Virus record (IMG/VR): IMGVR_UViG_3300045988_020504
Location: 1-39,734 of that record
From: a virus
Reading direction: 5' to 3' (one strand)
Length of the DNA: 39,734 nt
Shown piece after piece: positions 1 through 39,734 of this stretch. Made by a program: the position numbers and the translations under genes. Under the pieces are notes generated by a model. It was not told the origin of the DNA. It made no database searches and worked only from the letters and a program-made list of their open reading frames with translations. Positions within the stretch are counted from its first letter, which is position 1. Every line of letters begins with the position of its first letter.

Positions 1-119
1 CGTGTTTGCAGTGCTGACGGGAAAGACCGTAGAATCGTCGAAAGCGGCAGCAGAGGCATTAAATAAGCAAACATCCGCGCTTAACGGAACGGGAGCGGCT
101 GCGAAAGAGGCAAAAAAGC
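1..119. repeat. Terminal direct repeat, copy 1 (circular-assembly overlap or terminal redundancy)
   Basis: Bases 1-119 are identical base for base to 39616-39734. The unit length of 39615 bp is divisible by 3 and joins the tape-measure ORF in frame. Confidence 0.95.
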
Positions 120-1477
120 AACTGCTCGGATTTGACGAGATCAACCAGCTGACCGAAGATACCTCCGGCGGCGGAGGAGGTTCTGGCACAATAGCACCCG
201 ATTTTTCCGGATTTGATGATACAGAGGACGAGTTAAACACCATTCTCGGACTTGTTGGAGCTATAGCAACCGGCCTTCTGGCGTGGAAAATTGCAAGCCT
301 GTTTACCGATAGTCTGAGCATGATCGGAGGTGTTGCGCTTGCTGCCGCAGGCGCGTTCGCACTGGTTTATTTCTGGCTTGACGCATGGAACAACGGTATT
401 GATATGCAAAACTTCCTCGGTATGCTCGCTGGTGTCGCCGCTCTAGCCGGAGGTCTTGCCATTGCGTTCGGGTCTACCGCCGCAGGCATAGCGCTTGTAA
501 TAGGCGGCCTTGCAATGCTGGTTGTTGGAATAAAGGATGTCATTGAAAACGGATTTACTCTTGAAAACACGTTAACCATCATTGCCGGACTGCTGGCAGC
601 TGGGCTTGGAATTGGCCTGTTAACCGGCAACTGGATTCCTTTGTTGATTGCCGGTATTGCCGCCGCGCTTATAGCACTGGTTTCCTTTACCGGGCATGGC
701 GAGGAACTAATTAACGGATTAAAGGAGACTATCGACGGATTCGGTAAATTCTTCAAAGGCGTTTTTTCCGGGGATATGGAGATGACTGCCGAAGGATTAA
801 AGCAGATATGGGACGGCCTTAAAAATACATGGAACGCTGTCATTGATTCAATCAGGGACGCATGGAATATGTTCATCGAGTGGCTGCGCGGGAAAAATCC
901 GGAATTAGCCGCAATTTTTGAGACATACGGGAAACTGGCCGCTGACCTTTACAACACTGCGAAACAAATCCTGAGCGGATTTATCACATTTATCTCTGGT
1001 GTGTTCACAGGAGACTGGAATAGGGCATGGGAGGGTGTCAAGGAGATTTTCAGGGGCATCTGGAACAGAATTGTGGCAATTCTGGAGGGCGCGATAAATC
1101 TCATCATCGGCGGCATAAACTGGATGATTCGCCAGCTGAACAAGATTCAGATTAAAGCACCGAGCTGGCTTGGTGGCGGCACAATTGGCTTTAATATTCC
1201 TGCAATCAGCACCGTCAGCATTCCCCGCTTGGCGCAAGGTGCAGTTATCCCGCCTAACCGTGAATTTTTGGCCGTCCTGGGCGACCAGAAAAACGGAACA
1301 AACGTTGAAGCCCCTCTGGAAACCATTAAACAGGCTGTTGCGGAGGTGCTTTCGCAGAACGGTTCCGGCGAGGAAATCACGATCAAGTTCACCGGCGACC
1401 TTGCGACGCTTGCGCGGGTGCTGACACCTGAGATCACCCGTCAGCAGCGCCGGACACAGCGGGCATTGGGGGGGTAG
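2..1477 (+). CDS. Tape measure protein, C-terminal part (partial at window start)
   Basis: 491-aa open frame with no start. It has Gly/Ala-rich membrane-like segments and W/helical repeats typical of tape measure proteins, sits upstream of the tail-tip genes, and ends in TAG at 1475-1477. Confidence 0.85.
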   Translation: MFAVLTGKTVESSKAAAEALNKQTSALNGTGAAAKEAKKQLLGFDEINQLTEDTSGGGGGSGTIAPDFSGFDDTEDELNTILGLVGAIATGLLAWKIASLFTDSLSMIGGVALAAAGAFALVYFWLDAWNNGIDMQNFLGMLAGVAALAGGLAIAFGSTAAGIALVIGGLAMLVVGIKDVIENGFTLENTLTIIAGLLAAGLGIGLLTGNWIPLLIAGIAAALIALVSFTGHGEELINGLKETIDGFGKFFKGVFSGDMEMTAEGLKQIWDGLKNTWNAVIDSIRDAWNMFIEWLRGKNPELAAIFETYGKLAADLYNTAKQILSGFITFISGVFTGDWNRAWEGVKEIFRGIWNRIVAILEGAINLIIGGINWMIRQLNKIQIKAPSWLGGGTIGFNIPAISTVSIPRLAQGAVIPPNREFLAVLGDQKNGTNVEAPLETIKQAVAEVLSQNGSGEEITIKFTGDLATLARVLTPEITRQQRRTQRALGG

Positions 1478-1478
1478 T

Positions 1479-1856
1479 ATGGCAAAACCATATTTCAAGA
1501 TCAACGGTGTGGACATCCTCCACCTCACTCAGGAGGGCGGCATAAAATGGCAGCGTAACGATGTGGAAAGCCCCAACGCTGGGCGAACCATGGACGCTAC
1601 CATGCACCGTGGCCGGGTGGCGCAGAAATACCGGGCTGATATCACGTGCATGGATATGAACCGCGCGGAAGAGCTTGCGCTTATGGCTCTGATAAACCCG
1701 GAGTTTGTCACAGTGGAAACGAACCTACACCCGCTATACGGGAGCCAGACGGCGCAATATTATTCCAACAACGTTCCCGCTTCGATCTCCTACGTTGACC
1801 CCGATACCGGGGAATCGGTATGGACGGGTATTTCCTTCCCGCTGATCGAGCAGTAA
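1479..1856 (+). CDS. Tail component, short distal-tail (Dit)-like protein (function tentative)
   Basis: ATG lies 2 nt after the tape-measure stop; 125 aa. The call rests on position immediately downstream of the tape measure gene. Confidence 0.6.
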   Translation: MAKPYFKINGVDILHLTQEGGIKWQRNDVESPNAGRTMDATMHRGRVAQKYRADITCMDMNRAEELALMALINPEFVTVETNLHPLYGSQTAQYYSNNVPASISYVDPDTGESVWTGISFPLIEQ

Positions 1857-1865
1857 GGAGGCAAT

Positions 1866-2651
1866 ATGCAGAAAACATCTGCTCTGTATAGAAAAATCCT
1901 TGCGGGCATCCACACGAAGGAAACGCGGGTTTCTATCGGCGATACGGGCTTTCTTGTGGACAAACGGGGAAACGGAATCACGTTCGGCGGAACCCGCATT
2001 CTGGTTGGGGCTTCCGGCGCAGATGCCGGATACGGAATGAACATCCTCGCGTCGGTAGAAACTACCGGCGCGATTTTCGATGGGAACGAACCGACCGTCG
2101 GCAATGTAATAAGCCGGGAGTGCGACATTAAAATGCTGAAACCCTCCGGGAACATTGAAGGAATGTCCCGGATTGCGGTTTATGTAAGGCTTGTCAGCGG
2201 TAACGGCGAATGCTCCGAGTGGCTCCCGCAGGGCGTATTTTATGCGGATTCCATTGACCAGGACGCTGACGAGGACGATGTGCAATGGCTTAAAATCCAC
2301 GGCTACGACGCTATTCTGTTCGCAGAGCAGGATTACCCAGCAGACAGCAAATTGACATGGCCAGCAACGGATATAGACGTTGTGCGGGAGATTGCCCAGG
2401 CAATGGGCGTGACGGTAGACCCGAGGACGGCGGAGATTATGCGCAACGCCTATCCTGTCCAGTACAATCCGGAATATAATTGCCGGGAATATCTTGGATA
2501 TATCGCCGCCATGTACGCCGGGTGCTTTATCATGAGCGAATCGGGGGAATTGCTTCTGGTATGCTTCTGGAATATCCCAAAAGAAACCCGCTACCTGATC
2601 GATACCCACGGCTACGCCATTACGTTTGGAGGTGACAGGATCGTTGTCTGA
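1866..2651 (+). CDS. Tail-tip / tail-associated protein, N-terminal module
   Basis: GGAGG lies 5 nt upstream of the ATG; 261 aa. Position is tape measure, Dit-like, then this gene. Its 3' end overlaps the next tail ORF. Confidence 0.6.
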   Translation: MQKTSALYRKILAGIHTKETRVSIGDTGFLVDKRGNGITFGGTRILVGASGADAGYGMNILASVETTGAIFDGNEPTVGNVISRECDIKMLKPSGNIEGMSRIAVYVRLVSGNGECSEWLPQGVFYADSIDQDADEDDVQWLKIHGYDAILFAEQDYPADSKLTWPATDIDVVREIAQAMGVTVDPRTAEIMRNAYPVQYNPEYNCREYLGYIAAMYAGCFIMSESGELLLVCFWNIPKETRYLIDTHGYAITFGGDRIVV

Positions 2652-3828
2652 CGTGATCAATGTCCGAAAATCGCTTTCGTCGCTGGAAAAGCAAGACACT
2701 TTCAACGGATATTCAAAGGTCGTTGTTGTCGTGTCAGATGAAATGGAATACTCAGCCGGAACCGACAGCGGGCGAACACTTACTCTGGACTGCCCGTGGG
2801 GTACACAAAAAATGGCTGAGGATATTCTATCGAGAATCCAAGGCTTTCAGTACCAGCCGTATACCGCCGATGGTGCACACATCGACCCGGCGGCGGAGAT
2901 CGGAGACGGATTTGCCGCCGGAAACTTATACAGCGGGATATACTCCAAAAATATTTCCCACGGGGCACTGTACACGGCGAATGTATCCGCACCCGGCGGC
3001 GAAAAAATCAATTATAAGTACGAGTACAAAACACCCACGCAGCGCAAGATTGAACGCCACTATTCCGAAATGAAGTCCACGTTCAAGGTTCAGGCCGACC
3101 AGATTTCCGCCGAAGTCTCTGCCCGTATCGAGCAGGGGGACGAACTCACCTCGCGGCTGGACATTCAGAGTGACCAGATTTCCGCGCGGGTTACCAAAAC
3201 CGGCGGCAGCAGCTCATCCTTCGGTTGGGATCTGCTTAATGATTCCTGGACGATCAAGGCCAACAATACCACAGTGTTCAAAGTCGCCAAGTCCGGCGCA
3301 GAAGTCCGTGGAAAGATCACCGCCTTAAGCGGCAAAATCGGTGGCTTTGACATTCAATCCGACTACCTGAGCTATAACAATCAGACCTGGAACGGCACCA
3401 ACCGCCGGGGCATTTACATTGGTGTCAACGGCATTCAGTGTGGTTCAGAGGCTAACGGCGTGCAGATTACGCCGACCGGCGATCTGTACGCTGAGAATGG
3501 CTATTTCCGGGGAAGCGTCAGCGCCGGAAGAATTGAATATGGCGGCGACGATGGGTACCTTGACGGGTCAGGCCTTGCCAGTCACAGTGTCTACGGCTCG
3601 GAAATCGGCTACAACACCATATCCACGGCATATACCAGCGGAGGTATCAATACCTCGCTTGGGTATGCGGATTTTGCAAATGGTGTATTCAATGGGTGGA
3701 ATACCGCAAGCTACGTTGATGCGGCCGTACTATTCGCGTCGAGCTTCTATTTCAAAGACAAAGAGGTGGCTTGGCGAACAATTAAGGACGGAAACGGATT
3801 ATCACAAACTGTATTAGTGAGGGCTTAA
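2626..3828 (+). CDS. Tail-tip / minor structural protein with coiled-coil and fibre-like C-terminus (start uncertain: TTG 2626, TTG 2644 or GVG 2653)
   Basis: 400-aa ORF with internally repeated QADQISAEVSARIE / QSDQISARVTKTG segments and a KITALSGKIGGFDIQSDYL motif typical of Firmicutes phage tail proteins. GGAGGTG at 2628-2634 would serve TTG 2644. Confidence 0.65.
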   Translation: MEVTGSLSDVINVRKSLSSLEKQDTFNGYSKVVVVVSDEMEYSAGTDSGRTLTLDCPWGTQKMAEDILSRIQGFQYQPYTADGAHIDPAAEIGDGFAAGNLYSGIYSKNISHGALYTANVSAPGGEKINYKYEYKTPTQRKIERHYSEMKSTFKVQADQISAEVSARIEQGDELTSRLDIQSDQISARVTKTGGSSSSFGWDLLNDSWTIKANNTTVFKVAKSGAEVRGKITALSGKIGGFDIQSDYLSYNNQTWNGTNRRGIYIGVNGIQCGSEANGVQITPTGDLYAENGYFRGSVSAGRIEYGGDDGYLDGSGLASHSVYGSEIGYNTISTAYTSGGINTSLGYADFANGVFNGWNTASYVDAAVLFASSFYFKDKEVAWRTIKDGNGLSQTVLVRA

Positions 3829-3830
3829 GT

Positions 3831-4076
3831 ATGGAAAAACTGAAAACCGCAACAGGCAAAGAATTCAACTGCGATTATTTCAACCCATTCCCCCAGGCGG
3901 GGCAGATAAACATCCGTATTCTCGGGGAATCCCTGGCGACGATTGCCACGGTATTTGCAAATCCCGCTGAGACGGTGCAAATGTGGTGGGAAGGGCAGTA
4001 CGCCGCCCAATATACGAGGCTAATCGCTATCGTACCGGAAACCGGCGCGGTGCGTGTGGTGCTGGGAAAGGAGTAA
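3831..4076 (+). CDS. Hypothetical protein (tail module)
   Basis: 81-aa ORF whose ATG lies 2 nt after the previous stop. No recognisable motif. Confidence 0.6.
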   Translation: MEKLKTATGKEFNCDYFNPFPQAGQINIRILGESLATIATVFANPAETVQMWWEGQYAAQYTRLIAIVPETGAVRVVLGKE

Positions 4077-4078
4077 AA

Positions 4079-4252
4079 ATGAACCCTGTAATGAAACTTA
4101 GGGCAGTCCTGAATACCCTCGAGGGCGTTCAGGTCGCAGGACGGGAAAACTGGGACAGGATGCTGGGCAGTATGCAGGCCGTCGAAGAAGTGGTGCAGGC
4201 GCTGTCTGCGCCTCCTGCGCCCGAAAAAGAGACTGACGTTGAGGAGGGATGA
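4079..4252 (+). CDS. Small protein (57 aa) ending in a Pro/acidic linker, in frame with the downstream tail fibre
   Basis: ATG 4079 follows GGAAAGGAG. It reads MNPVMKLRAVLNTLEGVQVAGRENWDRMLG...APPAPEKETDVEEG and stops at TGA 4250-4252. Confidence 0.6.
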   Translation: MNPVMKLRAVLNTLEGVQVAGRENWDRMLGSMQAVEEVVQALSAPPAPEKETDVEEG

Positions 4253-4321
4253 CTTATCGCAGATAAAGCAATATCCGAGCTGATTGCCGCTGAACAGGTA
4301 AAAGCAACCGACCTTCTTGTA

Positions 4322-5500
4322 ATGGAGCAGGACGGCGCGGCAAAGAAGCTGACCGGGCAAATTCTGCTGAACTGGCTGACCGCCGCCGCTGACGGCCATG
4401 GCGGTATCAGCAGCATCGTGAAGCAGTCCACCAGTGGCCTTACGGATACATACCGTATCACCATGGCGGATACCACGACCTTTGATTTTCCCGTTAAAAA
4501 CGGTAGGGGCATTACCGGAGTTTCCAAAATCTCCACCAGCGGGCTGGTAGACACGTACCGTATCACCTACAACGACAGCACCAACAGCACGTTTACCATC
4601 ACGAACGGCGCGAAAGGTGACAAGGGCGACAACGCATACGTCTGGATTCGGTACGCGGCGCAGGAACCTACGGCAGCTTCTCACAGCTTCGGTGTTCTCC
4701 CTGACAACTGGATGGGTGTGTACAGTGGCAATTCCGCAACCGCTCCAACGGATTGGACACAGTATCAGTGGTTCGAGATCAAGGGCGAAAAGGGCGACAT
4801 CGGGAACCCGGCTCTGTTGACCAGTCAGTCCGTAACATATCAAGCCAGCACATCCGGGAATGTTATACCGTCCGGAAACTGGCAAGGCAGCATTCCCACG
4901 GTAGCACAGGGCGCTTACCTGTGGACGCGAGTTGCAATGACGTTCAATTCCGGAACCCCGATTTATGCCTACTCCGTCTCCCGCATGGGCATTGACGGAA
5001 CAGGTGCGGTATCCACCGTTTGCGGTGTAGCCCCGAATTCCAGCGGTAACGTCAATTTATCCGCTTCCGATGTTGGCGCATTGGCGGCATCGGGTGGAGA
5101 AGTGACCGGGGACATCGTCGTGAACGGAACCATAGACATGCGCGCACATCGGATTACGAGCCTGGCCGACCCGGTATCAGTCGATGACGCAGTCCATAAA
5201 GACTACGTTGATTCGGCGATTGCCGGTGTCAAGACGGTTTCCGTCTCCGCAACACTGACCGTTGCCGGGTGGACTGGCAGTGCGCCGTATGTCCAGCCTG
5301 TGACCATCGAAGGCCTGACGGACGCAAAGAAAGCTATGGCCTATCCGGTGTATGGAAGCGACACGCCTGCCAATGTCGCGCTGAAAGATGCCTGCGGTAT
5401 GGTGAGCTTCGCTTCCCGGTCAGGCAGTACGCTGACGTTTACCTGCCTTGAGGACAAGCCCACGGTGGACATTCCGATTACGGTGGAGGTGTACGTATGA
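4322..5500 (+). CDS. Tail fibre protein (coordinates from the first ATG; the true N-terminus probably begins near 4253-4256)
   Basis: Duplicated SGL(T/V)DTYRIT...NG modules, short collagen-like GAKGDKGD / KGEKGDIG stretches and a C-terminal receptor-binding-like region. The conserved fibre N-terminal motif ISELIAAEQVKATDLLVMEQDGAAKKLTGQ starts upstream of ATG 4322. Confidence 0.8.
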   Translation: MEQDGAAKKLTGQILLNWLTAAADGHGGISSIVKQSTSGLTDTYRITMADTTTFDFPVKNGRGITGVSKISTSGLVDTYRITYNDSTNSTFTITNGAKGDKGDNAYVWIRYAAQEPTAASHSFGVLPDNWMGVYSGNSATAPTDWTQYQWFEIKGEKGDIGNPALLTSQSVTYQASTSGNVIPSGNWQGSIPTVAQGAYLWTRVAMTFNSGTPIYAYSVSRMGIDGTGAVSTVCGVAPNSSGNVNLSASDVGALAASGGEVTGDIVVNGTIDMRAHRITSLADPVSVDDAVHKDYVDSAIAGVKTVSVSATLTVAGWTGSAPYVQPVTIEGLTDAKKAMAYPVYGSDTPANVALKDACGMVSFASRSGSTLTFTCLEDKPTVDIPITVEVYV

Positions 5501-6492
5501 GCATTGCAGTGCCTTTATATGGATTTGGCGCCAGCGGCGGCGAAGGTGGCACCCTTACCGTCACAGCCCCGGCGAACGTCACTGTGACTGTTTCCAAGGA
5601 TGGCAAGACAAAGACCAAGAACTCCGGAACAACGGGTGTGGTGGTCTTCAAGGGGCTTGCAAGTGGGACGTGGACGGTTACCATCACCGGCGACGGAAAG
5701 ACTGCCCAAAAGAATGTTGTGATTACGACTGACTACAGCACGGCAATCTCGTTCAATACCATCCCCGAATTTACCTACACCGGCGACTACGAAATCGTTA
5801 ATGATTCTGACGAGCCTATCACCGTATCTCAGGGCAACTGGAAAATCCGCTTCCTCACCTCTGGCACGCTGACGTTTACCAACCTCAACGGTGCAGAAAA
5901 CGGTATTGACGTCTTCCTTGTTGGAGGAGGAGGGGGTGGCTATTTACGCGGCGGCGGTGGTGGTGGATACACGAAAACCTCTAAAAATATTCAGGTGCAG
6001 GCTGGCATTCCTTACAGCATAGTTATTGGTGCTGGAGGCATTGGGAGTGCATCCGGTGGACTTAGTTCCGCATTTTCTGCAACCGCTCAGGGTGGACACG
6101 GTGGAAATAGAACGGGCGGTGCAGGTGGTTCCGGTGGCGGTGGCCGCGCGGATAATAATATGAATGGTGGTACAGGCGGTTCCAACGGTGGAAATGGCCA
6201 AAAATCCTACTTCGATGGTGGAACAGGTCAAGGAACAACCACTAGAGAATTTGGACAAGCTAATGGTACGCTTTATGCTGGCGGTGGCGGAGGCTGTGGT
6301 TCCGGCGGTGGCACTGGTGGTATTGGTGGTTCTGGCGGCGGTGGCACTGGTGGTAACGAAGCACAGAAAATTAACGGTGTCGATGGACAGAACAATACCG
6401 GTGGCGGTGCTGGCGGCGCGACAGAATCACAGGCTGGTACAAAAGGCGGCTCCGGAATCGCAATCATCCGCAATGCAAGGGGGGCTGCATAA
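5497..6492 (+). CDS. Glycine-rich tail fibre / receptor-binding-associated protein
   Basis: ATGA overlap with the fibre gene. The N-terminus is a beta-sandwich-like domain (TLTVTAPANVTVTVSKDGKTK...TWTVTITGDGK). Long GGGGGGY / GGxGG tracts follow, as in phage glycine-rich-domain proteins. Confidence 0.7.
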   Translation: MSIAVPLYGFGASGGEGGTLTVTAPANVTVTVSKDGKTKTKNSGTTGVVVFKGLASGTWTVTITGDGKTAQKNVVITTDYSTAISFNTIPEFTYTGDYEIVNDSDEPITVSQGNWKIRFLTSGTLTFTNLNGAENGIDVFLVGGGGGGYLRGGGGGGYTKTSKNIQVQAGIPYSIVIGAGGIGSASGGLSSAFSATAQGGHGGNRTGGAGGSGGGGRADNNMNGGTGGSNGGNGQKSYFDGGTGQGTTTREFGQANGTLYAGGGGGCGSGGGTGGIGGSGGGGTGGNEAQKINGVDGQNNTGGGAGGATESQAGTKGGSGIAIIRNARGAA

Positions 6493-6746
6493 TGGCAAAG
6501 TCAATGGCACTCATTGAAAACGGCGTTGTTACCAATATGTTGTGGTGTACTGATTCTGAACAGGAGACGGAATCCCTCATCAACCCTGCAGACCGCCCCG
6601 TGGCTATCGGCGATACCTACAGCAATGGTAAATTCTATCGGGACGGGGTGGAAATCCTCACCCCGTTGGAAGAAGCATTGAAAAAGAACGAGGAACAGTT
6701 GAAAGAGTTGGATGAAGCCTACAAGAAAGGGGTTGACAGTGTGTGA
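6492..6746 (+). CDS. Hypothetical small protein (tail fibre accessory position)
   Basis: TAATG overlap; 84 aa, with a coiled-coil C-terminus. Confidence 0.6.
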   Translation: MAKSMALIENGVVTNMLWCTDSEQETESLINPADRPVAIGDTYSNGKFYRDGVEILTPLEEALKKNEEQLKELDEAYKKGVDSV

Positions 6747-7192
6747 CACAAGAGGAAAGAAAAAGCATCATGTATGCCCAGGGGCGTGCCAATGCCCAGA
6801 GCTTGCAGAAGAAAGCCCCGGACATGACAGGCACAGAACTGTATGCGGCTGACCGGGACATCCCGCACTTTGAGGCCGCCTGTACCGTCAAGAACATGCT
6901 GGAACGTGCGGCCGGGTTTGTATGTCTGTCCCCGGCCGGTCGTGTGGTGCGGCTGTTGCAGCCCTATGATAGCACTATCTACACCCGGGAACCTGAGGAA
7001 CTTCCAGCACAGTGGGGGTTTGCTTGGAGCACAGACCCAGCGAAAGCGTTGCCGTTCGTCGCCATGGCTACCAGCCCCTACAATAAGGGCGACTGCTGCA
7101 CGGAGGGAAGCAAAGTGTACCGCTCCACGTTAGACAATAACGTATGGTCGCCGTCCGCATACCCTCAGGGTTGGGAAGAGGTGAACGTATGA
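6743..7192 (+). CDS. Hypothetical protein with a carbohydrate-binding-like C-terminus (start GTG 6743 or ATG 6770)
   Basis: 149 aa. The C-terminal CCTEGSKVYRSTLDNNVWSPSAYPQGWEEV resembles CBM5/12-type W/Y motifs. Confidence 0.55.
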   Translation: MTQEERKSIMYAQGRANAQSLQKKAPDMTGTELYAADRDIPHFEAACTVKNMLERAAGFVCLSPAGRVVRLLQPYDSTIYTREPEELPAQWGFAWSTDPAKALPFVAMATSPYNKGDCCTEGSKVYRSTLDNNVWSPSAYPQGWEEVNV

Positions 7193-7803
7193 CGGTAAAG
7201 CAAATCCAATGCCTCCTGACCTATCTGGGCTATTCTCCCGGCACGATTGACGGAATTGAGGGCAGGAATACCCAAGGGGCAATTCGGGCGTTTCAGGACG
7301 ACTACGGGCTTGCAGTGGACGGGATACCGGGGGCGGCTACTCAGAAAATGCTCATTGGCGCTATCGCCGGGACGGCGGTAAAGGTTGAGAAGCCGGAGAG
7401 CAGCGACGCGCAGAAAACCGGGACGTTCTGGGACGATATCAAGTATTTCACCCGGGAGGAATTCCGGTGCCAGTGCGGCGGGAAATACTGCAACGGATTC
7501 CCCGCAGAACCGGTGGAGGAAACCGTCCGCATGGCGGATGAGATACGCCGCCGGGCGGGGGTTCCCCTGAATGTGAATTCCGGCGTGCGGTGCAAGCGGC
7601 ACAACGCTGAGGTGGGTGGGGTATCCAACTCCCTGCACACCACTGGGCAGGCTGTAGACCTCTCAGGGGCTATCTCGCCGGAGAAACTGTATGCCATAGC
7701 GCAGGAGGTGCAGGCCGAGAAAATCCCTGGGCGGGGCGGTCTGGGGCTGTACGGATGGGGCATTCACGAGGACAACGGGAAGTACAGCCGGTGGAACGGC
7801 TGA
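7189..7803 (+). CDS. Endolysin: PG_binding_1 domain plus peptidase M15A-type (zinc D,D- or L-Ala-D-Glu peptidase) domain
   Basis: ATGA overlap start after GGGAAGAGGTG. It has LGYSPGTIDGIEGRNTQGAIRAFQDDYGLAVDGIPG (peptidoglycan-binding repeat) and SGVRCKRHNAEVGGVSNSLHTTGQAVD...GIHED (M15 metal ligands). Confidence 0.85.
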   Translation: MTVKQIQCLLTYLGYSPGTIDGIEGRNTQGAIRAFQDDYGLAVDGIPGAATQKMLIGAIAGTAVKVEKPESSDAQKTGTFWDDIKYFTREEFRCQCGGKYCNGFPAEPVEETVRMADEIRRRAGVPLNVNSGVRCKRHNAEVGGVSNSLHTTGQAVDLSGAISPEKLYAIAQEVQAEKIPGRGGLGLYGWGIHEDNGKYSRWNG

Positions 7804-7812
7804 GAAGGGAGT

Positions 7813-8118
7813 ATGCCAATGGAAGAAACGGAAATCGCCGGGCGGCTTTCTGCGGTAGAACAGCGGAGCAAATCCAACTCCCACCGGCTGGACGCGCTGG
7901 AACGGCACACGGAAGCGGTGAACACGCTGGCAACATCCGTCGCCGTCATGGCGGAGAAGGTGGAGGTCACCGGGGAGAAGGTTGACGGCCTTTGCACGGA
8001 CGTGCAGGAGCTGAAATCCGAACCCGGCAAGCGGTGGAAATCGGTGGTAGAAAGGGTCATATACATCGTCGTAGCCGCTGTCGTAGGGTTTATCCTTGCC
8101 CGGCTTGGGCTGGGCTGA
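7813..8118 (+). CDS. xhlA: XhlA-like lysis-associated membrane protein (start 7813 or 7819)
   Basis: About 100 aa. An N-terminal coiled coil (RLSAVEQRSKSNSHRLDALERHTEAV...) is followed by a single C-terminal TM helix (VIYIVVAAVVGFILARLGLG), and the gene sits between endolysin and holin. Confidence 0.6.
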   Translation: MPMEETEIAGRLSAVEQRSKSNSHRLDALERHTEAVNTLATSVAVMAEKVEVTGEKVDGLCTDVQELKSEPGKRWKSVVERVIYIVVAAVVGFILARLGLG

Positions 8119-8138
8119 TTTTTAAGGAGGAAAACAAA

Positions 8139-8387
8139 ATGTACGAACTGAAAGACACCATCGAAGGCATGACAAGCGCTGACTATAAGGAGCGCTTTAA
8201 GGCCGAGTACCAGCAGGTAAAAATCCGGTACGACAAACTGGACGCAATGACCGTGAAGTACGAGGCTGGAACGTTGCCGTTCACCCCCGACTGCTCGCTC
8301 GATCTTCTGAAGGAGCAGAAGAAGCACATGGGGAATTACATCCGTTGCCTGAAAATCCGCGCTGAGATCGAGGGCATTATGCTTTAA
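8139..8387 (+). CDS. Conserved small phage protein in the lysis cassette
   Basis: ATG 8139 follows TAAGGAGG. 82 aa, MYELKDTIEGMTSADYKERFKAEYQQVKIRYDKL... Confidence 0.65.
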   Translation: MYELKDTIEGMTSADYKERFKAEYQQVKIRYDKLDAMTVKYEAGTLPFTPDCSLDLLKEQKKHMGNYIRCLKIRAEIEGIML

Positions 8388-8400
8388 GGAGGAAAACAAA

Positions 8401-8658
8401 ATGATTAACTGGATTGTACGTATCAAGAACAAGAACTTCTGGCTGGCCGCGATTCCCGCGCTGCTTCTGCTGGTTCAGACGGTAGCCGCCCTGTTCGGCT
8501 TTACGCTGGACTTGGGTGAGATCGGCGATAAGCTTCTGGCCGTGGTGAACGCCGTGTTTGCCCTGCTGGTGATTCTGGGCGTGGTCAATGATCCTACCAC
8601 CGCCGGTATCGCTGACAGCAAACAGGCAAGAACTTACATTTCTCCCAAGGAGGACTGA
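8401..8658 (+). CDS. Holin, phiLC3 / Phage_holin_1-like
   Basis: MINWIVRIKNKNFWLAAIPALLLLVQTVAALFG...VILGVVNDPTTAGIADSKQA matches the phiLC3 holin pattern: two TM helices and a DPTT.G..DS tail. Confidence 0.85.
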   Translation: MINWIVRIKNKNFWLAAIPALLLLVQTVAALFGFTLDLGEIGDKLLAVVNAVFALLVILGVVNDPTTAGIADSKQARTYISPKED

Positions 8659-8666
8659 TGTGATAA

Positions 8667-8900
8667 GTGAAAGTCCCGTGGAATCGGGTAATTCTGGATG
8701 AGTTCTGTTCTCTGGCGATTCTCACGCCGCTGGAGGAAAAGATCATCCGCACCCGAGCCGCCGGATGGAGCCAGACAAAACAGTGCCACAAGTTTTGTGT
8801 GTCCCAAGCCACTATCACAAGAACGGTCAAAAAGTTGCGGATGGAATACGAATTGTGCAGAAAGTACAGCGACAAGCTTCCTGAAAATCTGAAATTCTGA
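8667..8900 (+). CDS. Small sigma-70 region-4-like HTH DNA-binding protein
   Basis: GTG start lies 12 nt after AAGGAGGA; 77 aa. LTPLEEKIIRTRAAGWSQTKQCHKFCVSQATITRTVKKL has the form of an r4/LuxR-type HTH. Confidence 0.6.
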   Translation: MKVPWNRVILDEFCSLAILTPLEEKIIRTRAAGWSQTKQCHKFCVSQATITRTVKKLRMEYELCRKYSDKLPENLKF

Positions 8901-8907
8901 TTCTGCG

Positions 8908-8940
8908 TGACGATTTATTGACGATTTGTTGACGAAATCC
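8908..8940 (+). repeat. Three tandem 11-bp repeats TGACGATTTAT / TGACGATTTGT / TGACGAAATCC (possible operator or -35 array)
   Basis: Read directly from the sequence. The period is 11 bp, about one helical turn. The array starts 8 nt after the HTH gene stop and runs into the terminator stem. Confidence 0.5.
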
Positions 8941-8980
8941 CGACGAGTAGATGATGATTCTACCGTCGGGATTTTTGTTA
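8935..8980 (+). terminator. Rho-independent terminator after the lysis/HTH operon
   Basis: AAATCCCGACGAGTAGA-loop-TCTACCGTCGGGATTT stem (one bulge) followed by TTGTTATT. Confidence 0.75.
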
Positions 8981-9035
8981 TTCTATAGGTAGAAGGTGGC
9001 CACCTCCTAATATTTTGAAGGAGGACTTCTGAACT

Positions 9036-9659
9036 ATGGAAGTAGAAAAGGATTATGCAAGCAAAGGCGTAGCCGGTGCCGGTCTTGGTACGGGTATTGC
9101 CGGTCTGGCGCTGGGCGTGATGAACGCTGCGGGCGGTCTGGGCGCTCTGGCTCTCGGCAACCGCAATTCTGCTCCCCCCGCTCCCGTTATGCCCGCCATG
9201 CCCTATGGGGTTGGCTACGGTTGGGGCGGGTGCAGCGAGAACATGCCCGTGAGCCGGTATGAACTGGATCGTGAGCAGCAGCTCGCCGCCAAGGATTCCG
9301 AAATCGCGCTGTTGAAGGCAAACGCTTACAACGACCAGAAATCCATTGAGCTGTACGCTTACATTGACGGACAGCTCAAGGACATTCGCAAGACCCTGTG
9401 CGATCAGGCCGTACACAATCAGCGCACTGAGGACAGCTTTGCGCTGGTTCGTCAGGATGTGGAATGCGTTCGGGCTGAACTGTCCAAGGACATCAAGATC
9501 GAGGCAGAGCGGCGCTGCTGCGCTGACAATTCCATCGTGACCTACGCCAACGCGACCTTCTATCCGAAGCAGGTTGCCGACGTGACCACCGGAACCGGAA
9601 CCACGGCACAGACGCTGTACAACCCCCTGCCCAAGTGCGGCGGGTGCTGCAACGGTTGA
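9036..9659 (+). CDS. Accessory (moron) protein: Gly/Ala-rich hydrophobic N-terminus, coiled coil, Cys-rich C-terminus (CGGCCNG)
   Basis: GAAGGAGGA lies 10 nt upstream of the ATG; 207 aa. The gene has terminator-like hairpins on both sides, so it appears to be its own transcription unit. No family recognised. Confidence 0.7.
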   Translation: MEVEKDYASKGVAGAGLGTGIAGLALGVMNAAGGLGALALGNRNSAPPAPVMPAMPYGVGYGWGGCSENMPVSRYELDREQQLAAKDSEIALLKANAYNDQKSIELYAYIDGQLKDIRKTLCDQAVHNQRTEDSFALVRQDVECVRAELSKDIKIEAERRCCADNSIVTYANATFYPKQVADVTTGTGTTAQTLYNPLPKCGGCCNG

Positions 9660-9671
9660 TTCCCGACAATT

Positions 9672-9697
9672 GGGGCGGCAGCCGCCGCCCCATACTT
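9672..9697 (+). terminator. GC hairpin / weak terminator
   Basis: GGGGCGGC-AGCC-GCCGCCCC followed by ATACTTT. Confidence 0.4.
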
Positions 9698-9712
9698 TCA
9701 AGGAGGTAATTT

Positions 9713-10063
9713 ATGATTCCTATGGAAAACGTGCAGGCAGGGCTTGCAAGATTCATTGACAGAAGCATTGCTCCAAGTCTTTCCGGCTGGGACAGAGTTC
9801 TGGTTGCCGGGGCTGGGGGGCTGCTTGCCGCAAATTTCCCGAAGATTATTGCCCAGTACGCAGATCATCCCATGGTAAAGGCGCTGGGCGTTTACGATAT
9901 GGAGCATGGCACGGTGGACGTTGACGCCCTGTACAACGCCGCAAAGCCATACATGGGGGCAGAGGCACTGCCCGTGAAAATCCCCGGAATTGGGCTTACG
10001 CTCAAGCTGGGAAAGCAAGATATTGACACGCTGTATGCGTACATTCAGGAGGGCATCAGATGA
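9713..10063 (+). CDS. Hypothetical accessory protein
   Basis: AAGGAGG RBS; 116 aa. No motif recognised. Confidence 0.65.
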   Translation: MIPMENVQAGLARFIDRSIAPSLSGWDRVLVAGAGGLLAANFPKIIAQYADHPMVKALGVYDMEHGTVDVDALYNAAKPYMGAEALPVKIPGIGLTLKLGKQDIDTLYAYIQEGIR

Positions 10064-10368
10064 AAGAAATCAAGCTGCTGATGGAGCACATTGAGGACGA
10101 GCTGGAGGACGCGCACACCTACGCAGAGCTGGCCGTGGAGTACAAGCACGACGACCCGGAGCTGGCAGACCTGTTTTACAGGCTGAGCGGGGAGGAAATG
10201 AACCACATGAACGCCCTGCACAAGGCCGTTGTTTCCCACATTGAGGAATACCGCAAGCAGAAGGGCGAACCGCCTGCGGCCATGATGGCCGTCTATGAGT
10301 ACCTGCACAAGCGAGATATTGAGCGGGCGGAGAACGTCGGAGTGGTGCAGGGGATGTATAAAAAATAA
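10060..10368 (+). CDS. Hypothetical helical (ferritin-like/four-helix-bundle-like) protein
   Basis: ATGA overlap; 102 aa. The paired acidic/His helices EDELEDAHTYAELA and EEMNHMNALHKAV look like a di-metal bundle. Tentative. Confidence 0.55.
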   Translation: MKEIKLLMEHIEDELEDAHTYAELAVEYKHDDPELADLFYRLSGEEMNHMNALHKAVVSHIEEYRKQKGEPPAAMMAVYEYLHKRDIERAENVGVVQGMYKK

Positions 10369-10372
10369 AGAA

Positions 10373-10412
10373 ACACGCCCTGCCAATCAAGGCAGGGCGT
10401 GTCTTCTGGTTT
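10373..10412. terminator. Bidirectional terminator between convergent genes (also an attP candidate)
   Basis: Perfect 12-bp stem ACACGCCCTGCC / GGCAGGGCGTGT with loop AATCAA. An A-run lies upstream and CTTCTGGTTT downstream. The integrase stop codon sits in the loop. Confidence 0.65.
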
Positions 10413-12048
10413 GGATGAAAACCATTCCCACAACGGTAATTGTGTTCGGATTTGCGTCCAATGGTGACCCAACACGCCCTATATCCGAACACGGGGATGC
10501 TGCTGGAGTAGGAACGCGATATGTCTTTGATGGGATCTGCGTCAGCCGGTAGGCGGTCACAAATTTCAGGAATCCCGGCTCGTCATCGTAAACGGTGACG
10601 GAATTTACAAGCATTTCAATAAGCATAGCTTTCTGGGTTTCCAGCGGAACCGCCTTTTCTCTTACCGCTTTCAGATAAACCACGACAGATTCCTTTGTGA
10701 GCGGAATCACACCGCGTTCTTCATCGGATAGCTGGGTAGCCAGCCCCTTTTTTTGGGATTCCAATTCAGCAAGTCTTTCCACAATAGCGTCCGGCGCAGC
10801 GGAAGCACATTCAAGCGCTTTCGTCAGATTGCGGATTTTAATTTCAATTTCAGAAATCTTTTTTCGTATGACCGGAATCTGTGTATTCTTCTGAATGTCT
10901 TCCTCTGACTGCCGGGCGGCTACTTCTGCCACAAATTCGATAATTTCGTCTGTCAGTACGTCAAGAGCGTCCTGAGCTACCACATCTTCCAGCCAGTCCT
11001 TCGGGACTGGCTTTTTGTCGCATAAGTGGGTCTTCTTTCTATTGGCGCAGGAATAATAATTGTAAGTCTTCCCACCTTTTCCTCTGCCGCACTCCCCCAC
11101 CATGGGAGCGCCGCAGTGACCGCAGAAAATTTTCCCAGACAAAAGATACGGCACCTTCGCCTTACCTCTGGCTGGGGCTTGCTCGCTGGTTTTCAGCCTG
11201 GATTGTACAGCCCGCCAAAGCTCATCGGATATAATTCTGGGGACGGCGTTGTCTGTGCGAACATCGTCAAACTTGTAAACCCCGATATATTTCTCGTTCC
11301 GGAACACGTTCTTAAAACTGGACTTGTTGAATTTCGTTCCTCGCGTTGTCCTGTACCCACGGGCGTTGAAATCGTCGCAGATCGCGGCCACGGTATCGCC
11401 GTCTGCATACCGGCGAAATGCTTCCTCAACCAAATGGGCAGCCATGGGGTCGATTTGCAGGCGCTTATCCACGACAGTGTATCCTAGCGGTGTAGTGCCG
11501 CCTGTACTGTTCCCTTTTCTGGCTGTTTCGCTCATGCCGCGACGTACCTTCTGGGACAGCTCCAGAGAATAATACTCCGCCATACCTTCCAGCAGGGCTT
11601 CCAGAATCACACCCTCCGGGTTCTTGGAAATGCCCTCTTTCGCGGATTCCACGTTACAGCCGTTCTTCCTGAGCCGCATGCGTGCAATGGCGCTGTCTTC
11701 CCGGTTCCGGGCAAATCTATCCAGCTTGTAAACCAAAACGGTTTTCCATGACGATCTGGCGCTGTCAGCAAGCATCTGCTGGAACGCTGGCCGCTTGTCC
11801 ATGCTTGCGTGGGCGGAAATCGCCCGGTCAACATAAATGGCGGCAACCCGGTAGCTGTGGTGCTTGCAATAGGCTATCAGCTCCCGAAGCTGCCCTTCGA
11901 TGGACTGCTCTGTCTGCCGGTCGGAACTGTAGCGCATATACAGGCAGCAGACCGCCTCGCAGTCCGAGGAAAGAACGGAGGGGTTATCCGCAAACTGCTG
12001 TCTTTCATCCGGTGTAAGAGCCGATAGATCAATTGGTATTGTTTGCAT
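10387..12048 (-). CDS. int: Large serine recombinase (phage integrase)
   Basis: 553 aa. It has the resolvase catalytic motif YMRYSSDRQ...VYKLDRFARN, a recombinase domain, a zinc ribbon (CGHCGAPM...YYSCANRK) and a coiled coil. Confidence 0.92.
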   Translation of the reverse strand: MQTIPIDLSALTPDERQQFADNPSVLSSDCEAVCCLYMRYSSDRQTEQSIEGQLRELIAYCKHHSYRVAAIYVDRAISAHASMDKRPAFQQMLADSARSSWKTVLVYKLDRFARNREDSAIARMRLRKNGCNVESAKEGISKNPEGVILEALLEGMAEYYSLELSQKVRRGMSETARKGNSTGGTTPLGYTVVDKRLQIDPMAAHLVEEAFRRYADGDTVAAICDDFNARGYRTTRGTKFNKSSFKNVFRNEKYIGVYKFDDVRTDNAVPRIISDELWRAVQSRLKTSEQAPARGKAKVPYLLSGKIFCGHCGAPMVGECGRGKGGKTYNYYSCANRKKTHLCDKKPVPKDWLEDVVAQDALDVLTDEIIEFVAEVAARQSEEDIQKNTQIPVIRKKISEIEIKIRNLTKALECASAAPDAIVERLAELESQKKGLATQLSDEERGVIPLTKESVVVYLKAVREKAVPLETQKAMLIEMLVNSVTVYDDEPGFLKFVTAYRLTQIPSKTYRVPTPAASPCSDIGRVGSPLDANPNTITVVGMVFIQTRRHALP

Positions 12049-12658
12049 CGTGTTTACTCCTTTTTGCGTTTCGCTTTATCACAGTTCGGACGATATACAG
12101 GCATGTTCCGATAATGGAAAAGGCCGCGACATAAACGATCGGCGAGGCGTGGCCGGACTTGAACAGGCCAAGATTCGGGTTTTGCATATCCAAAAAGACA
12201 TATACCATAAGGAAGATGCCGAACAGAACCGCAAGCCCTGCGGCCCCATAAGTCACATGCTTCCAGTTATACCGGACGGCGGATATTTCTTTATCCATCA
12301 TGTGGCTGCGCTCTTCCAGCCGGGAGATGGCGTTATCTTTTTCCGAGATAAGTTCTTCCTTGTGTGAAATTTCGGTTTTCAGCCGTTCGATTTCCGCGCT
12401 CTGGTCTTTCTTCGGCGGGGACAGCTCCATCAGCTCATCCAGGGACAGACCAAGGTCAATGGCAATGGCGGTCACGTCATAAATACTGGGGCCAGTCAGG
12501 TGGCCGGAGAAAAACTTTTTAACCATGGATTCACTTAGCCCTGTGCTGTCGATAATCTGCTGATTGGTTTTGTGCTGTTCCTCCTTTGCCCATTTCATCT
12601 TTGTGGGCAGATTATCACAAATCGTCGATATTTGTTGTATTATTTTCCGTTTTTCCAT
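12029..12658 (-). CDS. Membrane-tethered XRE-family HTH protein (HTH, coiled coil, two TM helices)
   Basis: 209 aa. The N-terminal HTH is KTNQQIIDSTGLSESMVKKFFSG...IAIDLGLSLDELM and the heptad region is EIERLKTEISHKEELISEKDNAISRLEE. Two C-terminal hydrophobic helices follow. It overlaps the integrase start by 20 nt. Confidence 0.8.
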   Translation of the reverse strand: MEKRKIIQQISTICDNLPTKMKWAKEEQHKTNQQIIDSTGLSESMVKKFFSGHLTGPSIYDVTAIAIDLGLSLDELMELSPPKKDQSAEIERLKTEISHKEELISEKDNAISRLEERSHMMDKEISAVRYNWKHVTYGAAGLAVLFGIFLMVYVFLDMQNPNLGLFKSGHASPIVYVAAFSIIGTCLYIVRTVIKRNAKRSKHDANNTN

Positions 12659-12798
12659 TTTCTGCTCACCCTTCCCGAAAAAATCCTACGAATTACGCTA
12701 AAAACGACTGAATTACTCGGATGCACCTTTACGTCACCATCGGCTAAACAGTATTATTATACTAGCCAAAGGTAAGGGACACACCATTCCGGCGGCAA

Positions 12799-12831
12799 GC
12801 CCCGCCGCCTTGTGGCACGGGTGGCGGGGCG
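12799..12831. other. GC-rich dyad GCCCCGCCGCC-(11 nt)-GGTGGCGGGGC (attP candidate or insulator hairpin)
   Basis: Read directly from the sequence. It lies in the 295-bp noncoding gap between the int operon and the repressor. No U-tract follows on either strand. Confidence 0.35.
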
Positions 12832-12953
12832 ATTCAAAAAATATTTTTCAAAGCCCCTATTTAGTCCGGTTTATTGGACAGATAGTATGTTATAACCAGC
12901 ACATAAGCCGAACAGGCGTTCGATAATGATAAAAAGTAAAGGAGAGAAACAAC

Positions 12954-13085
12954 ATGCGGGAGGAAGCTTTGAAGATGTTTGAACAGCTTAGTGAAGAGGA
13001 CAAGGAAAAGATCATCGCTCTTGCATCTGCTCTTTTACAAGATCAGACAGAGTTTCATAAAGACGTGCCTGTCTCTCCGGTGTGA
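12954..13085 (+). CDS. Possible 43-aa ORF (MREEALKMFEQLSEEDKEKIIALASALLQDQ...) overlapping the repressor 3' end convergently
   Basis: AAAGGAGAG lies 7 nt upstream of the ATG. It is below the ORF-track cutoff. The peptide resembles the helical C-terminal tails of Clostridial XRE regulators. Confidence 0.35.
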   Translation: MREEALKMFEQLSEEDKEKIIALASALLQDQTEFHKDVPVSPV

Positions 13086-13425
13086 GCATGTCATACATCT
13101 TCATGAAAACCTCGGTTCCCTTGCTGGGAGCCGGGGCTTTTTCTGTTTCCTGGGCTTTTTCTGCCCTATTCTCTGCCCTATTCATAGTATATTTCTCAAA
13201 CTCAGTCCTATTAAAAATAGCTGCTCTTTGTGAATTGACTACACTGTAGATGTCAGATGCAGGTATTCCAAAGAAATCTGCTATTCTCATGATTTGTGAA
13301 TCCCTCGGTACTGAGCCGTTTTTCCAGCCAGACACAGAAGACTTTGAAAGCCCAATTTGCTGCGCAGCTTTTGAAGGGCTTATCTTCGCCCTATTGCAAA
13401 GCTCGACAAAGTAATTGTAAAACAT
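13012..13425 (-). CDS. CI-like repressor (XRE-family HTH)
   Basis: 137 aa. MFYNYFVELCNRAKISPSKAAQQIGLSKSSVSGWKNGSVPRDSQIMRIADFFGIP is a classic HTH_3 motif. The gene is divergent from the early genes and has AGGAGGTGTTTTTAGGAG upstream. Confidence 0.88.
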   Translation of the reverse strand: MFYNYFVELCNRAKISPSKAAQQIGLSKSSVSGWKNGSVPRDSQIMRIADFFGIPASDIYSVVNSQRAAIFNRTEFEKYTMNRAENRAEKAQETEKAPAPSKGTEVFMKMYDMLTPERQARLYETLSDLVKEQMQER

Positions 13426-13488
13426 CTCCTAAAAACACCTCCTGTAATTGTGCATATCGGCAAAAATGAACGAATTGTACTTTTGGTG

Positions 13489-13517
13489 TTGACAAACTGA
13501 ACCTTTTGAACTATACT
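13489..13517 (+). promoter_or_regulatory. Early (lytic) promoter, consensus-like sigma-A: TTGACA-17-TATACT
   Basis: TTGACA at 13489-13494, a 17-nt spacer, then TATACT at 13512-13517. It lies 64 bp from the repressor start codon and points to the early genes. Confidence 0.75.
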
Positions 13518-13632
13518 AACGTCATGAACACCGATTCCAAAAAGGGTGCAGAAAATCACGGGGTATGAAATCCGAGTTTTCGGAAATTCAAACTCCGGCG
13601 AGTAGCGGATGGTTTATTGTTTCGGCAAATTC

Positions 13633-13661
13633 AGTATACCATGCGCTACTCAGATTTTCAA
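13633..13661 (-). promoter_or_regulatory. Minus-strand promoter TTGAAA-17-(TGG)TATACT facing the early promoter and reading toward the repressor gene
   Basis: The reverse complement of 13633-13661 reads TTGAAAATCTGAGTAGCGCATGGTATACT, i.e. -35, a 17-nt spacer and an extended -10. Confidence 0.65.
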
Positions 13662-13690
13662 GTCTTTTGTGGAAAAAATGTTCAAAGAAA

Positions 13691-13707
13691 TTGACTGCGG
13701 CGGAAAG
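13691..13707. repeat. Left copy of a perfect 17-bp inverted repeat TTGACTGCGGCGGAAAG
   Basis: Exact reverse complement of 14011-14027. The match does not extend in either direction. Confidence 0.95.
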
Positions 13708-13992
13708 AAAAATTCACCCGTGGTTTGGTCACGAGTGAATTTTCCCCAAATTTATTTGCCGAAATGCGCTGCGTTGGAAGTCCGTATTCCTAAACGGCGA
13801 GAAACCCTAGATTCCCGCTTTACTTTCAACAGCAGACCAAACCTGCGTCCTTGACGCACCGTTTCACTTTGGCAGTTTCGGTTCTGCCCCTCGCCCTAAC
13901 GCATCACGCCACCTTCGTGGTTCGGTACTGGCGGTAACAAAAGTTTGTTGGACATAAAGTGCCTCCTCACTCTTTATTTGCCGCAACGGGCT
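13703..13992 (-). ncRNA. Predicted ~290-nt minus-strand transcript, antisense to the early-operon leader; carries a 19-codon ORF with a strong RBS
   Basis: It is bounded by the 14027-13999 promoter and the 13743-13708 hairpin plus T-run. GAGGAGG lies 6 nt before the ATG at 13955 (MSNKLLLPPVPNHEGGVMR). Several internal hairpins are visible, e.g. GGCAG-AACCGAAA-CTGCC and TGCGTC-AAG-GACGCA. No transcript data are available. Confidence 0.4.
13708..13743. terminator. Bidirectional terminator-like hairpin at the left edge of the inverted-repeat-bracketed segment
   Basis: AAAATTCACCCGTG-GTTTGGT-CACGAGTGAATTTT with one mismatch. An A-tract and a T-tract flank it, so either strand reads a hairpin followed by a U-run. 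Confidence 0.55.
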
Positions 13993-13998
13993 ATGGGC

Positions 13999-14027
13999 AT
14001 TATAGCGAACCTTTCCGCCGCAGTCAA
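13999..14027 (-). promoter_or_regulatory. Near-consensus minus-strand promoter TTGACT-17-TATAAT (-35 inside the right inverted repeat, -10 inside the bracketed segment)
   Basis: The reverse complement of 13999-14027 is TTGACTGCGGCGGAAAGGTTCGCTATAAT. Confidence 0.7.
14011..14027. repeat. Right copy of the perfect 17-bp inverted repeat (CTTTCCGCCGCAGTCAA)
   Basis: Exact reverse complement of 13691-13707. It contains the -35 hexamer of the minus-strand promoter. Confidence 0.95.
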
Positions 14028-14067
14028 CCAAACAAACATTTTTTACTTAAGGAGGAGGGACAAATGG

Positions 14068-14361
14068 ATGGCAAAACTGAAACTTCCGCAGTCTTACGGG
14101 GAGCGGGAGAAACTGGCAAAGTATATCCGGCAGACGCTGAACACCTACAATCTTCGGAACAACTGGCTGATTCAGCAGCTTCGGAACGAGGGCTTCATCA
14201 TTTCCGCGACATCCCTGTGCGACGCGCTGGCAGTTCGGTGCATGACACCGAAGACGGACGAGTTTCTGGCCAGAGCGGAGCAGATTTGCAAGCTGTACGA
14301 GCAGAGCTGCTTCGGTCAAACGCGATCCGGGAGCTTGGGAAACGGGTCAGAGCGTTCATGA
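14068..14361 (+). CDS. First early gene, small DNA-binding-like protein (Cro-position); the C-terminus probably continues in the -1 frame to 14426
   Basis: AAGGAGGAGGG lies 7 nt upstream of ATG 14068 (MAKLKLPQSYGEREKLAKYIRQTLNTYNLRNNWLIQQLRNEGFIISATSLCDAL...). The last ~15 codons are low complexity, while the overlapping frame reads AELLRSNAIRELGKRVRAFMKEQPDIYERIYRETYG. Confidence 0.6.
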   Translation: MAKLKLPQSYGEREKLAKYIRQTLNTYNLRNNWLIQQLRNEGFIISATSLCDALAVRCMTPKTDEFLARAEQICKLYEQSCFGQTRSGSLGNGSERS

Positions 14362-14438
14362 AAGAGCAACCGGACATCTACGAGCGGATTTACCGCGAGA
14401 CATACGGCAGATCGCCGAACTTTTGAAAGGAGTTATTT

Positions 14439-15044
14439 ATGGCGAAATACAAAGTTGGGGATAAGGTGCGGATTGTAGGCCACCGCACCAATAACATGAA
14501 CCCTTTCGGGGAAATGGACAAGTGGCGGGGAAAAGTCATGACGATCAGATGCCTCTCTTGGCTCGGATATCGGATGGAGGAAGATTACGGCGAATATCTC
14601 GGAGACGGCTGGATGTGGGATGATAGCATGATTTCCGGCCTTGCGGAGCCTGAGCGGGAACCCTGCACCGTGGAACTCCGCTTTGACGGGATGATTACCA
14701 CGGCCACGCTGAAACGGGGCGGGCGGGACGTAAAGACCGCAGAAGCCCGGTGCAATCCGAAGGATACATACAGCAGAGCGGAGGGCGCGAGGGCCGCCGT
14801 TGAGCGGCTTTTTGAGAAGAAGCGCAAGGGGGACAAGCCAAAGGAGAGCAAGCCGAAGGTGGGAGATAAGTTCCGGGTTATTGGAAATCAGCCATCCGGG
14901 AAATTCAGTCACTGGTTCAGACTTGGTGAAATTGTTACACTCTCGGAAATCCGCAATGGAGATTCGCGGTATATAAATTCGTCCGGGATGCGGCAATGGG
15001 TGGCAGATATGGATGTTCGCCCCTACAAGGAGAGCTCCAAATGA
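14439..15044 (+). CDS. Hypothetical early protein with duplicated KVGDK(V/F)R(I/V) SH3/KOW-like ends
   Basis: AAAGGAG RBS; 201 aa. Confidence 0.7.
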   Translation: MAKYKVGDKVRIVGHRTNNMNPFGEMDKWRGKVMTIRCLSWLGYRMEEDYGEYLGDGWMWDDSMISGLAEPEREPCTVELRFDGMITTATLKRGGRDVKTAEARCNPKDTYSRAEGARAAVERLFEKKRKGDKPKESKPKVGDKFRVIGNQPSGKFSHWFRLGEIVTLSEIRNGDSRYINSSGMRQWVADMDVRPYKESSK

Positions 15045-15217
15045 CGCCGAACGAGGTTGCCCAGCTTCGCACTATGGCGGAAATGAATCGCCGGTTGCGC
15101 CGGGAAAATGAGCATCTGCGGGAATCCCTTTTGCTGGAATCGAAGGAAAGCAAGGCGTTTGACGATGAGAACGTGGAGCTTTTCGACGTAGTCCACAAGA
15201 ACCACGACAGGAGGTGA
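15041..15217 (+). CDS. Small coiled-coil protein
   Basis: ATGA overlap start; 58 aa, MTPNEVAQLRTMAEMNRRLRRENEHLRESL... Confidence 0.55.
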   Translation: MTPNEVAQLRTMAEMNRRLRRENEHLRESLLLESKESKAFDDENVELFDVVHKNHDRR

Positions 15218-15221
15218 GGAT

Positions 15222-15455
15222 ATGGCAAGCAGGAATAAACCCATGGATGCCCGGTGGGAGCCGGTGCCGGAGAACCGGAAGCCGTTCGATATCAGGAAAT
15301 GCGTTTTCCGCGTTCTCCCATATGCGGGGCTGAATCTGGTGCTTTTCTGGTGGCAACAGGCCGATTTGCTGGCAGACAGGGCGGCAGTTCCCGCAATGTG
15401 GGTGTGCGCTATCCTGATGGGCGCCGGTATCGGGCGTTGCATCAGAGGGCGATAA
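15222..15455 (+). CDS. Small membrane protein
   Basis: AGGAGGTGAGG RBS; 77 aa with two hydrophobic segments. Confidence 0.6.
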   Translation: MASRNKPMDARWEPVPENRKPFDIRKCVFRVLPYAGLNLVLFWWQQADLLADRAAVPAMWVCAILMGAGIGRCIRGR

Positions 15456-15458
15456 AAA

Positions 15459-15490
15459 GCCGTCCCCGATGTTACAGCACCGGGGACGGC
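15459..15490. other. Perfect 10-bp GC hairpin (GCCGTCCCCG / CGGGGACGGC) whose T-tract lies on the minus strand
   Basis: Read directly from the sequence. TAAAAA lies upstream on the + strand, so a terminator signature exists only for antisense transcription. Confidence 0.4.
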
Positions 15491-15552
15491 AAGACACAGA
15501 GATAACGAACATAGTCGCATTTACAGTATATCAAATGGAGAAAGGAAAGTCA

Positions 15553-15768
15553 ATGGACGTTTTTGATAGCATGGAGCCGTGGCGGCAGGCTGAACAGTTG
15601 GCGGCGGATGCCGACTTTCGGGAATCGGTACTCCCGAAGTGCGCCAGGTGCGGATATCCCATCACAGACAGCAAACTGGTATATATCCCGGCGCATGATG
15701 AGTTCTACTGCCTGGATTGCATCGATTCCATGACGGAGTTCAACGAGGAAGCGGAGGTGGAGGAATAA
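15553..15768 (+). CDS. Small zinc-ribbon protein (alternative start 15535)
   Basis: GGAGAAAGGAAAG RBS. CARCGYP...YCLDC is a CxxC pair. Confidence 0.6.
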   Translation: MDVFDSMEPWRQAEQLAADADFRESVLPKCARCGYPITDSKLVYIPAHDEFYCLDCIDSMTEFNEEAEVEE

Positions 15769-16139
15769 TGGAGGACGGAATCGTCGTCAGCGAATCAGAA
15801 AGATTCGAGGATATCTACATTAGGCCGTACAATCGAGTCAATGTTCCGGCTGTCAGTTTCCCGAATAATAAGAGGCGCGTTGCCTACATTAACGCTCTTG
15901 CTTCAAAGTTTTGGACCGGCGAAAACACTGTTGGGATAAAAGTAAGCAAGAACTACGTCGTTTTTATTCCGCAAAAAATTGGTAGAACATTAAAAATCAA
16001 CAAAGTTGGTGGTGGCTTTTATATCAGCATAGGTAGCTTATGCGGAATTGTTCCCCCCGGGGCAACATACCGGGCATATCCGTACAAAGGCGGTATCGCT
16101 ATAAAACGGTTTGAGCCGTTGCAGGAGGATGAAGAATGA
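15768..16139 (+). CDS. Hypothetical early protein
   Basis: TAATG overlap and GGAGGTGGAGG upstream; 123 aa. Confidence 0.6.
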   Translation: MEDGIVVSESERFEDIYIRPYNRVNVPAVSFPNNKRRVAYINALASKFWTGENTVGIKVSKNYVVFIPQKIGRTLKINKVGGGFYISIGSLCGIVPPGATYRAYPYKGGIAIKRFEPLQEDEE

Positions 16140-17071
16140 TACGGAAAATTCCAACCGCGACCATGAGCAAAGAGGAGTGGACAGCGCTGCGCTCTACCAC
16201 CATTGGTGGTTCGGATGCCGCCGCCATCCTGGGGCTGAACCCGTACAAGTCACCGTATGCCCTGTGGGCGGAGAAAACCGGGAAGGTCATCCCGGAGGAT
16301 ATTTCCCAGAAAGAGGCGGTACGCCTCGGCACGGACTTGGAGGAATACGTAGCAAAGCGGTTCACAGAAGCTACCGGGAAAAAGGTGCGCCGGGAGAACT
16401 ACACCGTATTCCGGGACGATATGCCCTACGCCCACGCCAACTACGACCGACTGGTCATTGGGGAACGGGCAGGATTAGAGATCAAGACCACGAACGCGCT
16501 CCACTTGAGCAAATTCAAGAACGGCGAGTTCCCGGCTACTTACTACGCGCAATGCTGCCATTACTTGCTTGTGTCCGGCCTTGATCGCTGGTATCTGGCG
16601 GTTCTGGTTCTGGGCATTGACTTCAAGGTGTTCGTCATCGAGCGGGACGAAGCAGAGCTGGAAGCCCTGAAAGAGGCGGAAGAAAGCTTCTGGGAGAACG
16701 TACAGAGCGAAACGCCCCCGGCCATTGACGGCATGGATTCCACCATTGACGCCCTGAACGCAGAGTTCCCGGCCAGCGATCCGGGCACCGAAATGGATTT
16801 GACCGGCTGCGCCGTTGATTTGGCGATCATGGACGAATGCAGCCAGCAGATCAAGGCGCTGGAAGAAAAGAAAGCAACCGCTCAGGCGCGTATCATGGAG
16901 GCCATGGGAACCGCCGAGCGGGGCGGATACGGGAGTTACAGCGTCATATGGAAGACGCAGAAGCGCTCCACATTCGATAGAAAGAAGTGGGAGAAAGACC
17001 ATGGAGAAATCCAACAGAACTATTTCAAATCTTCGGAAAGCAGAACTTTCCGGTTCAAAAAGGAGGTGTAA
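16136..17071 (+). CDS. YqaJ-type (lambda Exo-like, PD-(D/E)xK) recombination exonuclease
   Basis: IGGSDAAAILGLNPYKSPYALWAEKTG...GLEIKTT are YqaJ-domain motifs. Synteny with RecT supports the call. Confidence 0.85.
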   Translation: MIRKIPTATMSKEEWTALRSTTIGGSDAAAILGLNPYKSPYALWAEKTGKVIPEDISQKEAVRLGTDLEEYVAKRFTEATGKKVRRENYTVFRDDMPYAHANYDRLVIGERAGLEIKTTNALHLSKFKNGEFPATYYAQCCHYLLVSGLDRWYLAVLVLGIDFKVFVIERDEAELEALKEAEESFWENVQSETPPAIDGMDSTIDALNAEFPASDPGTEMDLTGCAVDLAIMDECSQQIKALEEKKATAQARIMEAMGTAERGGYGSYSVIWKTQKRSTFDRKKWEKDHGEIQQNYFKSSESRTFRFKKEV

Positions 17072-17074
17072 AGT

Positions 17075-17545
17075 ATGGGAAAATATACACACGGGAAATC
17101 AAACACGAGATTGTACGGAATCTGGACGGGCATGAAGACTAGGTGCTATGACAAGAGGTGCGATAAGTATTACAGGTACGGAGCAAGGGGGATTTCGCTT
17201 TGTGATGACTGGGCGAGAGACTTTTCCACTTTCTATGACTGGGCGGTTGCTAACGGATACTCCGACAATCTGACGATTGACCGTATCGATAACGACGGGA
17301 ATTACTGCCCAGAGAATTGCCGATGGATAACAGCTGCTGAGCAAGCGGCGAACAAATCTACTAACCACCGCGTTTCGCACGCTGGTCAGACCCACACTAT
17401 CGCTGAATGGGCAAGAATTACGGGGTTAGACAGAGCGCTTTTAAAGGATAGGATTGTCCGCTATGGGTGGGAACCAGAAAGGGCGCTTACTACTCCGGCA
17501 AGGCCACATAAAAAATACGAATATGCCAACAGGAGGGCAATTTAA
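17075..17545 (+). CDS. Free-standing HNH/AP2-like homing endonuclease
   Basis: YGIWTGMKTRCYD...YRYGARGISLCDDW..F..FYDWAVANGYSDNLTIDRIDNDGNYCPENCRWIT is the phage HNH-3/AP2-type pattern. Confidence 0.75.
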   Translation: MGKYTHGKSNTRLYGIWTGMKTRCYDKRCDKYYRYGARGISLCDDWARDFSTFYDWAVANGYSDNLTIDRIDNDGNYCPENCRWITAAEQAANKSTNHRVSHAGQTHTIAEWARITGLDRALLKDRIVRYGWEPERALTTPARPHKKYEYANRRAI

Positions 17546-18417
17546 TGGCAAACATAATTCAGAATCAGGTACAGAAGCAAACACCCGCTGCGGCTGCTCA
17601 GCAGTCCATTGGCGCAATGCTCAACACATTCCTCGACCGGGACGGTATGCGGAAACGCTTTGACGAGCTGCTTGGCAAGCGCGCCCCCCAGTTTGTTTCT
17701 TCCATCGTCTCGATGGTGAATGCGGATAAGAATATGCAGCAGGCATTTATGGAAAGTCCCATGACCGTTATCCAGTCCGCATTGAAGGCTGCAACGTTTG
17801 ACCTGCCCATCGACCAGAACTTGGGATATGCCTATATCGTCCCATTCAAGAACTACAAGAAGGACACCGGAACAAAAAAGATGGAGGCGACCTTCATTCT
17901 TGGCTGGAAGGGTATGCACCAGTTGGCGCTTCGCACCGGCGCATACAAGACCATCAACGTGGTGGATATCCGCAAGGGTGAGCTGAAAAGCTACAATCGC
18001 CTGACAGAAGAAGTTGTGGTTGACTTCATCGAGGATGAAGCAGAGCGGGAGAAATTGCCGGTTATCGGCTATGTCGGCTACTATCGACTTGTGAATGGCG
18101 CGGAGAAGACCATTTACATGAGCAAGGCGACCATTGAAGCCCACGAGCGGAAGTTCCGCAAGGGCGAGTATCAGGGAAAGGGCTGGCGTGATGATTGGGA
18201 CGCCATGGCGCGGAAAACCGTATACCGTCAGCTCATTGGTAAGTGGGGCGTTATGTCCATCGATTATCAGACCCGCGACGAAGGGAAGCAGCTGGCCGAT
18301 GTTATGGCGGATGATTCCAAAGCGGAAGACGGGCTGATCGGCATTATTGATACCGACATTGTGACCGATCAGGACACCGGCGAGGTGACTTCTCAGGAGG
18401 CAGCGGAGAATGCTTAA
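17545..18417 (+). CDS. recT: RecT-family single-strand annealing protein
   Basis: 290 aa with LGYAYIVPFKN and an EAHERKF-type core. It is adjacent to the exonuclease and SSB. Confidence 0.85.
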   Translation: MANIIQNQVQKQTPAAAAQQSIGAMLNTFLDRDGMRKRFDELLGKRAPQFVSSIVSMVNADKNMQQAFMESPMTVIQSALKAATFDLPIDQNLGYAYIVPFKNYKKDTGTKKMEATFILGWKGMHQLALRTGAYKTINVVDIRKGELKSYNRLTEEVVVDFIEDEAEREKLPVIGYVGYYRLVNGAEKTIYMSKATIEAHERKFRKGEYQGKGWRDDWDAMARKTVYRQLIGKWGVMSIDYQTRDEGKQLADVMADDSKAEDGLIGIIDTDIVTDQDTGEVTSQEAAENA

Positions 18418-18853
18418 CACCATCACCATTGCCGGACGCATGGTGCGAGACCCGGAGCTTCGCAGAACCAATTCCGGCAAGGCTGCTACCAGCTTCACCT
18501 TGGCGGTTGACCGGGATTTTAAGAACCAGCAGACCGGCGAGAAAGAAGTGGATTTCCTGGACTGCACCGCCTTTGGAGCCGCCGGGGAGAACGCCGCCAA
18601 GTACTTCCGAAAAGGCCAGATGGCCATAGTAACGGGCAGATTGCAAATCCGGCAGTATACCGACAAGAACGGCCAGAAGCGCCGTCAGGCGGAGATTCTT
18701 GTGAGCAACGTCTATTTCTGCGGAAGCAAGGAAAGCGGCACTCAGGCCAGCTCTGGGGCTGGCAACGGATACAGCACACCGGCGTATCAGGCTCCCGCCC
18801 CTGCGGCGAACTTCGCGGAGCTGGATGGAGAGGACGAACAATTGCCGTTCTAG
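18410..18853 (+). CDS. ssb: Single-stranded DNA-binding protein
   Basis: OB-fold N-terminus (ITIAGRMVRDPELRRTNSGKAATSFTLAV), a Gly/Pro-rich linker and the acidic tip EDEQLPF. Confidence 0.92.
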   Translation: MLNTITIAGRMVRDPELRRTNSGKAATSFTLAVDRDFKNQQTGEKEVDFLDCTAFGAAGENAAKYFRKGQMAIVTGRLQIRQYTDKNGQKRRQAEILVSNVYFCGSKESGTQASSGAGNGYSTPAYQAPAPAANFAELDGEDEQLPF

Positions 18854-18956
18854 GCCGGAAAAATCAATCTTTCCTCAAAAAGATTGACAGTATAGTTTGC
18901 ATTTCCCCTTGGCTGGGGGAGGTGAAACCGCCAACTCCAAAGGAAGGAGCGAAAAC

Positions 18957-19382
18957 GTGACTATTGAATTTACGATTCCAGGCGTTCCGCAAGGGAAGGA
19001 GCGCCCCCGCTTCACCCAGAACGGTGCGACATACACCCCAAAGAAAACGAAAGACTATGAAAAGCTGGTGGCATGGGCATACCAGTGCGAAGCCCACGGG
19101 GCAAAGTTCGCCGGCACTGTCCGGGTTGACATTGCGGCAATCTACCCCGTTCCCCATTCGTGGAGCAAGCGCAGGCAGGCCGAAGCGATTGACAATCGGA
19201 TTCTCCCCATGGTGAAACCCGACTGGGACAACATAGGCAAGATCGTGTGTGACGCCCTGAACGGTATCGCCTACAAGGATGATGCAGCTATCACAGACGC
19301 CACAGTCTGCAAGCGGTACGGCACCCGCCCATGCGTGGCGGTTCGTCTCACCGGAGAGGAGGCACCCCGTGACACAGTGTGA
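18957..19382 (+). CDS. rusA: RusA-family Holliday junction resolvase
   Basis: GTG start lies 7 nt after AGGAAGGAG. It has FTIPGVPQGKERPRF...PDWDNIGKIVCDALNGIAYKDD. Confidence 0.85.
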   Translation: MTIEFTIPGVPQGKERPRFTQNGATYTPKKTKDYEKLVAWAYQCEAHGAKFAGTVRVDIAAIYPVPHSWSKRRQAEAIDNRILPMVKPDWDNIGKIVCDALNGIAYKDDAAITDATVCKRYGTRPCVAVRLTGEEAPRDTV

Positions 19383-19593
19383 GCGTATCCTGCGGCATTT
19401 ACAGGATTATGGAAGTATCACCCAGGCCGAGGCTGTTACCGAGTACGGCTGTTACCGTCTGGGGGCTAGAATCTGGGACTTGAGAGCTCAGGGCGTTCCC
19501 ATCAAGAGCGAAACCGTCACCGGGAAGAACCGATACGGGGAGCGGACGTGTTTTGCGCGGTATTCGCTGGAACACTCAAACGAAGCGAGGTAG
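19369..19593 (+). CDS. Winged-helix DNA-binding protein (HTH_39-like)
   Basis: GTG start after GGAGAGGAGG. It has ILRHLQDYGSITQAEAVTEYGCYRLGARIWDLRAQG. Confidence 0.65.
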   Translation: MTQCERILRHLQDYGSITQAEAVTEYGCYRLGARIWDLRAQGVPIKSETVTGKNRYGERTCFARYSLEHSNEAR

Positions 19594-19596
19594 CAT

Positions 19597-20487
19597 ATGG
19601 CAATCAAAAGCGGACTTGATTTCTTTCCGCTTGATGTTTGCTTGGACAAGAAATTTGAACTGATAGAAGCAGAATATGGCTTGACAGGATTTGGTGTAAT
19701 TGTTCACTTGCTGCAAGAGATATACGGCAAGGAGGGTTATTACATTGAATGGACAGAGGAGGTTGCGCTTTTGTTCGCCCGAAGATGCGGGCTGGGTGGG
19801 AGCGTCGTTTCCGAAATAATAGAGGCTTCTATCAGACGAGGGATGTTCGACAAAGAGATATATGACAAGTACCACGTTCTGACTTCACGGGGAATTCAGA
19901 AGCGGTACTTCGAGGCAGTCAGCCGCCGTAAAAGTCTTGAAGTCGATTACAACATCCTTCTGGTCGAGTGCGCCCAAATTTGCCCCAATGTAAACATTTC
20001 AAGCAGAAATGTCAACATTTTCTCAAAAAATGCTGACATCCGAAGACATAGTAGAGTAGAGGAGAGTAGAGTAGAGAAAAGTAGAGTAAAGGAGAGTATA
20101 GGCGCGGAGCCGGACACCGCCTCCACGCCGCCGGTGTGCCAGATCATGCTGAATGATAAATCCCTTTACCCTGTTTTTCAGGCTGACGTGGACAAATGGG
20201 CAGAACTCTACCCCGCCGTTGATATCCTGGCAGAGCTTCGGAAAATGGCCGGGTGGTGTGACGCCAACCCGTCCAAGCGGAAAACCAAGGGCGGGGTACA
20301 GCGGTTTATCAACGGCTGGCTTGCCAAAGAGCAGGACAGGGGCCGCGCTGGGTCAGCACCACCGGTTAGGCGCTATGGAAAGCCTGATATTCCAAAAGGC
20401 GCGTCCGGCGAGCTGGGGGACGCTGAGCTGGAAGCCATACGGCAGGTTCTGGCGGCGGGCGCAGATGAAAGAAGGGATGCGTTATGA
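19597..20487 (+). CDS. Replisome organiser / replication initiation protein (DUF4373, Lin1244-like N-terminus)
   Basis: FFPLDVCLDKKFELIEAEYGLTGFGVIVHLLQEIYGKEGYY matches the DUF4373 pattern. DNA iterons are embedded mid-gene. Confidence 0.8.
   Translation: MAIKSGLDFFPLDVCLDKKFELIEAEYGLTGFGVIVHLLQEIYGKEGYYIEWTEEVALLFARRCGLGGSVVSEIIEASIRRGMFDKEIYDKYHVLTSRGIQKRYFEAVSRRKSLEVDYNILLVECAQICPNVNISSRNVNIFSKNADIRRHSRVEESRVEKSRVKESIGAEPDTASTPPVCQIMLNDKSLYPVFQADVDKWAELYPAVDILAELRKMAGWCDANPSKRKTKGGVQRFINGWLAKEQDRGRAGSAPPVRRYGKPDIPKGASGELGDAELEAIRQVLAAGADERRDAL
19987..20100. repeat. Putative origin of replication: three AAATGT(N2)ACATT-type dyads followed by 3.3 copies of a 15-bp iteron GTAGAGTAGAGGAGA
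   Basis: Dyads lie at 19987-19999, 20007-20020 (perfect palindrome) and 20028-20040. Iterons lie at 20051-65, 20066-80 and 20081-95, with a partial copy at 20096-100. All sit inside the replisome-organiser ORF. Confidence 0.65.
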
Positions 20488-20798
20488 GAGAAAAACCCGG
20501 CCAGTGCAGCGATTCGGGAAGCCCCTTTTGCAGGAACTGCACGCGGGACGATTGCCCCACCAACGGGGACGGCTGCAAGGCATGGGAAACGTATTTCATC
20601 GATAACTGGAACAAAAACATCATGAAACTATGGAAAAACCACAAAAAACAACGCCAATTTTTCCGGTACGAACACCCGGATTTGGTGAGAGAGGGGATTG
20701 TTTTTGAGCATGAGCAAGGCGAAAATGTACGGCTGTCTCAGGCCGGTGAAGCGGAATTGCACCCCGCCCCGGTGGGGAAAAGTCCCTCGGGGGAATAA
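20484..20798 (+). CDS. Hypothetical Cys-rich protein
   Basis: ATGA overlap; 104 aa. Confidence 0.6.
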   Translation: MREKPGQCSDSGSPFCRNCTRDDCPTNGDGCKAWETYFIDNWNKNIMKLWKNHKKQRQFFRYEHPDLVREGIVFEHEQGENVRLSQAGEAELHPAPVGKSPSGE

Positions 20799-20831
20799 AG
20801 GAAAACAGAACAGAAAGGAAATGAAATTAAA

Positions 20832-21269
20832 ATGGCAAATATTGTGGGACTGGATTTGAACATCGATCAGGATTATTTGGCGGAAGCGGTAAAGCAAACC
20901 GTTATGATGGGAATTTCGGAATCCTTGAACGGGAAAAACGAAATCGTGAGCCAAATCGTAAAAATGGTTTTGTCTACGAAAGTTGATAAAACCGGAAAAA
21001 TTTCCAACTATGATAGAGATAATAAATATACATTGTTGGAGTTCTATGTGAGAAGTGCGATTGAGGAAATCACCCGTGATGAGTTACAGGCACTTGTAAA
21101 CGAACGCAAACCGGAAATTACACAGGCAATCAGAGCGGAGCTGGCTAAAAAAGTTAATTACACAAAATTTGTCGATAGCTTTTTTACGGGCGTGGAAAGT
21201 GCACTGAGCGATACGTGGGTGCCGAAGATCAACGTAGAGTTTGATAAGAGAAATGAAGGTGACTACTAA
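20832..21269 (+). CDS. Hypothetical protein (AT-richer segment)
   Basis: 145-aa ORF. No motif recognised. Confidence 0.6.
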   Translation: MANIVGLDLNIDQDYLAEAVKQTVMMGISESLNGKNEIVSQIVKMVLSTKVDKTGKISNYDRDNKYTLLEFYVRSAIEEITRDELQALVNERKPEITQAIRAELAKKVNYTKFVDSFFTGVESALSDTWVPKINVEFDKRNEGDY

Positions 21270-21271
21270 AA

Positions 21272-21937
21272 ATGCGAGTTTTGATAGCCTGCGAGGAATC
21301 GCAAACCGTGTGCAAGGCGTTCCGGGCGCTGGGGCATGAGGCATATTCTTGCGACATCCAGGAGCCGTCCGGCGGGAAACCTGAATGGCACATTCTTGGT
21401 GATGCCCTGAAAGCCCTCGAGGGCGGCACAATCGTCACCATGGACGGACAGGTGCATGATATTGGGCGGTGGGATTTGCTAATTGCACATCCGCCGTGTA
21501 CATACCTGACGTCGGCCAGCGCGATACGCCTTTTTAATCGCGATCATACGGTGAAAGACTGGAACAGAGAGCGGCTTGGATGGGAAGCGCGGCGCTTCTT
21601 CTTGCAACTGCTGTCTTCCGGGGTTGAAAGAATCGTTGTGGAAAATCCGTGTCCGCTCCGGTGGTTCAACTTGCCCGAGTACGACCAGATCATCGAGCCG
21701 TATATGTTCGGAGACCCGTGGAAAAAGCGGACGTGCCTCTGGCTGCGAAACGTCCCACCGCTGATTCCGACAAACATCGTGAAACCTGAGGGACTATGGG
21801 TCGGCAGCGCCTCCGGGAGGGAGCACAGTACGGGCAGGGTAAAATCTGAGTACACCCTGAAATCAAACCGGGACAGTAAAACCCGCGCTAAGACCTTCCC
21901 CGGTATTGCAAAAGCTATGGCGGAACAGTGGGGATAG
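21272..21937 (+). CDS. DNA (cytosine-5) methyltransferase-like protein, compact form
   Basis: PPC motif (LLIAHPPCTYLT), ENP/ENV-like motif (IVVENPC) and a C-terminal TFPGIAKAMAEQW. The N-terminal ACEESQ replaces the canonical FxGxG, and no obvious target-recognition domain is present. Confidence 0.55.
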   Translation: MRVLIACEESQTVCKAFRALGHEAYSCDIQEPSGGKPEWHILGDALKALEGGTIVTMDGQVHDIGRWDLLIAHPPCTYLTSASAIRLFNRDHTVKDWNRERLGWEARRFFLQLLSSGVERIVVENPCPLRWFNLPEYDQIIEPYMFGDPWKKRTCLWLRNVPPLIPTNIVKPEGLWVGSASGREHSTGRVKSEYTLKSNRDSKTRAKTFPGIAKAMAEQWG

Positions 21938-21950
21938 AAACGAGGTAAAA

Positions 21951-22387
21951 ATGAACAAAGCACTGTTAAGCAGCGTAAAAATGGGCTGGCGAACGCCGAA
22001 AGACTTTTTTCGGGAACTGGATCAGGAATTCCATTTTGGCTTAGATGCCGCCGCTACACCAGAGAACGCCAAGTGCAGATGTTTTTTTCACCCCTGAAAT
22101 GAACGGCCTTTCCCTGCCTTGGAGCGGATACGGAGCCGTGTTCTGCAATCCGCCATATGGCCGGGAGATCGGGAAATGGGTTCAAAAGGCATATTCTGAA
22201 CATGTCCGTTGGGGGGGCGACAATCGTCATGCTGATTCCGGCACGGACGGACACAAGCTATTTCCACGATTGCATATACGGAAAAGCGGAAATTCGATTT
22301 CTGCGTGGGCGGTTAAAATTTGAAGATGAAAACGGGGAGGCAATGAACCCAGCACCGTTTCCGTCTATGGTAGTGATTTTTAGATAG
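21951..22387 (+). pseudogene. Phage Dam-type N6-adenine DNA methyltransferase interrupted by two +1 frameshifts at homopolymers
   Basis: Three consecutive frames read MNKALLSSVKMGWRTPKDFFRELDQEFHFGLDAAATPENAKC / FFTPEMNGLSLPWSGYGAVFCNPPYGREIGKWVQKAYSEH / GGATIVMLIPARTDTSYFHDCIYGKAEIRFLRGRLKF. The breaks are at T7 (22082-22088) and G7 (22211-22217). Confidence 0.8.
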
Positions 22388-22426
22388 CAGATAAGCCCGG
22401 GGCAACCCGGGCGGGAAGGAGATAAC

Positions 22427-22627
22427 ATGGAATGTCGGAACTGCGACTGGTATAAAGCAAAGAACTGCAAGCGTCAGTGTATGCTACTCCCCGGCGACAT
22501 GACCTGCGGGGACTGTGCTCATATTGATTGGTGCGGAAAAGTGTATGGGGTTAAGCCGGAACGCACGTCTTGCCATTTTGAGCCAATCAGATTCAAGGCC
22601 AAGGAAAAGGAGTTAAACCATGGATGA
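22427..22627 (+). CDS. Small Cys-rich protein
   Basis: 66 aa with CRNC...C..QC...CGDC...C. Confidence 0.6.
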   Translation: MECRNCDWYKAKNCKRQCMLLPGDMTCGDCAHIDWCGKVYGVKPERTSCHFEPIRFKAKEKELNHG

Positions 22628-22877
22628 AATCAAACTGAAGCCCTGCCCGTTTTGCGGCGGTAAGGCAGAGTATATAATCAACAGCAACTACGAACGTCGC
22701 ACAACGCATGGATGGCAATTTGGCATCAAGTGTACTAACTGCATGATTGAACTGCCTATGAGAGATTTCATTGTAACGGTGGACTTGGAATCGGATGGGG
22801 AAATTACGTTTGCCAAAGACGATCGTAAAAAGGCCGCCGATATGTGGAACCGGAGGGCTGAAAATGGCAACGGTTAA
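22620..22877 (+). CDS. Lar-family restriction alleviation protein
   Basis: LKPCPFCGG...IKCTNC...AADMWNRRA matches the Lar_restr_allev pattern. Confidence 0.75.
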   Translation: MDEIKLKPCPFCGGKAEYIINSNYERRTTHGWQFGIKCTNCMIELPMRDFIVTVDLESDGEITFAKDDRKKAADMWNRRAENGNG

Positions 22878-23079
22878 GTGTGCGCTGGGCAAGCGAGGGC
22901 GCCCGTCTCACGAATGGAACGACGGCAAGAAAGACCGTATCTACTGCCTCGGATGGGTTGACCCGATGACGGATTACCCGCTACCGGAATGCTTGGCTTG
23001 CCCCGATTTTGCCGACAAGGCGCAGGATGACTTGGAGAAATTTTATGGGAGGGCTGAAAATGAAGGCACTGAAATGTGA
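22864..23079 (+). CDS. Small hypothetical protein
   Basis: ATG follows GGAGGG; 71 aa. Confidence 0.55.
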   Translation: MATVKCALGKRGRPSHEWNDGKKDRIYCLGWVDPMTDYPLPECLACPDFADKAQDDLEKFYGRAENEGTEM

Positions 23080-23266
23080 TTGCTGCGGACGCCTATATGA
23101 GCATTATGACGGTAGGAAGGCGTTCCCTAAGTCACAATCAAATTCTATCGAGTTGAGAGACACCGATATTGAAAGGAAATACTGGCAACGGGATCGTTTT
23201 GACCTGTGTTCTTCTTGCATGATGAAGCTCGAGGCCTTTTTGTACAGGGGTGCTGACAATGGCTAA
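23060..23266 (+). CDS. Small zinc-ribbon-like protein
   Basis: ATG follows GGAGGG; 68 aa with CDCCG...CSSC. Confidence 0.55.
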   Translation: MKALKCDCCGRLYEHYDGRKAFPKSQSNSIELRDTDIERKYWQRDRFDLCSSCMMKLEAFLYRGADNG

Positions 23267-23783
23267 AGCGGTACTTATCAGCATCCGCCCGAAGTGGGTG
23301 GATAAGATTTTGAACGGAGAAAAGACACTGGAAGTCAGAAAGACCCGTCCAAATATGGAAATGCCTTTTAAGGTTTACATTTATTGCACTGCCGGAAACC
23401 TGAGCTACAAAGTTAACGGCGGGATGGTATGCAATGTGAGCGGTGGGAAAATGGTTGCCGGGGAGTTCACATGTGACAACATAGCAACGTACAACTACGA
23501 TTACTGCCCGCACCCGGAAATCGGAATGGATTACGACTGCGGTGATAGTTGGTGGGAGATTGCCGACGAGGATTTGAAATCTGCATGTCTGGCAGAGAAA
23601 GAATTTCGGTATTATGCGTTCGGAAGGGAGGCAATGTACGGCTGGCATATCTCCGACCTGAAAATATACGATCAGCCGAAACAGCTGAGCGAATTCAAGG
23701 GGTTGCGGAAAACGAAATTTGGATATGAGCCTGTTAAAATCAAACGCCCACCCCAAAGCTGGTGCTATGTGGAGGAACAGTAA
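23259..23783 (+). CDS. ASCH (PUA-like) domain protein
   Basis: ISIRPKWVDKILNGEKTLEVRKTRP is the typical ASCH N-terminus. Confidence 0.7.
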   Translation: MAKAVLISIRPKWVDKILNGEKTLEVRKTRPNMEMPFKVYIYCTAGNLSYKVNGGMVCNVSGGKMVAGEFTCDNIATYNYDYCPHPEIGMDYDCGDSWWEIADEDLKSACLAEKEFRYYAFGREAMYGWHISDLKIYDQPKQLSEFKGLRKTKFGYEPVKIKRPPQSWCYVEEQ

Positions 23784-24085
23784 TGGCCTTACGTAAACTT
23801 GCTCTGATGCACCGTTTTTTTGGCGTTTTGGATGGGCATACGTGCCGGGAGTGTAGCAACTTCATAAAGGGCAAGTATCACGATAAAGTGCTTTGCAAAT
23901 GCAAAGTGTACGGGCTTGCCCATAGTGAAGCGACGGACTGGGCGGGGCGATGGATGGCCTGTGGGGCATTCAATCGGGCAATAAGCCGCAAGCCCCTTGT
24001 GAGAGAAGTCGTCCCGGAACGGAAGCGGAAAGAGGCCGACAATACGCCCATTGATGGGCAGATCAGTTTGGAGGAATTAACATGA
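23783..24085 (+). CDS. Hypothetical Cys-rich protein
   Basis: TAATG overlap; 100 aa. Confidence 0.55.
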   Translation: MALRKLALMHRFFGVLDGHTCRECSNFIKGKYHDKVLCKCKVYGLAHSEATDWAGRWMACGAFNRAISRKPLVREVVPERKRKEADNTPIDGQISLEELT

Positions 24086-24378
24086 GTGATTACATTAGCC
24101 GGGAGGCGGCGGTTGAATGCGCAAAACACGCATACGCCAAAGGTTTGGAACCGACGCAGTACATCGAAGAAATACCCGCCGCCGATGTGGCGCCGGTGCG
24201 GAACGGACGGTGGGAGTGTGTCTACGATGATAGCACGGGTGAAACTGATATAACTTGTTCCCATTGCAAAAACACCAGAACCGTCAATGGATGTTTTGTT
24301 TCAACCGATGGAAAGTCATGCTATTTTGAAGATGATTATTGCCCCAACTGCGGCAGCAAAATGGATTTGGAGGTATAA
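24082..24378 (+). CDS. Hypothetical protein (DYISREAA...IPAADVAPV family, C-terminal zinc ribbon)
   Basis: ATGA overlap; 98 aa with CSHC...CPNCG. Confidence 0.6.
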   Translation: MSDYISREAAVECAKHAYAKGLEPTQYIEEIPAADVAPVRNGRWECVYDDSTGETDITCSHCKNTRTVNGCFVSTDGKSCYFEDDYCPNCGSKMDLEV

Positions 24379-24379
24379 C

Positions 24380-24943
24380 ATGACCAGAGAAGAAGCAATT
24401 AAACATGCCGAAGCCTTGATGGATTATACGGCTGATGTGGCGGATTTGCTTGAAAAACAGCAGAATAAAATCAGGGATCTTAAATACGATGCCCAGGAGC
24501 GCGAGAAAGCCGTCGTCCAGCTTCGGAAGCAGTGGCAGGCTGCCGAAATGTTCATTTGCACCATGTGCGGTCATTTTGACCACAGTATAGACGGAAATAT
24601 TGTCTACGGGAACAAGGATTGTGGTGAGATCGTCGGCTACCCCTGCTGTAAGAAGTTCACCCCATGGATTCCCGCGTCTGTTCGGTTGCCGAAGGAACTT
24701 GAGCCTGTAAATGTGGTGTGGGTAAATCACAACCCAGCGCCGTACTACCGGTACATGAAGGACGTTCCGCAAAAAGCGACTGCTGTCTATTACAGGGAGG
24801 CTTGGTATTGGTGGTCGTGTGTTTGCGAAGATTTGCTTGTAGAGTACGGCGTGAACGAAACAGATCAGGTGGATGACGATGTTGAAATCACCCACTGGCA
24901 GCCGCTTCCAGAATTGCCGAAGGAAGGAGGCGCAGAGAAATGA
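24380..24943 (+). CDS. DUF551-like protein
   Basis: ATG follows GGAGGT. It has an N-terminal coiled coil and the C-terminal ITHWQPLPELP motif. Confidence 0.6.
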   Translation: MTREEAIKHAEALMDYTADVADLLEKQQNKIRDLKYDAQEREKAVVQLRKQWQAAEMFICTMCGHFDHSIDGNIVYGNKDCGEIVGYPCCKKFTPWIPASVRLPKELEPVNVVWVNHNPAPYYRYMKDVPQKATAVYYREAWYWWSCVCEDLLVEYGVNETDQVDDDVEITHWQPLPELPKEGGAEK

Positions 24944-25278
24944 GCTATGATCTGAGAATCGCCGTTAAGGTGGACGGATGCGACAAGTTTGCTGAAATCG
25001 CTGAGCCGGAATACAGCAGCCCCACGTATAATCTGGGCAAGATGTTCCGGGCTTGTACCGGGTGGGATTACAAGCAGGGAGAATATTACAGGTGCTCCGA
25101 GGTGATCGGGAATATCGAAAAAGGTATCGAAGAGCTGCGGGTATGTTGGGCGAAATACGTGAAATACGGAGAAGTGGCCGATATCCCTTATGCCGTTGAA
25201 GTGCTTGAAAGTCTGCGGAATTGCATTTACGAGCAGGCAGAGGAAATTCCGCTGGATTGCCTGTATGTGGCATGGTAG
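24940..25278 (+). CDS. Hypothetical protein
   Basis: ATGA overlap; 112 aa. Confidence 0.6.
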   Translation: MSYDLRIAVKVDGCDKFAEIAEPEYSSPTYNLGKMFRACTGWDYKQGEYYRCSEVIGNIEKGIEELRVCWAKYVKYGEVADIPYAVEVLESLRNCIYEQAEEIPLDCLYVAW

Positions 25279-25290
25279 GAGGTTCGGGGA

Positions 25291-25455
25291 ATGAGTGAAA
25301 GACAAGAACACCGTCAGCGCCTTAACGCTAGGATTGCATACGCCGCCGCCATTGAGCGATGGGCGAAAAATCAGCCGTCACGCATTCGGTTCTTTGCCGT
25401 CAGACGGTGGCTGAAAGAGATGCCGAGGAAGGAGAATTTTTATGAGGCTGATTGA
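25291..25455 (+). CDS. Small basic protein (54 aa; below the ORF-track cutoff)
   Basis: TAGGAGG lies 7 nt upstream of the ATG (MSERQEHRQRLNARIAYAAAIERWAKNQPSRIRFF...). It fills the gap and overlaps the next start. Confidence 0.5.
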   Translation: MSERQEHRQRLNARIAYAAAIERWAKNQPSRIRFFAVRRWLKEMPRKENFYEAD

Positions 25456-25723
25456 TGCAGACGGGCTTCGCCGCAGAATTGTAGCATTTTGTACAGGATG
25501 TAGCACCACATATTTGACAGTGGAAAACATTGTGATGATGATAAATCAGGCTGATACCGTGGATGCCGTCCCCGTGGTAAGGTGCCGGGACTGCGAGTAT
25601 TTTGTTAACGCGGCAGTTAACGCTAATGGTTTTCTCATCTGCGGCGTCAGCGATATGGATATTACCCCGGAAGATTTTTGCAGCTATGGGGAGCGAAAGG
25701 AGGAACAAAATGGAAGAACTTAA
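25442..25723 (+). CDS. Hypothetical protein, RCRDC...FCSYGER(K/R)EE family, copy 1
   Basis: AGGAAGGAG RBS; 93 aa. Confidence 0.6.
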   Translation: MRLIDADGLRRRIVAFCTGCSTTYLTVENIVMMINQADTVDAVPVVRCRDCEYFVNAAVNANGFLICGVSDMDITPEDFCSYGERKEEQNGRT

Positions 25724-26078
25724 CGGCTACACCCCACCTGCCAGCTTGAATTTAAGCGACTTCCAGGATGCTATCGGAGATGCCGTAGTACAGGCGATTA
25801 TAAAAATTGGTATCCGGGTGAATCGGGAAGAACTTCTGAAAGCTCTGAAATATGATAGGGGGCAGTACAAGGCGGGGTATGATGCCGGTTTCGCAGATGG
25901 GTTTGTTGAAACGCTCCATATCGTCCGCTGCCGGGACTGCATCCACCGCCAGGGGGACGAATACCCCATGTGTATGCTGCATACCGAGCCTTACCCAAAT
26001 GTCAGAGGTTACAAGGGCGAGGCTGTTTGCGTGGAAATGAACGGCTTTTGCAGCTACGGAGAACGGAGGGAAGAATGA
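25710..26078 (+). CDS. Hypothetical protein, RCRDC...FCSYGER(K/R)EE family, copy 2
   Basis: AAGGAGGAAC RBS; 122 aa. Confidence 0.6.
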   Translation: MEELNGYTPPASLNLSDFQDAIGDAVVQAIIKIGIRVNREELLKALKYDRGQYKAGYDAGFADGFVETLHIVRCRDCIHRQGDEYPMCMLHTEPYPNVRGYKGEAVCVEMNGFCSYGERREE

Positions 26079-26185
26079 CACGTAAGCGCTTTATCAAACT
26101 CCTGATGGGTAAGTTTCTGCTGACCCGGAATGAGGCAAAATACATTGCCGATATTGTAAGAACTTGTAATCGGAGGGAACCATGA
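26075..26185 (+). CDS. Very small ORF (36 aa)
   Basis: ATGA overlaps at both ends keep the operon translationally coupled. Confidence 0.4.
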   Translation: MTRKRFIKLLMGKFLLTRNEAKYIADIVRTCNRREP

Positions 26186-26478
26186 GCCAGAAACCGGACT
26201 ATCTCACCCTGTGCTCCATAGCCGCCCAGAAGGCCGGGACGAGCTACGGGAAGTACATGGCAATGCACGGATACCACCCACCAATTCAGGCCGATGTGGA
26301 GGACGTGGAAGCCCCGCAGGGCATTGTTAAAATCTGCCCCCAGTGCGGGAAGGAATTCACGCAGGGCAAGATCAAGCAGAAAATCTATTGCAGTTTGGAG
26401 TGCCAGAAAGCCCACGCCCAGAGAGCCGCTAAAAGGAGATACCGCGATAGAAAAAATAAGGAATTGGAGGTACATTGA
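26182..26478 (+). CDS. Small zinc-ribbon protein
   Basis: CPQCGKEF...YCSLEC followed by a basic tail; 98 aa. Confidence 0.6.
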   Translation: MSQKPDYLTLCSIAAQKAGTSYGKYMAMHGYHPPIQADVEDVEAPQGIVKICPQCGKEFTQGKIKQKIYCSLECQKAHAQRAAKRRYRDRKNKELEVH

Positions 26479-26481
26479 ATA

Positions 26482-26883
26482 ATGGCAGAACAGGATTTCA
26501 AATTTGATGATGCGTTGCTCATGAAGACTGCACGCGAGATGCTTGCAAAAAAATTGACAGAAACAGTGAAAGAGGTCGCCAAGTCCGGGGAATGGGAGAT
26601 AACCACCATCGAGCAGGAAGAATCTGACCCGGAAAAGATTCTCCGGAGGATGTTTACAAAATACGCATACGGCAACGTTCCGGAGTGGTTCGCCTCTGCG
26701 GTATCTGCGGCGTCCTATGTGCTGTCTGTGGACAAGGGAAAGGGGATTGAGTGTATTTCCGTCTTGCACACGGCAACGGAACGGGCACCGGCTGAAATTC
26801 GGATGACGGCGCAGACAAAACTGCTTATGATATGCCAAGAAACAGGGATGCTCGGCGGGATTGGGAGCCTGCCTGTTCTCTAG
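26482..26883 (+). CDS. Hypothetical protein
   Basis: 133-aa ORF. Confidence 0.6.
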   Translation: MAEQDFKFDDALLMKTAREMLAKKLTETVKEVAKSGEWEITTIEQEESDPEKILRRMFTKYAYGNVPEWFASAVSAASYVLSVDKGKGIECISVLHTATERAPAEIRMTAQTKLLMICQETGMLGGIGSLPVL

Positions 26884-26891
26884 GGGGCAAC

Positions 26892-27074
26892 ATGGAGTAC
26901 AAGGACGGCAGGAAGTATTGCGTCGGGTGCCGGTATTTCTTCGGGCACCACGAGGGCGGTAAGTGCTGCAATTACATATTCGTCCATGGTGAAAAGCGGC
27001 CTTGCCCGCCTGGGAAGGATTGCACCGAAAGGAGGGCGAAAACGAAAAACAGGAGACGGAATTTAATATTATAG
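26892..27074 (+). CDS. Small Cys-rich protein
   Basis: 60 aa with CVGC...CC...CPPGKDC. Confidence 0.5.
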   Translation: MEYKDGRKYCVGCRYFFGHHEGGKCCNYIFVHGEKRPCPPGKDCTERRAKTKNRRRNLIL

Positions 27075-27081
27075 CTTTATC

Positions 27082-27158
27082 TCTGTATAGTATATATTAA
27101 ATATAATCTTATATCTTGTGTGTATTGTGTATATCTATACAGGGATTTAATAAGATAT
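27082..27158. promoter_or_regulatory. AT-rich inverted-repeat region upstream of the late regulator gene
   Basis: CTGTATAG(TATATA) at 27083-27096 pairs with (TATAT)CTATACAG at 27130-27142. ATCTTA at 27106 pairs with TAAGAT at 27151. There is a sharp AT spike relative to the flanks. Confidence 0.45.
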
Positions 27159-27173
27159 GCAAGGAGGAACGGA

Positions 27174-27611
27174 ATGAACTGGAAGTATGAGGCCATTGAA
27201 AAGCTAAAGGAGTACAGTGCAAAGAGGCAGGCCCTGAACAGTATTCCCGAAGAAATGGCGCGGCTGGAATCCGCTATGCAGAGTATCCGAAGCGCCACGG
27301 CTGACGGTACGCCGGTAAGCGGCGGTGGCTCCGGCCGGGAAGATGCGATGCTATCGAATATCGTTCACCGTGAGGAACTGGCGCGGTCGCTGGAACAGGC
27401 GAGGAAATGGGTGTCGCTTGTGGATTCCGGGCTTGAATCGCTTAGCGCCGATGAAAAGAAGATACTGAGCAGATTCTACATAAGCCCGGCTAGAGGCAAC
27501 GTCGATGCCCTGTGTGAAGAACTTGGAGTGGAAAAAGCTCAGGTTTACCGCCGCCGGGATTCAGCACTACGACATTTCACGCTATGCCTGTATGGGCAGA
27601 CTGAAAGCTGA
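27174..27611 (+). CDS. Late-gene transcriptional regulator, sigma-70 region-4-like (ArpU/RinA-type position)
   Basis: AAGGAGGAAC RBS; 145 aa. The C-terminal LSADEKKILSRFYISPARGNVDALCEELGVEKAQVYRRRDSALRHF is an r4-type HTH. It is the last gene before the packaging module. Confidence 0.7.
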   Translation: MNWKYEAIEKLKEYSAKRQALNSIPEEMARLESAMQSIRSATADGTPVSGGGSGREDAMLSNIVHREELARSLEQARKWVSLVDSGLESLSADEKKILSRFYISPARGNVDALCEELGVEKAQVYRRRDSALRHFTLCLYGQTES

Positions 27612-27659
27612 AAAATGAGAAAAAAATGAGACGATTTTTCAGTTTGAATGTGCTATACT
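27611..27659 (+). promoter_or_regulatory. Tandem AAAAATGAGA repeats plus an extended -10 promoter (TGCTATACT)
   Basis: AAAAATGAGA occurs at 27611-27620 and 27622-27631 (11-bp period). TGcTATACT lies at 27651-27659. The -35 is weak. Confidence 0.5.
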
Positions 27660-27678
27660 GGTAAAAAAGAAAAAGCGC

Positions 27679-27713
27679 AAGAGGCTTGGGATTGTTCCTG
27701 AGCCTCTTTTTGC
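27679..27713 (+). terminator. Rho-independent terminator about 20 nt downstream of the predicted start site
   Basis: AAGAGGCT-loop-AGCCTCTT followed by TTTGC, with an A-rich tract upstream. Confidence 0.7.
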
Positions 27714-27783
27714 ATGGCGCGGTAGATAACGAGTTGGGCGCTCTCTCCCCAACAGAAGGCCGTTTGAATCGGCCTCGCGCCAT
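27714..27783 (+). ncRNA. tRNA-like three-way-junction element (not a canonical tRNA)
   Basis: A 9-bp closing helix (27714-27722 with 27775-27783) encloses two hairpins. One is GTTGGG-9 nt-CCCAAC. The other is a T-arm-like GGCCG-TTTGAAT-CGGCC. There is no D-arm and the middle hairpin has a 9-nt loop. Confidence 0.35.
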
Positions 27784-27906
27784 ATATATCGCCGATGGCC
27801 TCCCTATCGGCGCAGCGGGCGCTTTTCGGTGAAGTATGCCCCAAATGCCCACGGGTGGGAAACCGAGTTCAAAAAACATTTTAATCAACAGGAAGGATTG
27901 ATAGTA

Positions 27907-28557
27907 ATGTTTGTAGAAATCGCAAAGGTCGGGAAGCAGGAACGCCCTACGGTAACAAGCCTTGATGTGGCGGAGACGTTCGGGAAACTGCATCAGCACG
28001 TTCTCAGAGACATTCGCGAACTTGGATGCAGCGAGGAATTTCGGCTGTCCAATTTTGGACAGTCGAGCTATGAGAATGCGCAAGGACACAAGCAGCCGAT
28101 GTTCATCATAACCCGCGACGGGTTCACCCTATTGGCCATGGGTTATACTGGCGAACTTGCTATGAAGTTCAAGGAAGCGTATATCAAGCAGTTCAACGCT
28201 ATGGAAGCCGCCTTGCAAGGCAAGCTGATTGAGCGTGAAAAAGGGATTGCCGTTCGTCAGGCATTGACAAAGGCTCTACAGCAGTCCAGAGAGGACGAGC
28301 GGATGCACGGACATGCGTATTCCAATTACACGAATTGCATCTACAAGGCGCTGTTCGGGAAAGATGCGGCACAGCTTCGCCGGGATTATGGACTTGACGC
28401 AAAGGACAATCTTCGGGACGCATTCCCGCAGGAAGAACTTGCCGCTGTGCAGTCCATGGAGCGCCTTGTGAGCGGTCTGGTTGACTGCGGATGGGAATAT
28501 GCGCAAATTAAGGAATTTATCGGAAAGACCAATTCAAGATTGGCTATTTCCGCATGA
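27907..28557 (+). CDS. Rha-family phage regulatory protein
   Basis: PTVTSLDVAETFGKLHQHVLRDIRELGCS...NFGQSSYENAQGHKQPMFIITRDGFTLLAMGYTGELAMKFKEAYIKQFNAME matches the Phage_pRha pattern. Confidence 0.8.
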   Translation: MFVEIAKVGKQERPTVTSLDVAETFGKLHQHVLRDIRELGCSEEFRLSNFGQSSYENAQGHKQPMFIITRDGFTLLAMGYTGELAMKFKEAYIKQFNAMEAALQGKLIEREKGIAVRQALTKALQQSREDERMHGHAYSNYTNCIYKALFGKDAAQLRRDYGLDAKDNLRDAFPQEELAAVQSMERLVSGLVDCGWEYAQIKEFIGKTNSRLAISA

Positions 28558-28559
28558 TG

Positions 28560-28597
28560 AGCAACTGGTAAGCTACTTTGCCGAGTTGCTTTTTATT
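28560..28597 (+). terminator. Rho-independent terminator after rha
   Basis: AGCAACT...AGTTGCT stem followed by TTTTATT. Confidence 0.6.
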
Positions 28598-28621
28598 ATC
28601 CTGAATGAGAGGTGGTGACGG

Positions 28622-29011
28622 GTGGCAGATGGAACGAAGAACCTTATTCCCTTCGACCAGAGAACAGAGGAAGAACAGAAAAGAATACGAACAGCTGGCG
28701 GCATTGCCTCCGGCGCCGCCCGCCGTCGAAAGCGGAACCTGAAACAAGCAGCTGACCTGTACCTGTCCTTGCCAGTAACAGACAGACGTGTGCGGAATAA
28801 AATTGCCCGTGACGGGGTGAATCCTGAGGATATCGACAATCAGATGGCCATGATCGTTGGACTGACAGAGGCAGCGGTTCGGGGAGATGCCAGATGCGCC
28901 AAGGTGCTGGTTGATTTGCTTGGGGATTCCACCGTGGAAGAACCCACACCGGATGACGGATTTATGGACGCACTTCGAGAAGAGGCGGGACAGGTATGGC
29001 AGGAGGATTAA
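28622..29011 (+). CDS. terS: Terminase small subunit
   Basis: GTG start after GAGAGGTGG; 129 aa. NLIPFDQRTEEEQKRIRTAGGIASGAARRRKRN is the typical Firmicutes-phage TerS N-terminus. It overlaps terL. Confidence 0.75.
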   Translation: MADGTKNLIPFDQRTEEEQKRIRTAGGIASGAARRRKRNLKQAADLYLSLPVTDRRVRNKIARDGVNPEDIDNQMAMIVGLTEAAVRGDARCAKVLVDLLGDSTVEEPTPDDGFMDALREEAGQVWQED

Positions 29012-30285
29012 AACAGGCGGCATTTCGGTTTCAGCCATTTTCCAGGAAGCAGAAGCAGATACTCACCTGGTGGCTCCCGGAATCCGGTGTATCAGACGCA
29101 GACGGAATCATAGCAGATGGAGCCATCCGGTCAGGGAAAACCGTGTGTATGTCGCTGGCTTTCATTCAATGGTCGATGCACAGCTTCAACGGCCAGAATT
29201 TCGGAATGTGCGGAAAAACTGTGGGCAGCTTCCGACGGAATGTTCTATCTGTGCTCAAGCAGATGCTTCCGGCAAGGGGATACACCATACGCGACAGGCG
29301 GACGGATAACCTGGTGGTTATCTCCCGGGGCAGCACCGAGAATTATTACTACATCTTTGGCGGTAAGGACGAAGGCTCCCAAGATCTGGTGCAGGGCATT
29401 ACCCTGGCTGGAATTCTTCTGGATGAAATCGCCCTGATGCCGGAGAGCTTCGTCAATCAGGCAACCGGCCGCTGCTCTGTGGACGGCTCCAAGTTCTGGT
29501 GCAACTGCAACCCGGCAGGCCCAGAGCATTGGTTCAAAAAGCAATGGATCGACGAACGGCAGAAACGGAACCTTCTGTACCTCCACTTCACCATGGAGGA
29601 TAACCTGAGCTTGTCGGAGCAGATACGAGCCAGATACCGGGCGATGTACACCGGCATTTTCTACCGGCGGTATATCCTGGGGCAGTGGTGCCTTGCGGAA
29701 GGGCTTGTGTATGAGTTCGACCCAGAGAGGCACGTCACGGACGATTTACCGGAATGTGGAGAGTGGTATATATCCTGTGACTATGGAACACTGAACCCGT
29801 TCTCTGCTGGCCTGTGGTGCGTCAGAGACGGCGTTGCTGTCCGGGTGTCGGAATTCTATCATTCCGGCAGGGAACAGCAACGACAGCTAACGGATGAGGA
29901 ATACTACCGGGCAATCGAACAGCTAGCCGGTGACAGGGATATCCGGCACATTGTGGTTGACCCGTCTGCGGCCTCTTTTATTGCCTGCATTCGCTCACAC
30001 AAGCGTTTCTCCGTCAGGAAAGCGAAGAATGATGTTATGTACGGTATTCGCCTGACGGCCATGATGCTCCAAGCTGGTGTTATCAAAATCGGCTCTGGCT
30101 GCAAGGACGCGATTCGGGAATTTGGCCTGTACCGCTGGGACGACAAGGGAGAAGTGGATAAGCCTGTGAAGGAAAACGATCATGCCATGGATGATATCCG
30201 GTATTTCTGCGCGACCGTCATGCGTAGAAACCACCAGGCACGAAAGATTATTGGAGGAATTTGCGATGAGGAACCGGATTCGTAA
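28996..30285 (+). CDS. terL: Terminase large subunit (PBSX-type)
   Basis: 429 aa with Walker A GAIRSGKT, an LLDEIA Walker B-like motif and a nuclease C-terminus ending in HAMDDIRY. Confidence 0.9.
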   Translation: MAGGLKQAAFRFQPFSRKQKQILTWWLPESGVSDADGIIADGAIRSGKTVCMSLAFIQWSMHSFNGQNFGMCGKTVGSFRRNVLSVLKQMLPARGYTIRDRRTDNLVVISRGSTENYYYIFGGKDEGSQDLVQGITLAGILLDEIALMPESFVNQATGRCSVDGSKFWCNCNPAGPEHWFKKQWIDERQKRNLLYLHFTMEDNLSLSEQIRARYRAMYTGIFYRRYILGQWCLAEGLVYEFDPERHVTDDLPECGEWYISCDYGTLNPFSAGLWCVRDGVAVRVSEFYHSGREQQRQLTDEEYYRAIEQLAGDRDIRHIVVDPSAASFIACIRSHKRFSVRKAKNDVMYGIRLTAMMLQAGVIKIGSGCKDAIREFGLYRWDDKGEVDKPVKENDHAMDDIRYFCATVMRRNHQARKIIGGICDEEPDS

Positions 30286-30487
30286 ATGGATCGTGGATAT
30301 GGCTCCGATTTGGGCGAAAGCGTCGTTGCAAGCCGATATCAGGACGCTTGAAGCGGAAAATCGGCGGCTTCGGGCGGAAGTGGATACTTTGAACGCCTAT
30401 ATACAGGGCTTGCAGTATGCAACCCGTGCGCTGCGGCGCATCACGATCAACGCAGGAGGAGAAAAGCGTGATTTATCCGAACAGTGA
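30266..30487 (+). CDS. Small coiled-coil protein between terL and portal
   Basis: ATG follows GGAGGAA; 73 aa. It overlaps both neighbours. Confidence 0.5.
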   Translation: MRNRIRKWIVDMAPIWAKASLQADIRTLEAENRRLRAEVDTLNAYIQGLQYATRALRRITINAGGEKRDLSEQ

Positions 30488-31814
30488 TTATGAAATGGCG
30501 TTTCGCGCCGTTGACATGACATCGCCGGAAATGAAATTGGCCATCCAGAGGTGGCAGAATCTGTATTATGAGAAGGCCGCGACCCCGGATTATGACCCGT
30601 GCCAGCGGATTCCATATACCATCGTCCGCAAACTGACAAAGACGGCATTTTCGGAGTATTCGGCATCCAGCAAAGACGCGTTTGTTTCCGAAATCCTCGA
30701 CGCGGCAGACGCGAAAAAGAAAAGCGCTATGCAAAAAGCCCTGATCGGCGGAGAAAGCGGCTTAAAGCCTATCCCGACGGGCAGCGGTTTCCGCTTCGCA
30801 GTTGTGAGCAGACCGAACATTCTGGTATTTGGCCGGGACGGGGACGGGAATATGACCGACATCGGCATGGCAGAACACAGCATCCGTGACAGATTCTATT
30901 ACACACTGTTGGAACGGCGCACGGTGGATGATAGCGGGTATCTGACCATTACCAACAGACTGTATCGGTCGAACGACCAGAACAGCTTGGGGCAGGCTGT
31001 GGTGCTTACAGAGCTGCCACAGTATGCGGAACTTGCAGAAGAATACACGTTCCCTGAGCCACTGGGAAGCGTCGGCGTTGCATGGCTGAAAACGCCGATT
31101 GACAACAGTGTGGACGGTAGCCCCGACGGGGTATCCGTTTATGACGCGGCGGTCGGCTTGATTGAAAATATCAACCGGAACGAGGCGCAGATCAACGGAG
31201 AGTTCGAGCGTGGAAAAAGCCGGATTATTGCCAGCGCGGATATGCTGGAGGTTGACGAGATTGGCGGGCGGAAAAACTTGTCCGCAAGCGTATTTACCGC
31301 AGTGGATGAATCCCCCGACGATATAGGTATCACTATTTTCTCCCCGGCGCTGCGGGAACAGTCGTATCTTGCCAGAAAAACGGAATATCTCCGGAATGTG
31401 GAGAACGTGATAGGCTTAAAGCGTGGGCTGCTGTCCGAGGTGGAGGCCGCAGAAAGAACGGCTACCGAGGTGACATCCTCCGAGGGCGATTACAACCTGA
31501 CGATTATCGACTTCCAGCAGATGTGGGAAAGCGCACTGCGAGAGGCCGTCAGACTGTGCGGCGTTCTGGGGCGGATGTACCGCGTACCCGGTGCCCACGA
31601 CGTGGAAGACGATTCTATTGTCGTGGATTGGGGCAACGGCGTTCTGTTCGATGAGGAAAAGACCTGGGCTGACTACAAGGACATGGTCGCGGCGGGGCTG
31701 CTGAAACCTGAGATTGCACTCGGGTGGAAATTCAACATGCCCCGGGATACGGAAGCACAGTTAGCGAAAATTCGGAAGAAGTACATGCCGGAAGTCGTCG
31801 AGGACGGTGAATAA
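30468..31814 (+). CDS. Portal protein (SPP1 gp6-like)
   Basis: GTG lies 7 nt after AGGAGGA; 448 aa. Position after terL and general similarity to SPP1-type portals support the call. Confidence 0.85.
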   Translation: MIYPNSDYEMAFRAVDMTSPEMKLAIQRWQNLYYEKAATPDYDPCQRIPYTIVRKLTKTAFSEYSASSKDAFVSEILDAADAKKKSAMQKALIGGESGLKPIPTGSGFRFAVVSRPNILVFGRDGDGNMTDIGMAEHSIRDRFYYTLLERRTVDDSGYLTITNRLYRSNDQNSLGQAVVLTELPQYAELAEEYTFPEPLGSVGVAWLKTPIDNSVDGSPDGVSVYDAAVGLIENINRNEAQINGEFERGKSRIIASADMLEVDEIGGRKNLSASVFTAVDESPDDIGITIFSPALREQSYLARKTEYLRNVENVIGLKRGLLSEVEAAERTATEVTSSEGDYNLTIIDFQQMWESALREAVRLCGVLGRMYRVPGAHDVEDDSIVVDWGNGVLFDEEKTWADYKDMVAAGLLKPEIALGWKFNMPRDTEAQLAKIRKKYMPEVVEDGE

Positions 31815-31816
31815 CT

Positions 31817-33010
31817 GTGCTGACCGCTGACCAGATTGAAGCCCTTGGAGATAAGGCGCAGCAGCTCATTACCCCGGTGACGGAGTTTCTGATTGAGGAT
31901 ATCGCCAGGAGAATTGCGGAAGCTGGCCAATTCACCAGCACGGCGGCTTATCAGACGTGGAGACTTCAACAGCTGGGTGTTTCTCAGCGGCAGTTAAAAA
32001 AGGAGCTTCGGAAGCGGTTGAAAGTATCCCACCGGGAGCTTCGGCGGCTGATAGAACAGGCAGGGGAAACCGGATACAGTTATGACATCCGGAAACACCC
32101 CTATGTACAGGCGGTGCCATTCCGCAGTAATGAGGTCTTACAGCAGATTGTGTCTGCGGCGGCGCAGCTCGCCGATTCTGAGCTGGACAATATCACCCAG
32201 ACGATGGGTGCAGTCATGCCGAATGGCAAGGCTGTGGGGCTTACAGACGCTTACAGGCAGGCTTGCGATTTCGCCTTTACGAAGGTTTCCACAGGTGCGC
32301 AGGATTACGCCTCTGCCATCCGGGAGGCTACCCGGAATCTGGCAGAAAAGGGGATTGTCACAATCGACTATGAATCCGGCGTTCATACCTCCATGGAAGC
32401 CGCTGTCCGGCGTAGCGTTATGGGCGGCTTGGGACTGATGCAGGAGCAGATCAGCCAGCAGAACCACGACGATTTCGGCTGTGACGGCTGGGAGATATCC
32501 GCTCACGCGGCCAGCGCCCCCGACCACGAGCCGATTCAGGGCAGACAGTACAGTGACGCAGAATATGAGAAACTGAATAACTCCCTTGTGCGGCGTATCG
32601 GTACGCTGAACTGCGGCCATGCGGCTTTCCCGATTATTCTGGGTGTTGATTCTCCGCAATACACGCCGGAGGAACTGGACAAATTCAGGAAAAATAACGA
32701 AAAAGGCATTGACTACGACGGGAAGCACTACACCACGTATGAGGCTACCCAGCGTCAGCGACGGCTTGAATCCGCCATCCGGAAGCAGAAACGCAGGATT
32801 CTGGTTGATGAGGCCACAGGGGACAAAGAGAACTTACAGCGCGATCAGATCAAGTACCATGTTTTGGATCAGGAATATAAGCGCTTTTCCGGCGCGGCAG
32901 GGCTGCGGATGCAGCATGAGCGCATGGAAATGCCAGGGTTCGGCGCAAAACAGGCCAGAGAGGCGGAAAAGACGGCAGAAAACTACGAGAAAGGGAGTAA
33001 GCAAGCATGA
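31817..33010 (+). CDS. Minor capsid / head morphogenesis protein (SPP1 gp7 / minor capsid protein 2-like)
   Basis: 397 aa. The N-terminus LTADQIEALGDKAQQLITPVTEFLIEDIARRIAEAG and position directly after the portal support the call. Confidence 0.75.
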   Translation: MLTADQIEALGDKAQQLITPVTEFLIEDIARRIAEAGQFTSTAAYQTWRLQQLGVSQRQLKKELRKRLKVSHRELRRLIEQAGETGYSYDIRKHPYVQAVPFRSNEVLQQIVSAAAQLADSELDNITQTMGAVMPNGKAVGLTDAYRQACDFAFTKVSTGAQDYASAIREATRNLAEKGIVTIDYESGVHTSMEAAVRRSVMGGLGLMQEQISQQNHDDFGCDGWEISAHAASAPDHEPIQGRQYSDAEYEKLNNSLVRRIGTLNCGHAAFPIILGVDSPQYTPEELDKFRKNNEKGIDYDGKHYTTYEATQRQRRLESAIRKQKRRILVDEATGDKENLQRDQIKYHVLDQEYKRFSGAAGLRMQHERMEMPGFGAKQAREAEKTAENYEKGSKQA

Positions 33011-33192
33011 TGTACTGCCCATACGCAGTAAACCGGCATCTGGTTCAGCAGACGACGCAGGAGTACGACGAAAGCGGCAACCAGACTTTACAACAGGTGA
33101 TAGAACACAACACCGCAGAATTCATCGAGTGCAAAAAGGAATCATGCGGCGCGTGGCACGATGGGAAGTGCCACTATAATCAAGTTGATTGA
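33007..33192 (+). CDS. Small Cys-containing protein
   Basis: ATGA overlap; 61 aa. Confidence 0.55.
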   Translation: MMYCPYAVNRHLVQQTTQEYDESGNQTLQQVIEHNTAEFIECKKESCGAWHDGKCHYNQVD

Positions 33193-33229
33193 AGCAACTA
33201 TTCGGGTTTCCCGAACGGTTGCTTTTTTC
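33193..33229 (+). terminator. Strong rho-independent terminator inside the late operon
   Basis: AGCAACTATTCGGG-TTT-CCCGAACGGTTGCT followed by TTTTT. Confidence 0.75.
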
Positions 33230-33318
33230 ATACCATTTTTGCCGTGGCAGGCGTAAAACGAGCCGACAGCAGGGGACGCAACCCCCATATAACAAAGCAT
33301 AGCTGAGAAAGGAAGTAT

Positions 33319-33876
33319 ATGAAACGTGAGTTTTTGCAGAATTTCAAGGTAGGAGACCAGCCCCTTAGCAAGGAGATCATTGACGAGATCATGGCAGAGA
33401 ATGGCCGGGATATCGAAGCGGCTAAGAAGCCTTTTGCTGACTATGACACCATCAAGAGCCAGCTGAGTGAGGCACAAAAGACCATTTCCGGCTTTAAGGA
33501 GCAGGACATCGATACCATCAAGCAGTCCGCCAAGGATTGGGAAAAGAAGTACAACGATGCCATTGCCGAGAGCAACCGGAAGATCGCGGATATGGAATTC
33601 TCCCACGCCCTGGATGCCGCCATCACCGGCGCAAAGGGTAAAAGCACCAAGGCAATCCGGGCGCTGCTGGACATCGACACTTTGAGAAGCAGCAAGAACC
33701 AGGAAACGGACATTAAGGCCGCTCTGGAAGCTCTCCGGAAGGACAGCGGCTATTTGTTCGATGACGGCAAAATGCCGCCCCCCTATGCCGGGAAGACCGG
33801 TACAGGGCAGCAGGAGCCTAACGGCGAACCGACGACCCTCGCCGGTGCGCTCAGGGCAAATTACAACATGAAGTGA
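33319..33876 (+). CDS. Scaffolding protein (Phage_GP20-like)
   Basis: 185 aa, highly charged and helical. It starts MKREFLQNFKVGDQPLSKEIIDEIMAENGRDIE and lies immediately upstream of the capsid gene. Confidence 0.8.
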   Translation: MKREFLQNFKVGDQPLSKEIIDEIMAENGRDIEAAKKPFADYDTIKSQLSEAQKTISGFKEQDIDTIKQSAKDWEKKYNDAIAESNRKIADMEFSHALDAAITGAKGKSTKAIRALLDIDTLRSSKNQETDIKAALEALRKDSGYLFDDGKMPPPYAGKTGTGQQEPNGEPTTLAGALRANYNMK

Positions 33877-33893
33877 AAGGATGATTTTTAACT

Positions 33894-34889
33894 ATGGCAA
33901 TTACTCTTGCAGAAGCAAAGGTCGGCATGGCCGACAAGGTCGATCAGCAGGTGGTCGACGAGTTCCGGCGCAGTTCTCTGTTGCTGGACAGACTGGTGTT
34001 TGATAACGCCATTTCCCCCGGTACCGGCGGTTCTACTCTGACCTACGGTTACATTCAGCTGAAAACCCCCTCCACTGCGGCTGTCCGTGCTATCAACAGC
34101 GAATACACCGCAGGCGAGGCGAAGCGGGAGGAAAAGACCGCCAAGGCCGTTATCATGGGCGGTTCCTTCCAGGTTGACCGTGTGATTCAGAGCACCTCCG
34201 GAGCCATTGATGAGCTGGCATTCCAGGCGCAGCAGAAGATCAAGGCAACCAGCAACTATTTCCACAATCTGGTGATCAACGGCACCTCCGCCGCGTCCGG
34301 CACCGGGTATGTCGCGAACACCTTCGACGGCCTGAGAAAGACTCTGGCGGGCACCTCCAACGAATTCACTACGGACATTGACCTGTCCGATTCCACCAAG
34401 CTGGACAGCAACGCCAATGCTTTCGTTGACCAGCTGGATCAGCTGACCCACATGGTGGACGGCGGCGCTTCTCTGCTGCTGATGAACACCGCCATGCTGC
34501 TGAAAGTTCGGGCGGCTGCCCGCCGTGCGGGGTATTACGACCGCAAGAAGGACGACTTCGGCAGGGCTGTGGAGTACTTCGGCGATATCCCCATCATGGA
34601 CGCCGGTATGTACTACAACGGCACCAAGTCCGTGGATGTCATCGACACCTCCACCCCCAGCACCACCGCCGCCGGTACTTCCAGCATCTACGCTGTGAAT
34701 ATCGCCCTGGACGGTTTCCACGGCATTTCCCCCACCGGAACCGGCGTCATCAACAGCTATATGCCCGACCTGAAAGCCCCCGGCGCTGTGAAGAAGGGCG
34801 AAGTGGAGCTGGTGGCCGGCGTCGTTCTTAAGAACACGCTCAAGGCGGCGGCGCTGAACGGCATTATCCTGAAGCCCAAGACCGCGTAA
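33894..34889 (+). CDS. Major capsid protein
   Basis: 331 aa. Position after the scaffold gene, absence of Cys and a composition typical of HK97-fold coat proteins support the call. Confidence 0.85.
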   Translation: MAITLAEAKVGMADKVDQQVVDEFRRSSLLLDRLVFDNAISPGTGGSTLTYGYIQLKTPSTAAVRAINSEYTAGEAKREEKTAKAVIMGGSFQVDRVIQSTSGAIDELAFQAQQKIKATSNYFHNLVINGTSAASGTGYVANTFDGLRKTLAGTSNEFTTDIDLSDSTKLDSNANAFVDQLDQLTHMVDGGASLLLMNTAMLLKVRAAARRAGYYDRKKDDFGRAVEYFGDIPIMDAGMYYNGTKSVDVIDTSTPSTTAAGTSSIYAVNIALDGFHGISPTGTGVINSYMPDLKAPGAVKKGEVELVAGVVLKNTLKAAALNGIILKPKTA

Positions 34890-34907
34890 CGGAAAGGAGA
34901 CGCCCTG

Positions 34908-35261
34908 ATGATTGACTATGATTTTTACATAAGCAGCTTTCGGGGCGACGCTATCCCCGCAGAGGACTGGAACACGTGTGAAGCCCGTGCGGCGGCGCAA
35001 CTGGCAAGATACAAGCGCATATACACGGTAAAGGCACCGGAGGAGAACTCCGAAGCCCTTGCCGTGTGCGCCATGGCAGAGGCTATTCACGGCTTTGATC
35101 TGATTACCAACGGTGAGGGCGGCGCTGTTCAGTCTGCGTCTATCGGCTCCGTTTCGGTGAGCTATGGTAGCGGGAACGGTGTTGATGTCAGCGCCAAAGG
35201 GCAGTCGCGGGAGCTGTACCGATGCGCCTGCCTGTATCTCGATATCTACCGGGGGTGCTAG
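34908..35261 (+). CDS. Head-tail connector/adaptor-like protein
   Basis: 117 aa. The call is positional. Confidence 0.55.
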   Translation: MIDYDFYISSFRGDAIPAEDWNTCEARAAAQLARYKRIYTVKAPEENSEALAVCAMAEAIHGFDLITNGEGGAVQSASIGSVSVSYGSGNGVDVSAKGQSRELYRCACLYLDIYRGC

Positions 35262-35263
35262 CT

Positions 35264-35632
35264 ATGGTGAGAATCAAGCGCCGCAGCTGCCCCGTAGACT
35301 ACCGGCTGTGCAATCAGACGGTCACCGTATACCACCGGGGCGGCGACAAAGTAACCAGAACAGTACACGATAGAGCCTTTTTGGATTACAAGAAAACCGA
35401 GAATGTGGACAAGACCGGCAGTAAGGAAGTCAATTCCTTCCTGCTGGTCATTCCCTGTTCGGAGGTATGCGTTTATCCGGAGGACAAGGTGCTGCTGGGT
35501 ACCGGGGAGGAAATCACGGCGGCGCAGTGGCCGTCCTTCATCCCGGTGAAGGTTCCCGGGCTGGTTGTTGTGAAGTACGTTGACCCCAAATACTGGGGCG
35601 GCAAGCTGGTTCACGTGGAGGCGGGCGGATGA
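35264..35632 (+). CDS. Head closure / neck protein
   Basis: ATG lies 2 nt after the previous stop; 122 aa. The call is positional. Confidence 0.55.
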   Translation: MVRIKRRSCPVDYRLCNQTVTVYHRGGDKVTRTVHDRAFLDYKKTENVDKTGSKEVNSFLLVIPCSEVCVYPEDKVLLGTGEEITAAQWPSFIPVKVPGLVVVKYVDPKYWGGKLVHVEAGG

Positions 35633-36084
35633 AAACACGGATAAAGGTTGATATGAAGCCTGTTGACGCCATCCTGACAAGGCTTGGCGTCAATAAAACC
35701 GGCGATGTGCAGATGCAGCTTACCCGGATAGTGAACAAGCGGATAACGCGGTACATGCCGTTCCGAACCGGCGTGCTTTCCACGAAGCTTAAGTATATCT
35801 CAAGCCCGACAGAGATCACGGTTATGGCACCATACGCCCGGTATCAGTATTACGGCAAAGTCATGGTAAATGCCAAAACCGGGAAAGGCCCCGCTTTCAT
35901 TCCGGGAGTTGGATACCGGTACAGAAAAGGAACCGTGCTGAGAGCAACCGATCGGGATTTGAACTATGACACCACCAAGAACCAGCAGGCGGGGCCGTTC
36001 TGGGACAGACGCATGATGGCGGCAGAGAAAGACCAAATTGCGCACGACCTACAGGCTTATATCAACAGGAGGAGCGGAATATGA
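35629..36084 (+). CDS. Neck / minor capsid protein (HK97 gp10-like)
   Basis: ATGA overlap; 151 aa with RITRYMPFRTGVL...YARYQYYG motifs. Confidence 0.6.
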   Translation: MKTRIKVDMKPVDAILTRLGVNKTGDVQMQLTRIVNKRITRYMPFRTGVLSTKLKYISSPTEITVMAPYARYQYYGKVMVNAKTGKGPAFIPGVGYRYRKGTVLRATDRDLNYDTTKNQQAGPFWDRRMMAAEKDQIAHDLQAYINRRSGI

Positions 36085-36521
36085 CGGCGCTGGAAAAAAT
36101 CAAGGACTTTCTCGGGCAGTACCCCGGCGCGGATATCTTCCACGATTTCCATGTTGACTACACAGACCAGATTCCATTCAACGGCGGTGTTTTCCCCTCC
36201 GGGCTTGTGGAGGTTTCCAGAACACGGGATATCCTTGGGAGCACAACCGTAATCAATCAGTACAATTTCGGGCTGTACTACGTGTTCGAGAAGTCCCCGG
36301 GGGATGATACCGGAGCGTCCGAAAATGCGGGCTGGGTCATGGACTTTCAGGAGTGGGTGCAGAAAATGTCCGTTATGGGCAACGCCCCCACCTTTGGGGA
36401 TGACCCGAGGGCGGAGAAAATCACCGCGCAGAACGGCGTTCTGTACGGTGCAGACGAAGAAGGAACGGCAATGTACATGGTACAGCTGTCCGTTCAATTC
36501 AAAAAACGATTTATGAGGTGA
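36081..36521 (+). CDS. Tail completion / tail terminator-like protein
   Basis: ATGA overlap; 146 aa. The call is positional. Confidence 0.5.
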   Translation: MTALEKIKDFLGQYPGADIFHDFHVDYTDQIPFNGGVFPSGLVEVSRTRDILGSTTVINQYNFGLYYVFEKSPGDDTGASENAGWVMDFQEWVQKMSVMGNAPTFGDDPRAEKITAQNGVLYGADEEGTAMYMVQLSVQFKKRFMR

Positions 36522-36525
36522 AATA

Positions 36526-37050
36526 ATGGCAGATTTAGAGTTTAATACCGCATCCGGCCAGACCGTAGACCGTGAGCTGCTGATCGCGTACCTGAACACC
36601 GGAACAACCTCTGCTCCTGTGTGGTCGCCGCTTGGTAGCCGCGTCACGGATTCCAGCATGGAATACGACTGGCAGGAGGAATCCAACAAGGATATCCTCG
36701 GCACGACCAGAAGCACGATGAAAAAGCCCATCATCACGCAGACCTTTGACCCGTGCGATCTGGACGCCGGAGACGCTGCGGTTCTGAAAATTTGGAACCT
36801 GGCTGTCAAGGAGCAGAACGTGGCAGCACTGACCAATCAGGATATGCTGATTGTGCATCTGTACGCCGGTACTAAGGACACGGCGGCCTTTGCAGAGCGC
36901 TACAGCGCCTGTATGGTCAAGCCGTCCAGCCTTGGCGGCGAGGGCGGCGGCTTTGTTGGAATGCCGATGGACATTACATATGGCGGCGCACGCACGGTAG
37001 GTACTGCGGCGGTAAGCGCCGGAACCGTTACGTTCACGGCTGATACCTGA
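36526..37050 (+). CDS. Major tail protein
   Basis: 174 aa. It lies before the chaperone pair and has a GC hairpin downstream. Confidence 0.75.
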   Translation: MADLEFNTASGQTVDRELLIAYLNTGTTSAPVWSPLGSRVTDSSMEYDWQEESNKDILGTTRSTMKKPIITQTFDPCDLDAGDAAVLKIWNLAVKEQNVAALTNQDMLIVHLYAGTKDTAAFAERYSACMVKPSSLGGEGGGFVGMPMDITYGGARTVGTAAVSAGTVTFTADT

Positions 37051-37058
37051 TGCAAATA

Positions 37059-37080
37059 CGGGGCGGTGAGAGCCGCCCCG
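37059..37080 (+). terminator. GC hairpin after the major tail gene (attenuator-like)
   Basis: CGGGGCGG-TGAGAG-CCGCCCCG followed by AAATCTTT. Confidence 0.4.
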
Positions 37081-37097
37081 AAATCTTTGGAGGGATT

Positions 37098-37508
37098 ATG
37101 AAAGAACTGACACTGAATACTGGCGAAATCGAGTATAGGCTTAACGATAAATGCACGGTTCGGTTTAACCCTACAGACCCCGCATTTGCCGACCGAATTT
37201 ATTCGGCGCTCGACGAGCTGTCCCGGAAGCAGGAAAGCAAGAACCCGGACAACATGAGTACAAGAGAAACGTTTGACTACCTCCGGAAGCTGGACGCAGA
37301 GATGCGGGAGACGATTGACGGTTGCTTCGATACCCCTGTATGCGAGCCGTTGTTCGGCAAAATGAGCGTGTATGCAAGCGCGGATGGGATGCCCCTGTGG
37401 ATGAATTTAATGCTTGCCATTATCGACGAGTTCGATGATGGAATAAAGCGGGAAAAGGCGTTCCACAGCGAAAAACTGGCGAAATATACAAAGAAGTACA
37501 GCCGATGA
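37098..37508 (+). CDS. Tail assembly chaperone
   Basis: GGAGGG RBS; 136 aa and acidic. It lies between the major tail and tape measure genes. Confidence 0.65.
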   Translation: MKELTLNTGEIEYRLNDKCTVRFNPTDPAFADRIYSALDELSRKQESKNPDNMSTRETFDYLRKLDAEMRETIDGCFDTPVCEPLFGKMSVYASADGMPLWMNLMLAIIDEFDDGIKREKAFHSEKLAKYTKKYSR

Positions 37509-38050
37509 TGTACGAACTTCCGACATCTGTCAACGTATGCGGAACAGATTATGATATTGAGACGGATTTTCGGGCGATTCTGGATATATTCGGCGTTCTG
37601 GAAGACCCGGATTTGACAGGCAATGAAAAGGGAATCGGGATGCTTGGAATCTTCTACAAAAGATTTTTTGATATGCCCGCAGAGCATTTCGGCGAGGCTG
37701 TTCAAAAATGCTACTGGTTTATCAATGGCGGCAACGACAAAGTCTGCAAAAACGCCACAAAGTTGATGGACTGGGAGAAGGACTTTCCGATTCTGATTGC
37801 CCCGGTAAACCGCATTGCCGGGACGGAAGTCCGCTCAATGCCGTATTTGCACTGGTGGACATTTCTTTCATATTACATGGAAATCGGGGATTGCTTCTTT
37901 GCGCAGATCGTGCGGATACGGGATTTGAAGGCCAAAGGAAAACTGAAAGACAAAGCGGATAAGGACTTCTACCGGCGAAACAGGGACGCTGTGGATATAA
38001 AGACGCAGTATTCCGAAACGGAGAACGAAATTATAAAGGCGTGGACGTGA
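37505..38050 (+). CDS. Gp15-family tail assembly protein
   Basis: ATGA overlap. LPTSVNVCGTDYDIETDFRAILDIFGVLEDPDL matches the Phage_Gp15 pattern. Confidence 0.7.
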   Translation: MMYELPTSVNVCGTDYDIETDFRAILDIFGVLEDPDLTGNEKGIGMLGIFYKRFFDMPAEHFGEAVQKCYWFINGGNDKVCKNATKLMDWEKDFPILIAPVNRIAGTEVRSMPYLHWWTFLSYYMEIGDCFFAQIVRIRDLKAKGKLKDKADKDFYRRNRDAVDIKTQYSETENEIIKAWT

Positions 38051-38846
38051 AAACGCCCGCAATTTCAGCCATTTCTTTCACGTCGTCACGGTTCCAGAGA
38101 AGAACACCGGTTGCGTCTGCTGCTTGCTTTGCGCCTTCCGTAAAATAGCGATTTGTCATTACAGCACCAACGTGACAATGGTAGATTGTTTTCCCGGTGT
38201 TAACCTCCTGCACTGGCTTATTCCCTAGATCTGTTGCGTAGCACTTACACTGTATCGCATACTTTATGCCGGCTTTTTTCGCGAGTATATCAACGCCCTG
38301 ATCGCCGCTACCCTGGGTGACCTCGACATCAATAAACCCGTTTTTCCTCAAAATATCGGCACACCAGAATTCAAAAGCGCGTCCTTCCATGCAATCTATG
38401 GCAGACATTCCCATTTTTTGCACCGGGCGGGCAATCGCACCATGCTGATTGCGGATAACCTTCCACGTAAAATCGGGATACTTTTTAACAAATCCAAGTT
38501 CTTCTAACTCATTTGCTAAGTCAGACGCCACGTTAAAACTCCGTATTTCAAGCTTCCTTTGAAGCATGGAGATTGAAAAAGGTTCGAGATTCGGTAATAG
38601 CTGTATTGCATCACGAACCATTTGCGGGGTAACCTTTCTGGCAAAGTAATACCTCTTAGAAAGATACTTTACACTTAGAATTCCGCAAACTATTGGAACA
38701 ACGAGGATAGTTATTGTATACCCAGCGCCAACAGTGATTTTTCCGTTTTCGTTCGCAGGCAAAATAGCCGTGGCAAGAGACAGAATAAGAAGAGCGGACA
38801 AGAACCACGCTACGGAAAAAATGAATACTGTTTTCAGTTTTTTCAT
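38031..38846 (-). CDS. Membrane-anchored nuclease: two N-terminal TM helices, an FtsK-gamma-like winged helix and an Mrr-cat (PD-(D/E)xK restriction endonuclease) domain
   Basis: 271 aa. The hydrophobic segments are VFIFSVAWFLSALLILSLATAIL and ITILVVPIVCGILSV. SISMLQRKLEIRSFNVASDLANELEELGFV resembles FtsK gamma. FEFWCADILRKNGF...GSGDQGVDILAKK...YAIQCKCY...VGAVMTNRYFTEGA is an Mrr_cat core with D...QxK. It is the only reverse-strand gene in the structural module and is visibly AT-richer. Confidence 0.8.
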   Translation of the reverse strand: MKKLKTVFIFSVAWFLSALLILSLATAILPANENGKITVGAGYTITILVVPIVCGILSVKYLSKRYYFARKVTPQMVRDAIQLLPNLEPFSISMLQRKLEIRSFNVASDLANELEELGFVKKYPDFTWKVIRNQHGAIARPVQKMGMSAIDCMEGRAFEFWCADILRKNGFIDVEVTQGSGDQGVDILAKKAGIKYAIQCKCYATDLGNKPVQEVNTGKTIYHCHVGAVMTNRYFTEGAKQAADATGVLLWNRDDVKEMAEIAGVFTSTPL

Positions 38847-38923
38847 AAGGAAATCCCCCAGTGCATTATTTTATCATTTAATTTCAACAGTTCCTATAGC
38901 GCATTAAAAGAGCAGGTGATTAT

Positions 38924-39734
38924 ATGGCAAATGCTGACGGTTCGATCATTTTCAGCACGGAGATCGACAACAAAAAAGCACAAGCTGAACTTGATAAACT
39001 GGAAAAGAAAATAGCTTCTCTGGAAATCAAAGCAAGCCAAACCGGGGCAAAGAAAATACCACTAGAGGAGCAAGCCGATGCTTTGGGCGTGGCACTGGAT
39101 GACGCAAAGCAGAAGCTCGAAGCGTTAAAAGCCAGTGGCGCATCTCCCGGTGCGATAGGGGCGCAATCGGAAACGGTTACTTCGCTACAGTACCAGTGGG
39201 ATCAGGTTAACAACAAGATTGACAGATATAACCGCGAAATTGAAAAGGCCAACGGTGATATCGATGTCTCCAAGAGCAGGGCGGGAGAACTCGCCGCGCA
39301 ACTCGCTTCGGCTGGACGCAGTACCGAGAAAATGAGCGCTGGTGTCAAAAAGGCGGAAAAAAGCGCGAAAACTTTCGCCAGCCGAATGAAATCCGTCGTT
39401 CGCTCTGCGCTTGTGTTTACAGTTATTACGCAGGCGCTTTCAAAGTTTCGGAATTGGGTTGGGGATGTGATCAAGGTCAGTCCGGAAGCAACTGCGGCCA
39501 TTGCAAGGCTCAAGGGTGCTCTGCTTACACTGGTACAACCATTGGTAAATATCATCATACCAGCGTTTACGAAGTTCGTCAACATCCTTGCAGCAATAAT
39601 TAACAAAATCGCAAGCGTGTTTGCAGTGCTGACGGGAAAGACCGTAGAATCGTCGAAAGCGGCAGCAGAGGCATTAAATAAGCAAACATCCGCGCTTAAC
39701 GGAACGGGAGCGGCTGCGAAAGAGGCAAAAAAGC
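38924..39734 (+). CDS. Tape measure protein, N-terminal part (continues through the circular junction into 2..1477; about 722 aa in total)
   Basis: ATG at 38924 follows AGGTGA. The frame stays open to the window end and is not in the supplied ORF track. It translates as MANADGSIIFSTEIDNKKAQAELDKLEKKIASLEIK..., coiled-coil rich and then hydrophobic. The frame matches 2..1477 after subtracting 39615. Confidence 0.85.
   Translation, partial: MANADGSIIFSTEIDNKKAQAELDKLEKKIASLEIKASQTGAKKIPLEEQADALGVALDDAKQKLEALKASGASPGAIGAQSETVTSLQYQWDQVNNKIDRYNREIEKANGDIDVSKSRAGELAAQLASAGRSTEKMSAGVKKAEKSAKTFASRMKSVVRSALVFTVITQALSKFRNWVGDVIKVSPEATAAIARLKGALLTLVQPLVNIIIPAFTKFVNILAAIINKIASVFAVLTGKTVESSKAAAEALNKQTSALNGTGAAAKEAKK
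39616..39734. repeat. Terminal direct repeat, copy 2
   Basis: Identical to 1-119. Confidence 0.95.

What the first reader, a model, noticed from the sequence alone, without database searches (positions are those of the whole stretch)
13691..14027. Perfect 17-bp inverted repeats bracket a promoter-to-terminator cassette in the immunity region (candidate invertible switch or antisense immunity RNA)
TTGACTGCGGCGGAAAG (13691-13707) recurs as its exact reverse complement at 14011-14027, enclosing 303 bp with no credible ORF of 60 aa or more. The right repeat supplies the -35 (TTGACT) of a near-consensus minus-strand promoter. Its -10 (TATAAT, 14004-13999) lies just inside the segment. The other end of the segment carries a bidirectional terminator hairpin (13708-13743). 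As drawn, the cassette makes a ~290-nt RNA antisense to the 550-nt leader of the early lytic operon. That RNA contains a 19-codon ORF with a perfect GAGGAGG-6 nt-ATG. Because the -35 sits in both repeats, inverting the segment would rebuild the same promoter on the + strand, pointing at the early genes. This inverted-repeat-flanked promoter geometry matches known invertons such as the C. difficile flgB/cwpV switches and hin/hix. I do not know of it being described as part of a phage lysis-lysogeny switch. Other readings are a long-range 17-bp RNA helix closing a large structured leader, or two looping operator sites. An 11-nt direct repeat TTTATTTGCCG (13751 and 13974) lies just inside both ends.
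Basis: partly seen in the sequence, partly recalled or inferred. Interest (0 to 1): 0.85.

Follow-up and report, generated by a model that had tools for sequence, protein, structure and literature searches.

The report
Inverted repeats closing a FuFi-1 cassette
The perfect 17-bp inverted repeat is real, but it is not a flip-switch: it marks the two ends of a ~350-bp small-RNA gene cassette of the known but unexplained FuFi-1 family, set backwards in the leader of a gut prophage's early lytic operon, and the arms most likely pair in the lytic transcript to loop the cassette out.

Summary
The arms 13691-13707 and 14011-14027 are a perfect 17-bp inverted repeat, the only long-range one in the window.

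The enclosed segment is a minus-strand unit: a near-consensus promoter, an SD-led 19-codon mini-ORF, FuFi-1 RNA (Rfam RF02986, 86 bits) and a terminator. It lies antisense in the leader of the early operon, next to a CI-like repressor.

The inverton reading is not supported. There were no flipped junctions against 28 native ones. There were no swapped flanks among 43 related loci. Arm sequences are unrelated between relatives.

Sibling phages with the same early gene either carry the cassette with both arms (14) or lack all of it (10). This is a clean ~351-nt indel.

Bracketing repeats recur in 12 of 48 FuFi-1 cassette clusters, with different sequences and compensatory changes. In the window's arm family, 15 of 16 one-sided changes are G·U on the + strand.

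Best reading (about 0.5): a long-range RNA stem in the early transcript closes off the antisense cassette. A role as an RNase III or insulation stem is inferred, not shown. The RNA family is known. The closing repeat and the operon placement were not found described in the one paper I could search.

The parts
13691..13707 (.). Left arm of the 17-bp inverted repeat. It lies 1 nt after the FuFi-1 terminator U-run on the minus strand, and it is the 5' half of the proposed stem in the + strand early transcript.
   Evidence: (I3)
14011..14027 (.). Right arm of the inverted repeat. It is the -35 hexamer (TTGACT) plus 11 nt of spacer of the FuFi-1 promoter, and the 3' half of the proposed stem in the + strand transcript.
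13673..13682 (.). Outer 10-bp repeat, left copy (AAAAAATGTT). It is also present in cassette-less relatives.
   Evidence: (I10)
14035..14044 (.). Outer 10-bp repeat, right copy (AACATTTTTT). The alignment places most of it (14035-14039) in the segment that cassette-less relatives lack. It ends 6 nt before the SD of the first early gene.
   Evidence: (I10)
13689..14039 (-). The ~351-nt cassette as delimited by the indel against sibling phages that lack it. Both arms lie at its ends.
13999..14027 (-). Sigma-70-type promoter of the FuFi-1 unit (TTGACT, 17 nt, TATAAT). A promoter at this position is conserved in all FuFi-1 cassette types examined.
13896..13955 (-). 19-codon mini-ORF behind GAGGAGG (13968-13962). 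The N-terminal motif M-T/S-K/N-L-L-x-L-P-V/A-P recurs in 32 cassette clusters. Translation is not established.
13708..13913 (-). FuFi-1 RNA (Rfam RF02986): full-length model match, 86.4 bits against a gathering score of 59.6. It includes the terminator hairpin 13743-13709 and the U-run.
13489..13517 (+). Early lytic promoter (TTGACA, 17 nt, TATACT). It is the only + strand promoter-like site between the repressor gene and the first early gene, so its transcript must cross the whole cassette.
13633..13661 (-). Second minus-strand promoter-like site (TTGAAA, 17 nt with TG, TATACT). It faces the early promoter and reads toward the repressor gene.
13012..13425 (-). CI/Cro-type HTH repressor gene (137 aa).
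14065..14361 (+). First early gene (98 aa, no family match). Its SD lies 24 nt after the right arm.
13751..13770 (-). Direct-repeat copy 1. On the RNA strand it is the conserved single-stranded motif ...GGCAAAUAAAUUUGG just before the terminator.
   Evidence: (D1)
13973..13992 (-). Direct-repeat copy 2. On the RNA strand it covers the 5' hairpin region (GCGGCAAAUAAA) just ahead of the SD.
   Evidence: (D1)

Best explanation
The repeat arms are the two ends of a self-contained, non-invertible small-RNA cassette of about 350 bp on the minus strand. The cassette runs: promoter, short SD-led mini-ORF, FuFi-1 structured RNA, intrinsic terminator. It sits inside the 5' leader of the prophage's early lytic operon, next to the CI-like repressor.

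One arm is the -35 hexamer and spacer of the FuFi-1 promoter. The other arm is a complementary copy placed directly after the FuFi-1 terminator. The FuFi-1 RNA itself contains neither arm. The + strand early transcript has to read through the cassette to reach the early genes, and it contains both arms.

The arms therefore most likely pair in that transcript. The stem would be 17 bp, extended by an outer 10 bp. It would close the 303-nt antisense copy of the cassette into a looped-out domain and bring the upstream leader back next to the ribosome-binding site of the first early gene.

Shown: the cassette anatomy, its presence/absence polymorphism, conserved and co-varying complementarity, and the lack of inversion.

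Inferred: that the stem forms in vivo on the + strand; that it serves as an RNase III processing or insulation stem, comparable to rRNA processing stalks and rRNA intervening sequences; and that FuFi-1 acts as a convergent antisense gate on early lytic transcription.
For: (1) FuFi-1 is matched above Rfam's gathering score in the window and in 16/16 representative related loci.

(2) Bracketing complementarity scores at least 12 in 12 of 48 cassette clusters. A cross-locus null has a 99th percentile of 11. The arms have unrelated sequences: L183 27/27, L150 27/28, L090 24/25, L186 27/29.

(3) Within the window's arm family (13 distinct arm pairs), 5 pairs show compensatory double changes. On the + strand 95.9% of cells pair, against 90.5% on the FuFi-sense strand. 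Of 16 internal one-sided changes, 15 are G·U on the + strand. Slid controls give 27-62%.

(4) The only + strand promoter is upstream of the left arm. There is no room for a promoter between the right arm and the early gene. The MFE and centroid folds of the + strand RNA both contain the stem.

(5) Across IR-bearing and IR-less relatives, the cassette always lies antisense downstream of a strong early promoter. It sits either in the leader or just after a cro-like HTH gene, and upstream of further early genes.

(6) Sibling phages with the same early gene show a clean ~351-nt indel that carries both arms.

(7) The same arm core occurs in about 7 unrelated flank contexts, so no flank-encoded sequence-specific protein is likely to be needed.
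Against: There are no transcript or cleavage data. Stem formation and any RNase III role are inferred.

Three quarters of FuFi-1 cassette clusters have no significant bracketing repeat in the same genomic context. The stem is therefore dispensable for the cassette.

The strand test is not uniform. In L140, L070 and L164 the mismatches are G·U on the FuFi-sense strand instead. Duplex energies do not favour one strand consistently. Pooled over all families the wobble count is roughly 18:10, which is not decisive.

In L070, L218 and L191 the promoter-side arm lies inside the FuFi-1 transcript, so sense-strand pairing after terminator read-through is also physically possible there.
Confidence: 0.5

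Rival explanations
1. Invertible promoter switch (inverton). A recombinase flips 13708-14010 between the two arms and redirects the promoter.
For: The geometry fits: inverted repeats flank a promoter. A large serine recombinase gene lies 1.6 kb away at 10387-12048.
Against: The flipped junction was found 0 times in metagenome and viral contigs, against 16 + 12 native junctions. Among 43 loci there were 820 same-orientation flank matches and 0 swapped ones. Arms in related cassettes are unrelated in sequence, and one lies inside a coding sequence. The recombinase matches the phage integrase family phrog_95 at 1.6e-116. After inversion the terminator would still separate the promoter from the early genes. 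Assemblies report only the majority orientation, so rare flipping is not excluded.
Confidence: 0.03
2. Terminal inverted repeats of a mobile (MITE-like) DNA cassette. The arms would be DNA-level signals for the insertion or exchange of the FuFi-1 module between phages.
For: Both arms sit at the ends of a clean presence/absence indel. Homology between cassettes in about 7 unrelated flank contexts stops at the outer ends of the arms, give or take 1 nt.
Against: There is no consistent target-site duplication. IR-less FuFi-1 cassettes show equally sharp module boundaries at the -35 and at the terminator T-run, so sharp ends are not specific to the repeats. Arms in other families are unrelated in sequence, so no single transposase could recognise them. 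Cassettes always occupy the same functional position and orientation. A DNA-level signal does not predict the strand-asymmetric G·U pattern.
Confidence: 0.17
3. A pair of protein operator sites. One regulator would bind both arms, repressing the FuFi-1 promoter at its -35 and looping the DNA to the site upstream of the repressor-directed promoter.
For: The right arm overlaps the -35 and spacer. The left arm ends 30 bp upstream of the -35 of the minus-strand promoter at 13661.
Against: There is no third copy near the early promoter, where the repressor must act. In sibling phages the immunity-specific repeats sit in the early-promoter spacer and change with repressor type, and they do not resemble the arms. 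The same arm core occurs with different flanking regulators. Arm position relative to the promoter varies between families: upstream of the -35, on it, or on the RNA's SD region. The arms are not palindromic.
Confidence: 0.07
4. No function in the early transcript. The repeat would either act in read-through FuFi-1 transcripts or be a neutral by-product of inverted duplication, for example replication template switching around the terminator hairpin.
For: In L140 the promoter-side arm is an inverted copy of part of a cro-like coding sequence. The window's right outer repeat is an inverted copy of flank sequence that is present in empty sites. Both suggest a duplicative origin. L140 and L070 mismatches favour the sense strand. 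In three families the arm lies within the sense transcript.
Against: In the window family the promoter-side arm is upstream of the transcription start, so it cannot be in the FuFi-1 RNA. Independent recurrence at the same structural position in 12 of 48 clusters, together with compensatory changes, argues for selection on pairing.
Confidence: 0.15

Closest known systems
FuFi-1 RNA motif (Rfam RF02986; Weinberg et al. 2017, PMC5737381)
   Same: The window has a full-length match above the gathering score, with the three stem-loops and the 3' intrinsic terminator. The host range is Firmicutes and the setting is a prophage. [quoted passage not shown] It reports that they are rarely in 5' UTRs and that no self-cleavage was seen.
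   Different: The Rfam model starts about 80 nt downstream of the predicted transcription start. It does not cover the conserved promoter, 5' hairpin, SD and mini-ORF. Neither the bracketing inverted repeat nor the antisense placement inside early lytic operons appears in the main text of the only paper I could find and read. Its supplement was not available.
Cis-antisense RNAs of temperate phages (lambda OOP against cII, P22 sar against ant) and face-to-face promoter switches (coliphage 186/P2). From my own knowledge; OOP also appears among the results.
   Same: A short RNA with its own promoter and terminator is encoded convergently inside the early lytic transcription unit, next to the repressor. 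The expected modes of action are transcriptional interference and RNase III-sensitive duplexes.
   Different: FuFi-1 is much more structured and is conserved as a fold. It comes with a conserved mini-ORF. It is a portable module that is present or absent between sibling phages. None of those systems is described with flanking complementary arms.
RNase III processing stalks of rRNA operons and intervening sequences (IVS) in 23S rRNA (my own knowledge)
   Same: Complementary segments flank an inserted or embedded RNA and pair over a long range in the host transcript. The sequences vary while the pairing is kept. The insert is optional between close relatives.
   Different: Here the host RNA is an mRNA leader or intercistronic region, and the looped-out segment is the antisense copy of an independent gene. 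Cleavage is untested. The window's core stem is 17 bp, short for RNase III unless the outer 10 bp also forms.
Invertons (hin/hix, C. difficile flgB and cwpV switches; PhaseFinder-type elements)
   Same: Inverted repeats flank a promoter-bearing segment of a few hundred bp.
   Different: No second orientation was seen, there is no dedicated invertase, and there is no conserved recombination core. Relatives carry unrelated arms.
Phage morons (independent promoter-gene-terminator units inserted between phage genes; my own knowledge)
   Same: The cassette is a discrete unit with its own promoter and terminator. It is present or absent between close relatives and is exchanged among phage backgrounds, with homology ending at the promoter and the terminator.
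   Different: Its product is a structured RNA, possibly with a mini-peptide. It is always antisense within the early operon rather than being an accessory gene in the late region.

Membership tests
FuFi-1 RNA (RF02986) | Covariance-model score at or above Rfam's gathering score over the full model | tested here: met
   86.4 bits against 59.6, model positions 1-175 of 175, E 3e-17. 16/16 related loci also pass.
FuFi-1 RNA (RF02986) | 3' Rho-independent terminator, indicating a discrete transcript | tested here: met
   A 14-bp hairpin with one mismatch at 13743-13709, followed by UUUUU.
FuFi-1 RNA (RF02986) | Firmicutes/Fusobacteria host and prophage neighbourhood | tested here: met
   Integrase, CI-like repressor and RecE/RecT genes in the window. 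Genome hits are in Lachnospiraceae, Oscillospiraceae and related families.
Inverton (invertible promoter) | Inverted repeats flanking a promoter | tested here: met
Inverton (invertible promoter) | Both orientations occur in natural populations | tested here: not met
   0 flipped against 28 native junctions in assemblies, and 0 swapped flanks in 820 matches. Raw reads were not available.
Inverton (invertible promoter) | Dedicated invertase and a conserved recombination core in the repeats | tested here: not met
   The only nearby recombinase is an integrase-type large serine recombinase. Arms in related cassettes are unrelated in sequence.
TIR-bounded mobile element (MITE-like) | Terminal inverted repeats at the ends of a presence/absence indel | tested here: met
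TIR-bounded mobile element (MITE-like) | Target-site duplication | tested here: not met
   No consistent direct repeat at the junctions in about 7 contexts. One context (L002) has a 12-nt direct repeat matching 11/12.
TIR-bounded mobile element (MITE-like) | Cognate transposase and insertion at many unrelated sites | tested here: inconclusive
   Cassettes occur in several phage backgrounds, but always at the same functional position and orientation. No transposase was searched for.
Cis-antisense regulatory RNA of a phage switch (OOP/sar-like) | Own promoter and terminator, convergent overlap with the lytic transcript | tested here: met
   Sequence-level predictions only.
Cis-antisense regulatory RNA of a phage switch (OOP/sar-like) | Demonstrated effect on target RNA level or on the lysis-lysogeny decision | not testable with these tools
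   Needs transcriptomics and genetics.
RNase III processing stalk / IVS-like closing stem | Long-range flanking complementarity kept through covariation | tested here: met
   5 compensatory pairs, 95.9% pairing on the + strand, unrelated arm sequences in other families.
RNase III processing stalk / IVS-like closing stem | Staggered double-strand cleavage in the stem by RNase III | not testable with these tools
   Needs RNA end mapping in wild type and an rnc mutant, or in vitro cleavage.

The most novel reading that the evidence does not exclude
FuFi-1 cassettes are portable antisense 'gate' modules for the lysis-lysogeny switch of Clostridia phages. They drop into the early operon, block it by convergent transcription and antisense pairing, and in some lineages carry their own closing stem. 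The host mRNA can then structurally, or through RNase III, excise the inserted sequence. This would be an mRNA counterpart of rRNA intervening sequences, and it would give the first functional handle on the FuFi-1 orphan RNA and its conserved mini-ORF.
Probability: 0.25. Interest if true: 0.75.

Novelty: new variant of a known kind. Interest (0 to 1): 0.5.

Why it matters
FuFi-1 was singled out in 2017 as one of a few widespread orphan RNAs whose conservation suggests a sophisticated function. In the library I could search, no function has been proposed since.

Three things found here turn it into an experimentally tractable element of the phage lysis-lysogeny switch:
- It always sits antisense inside the early lytic transcription unit, next to the CI/Cro genes.
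- It is a present-or-absent module between sibling phages.
- It carries a conserved SD-led mini-ORF, and in a quarter of lineages a co-varying closing repeat.

Natural cassette-plus and cassette-minus phage pairs can serve as ready-made controls. The work also removes a false-positive inverton call. Inverted repeats around a promoter are not enough to infer phase variation.

Tried and rejected
- BLASTN of the intergenic region against GenBank phages found no match.
- Rfam at permissive E-values found nothing credible besides FuFi-1 in 13400-14150.
- The strand of pairing could not be settled from G·U against A·C mismatches pooled over all arm families: roughly 18 events favour the + strand and 10 the sense strand, and L140 and L070 point the other way. 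Only the window's own arm family gives a clear signal.
- RNAduplex energies of padded arms on both strands showed no consistent preference. They were confounded by terminator sequence.
- A search for further copies or empty sites of the L183 27-mer found only L183 itself.
- A search for an empty site in one type-B flank context found none.
- An RNAalifold consensus for the 5' domain (promoter to mini-ORF) gave no convincing structure, at -2.2 kcal/mol. The SD appears unpaired.
- Coding against RNA-level conservation of the mini-ORF is unresolved. The third position of the Pro codon varies, but three lineages keep the nucleotides through a frame-shifting indel, and the C-terminus is not conserved.
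- Sharp homology breakpoints at the arm ends first looked like evidence for TIR-mediated mobility. IR-less cassettes show equally sharp ends.
- I did not use the large protein-homology searches or structure prediction. The question was about nucleic acid.

Full report
**1. The observation**

The 17-nt arms at 13691-13707 and 14011-14027 are perfectly complementary, with 303 nt between them. This is the only long-range inverted repeat in the 39.7-kb window. The 17-mer has no further copy with two or fewer mismatches. Chance expectation for matches with up to 3 mismatches is 0.06.

- a minus-strand promoter TTGACT-17-TATAAT at 14027-13999 and a + strand promoter TTGACA-17-TATACT at 13489-13517;
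- a hairpin at 13709-13743;
- a 19-codon ORF behind GAGGAGG plus 6 nt;
- the direct repeat at 13751 and 13973.

An outer 10-bp inverted repeat (13673-13682 and 14035-14044) extends the complementarity across an 8 x 7-nt internal loop.

**2. What the enclosed segment is**

Rfam places a full-length FuFi-1 RNA (RF02986) on the minus strand at 13913-13708.

FuFi-1 is an orphan motif from Weinberg et al. 2017. The paper groups it with motifs whose properties suggest a sophisticated function, that are rarely in 5' UTRs, and that show no self-cleavage. No later paper in the searchable library mentions it.

The surrounding genes are a large serine integrase (10387-12048), two HTH proteins including a CI-like repressor (13012-13425), and, on the other strand, early genes including RecE-like, HNH and RecT. 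The cassette therefore lies antisense in the ~540-nt leader between the early promoter and the first early gene (14065).

**3. Relatives**

Two pattern scans of viral contigs and one of GTDB genomes gave about 120 oriented FuFi-1 loci with usable flanks. They fall into 48 clusters at 90% identity, from gut Clostridia. Rfam confirmed 16/16 representatives.

Every unit has the same layout on its sense strand:
- a sigma-70 promoter;
- a small 5' hairpin;
- a strong SD;
- a short ORF with the conserved start M-T-K/N-L-L-x-L-P-V/A-P;
- in some types an extra ~130-nt domain;
- the Rfam FuFi-1 region and a terminator.

Whether the mini-ORF is translated is open. The SD is unpaired in a consensus fold, and the third position of the Pro codon varies. 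However, three lineages keep the nucleotide string through a frame-shifting indel, and the C-terminus is not conserved.

**4. Genomic context is constant**

In repeat-bearing and repeat-less loci alike, a strong opposite-strand promoter lies 240-800 nt beyond the terminator and reads toward the cassette. Often one or two small Cro/C1-type HTH genes come first. A CI-type repressor gene lies beyond that. More early genes start 10-60 nt past the FuFi-1 promoter. FuFi-1 cassettes thus sit antisense inside the early lytic transcription unit, either in its leader (as here) or just after cro.

**5. The repeat recurs, with different sequences**

I scored the best ungapped complementarity between the region upstream of the RNA and the 140 nt after the terminator. 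Twelve of 48 clusters score at least 12. A cross-locus null has mean 8.0 and a 99th percentile of 11.

The arms are unrelated between families: L183 27/27, L150 27/28, L186 27/29, L090 24/25, L140 29/34. The promoter-side arm lies on the -35 and spacer (the window and five other clusters), just upstream of it (L183, L186), or on the RNA's 5' hairpin and SD (L070, L218, L191). The other arm lies 3-95 nt after the terminator. In L140 and L186 it falls inside the cro-like ORF.

The only property shared by all these families is that the arms bracket the cassette and are complementary to each other.

**6. Not an inverton**

- The junction predicted for the flipped state was absent from metagenome and viral contigs. 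The native junction occurs in 16 metagenome contigs and 12 viral contigs.
- In an all-against-all comparison of flanks from 43 loci, 820 matches kept orientation and none was swapped.
- The nearby recombinase is integrase-type.
- Relatives have no common recombination core.
- Assemblies cannot exclude rare flipping, so I leave about 3%.

**7. A presence/absence module**

Twenty-four viral contigs encode the same first early protein at 89-100% identity. Fourteen carry the cassette with both arms. Ten lack the cassette and both arms. The alignment shows a clean ~351-nt indel, window 13689-14039. Empty sites occur with four different repressor/early-promoter types, which points to insertion rather than repeated loss.

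Homology between cassettes of the window's arm family in about 7 unrelated flank contexts stops at the outer ends of the arms. Repeat-less cassettes, however, stop just as sharply at the -35 and at the terminator T-run. There is no consistent target duplication. The cassette is therefore a discrete, moron-like module in general. The arms belong to the module, but sharp ends do not single them out as transposition signals.

**8. Which molecule pairs?**

The FuFi-1 RNA starts downstream of the right arm and ends before the left arm. The + strand early transcript contains both arms. There is no other + strand promoter between 12800 and 14500. In empty-site relatives the same leader runs straight into the SD. 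Folding the + strand RNA gives the stem in both the MFE and the centroid structure.

I made formal pair counts on 13 distinct arm pairs of the window's family. There are 5 pairs with compensatory double changes. Pairing is 95.9% on the + strand against 90.5% on the sense strand. Of 16 internal one-sided changes, 15 are G·U on the + strand and non-pairs on the other strand. Slid controls give 27-62%.

L150, L090, L186 and L218 point the same way. L140, L070 and L164 point the other way. Duplex energies are uninformative. The strand assignment is therefore supported for the window's family but not universal.

**9. Operators are unlikely**

- There is no third copy of the 17-mer.
- The repeats that change with repressor type sit in the early-promoter spacer and look nothing like the arms.
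- The same arm core occurs with different neighbours.

**10. Mechanism I commit to**

In the + strand early transcript the arms form a long-range stem. The stem loops out the antisense copy of the FuFi-1 cassette and puts the upstream leader back next to the early gene's SD.

By analogy with rRNA processing stalks and rRNA intervening sequences (my own knowledge), the stem may be an RNase III site that removes the FuFi-1-complementary segment. Alternatively it may simply insulate the mRNA from a highly structured, antisense-targeted insert.

FuFi-1 itself, driven by a near-consensus convergent promoter, would act as a gate on early lytic transcription. This would be in the manner of lambda OOP or P22 sar, though its conserved fold and mini-ORF suggest more than that.

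The stem is optional: 36 of 48 clusters lack it. Confidence is about 0.5 for the RNA-stem reading and much less for the RNase III detail.

**11. Novelty**

The RNA family is known. The closing repeat, the indel polymorphism, the conserved promoter/SD/mini-ORF extension and the fixed antisense placement in the early operon were not found in the literature available to me. I classify this as a new variant of a known kind, of moderate interest.

Noticed in passing
window 33240-33301 (+): Rfam GP20-b RNA (RF03003), 43.3 bits against a gathering score of 36.2. It is another orphan cis-regulatory motif, located in the structural-gene region.
   Followed up: no
window 13489-13517 (+) and 13661-13633 (-): Two near-consensus promoters face each other with about 100-170 nt of overlapping transcription between the early promoter and the repressor-directed promoter. 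The arrangement resembles the face-to-face switch of coliphage 186/P2.
   Followed up: partly
window ~13527; loci L241-L263: Sibling phages share the leader from about 13527 onward. Upstream of that point they carry four different repressor genes and early-promoter spacers with type-specific short repeats (likely operators). This is an immunity-module swap with its breakpoint at the early transcription start.
   Followed up: partly
window 13896-13955 (-), and 32 related clusters: A conserved SD-led mini-ORF (M-T-K/N-L-L-x-L-P-V/A-P...) lies upstream of the Rfam-defined FuFi-1 region. The start codon is mostly TTG and the C-terminus is variable. It could be a leader peptide or RNA-level conservation.
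   Followed up: partly
One is in the 5' hairpin region and one is in the conserved single-stranded motif before the terminator. Other cassette types show a similar pair, GGGCAA... and GGGUAAACAAA.
   Followed up: no
window 17075-17545 (+): A free-standing HNH endonuclease gene (phrog_3377, 4e-58) sits between the RecE-like exonuclease and RecT genes.
   Followed up: no
L150 1486-1565, L033 10560-10630, L070 1551-1601: Other orphan Rfam motifs occur on the same FuFi-1-bearing phage contigs: skipping-rope RNA in L150 and L033, and 6A RNA in L070.
   Followed up: no
L129 2904-3110 and 3856-4071: Two FuFi-1 copies lie on the same strand about 950 nt apart in one viral contig.
   Followed up: no
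window 14358-14426 (+): A 22-codon ORF starts with ATGA overlapping the stop codon of the first early gene (14361), read from the sequence. It may be a coupled small gene or a chance ORF.
   Followed up: no
L101 upstream flank against L009/L057 downstream flank: A 342-nt match at 96% identity, same strand, joins the upstream flank of one FuFi-1 locus to the downstream flank of others. This suggests a different gene order or a circular permutation, not an inversion.
   Followed up: no
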